Source: a phage
Sequence record: MK163348.1
Length of the DNA stretch: 436 nucleotides
Reading direction: 5' to 3' (one strand)
Shown here: positions 1 through 436 of the stretch, one piece after another
Numbering within the stretch: position 1 is the first letter of the stretch
Layout of the letters: the number at the start of each line of letters is the position of its first letter
Notes under the pieces: model-generated
Told to the model about the DNA's origin: nothing
Database searches by the model: none
The model's input: the letters and a program-made list of their open reading frames with translations, nothing else
Made by a program: the position numbers and the translations under genes

Positions 1-1
1 C

Positions 2-436
2 GTAGTTGTTGACCGTGTATTCTTCAGCAAACTGACTAAGCATCCTAAGATTCGTGACGCTTATCTTGCACAGCAGACTCCACTGGCTTGGCAGCAGATT
101 ACTGGTTCTCTGAGAACTGGTGGTACTGACGGCGTTCAGGCTCATATGAACACTTTCTACTACGGTGGTGTTAAGTTTGTCCAGTACAACGGTAAGTTCA
201 AAGACAAGCGTGGTAAGGTTCACACTCTGGTGAGCATTGATAGTGTAGCAGACACTGTTGGTGTTGGTCATGCTTTCCCTAACGTAGCTATGCTGGGTGA
301 AGCTAACAACATCTTCGAAGTTGCATATGGTCCATGTCCTAAGATGGGTTACGCAAATACACTTGGTCAGGAACTGTACGTATTCGAATACGAAAAAGAC
401 CGTGACGAGGGTATTGACTTCGAAGCGCATTCCTAT
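2..436 (+). CDS. Partial CDS, truncated at both ends by the window; uncharacterised protein, probably a highly expressed phage gene (abundant virion or DNA-associated protein); family not assigned
   Basis: Frame 2 is open for all 145 codons. Sense frames 1 and 3 are closed early (TGA 10-12, TAG 3-5) and repeatedly. Strong codon bias by hand count: GGT 14/15 Gly, ACT 8/9 Thr, CGT 4/5 Arg, TTC 8/9 Phe, CAG 7/7 Gln, GAC 8/9 Asp, CTG 6/8 Leu. First codon position is G-rich, as expected for a true coding frame. The phage attribution rests only on codon dialect (AAG over AAA, no CCG, about 46% GC) and is an inference. Confidence 0.85.
379..392. repeat. Perfect 14-bp palindrome CGTATTCGAATACG centred on TTCGAA, inside the CDS (codons Tyr-Val-Phe-Glu-Tyr-Glu)
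   Basis: Read directly: nt 379-392 equal their own reverse complement. Flanking bases 378 (a) and 393 (a) do not extend the symmetry. Biological role unknown. Confidence 0.6.

Follow-up and report, generated by a model that had tools for sequence, protein, structure and literature searches.

Among the closest described systems are two relatives of Felix O1 whose capsid structures have been solved. The capsid of Escherichia phage Bas63 (JohannRWettstein) was determined by cryo-EM at 3.1 Å (PDB 9NCF; Sci Adv 2025, PMC12609058), and its capsid protein, gp8, has the canonical HK97 fold with an N-arm, an E-loop, a spine helix, and P and A domains. The Bas63 shell has T=9 architecture with 535 copies of gp8, and its surface carries 540 copies of a beta-tulip decoration protein together with a Hoc-like protein at the centres of some hexamers (PMC12609058). 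The virion and the empty virion of Shigella phage Sf14 have been solved as PDB 9C2D and 9C3A (Commun Biol 2025, PMC11821841), and in this phage the capsid protein, gp34, has the traditional HK97 fold in a T=9 head. The role of these two proteins in forming the shell has thus been shown experimentally (PMC12609058, PMC11821841). More distant is gpE of phage lambda, the type member of the Pfam family Phage major capsid protein E (Phage_cap_E, PF03864). The head of lambda, a siphophage, is T=7, whereas the Felix O1-type head is T=9 and belongs to a myophage.

The DNA analysed here, which we call the window, is a stretch of 436 bases. Its translation in frame 2 of the plus strand gave 145 codons without a single stop from base 2 to base 436, whereas the remaining two plus-strand frames had 16 and 7 stops and two of the three minus-strand frames had 10 each. 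When the window was subjected to mononucleotide shuffling, any of the six frames was fully open in only 24 of 20,000 shuffles and therefore the open plus-strand frame is not due to chance. The commonest bases at the first, second, and third codon positions in this frame are G, A, and T, respectively, which is the usual coding signature. No ORF of note that runs from ATG, GTG or TTG to a stop was found within the 436 bases, and this fits a gene whose start and stop both lie outside the window.

We identify the 145-residue fragment, with a probability of about 98%, as coming from the interior of the gene for the major capsid protein in a phage of the Felix O1 type. In Felix O1 (NC_005282.1) the major capsid protein (Felix01p112, NP_944891.1, ORF58) is identical to the fragment in 144 of 145 residues over its residues 203-347, and the gene that encodes it has 368 codons. 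At the DNA level 422 of 435 bases are identical, and of the 13 codons that differ all but one are synonymous. The only amino acid difference is at fragment residue 42, which is Thr in the window and Ala in Felix O1, and this is variation at the strain level. The profile matches agree with this identification. The fragment matched PF03864 with an E-value of 1e-19 and 71.2 bits, the curated gathering cut-off of this family being 22.9 bits, and it aligned to profile positions 193-313 of 329, while the full-length Felix O1 orthologue matched the same profile with 264.5 bits (1.6e-78) over positions 2-328. In PHROGs the match was to PHROG 29 (phrog_29, major head protein) at 2e-20. The feature to annotate at 2..436 on the plus strand is therefore a partial major capsid protein gene with both ends missing, equivalent to residues 203-347 of a 368-residue protein. 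Going by the relatives, the start codon and the first 202 codons would lie upstream of the window and the last 21 codons and the stop downstream. The first-pass annotation had placed the whole window inside one protein-coding gene with its start and stop beyond the ends, and both the open 145-codon frame and the 368-codon gene of the relatives bear this out. Its residue counts (9 Tyr, 9 Phe, 1 Trp, 15 Gly, and one Cys in a GPCPK context) were reproduced exactly, and the structural product that it suggested is in keeping with a capsid protein. What did not survive is its statement that the product could not be placed, which is refuted by the match to NP_944891.1.

A megablast of the window against 50,697 phage records gave 257 matching records, all of which covered at least 80% of the window, with 131 at 95-99% nucleotide identity and 88 at 90-95%. 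Nearly all of these phages are of the Felix O1 type and infect Escherichia, Salmonella, Shigella or Citrobacter, and more than 100 Felixounavirus genomes are 96-98.6% identical to the window. Of the 25 listed among the 257 matches, all are Felix O1-like; the annotation is major capsid or head protein in 19 and 'hypothetical protein' or absent in the others, and no conflicting product name was found. The capsid gene in the window is thus already known and well characterised, and it is annotated in hundreds of genomes. The top DNA matches were REP10 and REP11 (98.6% over 426 bases) and finno and mio (97.5% over 435). Finno, REP10, and Felix O1, which are among the top matches, have been placed in the genus Felixounavirus and their nucleotide identity to the window is 96-98.6%, a level that assigns the window to a Felixounavirus capsid gene, the genus of the phage as a whole being a question for a whole genome. 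No record identical at 100% was found in the collection of 50,697 phage records, either at the DNA level, where the best was 98.6% over 426 bases, or at the protein level, where the best was 144 of 145 residues, and the last 51 bases of the window had no exact match in IMG/VR viral contigs. Because of this, the window is likely to come from a strain of the Felix O1 type that is slightly different from the deposited genomes. The residues of the window at variable positions are each present in one or another known relative.

At the protein level tblastn gave Felix O1 at 99.3% amino acid identity; the identity was at least 99% in 25 records and 95-99% in 171. Identity fell to about 93% in the Citrobacter phages Mijalis (Mooglevirus) and Maleficent, to about 66% in the Erwinia Kolesnikvirus, and to about 24-32% in the capsid genes of Pseudomonas, Wolbachia WO, and Limnohabitans phages. 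The capsid genes of Wolbachia WO prophages (AB036666.1, 21138-21473) are thus distant relatives, with about 30% identity to the Felix O1 capsid fragment, and the old annotation of AB036666.1 reads 'similar to unknown protein of phage Felix 01'.

Comparison with the solved chains extends the assignment to the fold. Residues 203-347 of 9NCF chain A are identical to the fragment at 142 of 145 positions (E=1.9e-95), the three substitutions in Bas63 gp8 being at fragment residues 12, 84, and 96. Chain A of 9C2D/9C3A matched at 3.6e-90 with about 90% identity; relative to the window, Sf14 gp34 has one extra residue near fragment residue 85 and scattered substitutions, and Mijalis shows the same one-residue difference from the window. 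By its near-identity to 9NCF_A and 9C2D_A the product of the window is assigned the HK97 fold. A single-sequence AlphaFold2 model of the 145-residue fragment was unusable, with a mean pLDDT of 34.4 and a pTM of 0.31, and therefore the assignment of the fold rests on identity to the solved chains. From the general topology of HK97 proteins, residues 203-347 would correspond mainly to the A domain with the returning strands of the P domain.

The relationship to lambda depends on the method by which it is looked for. In a pairwise BLASTP the fragment and lambda gpE had no significant similarity (E=0.22), and to this extent the first-pass annotation was right that the fragment does not match the lambda capsid protein. 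At the profile level this does not hold because both belong to PF03864; lambda gpE matches the profile at 1.7e-72, and gpE and the Felix O1 major capsid protein each match it end to end. That the pairwise similarity is insignificant explains why the fragment looked unfamiliar by eye. The gene order of an S49 protease, a decoration protein, and a capsid protein is common to the Felix O1 type (2626-5501 of L003) and to the C/Nu3-D-E genes of lambda (1-2161 of L007). Despite the same order of the head module, Felix O1-type phages and lambda differ in their tails and in their T numbers.

In finno, REP10, and Felix O1 the genes are arranged in the order terminase large subunit, portal, two small genes, S49 protease, a gene for a 125-residue protein, the capsid gene, and then neck and tail genes, the last of which code for the sheath, chaperones, and the tape measure. 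The 448-residue 'head maturation protease' of these relatives matches Pfam Peptidase_S49 at 5.5e-39. The product of the 125-residue gene (Felix01p111 in Felix O1, 3984-4361 of L003; also 1985-2362 of L002 and 1-369 of L006) is the decoration protein, as seen from its matches to the PDB chains 9NCF_J (3e-76) and 9C2D_J (7.6e-71). In the Felix O1 RefSeq record, in REP10, and in Omen this gene is labelled 'tail protease', which looks like a misannotation that has been propagated. Since the window comes without flanks, we infer the start, the stop, and the neighbours of its own copy from the relatives, and by analogy with them this copy would sit in the same head module.

Could the fragment nevertheless belong to a divergent or uncharacterised protein family, as the first-pass annotation had considered? 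We give this virtually no probability because matches to the fragment were obtained in Pfam, in PHROGs, among GenBank annotations, and in the PDB. High-identity matches to annotated and characterised proteins, which the first-pass annotation had itself named as the finding that would count against its reading, were obtained with Felix O1, Bas63, and Sf14. It could also be argued that the fragment comes from a copy that has decayed or lost its function, for example through a frameshift or as a relic, and not from a working capsid gene. There is a relative in which the gene looks disturbed: in Shigella phage vB_SflM_004 (MK295205.1) the capsid gene (353-1495 of L004) is annotated as two CDSs, 353-970 and 1145-1495, and its translation shows local disturbances of the frame when compared with other members. 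This split is probably due to a sequencing or assembly indel and is not biology, and because the indels invalidate an ungapped comparison of codons, this phage was left out of it. The window itself has no stops and no frameshifts, and its product differs from the functional Felix O1 protein in a single residue. Moreover, its differences from its relatives are overwhelmingly synonymous, as expected under selection. The ratio of synonymous to non-synonymous codons was 10:2 against finno, 9:1 against REP10, and 12:1 against Felix O1, which adds up to 31 versus 4 in three comparisons that are not independent of one another, and third positions accounted for 10 of 12, 9 of 10, and 12 of 13 nucleotide differences, respectively. 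These numbers fit purifying selection on the plus-strand frame, and a decayed copy is very unlikely.

Among the minus-strand frames, the one whose codons align with the sense codons is open as well, with 145 codons and no stops across 2-436 of the window, and this had been missed in the first-pass annotation. Taken by itself, an open frame of this length, frame 1 of the minus strand, could be a real gene on the antisense strand or a second gene that overlaps the capsid gene. The frame is open because the sense strand lacks TTA, CTA, and TCA, and no other codon can produce a stop on the opposite strand in this register; leucine is encoded in the sense frame by 6 CTG and 2 CTT codons. Where a gene is strongly expressed, codon bias usually leads to such an absence. 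Relatives interrupt the same antisense frame, with one stop in finno and three stops in the Erwinia phage Omen. No Pfam family matched the antisense translation of the window, the substitutions fall on third positions of the sense frame, and no gene is annotated on that strand in finno, REP10, or Felix O1. We therefore consider an antisense gene, even one peculiar to this strain, to be extremely unlikely and rejected this ORF as a shadow frame of the capsid gene.

Among the minor features of the window is the single Cys (codon 335-337, fragment residue 112, residue 314 of the full-length protein), which lies inside GPCPK at fragment residues 110-114. It is conserved in Felixounavirus and Mooglevirus but in Erwinia phage Omen it is replaced by Ala and the motif is GPANK, so that conservation of the Cys does not extend to the whole subfamily. 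Because of this replacement a conserved disulfide or metal site is unlikely, and the idea that this Cys has some special role is unsupported. A repeat scan found one direct repeat of 18 nucleotides in two copies with 83% identity, at 43-60 (TCCTAAGATTCGTGACGC) and at 337-354 (TCCTAAGATGGGTTACGC). Both copies encode a peptide that contains Pro-Lys, HPKIRDA and CPKMGYA, and the repeat is most likely due to chance. The scan found no inverted repeats in the window, and neither strand of the window had a match in Rfam at E<=1.

If the product of the window behaves as its relatives in Bas63 and Sf14 do, it would be an HK97-fold subunit of a T=9 icosahedral head. We take the source phage to be a myophage of the Felix O1 type (Ounavirinae, Felixounavirus) with Salmonella, E. 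coli or Shigella as its host. Assembly of the shell would involve the prohead protease of the S49 family, encoded two genes upstream of the capsid gene, and the shell would then be coated by the trimeric beta-tulip decoration protein, whose gene would be immediately upstream, and by a Hoc-like protein at the centres of hexamers.

As a call of a coding region, the result is correct for a gene that is commonly annotated and whose product has a solved structure in two close relatives, and as such it matters little. What it does illustrate is that the lambda gpE family of capsid proteins has diverged too far for recognition by eye or by pairwise comparison, but that profile methods detect its members at once. 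The fragment can now be entered as the major capsid protein of a Felixounavirus (HK97 fold, PF03864), and with this it leaves the lists of unexplained features.

Follow-up and report, generated by a model that had tools for sequence, protein, structure and literature searches.

The window, i.e. the whole 436-nucleotide stretch of phage DNA that was analysed (record MK163348.1), is a piece of the major capsid protein gene of a Felixounavirus (Felix O1-like phage). The frame starting at nucleotide 2 is open across the entire window, with no stop codon in its translation. The window matches 257 records of Felix O1-like phages at 80-99% DNA identity, most of which carry a major capsid or head protein annotation, the hosts being Escherichia, Salmonella, Shigella and Citrobacter; identities to many annotated major capsid genes are 96-98.6% for the DNA and 97-99% for the protein. 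A more sensitive search gave 301 matching records, down to approximately 71% identity (phages of Erwinia, Hafnia and Yersinia). A full-length capsid homologue containing the window was assigned to PF03864 with a score of 263.6 bits (E = 2.9e-78, profile positions 2-328 of 329), and the capsid protein is nearly identical to the solved capsid proteins 9ncf and 9c2d (E = 4.4e-247 for the match to 9ncf_A). According to the cryo-EM study of Bas63 (PMC12609058), the Felixounavirus capsid protein has a canonical HK97 fold. Genome-scale comparisons were made with Escherichia phage REP10 (OQ174509.1, genus Felixounavirus), in which the capsid gene occupies positions 21642-22748 (368 codons), with the head maturation protease on one side and tail genes on the other. 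The window corresponds approximately to codons 202-347 of the 368 in the capsid gene. Feature coordinates are given in Table 1.

Table 1. Features of the window and, in the last row, of the REP10 genome
Feature	Position	Strand	Basis or remark
Major capsid protein gene, internal fragment (HK97 fold, Pfam Phage_cap_E)	2..436	+	Translation, homology
Perfect 14-bp palindrome CGTATTCGAATACG	379..392	.	Direct reading
Codons for the conserved peptide Y-V-F-E-Y-E	377..394	+	Peptide identical in 29/29 Felixounavirus-level sequences
8-bp palindrome CTTCGAAG	313..320	.	From Ile-Phe-Glu-Val (ATC TTC GAA GTT)
8-bp palindrome CTTCGAAG	418..425	.	From Asp-Phe-Glu-Ala (GAC TTC GAA GCG)
AT-rich palindrome copies in REP10	80457-80468, 81524-81539, 82321-82332 (OQ174509.1 record positions)		

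The window has no identical counterpart among database records, the best reaching 98.6%. At 426-431 the window has GCG CAT, where nearly all relatives have GCT CAC; both encode Ala-His and the difference is synonymous. Megablast alignments to some records end at nucleotide 426 because of this replacement. A separate irregularity was seen in one relative (L024 10001-10396; IMGVR_UViG_2974574300_000001), in which a one-base deletion in the A-run directly after the palindrome (GAA AAA GAC to GAA AAG ACC) shifts the capsid frame. In all likelihood the frameshift is not real but an error in sequencing the homopolymer.

The sequence at 379-392 is its own reverse complement. An earlier note on this DNA had reported this exact self-complementarity, and direct reading confirmed it together with the frame from nucleotide 2 and the peptide Y-V-F-E-Y-E (TAC GTA TTC GAA TAC GAA). 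The symmetry ends at 14 bp, with A at 378 and A at 393. The palindrome covers the third base of a Tyr codon (TAC), the complete codons for Val (GTA), Phe (TTC), Glu (GAA) and Tyr (TAC), and the first base of a second Glu codon (GAA). It is the sole match to its own sequence in the window when up to two mismatches are permitted. When the window was shuffled 20,000 times, 539 of the shuffles (0.027) contained a perfect palindrome of at least 14 bp, a chance figure that holds for one 436-nt window only and reproduces the estimate of about 0.03 made earlier. The REP10 genome (85,745 bp) contains 12 maximal perfect palindromes of at least 14 bp, against 6.0 +/- 2.4 expected from 100 first-order Markov simulations. 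By annotation about ten of the 12 lie within coding sequences, the capsid palindrome among them. With 12 such palindromes in REP10, a scan of the whole genome is certain to meet several.

The probability of a perfect palindrome given the peptide was calculated as 0.084 with the codon usage of the capsid gene and as 0.011 with that of the whole late gene module. Codon fractions in the capsid gene are 0.60 for TAC, 0.34 for GTA, 0.85 for TTC and 0.80 for GAA. The codon families of the peptide nearly mirror each other (TAY / GTN / TTY : GAR / TAY / G..). This mirror relationship and the value of 0.084 support the view, already put forward in the earlier note, that the symmetry is in part imposed by the peptide. 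The alternation of aromatic and polar residues suggests that YVFEYE would form a β-strand of the HK97-fold capsid protein.

For comparison among relatives, 33 related loci were codon-aligned, comprising 29 distinct sequences at the Felixounavirus/Mooglevirus level. The YVFEYE peptide is present in all 29 distinct sequences and the palindrome is kept in 17. In the remaining 12 the palindrome is lost with the peptide unchanged, through synonymous changes at four different third-codon positions: TAC to TAT in the left Tyr codon (five sequences), GTA to GTG (three), TTC to TTT (five) and TAC to TAT in the right Tyr codon (five). These changes occur in varied combinations and in different lineages, and none of them restores the DNA symmetry. 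Homologues that keep the peptide and break the symmetry at synonymous sites are what the earlier note had named as a sign of chance. Synonymous variation is seen in four of the five palindrome codons, compared with 61% of the window's 110 conserved degenerate codons; averaged over the five per-codon values, the minor-codon fraction in the palindrome is 0.124, against a mean of 0.110 outside. Synonymous variability in the palindrome is thus that of the gene background. Since synonymous breaks are common and variability is at background, the symmetry is without constraint beyond that of the peptide itself. Distant relatives (48-66% protein identity) keep Y-x-F-E-Y, with one to four of the palindrome pairs mismatched.

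We consider it highly probable (about 0.95) that the palindrome has arisen incidentally, as a by-product of encoding a conserved capsid peptide with preferred codons. The capsid protein would require the peptide Tyr-Val-Phe-Glu-Tyr-Glu, and with the codons favoured in this highly expressed gene (TAC, GTA, TTC, GAA, TAC) both strands read alike. Selection would then act on the peptide, weakly on codon choice, and not on the symmetry. Because selection does not act on the symmetry, the palindrome would be freely gained and lost in relatives, by neutral synonymous drift. One point against the by-product reading is that the palindrome is the majority state (17/29); this simply reflects codon preference at each site. 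The palindrome has the properties of incidental coding palindromes that arise from mirrored codon families such as Phe-Glu (TTC GAA): it lies within an open reading frame, is centred on Phe-Glu and uses preferred codons, and it is likewise unique in the genome (REP10) and lost by synonymous drift in relatives. There is no difference in kind between it and its two neighbours in the window, which are 8 bp long compared with 14 bp here. Both CTTCGAAG palindromes arise in the same way as the 14-mer, from a Phe-Glu dipeptide. The Felix O1-like major capsid protein (PF03864, 9ncf, 9c2d) encoded by the window hosts the palindrome and explains no function for it. The palindrome is an ordinary coincidence of peptide and codon bias and not a feature in its own right; nothing suggests that it has a function of its own. 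Coincidence was one of the options offered in the earlier note, and it is borne out by the synonymous breaks in relatives and the chance-level frequency of the motif.

The remaining options of that note were a site for a dimeric protein, a nuclease site and an mRNA hairpin. If it were a recognition site in the capsid gene, bound by a dimeric DNA-binding protein (an operator, for instance) or by a factor involved in packaging or replication, the palindrome would offer perfect twofold symmetry over 14 bp, improbable in any single window (0.027), and presence in most close relatives (17/29). It resembles the operators of dimeric phage repressors and regulators (palindromes of 14-18 bp) in length class and in its perfect dyad symmetry. 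Such operators, however, lie in promoter regions and are usually recurrent and conserved, whereas this palindrome is single, unconserved and inside a late structural gene. By comparison with REP10 it lies about 110 nt upstream of the capsid gene stop codon, far from promoter-like sites, and no promoter-like site was found in the scan. In the 85.7-kb REP10 genome the 14-mer occurs as a single copy. Its half-sites CGTATTC and GAATACG occur five and four times, respectively (palindrome included), against approximately 5.2 expected per strand. Copies with up to three mismatches number one in each half of the REP10 genome, where 0.6-0.7 are expected, and the copy in the first half is the palindrome itself. 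Absence of the motif elsewhere in the genome had also been named as indicating chance, and this is the pattern in REP10, with half-sites at chance frequency. An exact scan of IMG/VR placed the 14-mer in at least 120 stretches, of which 12 are Felixounavirus capsid genes and at least 108 have unrelated flanks; because of these unrelated flanks, the 14-mer has no shared context and is scattered over unrelated viral contigs. The 29 distinct sequences show no conservation of DNA symmetry beyond coding need, 12 of them losing it with the protein unchanged and with no excess of synonymous constraint. A literature search for a palindrome or regulatory element in the Felixounavirus capsid gene returned nothing relevant beyond the Bas63 paper (PMC12609058). 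With the symmetry broken in 12/29 and a single copy in the REP10 genome, we regard a protein-binding site as extremely improbable.

The palindrome has at its core TTCGAA, the sequence recognised by BstBI/AsuII-type enzymes. This hexamer occurs at 314-319, 384-389 and 419-424, i.e. three times within 110 bp, compared with approximately 0.1 expected per 436 nt. Felixounaviruses also have annotated HNH endonuclease genes, one of them in REP10, and the site could accordingly be read as one targeted by a methyltransferase or by an endonuclease of the restriction or homing type. The palindrome shares the central 6 bp with type II sites of this kind and has two further copies nearby. Against this, all three copies are Phe-Glu written as TTC GAA (in IFEV, VFEY and DFEA). 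In REP10, TTCGAA is neither avoided nor enriched, with 28 occurrences where an order-4 Markov model predicts 27.4 and base composition 28.1. The synonymous positions are unconserved, TTC being replaced by TTT at the TTCGAA sites of the window in many relatives (including at 418-425). In all 60 listed of the 301 matching records the alignment runs through the window without a break, so that the listed relatives are without an intron, intein or endonuclease gene here; no insertion at the site, as for a homing endonuclease target, was found in the 33 aligned loci or among the matches listed. The nuclease option of the earlier note thus finds no support in motif frequency, insertions or the conservation of TTC, and a target site is very unlikely. 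Very little probability is likewise given to an uncharacterised nuclease or methyltransferase, of host or phage, that would target the palindrome, or the three TTCGAA sites clustered near the 3' end of the capsid gene, in those lineages that keep them; if this were true, site loss in the other lineages would reflect escape from the enzyme. The outer TTCGAA sites also form a mutual 9-nt inverted repeat (313-321 and 417-425).

At the RNA level, the palindrome is predicted to fold into a hairpin with a 5-bp stem and a 4-nt UCGA loop (-2.7 kcal/mol). The stem and loop dimensions of the earlier note were reproduced, but a functional hairpin, situated close to the 3' end of the capsid message and modulating translation or mRNA stability, is unsupported at this energy and with the structure not kept in relatives. 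In its favour, the hairpin forms the tip of the minimum-free-energy fold of 91 nt, which has z = -2.5 against dinucleotide shuffles, and all observed synonymous transitions in the stem turn Watson-Crick pairs into G-U pairs and not into mismatches. The first of these points is unexceptional because the score shrinks to -1.8 under a null in which the protein is preserved and synonymous codons are drawn from the gene (90-nt fold, p approximately 0.05); the range across other windows of the gene includes this value, and another part of the window (152-241) reaches z = -2.5 against the same null. The second carries no evidential weight, since every third-codon base in the stem is C or A and replacement by G-U is automatic. 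The stem is no improvement on shuffles in its 32-nt context (z = 0.06). Relatives that encode the same peptide have hairpin energies of -0.4, -0.9 or +2.1 kcal/mol, and the distant sequences L026, L032 and L033 have +2.4 to +6.6 kcal/mol. The single-stranded DNA fold (cruciform arm) is unremarkable at -1.7 to -2.8 kcal/mol. In 25 distinct aligned sequences the minimum-free-energy structure of the window has more paired cells and covariation than column shuffles, a count inflated by the derivation of the structure from one of the closely related aligned sequences. Two `compensatory' pairs in the small stem stem from amino-acid replacements in the distant L026, L032 and L033, in which other stem pairs are broken; the aligned relatives show no structure maintained with real covariation. 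No Rfam match at E ≤ 1 and no terminator-like site in the scan were found, nor a stable stem of the kind expected for a cis-acting RNA or intrinsic terminator. A translating ribosome trivially unwinds a 5-bp stem with three A-U pairs. We therefore consider a functional hairpin to be extremely unlikely.

The by-product palindrome has little biological weight, and its value is as a calibration case. A 14-bp palindrome is improbable in one short window (approximately 0.03), yet a phage genome of this size holds a dozen. Peptides like Tyr-Val-Phe-Glu-Tyr in preferred codons yield palindromes automatically, and coding palindromes flagged without a check of conservation at synonymous sites give false leads.

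Two further observations were made in REP10. A large tRNA cluster (L034 10653-15500, OQ174509.1) has more than 20 tRNAs, including Tyr-GTA, Phe-GAA, Glu-TTC and Val-TAC, and these four decode exactly the codons of the palindrome. The cluster may thus be one factor behind codon preference in the capsid gene. In the early region (L035, OQ174509.1) an AT-rich palindrome recurs, as TAAAGTACTTTA twice and as TGTAAAGTACTTTACA once. The motif is one of the 12 REP10 palindromes of at least 14 bp (approximately 6 expected). In all three copies the palindrome takes in the final bases of a small hypothetical gene (ending at 80459, 81528 and 82323), and the motif could be a shared terminator or regulatory motif.

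Follow-up and report, generated by a model that had tools for sequence, protein, structure and literature searches.

A lysine-rich segment in a Felixounavirus gene fragment is part of a predicted, lineage-variable surface hairpin of the major capsid protein

Introduction

The window (the whole stretch of 436 nucleotides of phage DNA, from record MK163348.1, that was analysed here) encodes at nt 185-223 a compact segment that is rich in lysine and flanked by aromatic residues. From the letters alone, an initial annotation took such a patch to be typical of a surface loop or beta-hairpin that contacts nucleic acid or an acidic partner. It also pointed to a loose resemblance to the gene 2.5 single-stranded-DNA-binding (SSB) protein of phage T7 (gp2.5), while declining to make that assignment. 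The locus thus raises the question of which protein is encoded by the window, and of what the lysines of this segment do in it.

Results

The window is an internal fragment of a major capsid protein gene

Frame +2 (nt 2-436) is stop-free across all 145 codons and is the only plus-strand frame that is open from end to end. Its translation matched PF03864 (Phage_cap_E, phage major capsid protein E) with 71.2 bits (E=1e-19, profile positions 193-313 of 329), the curated cut-off of this family being 22.9 bits, and PHROG 29 (major head protein) with an E-value of 2e-20. No other Pfam family, SSB families included, was matched by the translated fragment up to E=1, and an Rfam scan of both strands gave no match. 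At the nucleotide level, megablast returned 257 phage records with 80-99% identity, nearly all of them named as Escherichia, Salmonella, Shigella or Citrobacter phages or as Felixounavirus, and most of the 20 matches listed are annotated as major capsid or major head protein. When aligned with PDB chains over all 145 residues, the fragment corresponds to residues 203-347 of 9ncf_A (E=1.9e-95), and it also matches 9c2d_A (E=3.6e-90). [quoted passage not shown]

Nt 2-436, plus strand: internal fragment of the MCP gene, residues 203-347 of a 368-residue HK97-fold MCP (Pfam, PHROG, nucleotide and PDB matches).

Since the flanks of the window lie outside the stretch, the gene neighbourhood was taken from the closest genome, that of phage finno (97.5% nucleotide identity), where terminase and portal genes are followed by those of protease, decoration protein and MCP, and then by tail genes. 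The neighbourhood check that had been proposed to distinguish a replication from a morphogenesis module therefore points, in finno, to the morphogenesis (head) module. As a protein query, the 145-residue fragment recovered one fragmentary match, and the homologue search was redone with the full-length finno MCP.

On the minus strand, the frame in the phase of the sense codons is also stop-free over window positions 1-436. This antisense frame is open because the capsid gene avoids TTA, CTA and TCA, which account for 3 of the 369 codons of the finno MCP gene, as against about 40% of the Leu and 29% of the Ser codons in the structural module. So strong an avoidance has a probability of about 0.003 if the codon usage of the neighbouring structural genes is taken as the expectation. 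In finno, codon 213, which falls within the region of the window, is CTA and interrupts the frame, and an antisense gene was accordingly rejected as a codon-bias artefact that is not conserved.

The HK97 fold and the resemblance to T7 gp2.5

An AlphaFold2 model was obtained for P0002, a full-length homologue 98% identical to the finno MCP, from an alignment of 54 full-length relatives. The model has a mean pLDDT of 83.8 and a pTM of 0.82, with 10-residue blocks over residues 261-280 at pLDDT 90-91. It displays the spine helix (residues 111-139) and the A-domain helices of an HK97 fold, as predicted for the whole homologue, of which the window covers residues 203-347. In a Foldseek search it superposed on the 9ncf and 9c2d chains with TM scores of 0.86-0.89, and all of the 50 PDB structure matches listed, among them one encapsulin, are shell proteins of the HK97 fold.

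These results also bear on a kinship between the fragment and T7 gp2.5-type SSB proteins of the OB fold. The gp2.5 sequence quoted in the initial annotation was accurate when compared with that of T7 (FKFKCYASFQDKKTKETKHINLVVVDS), and by eye KFKDKRGKVH-TLVSIDS can be set beside FQDKKTKETKHINLVVVDS: in both, a hydrophobic strand ending in D-S comes after a short run rich in lysine. This match is by eye only: BLASTP scored the resemblance at 9.6 bits with E=40, which is noise. The Pfam match is solely to the capsid family, the gene lies in a head module in finno, and neither an OB fold in the P0002 model nor any SSB among the 50 structure matches listed was found. A long acidic C-terminal tail with a terminal aromatic residue is absent too, as the full-length homologue ends in ...LLVDVRADAEGE and T7 gp2.5 in ...EESEEADEDGDF. 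The two proteins share no significant similarity and differ in fold, neighbourhood and function. Kinship with T7 gp2.5 was hence refuted by the Phage_cap_E and 9ncf matches, by the BLASTP E-value and by the capsid matches of Foldseek, and the chance that the fragment is such an SSB is, in our estimate, vanishingly small.

The lysine-rich segment lies in a predicted two-stranded hairpin

The 13 in-frame codons at nt 185-223 (TAC AAC GGT AAG TTC AAA GAC AAG CGT GGT AAG GTT CAC) translate to YNGKFKDKRGKVH, a lysine-rich segment exactly as initially annotated, with a single Asp and with flanking Tyr and His. Five basic residues (K, K, K, R, K) had been counted in eleven positions; their number is correct, but they are spaced more tightly, within the 8 positions of KFKDKRGK. 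When the 145-residue fragment was shuffled, 2.2% of the shuffles contained a stretch of 8 residues with at least 5 K/R, and the share rose to 11% for the full-length protein, so that the basic cluster, while real and marginally beyond composition, is statistically unremarkable and only weakly unusual.

The full protein also contains a richer basic stretch, RAKKLMKIRTK (residues 115-125), with 6 K/R in 11 residues at the start of the spine helix.

Finno locus L001, nt 4644-4676, outside the window: RAKKLMKIRTK, the most basic stretch of the MCP.

The structural part of the initial guess, a surface loop or beta-hairpin, was supported by the AlphaFold2 model, in which a two-stranded hairpin is predicted at exactly this place. 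By DSSP, a strand at residues 253-263 is followed by the hairpin, a variable loop and then a strand (residues 292-297 in P0002 numbering) that carries a G-H-A-F-P motif, the motif itself being residues 291-295 in 9NCF numbering. The incoming strand TFYYGGVKFVQ has a bulge in the model and conserved residues at F254, Y256, G258 and F261.

Nt 152-184, plus strand: A-domain beta-strand that precedes the hairpin, TFYYGGVKFVQ, residues 253-263 (DSSP strands 253-256 and 259-263).
Nt 185-229, plus strand: beta-hairpin YNGKFKDKRGKVHTL, residues 264-278 (model DSSP and conservation), of which the reported segment is nt 185-223.
Nt 194-202, plus strand: first hairpin strand, K267-F268-K269 (DSSP 267-269).
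Nt 203-217, plus strand: turn D270-K271-R272-G273-K274, between the hairpin strands (model and conservation).
Nt 218-226, plus strand: second hairpin strand, V275-H276-T277 (DSSP 275-277).
Nt 266-280, plus strand: G-H-A-F-P motif, on the A-domain strand that comes after the hairpin excursion and runs back toward the P-domain (alignment and model).

Since 366-367 of the 368 residues are modelled in the 9ncf and 9c2d chains, the hairpin very probably adopts an ordered structure in the actual capsid.

Directly after the hairpin comes a loop (SIDSVADTVGV, residues 279-290, nt 230-265), which is the most indel-prone part of the fragment; its length varies by up to about 8 residues among members of the clade described below, and the loop is absent from short-form relatives. 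Hairpin and loop together form a 28-residue excursion, compared with about 12-17 residues in distant relatives.

The hairpin scaffold is conserved and its lysines are variable

Conservation was assessed in a clade of 28 sequences with at least 46% identity. Within it, Y264, G266, F268 and L278 are invariant (28/28), and D270 (27/28), H276 (27/28), R272 (25/28) and G273 (24/28) are nearly so. The lysines, by comparison, are retained in 16 (K267), 12 (K269), 17 (K271) and 7 (K274) of the 28 members. K267, K269, K271, K274, V275 and T277 are all variable, with entropies of 1.6-2.9 bits as against a protein mean of 1.05; the lysine positions alone have 1.6-2.4 bits and are the least conserved of the hairpin. 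Residues found instead at the variable positions are Q, T, N, V and A, and T277 is replaced by Lys in 12 of the 28 relatives. In the following strand, each residue of the GHAFP motif is present in 28/28. Such a split marks an amphipathic hairpin, packed on one side and exposed to solvent on the other, where the lysines would lie; the predicted hairpin fits this pattern.

Summed over residues 264-278, the hairpin is net positive in 28/28 members, by +1 to +5, the window with +4 standing near the top. Elsewhere in the protein, the E-loop has a net charge of -2 to -5 in 26 of the 28 members. The charge of the 115-125 stretch correlates inversely with that of the hairpin (Spearman -0.65, from 28 relatives and confounded by phylogeny), and a scan for charge co-variation, subject to the same confounding in these 28 related sequences, found several regions that correlate with the hairpin, among which the E-loop was not singled out.

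The hairpin is an old feature of the wider family

When 1.84 billion representatives were searched with a profile, 2,918 family clusters were collected at E⩽0.001, and the best 150 of these were aligned with the first set to give 201 sequences. Over the region equivalent to residues 264-278 two main lengths occur, 10 residues in 96 sequences and 15 residues in 67. The long form is also found outside the FelixO1 group, where it typically reads Y-R-G-x-A-T-D-x-x-G-T-x-R-K-F with a net charge of -4 to +3; family-wide, its charge spans -4 to +5. The D-x-x-G turn is present in many long-form hairpins of the wider family.

The fragment resembles Phage_cap_E, the lambda gpE family, in its HMM match and in the nearly invariant Y-x-G at the opening of the hairpin; a third of the sampled members also have the D-x-x-G turn in a hairpin of 15 residues. 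It differs in hairpin length from about half of the members sampled, which are shorter there by 5 residues, and in its richness in lysine from the long forms outside the Ounavirinae-like clade. From these alignments, the hairpin and its D-x-x-G turn appear as an old and recurrent feature of the family, and lysine richness as peculiar to the Ounavirinae-like lineage and inconstant even there. A conserved binding function for the lysines is disfavoured for this reason. In lambda, YSGQYVENGVKKNFL may be an equivalent hairpin, an impression that is not built upon here, since a comparison of the clade profile with lambda gpE fell short of significance (probability 0.2).

The fragment belongs with confidence to a capsid family that does not conserve the segment, which is the outcome that the initial annotation had named as refuting its proposal. 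Contact of the segment with nucleic acid or an acidic partner is not favoured on these alignments, because the lysines are the least conserved residues and the hairpin of the wider family can be neutral or acidic. One may go further and regard the lysines as having no role at all, as a neutral compositional fluctuation on the exposed face of a structurally required hairpin. The shuffle frequencies (p 0.02-0.11), the entropy of 1.6-2.4 bits at the lysine positions and the family-wide charge range all agree with this account; nevertheless, residues 264-278 carry a net positive charge throughout the clade, and lost lysines are often matched by Lys277 (12/28). We consider a complete lack of function unlikely.

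The predicted position in the shell

[quoted passage not shown] In our model, helices at 207-236 are followed by a low-confidence loop (237-252), the strand 253-263, the hairpin, GHAFP and the P-domain strands. P22 gp5 has a short helix (172-184), a flexible loop (190-208) that closes the six-fold opening, a last A-domain stretch to residue 221, the I-domain (222-345), a further A-domain segment (346-357) and the P-domain from 358 (PMC9965877). The site of the I-domain is therefore topologically that of the hairpin, after the strand that succeeds the A-loop and before the last A-domain strand, from which the chain enters the P-domain. P22 gp5 is unlike the present protein in carrying a 124-residue folded domain there instead of a 28-residue excursion with a small hairpin. 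It is also a very distant HK97-fold protein with no sequence relationship, so that the equivalence is one of topology rather than of superposed structures. Since by topology the hairpin occupies the site of the exterior P22 I-domain, we think it somewhat more likely than not that it is outer and peripheral in the A domain, at the end of a strand pointing away from the capsomer axis.

This placement bears directly on a different reading, according to which the basic hairpin faces the interior and makes non-specific contacts with packaged dsDNA, neutralising or organising its outer layer. The net positive hairpins of 28/28 clade members would suit such a role, as would the interchangeable K/R/Q/N/T positions, which fit non-specific electrostatics, and the inverse correlation with the 115-125 charge (-0.65), as if total positive charge were balanced; that correlation is, however, confounded by phylogeny. 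The exterior location of the I-domain at the same topological site in P22 is contrary to it, and so are the many wider-family hairpins that are neutral, acidic or shortened. A weak point in the same direction is that full and empty capsids of Shigella phage Sf14 show no observable conformational difference (PMC11821841). An interior contact with DNA is therefore, in our judgement, improbable.

Decoration proteins and further residues of the window

[quoted passage not shown] Salt bridges join both decoration proteins of Sf14 to the MCP, gp34: Arg79 and Arg107 of gp20 are bridged to gp34 Asp221, and a gp33 Lys is paired with a gp34 Glu (PMC11821841). Asp221 is placed on short helices at the apex, which occupy the centre of the capsomer and provide the docking site of the Hoc-like protein (PMC11821841).

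With such bridges in view, and with a Hex-Dec surface that is negative, a basic hairpin could be thought to dock either the Dec trimer or Hex-Dec, to which it would be accessible if exterior. Yet in the reported bridges the acidic residue belongs to the MCP and the basic residue to the decoration protein (PMC11821841), and Dec and Hex-Dec sit at the quasi-threefold axes between P-domains and at the hexamer centres, respectively, both away from the A-domain periphery. A docking role is unlikely, because the known contacts are opposite in charge and are found at those other sites, and we would call it very improbable. The hairpin is moreover without mention in the structure papers of Sf14, Bas63 and phiTE and in the Sf14 supplement, and no description of named A-domain loops turned up in a literature search.

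Beyond the lysine-rich segment, the window holds a residue whose function has been described, namely Asp221, which lines the capsomer centre and contacts the decoration protein gp20. By the PDB alignment, window residue 19 (nt 56-58) is chain residue 221 and is Asp.

Nt 41-76, plus strand: apical A-domain helix HPKIRDAYLAQQ (model helix 217-225), with the Asp221 codon at nt 56-58.

Two other stretches deserve a description. At nt 383-424, FEYEKDRDEGIDFE (MCP residues 330-343) is an acidic cluster with a net charge of -5 over 15 residues, as extreme as that of the hairpin. By fold topology it is probably the turn between the two long P-domain strands near the three-fold contacts, a region in which, in Sf14, a decoration-protein Lys is bound to a capsid Glu (PMC11821841). 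At nt 335-343, in G-P-C-P, the Cys is window residue 112; the residue ahead of the PCPKMGY motif, which contains this Cys, is G or A in the closest relatives, and clade members that are more distant have A, V or P in place of the Cys.

Discussion

Taken together, we think it probable that the lysine-rich segment belongs to a two-stranded A-domain hairpin of the Felixounavirus MCP in which the lysines supply a tunable surface charge and do not form a dedicated nucleic-acid motif. Y264, G266, F268, D270, R272, G273, H276 and L278 make up the conserved scaffold of the hairpin and its turn, and the topology suggests that the hairpin is an excursion between an outward-running A-domain strand and the GHAFP strand. 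K267, K269, K271 and K274, at alternating variable positions, would lie on the exposed face and set the local charge. The lysines may thereby create a locally positive surface patch in this lineage and tune the electrostatics of the shell. In HK97-fold capsids the E-loop bridges adjacent subunits at the capsomer periphery, and the net-acidic E-loop of a neighbouring subunit would be a plausible partner for the positive patch.

The net positive charge of all 28 clade members is a counterpoint to entirely free tuning; judged from the alignment, the sign of the hairpin charge could be selected, and a specific acidic partner or a DNA contact could be involved. In a more speculative form, the lysine-rich hairpin would be a lineage-specific adaptation of Ounavirinae-type T=9 capsids, providing a ring of positive patches that contacts the packaged DNA from inside or pairs with the acidic E-loop of a neighbour. 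Hairpin and basic beginning of the spine helix would then jointly hold the total positive charge constant, and this constancy would be important in assembly or in retaining the genome. Empty capsids are numerous in Sf14 preparations. We give this proposal a small chance, and prefer the tunable surface hairpin.

The segment is, then, an ordinary, lineage-variable surface hairpin in a known protein. The window should be filed as a capsid gene and not as a candidate SSB or nucleic-acid-binding protein, and this negative outcome is the useful one. The finding otherwise matters little, since the MCP is structurally solved, the surface hairpin is small and its lysines are not conserved. For capsid specialists there is the minor point that the hairpin marks a length- and charge-polymorphic spot of the lambda-E family at what is, by topology, the domain insertion site of P22-like coat proteins.

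The closest known protein is gp8, the MCP of Escherichia phage JohannRWettstein (Bas63; PDB 9NCF, Sci Adv 2025, PMC12609058), which is identical at 142 of 145 residues over 203-347 and comes from the same genus, Felixounavirus, with a T=9 capsid and the HK97 fold. The three differences (T/V at window residue 12, D/A at 84 and A/S at 96) all lie outside the hairpin, and the entire YNGKFKDKRGKVH segment is identical to that of the window. The gp34 MCP of Shigella phage Sf14 (PDB 9C2D/9C3A, Commun Biol 2025, PMC11821841), which was found in virions by mass spectrometry, is about 93% identical. It shares the conserved Asp221 and apical helices, and has YNGKFKDKRGKTH as its hairpin; it differs from the present protein by V275T in the hairpin and by a one-residue insertion in the loop that follows.
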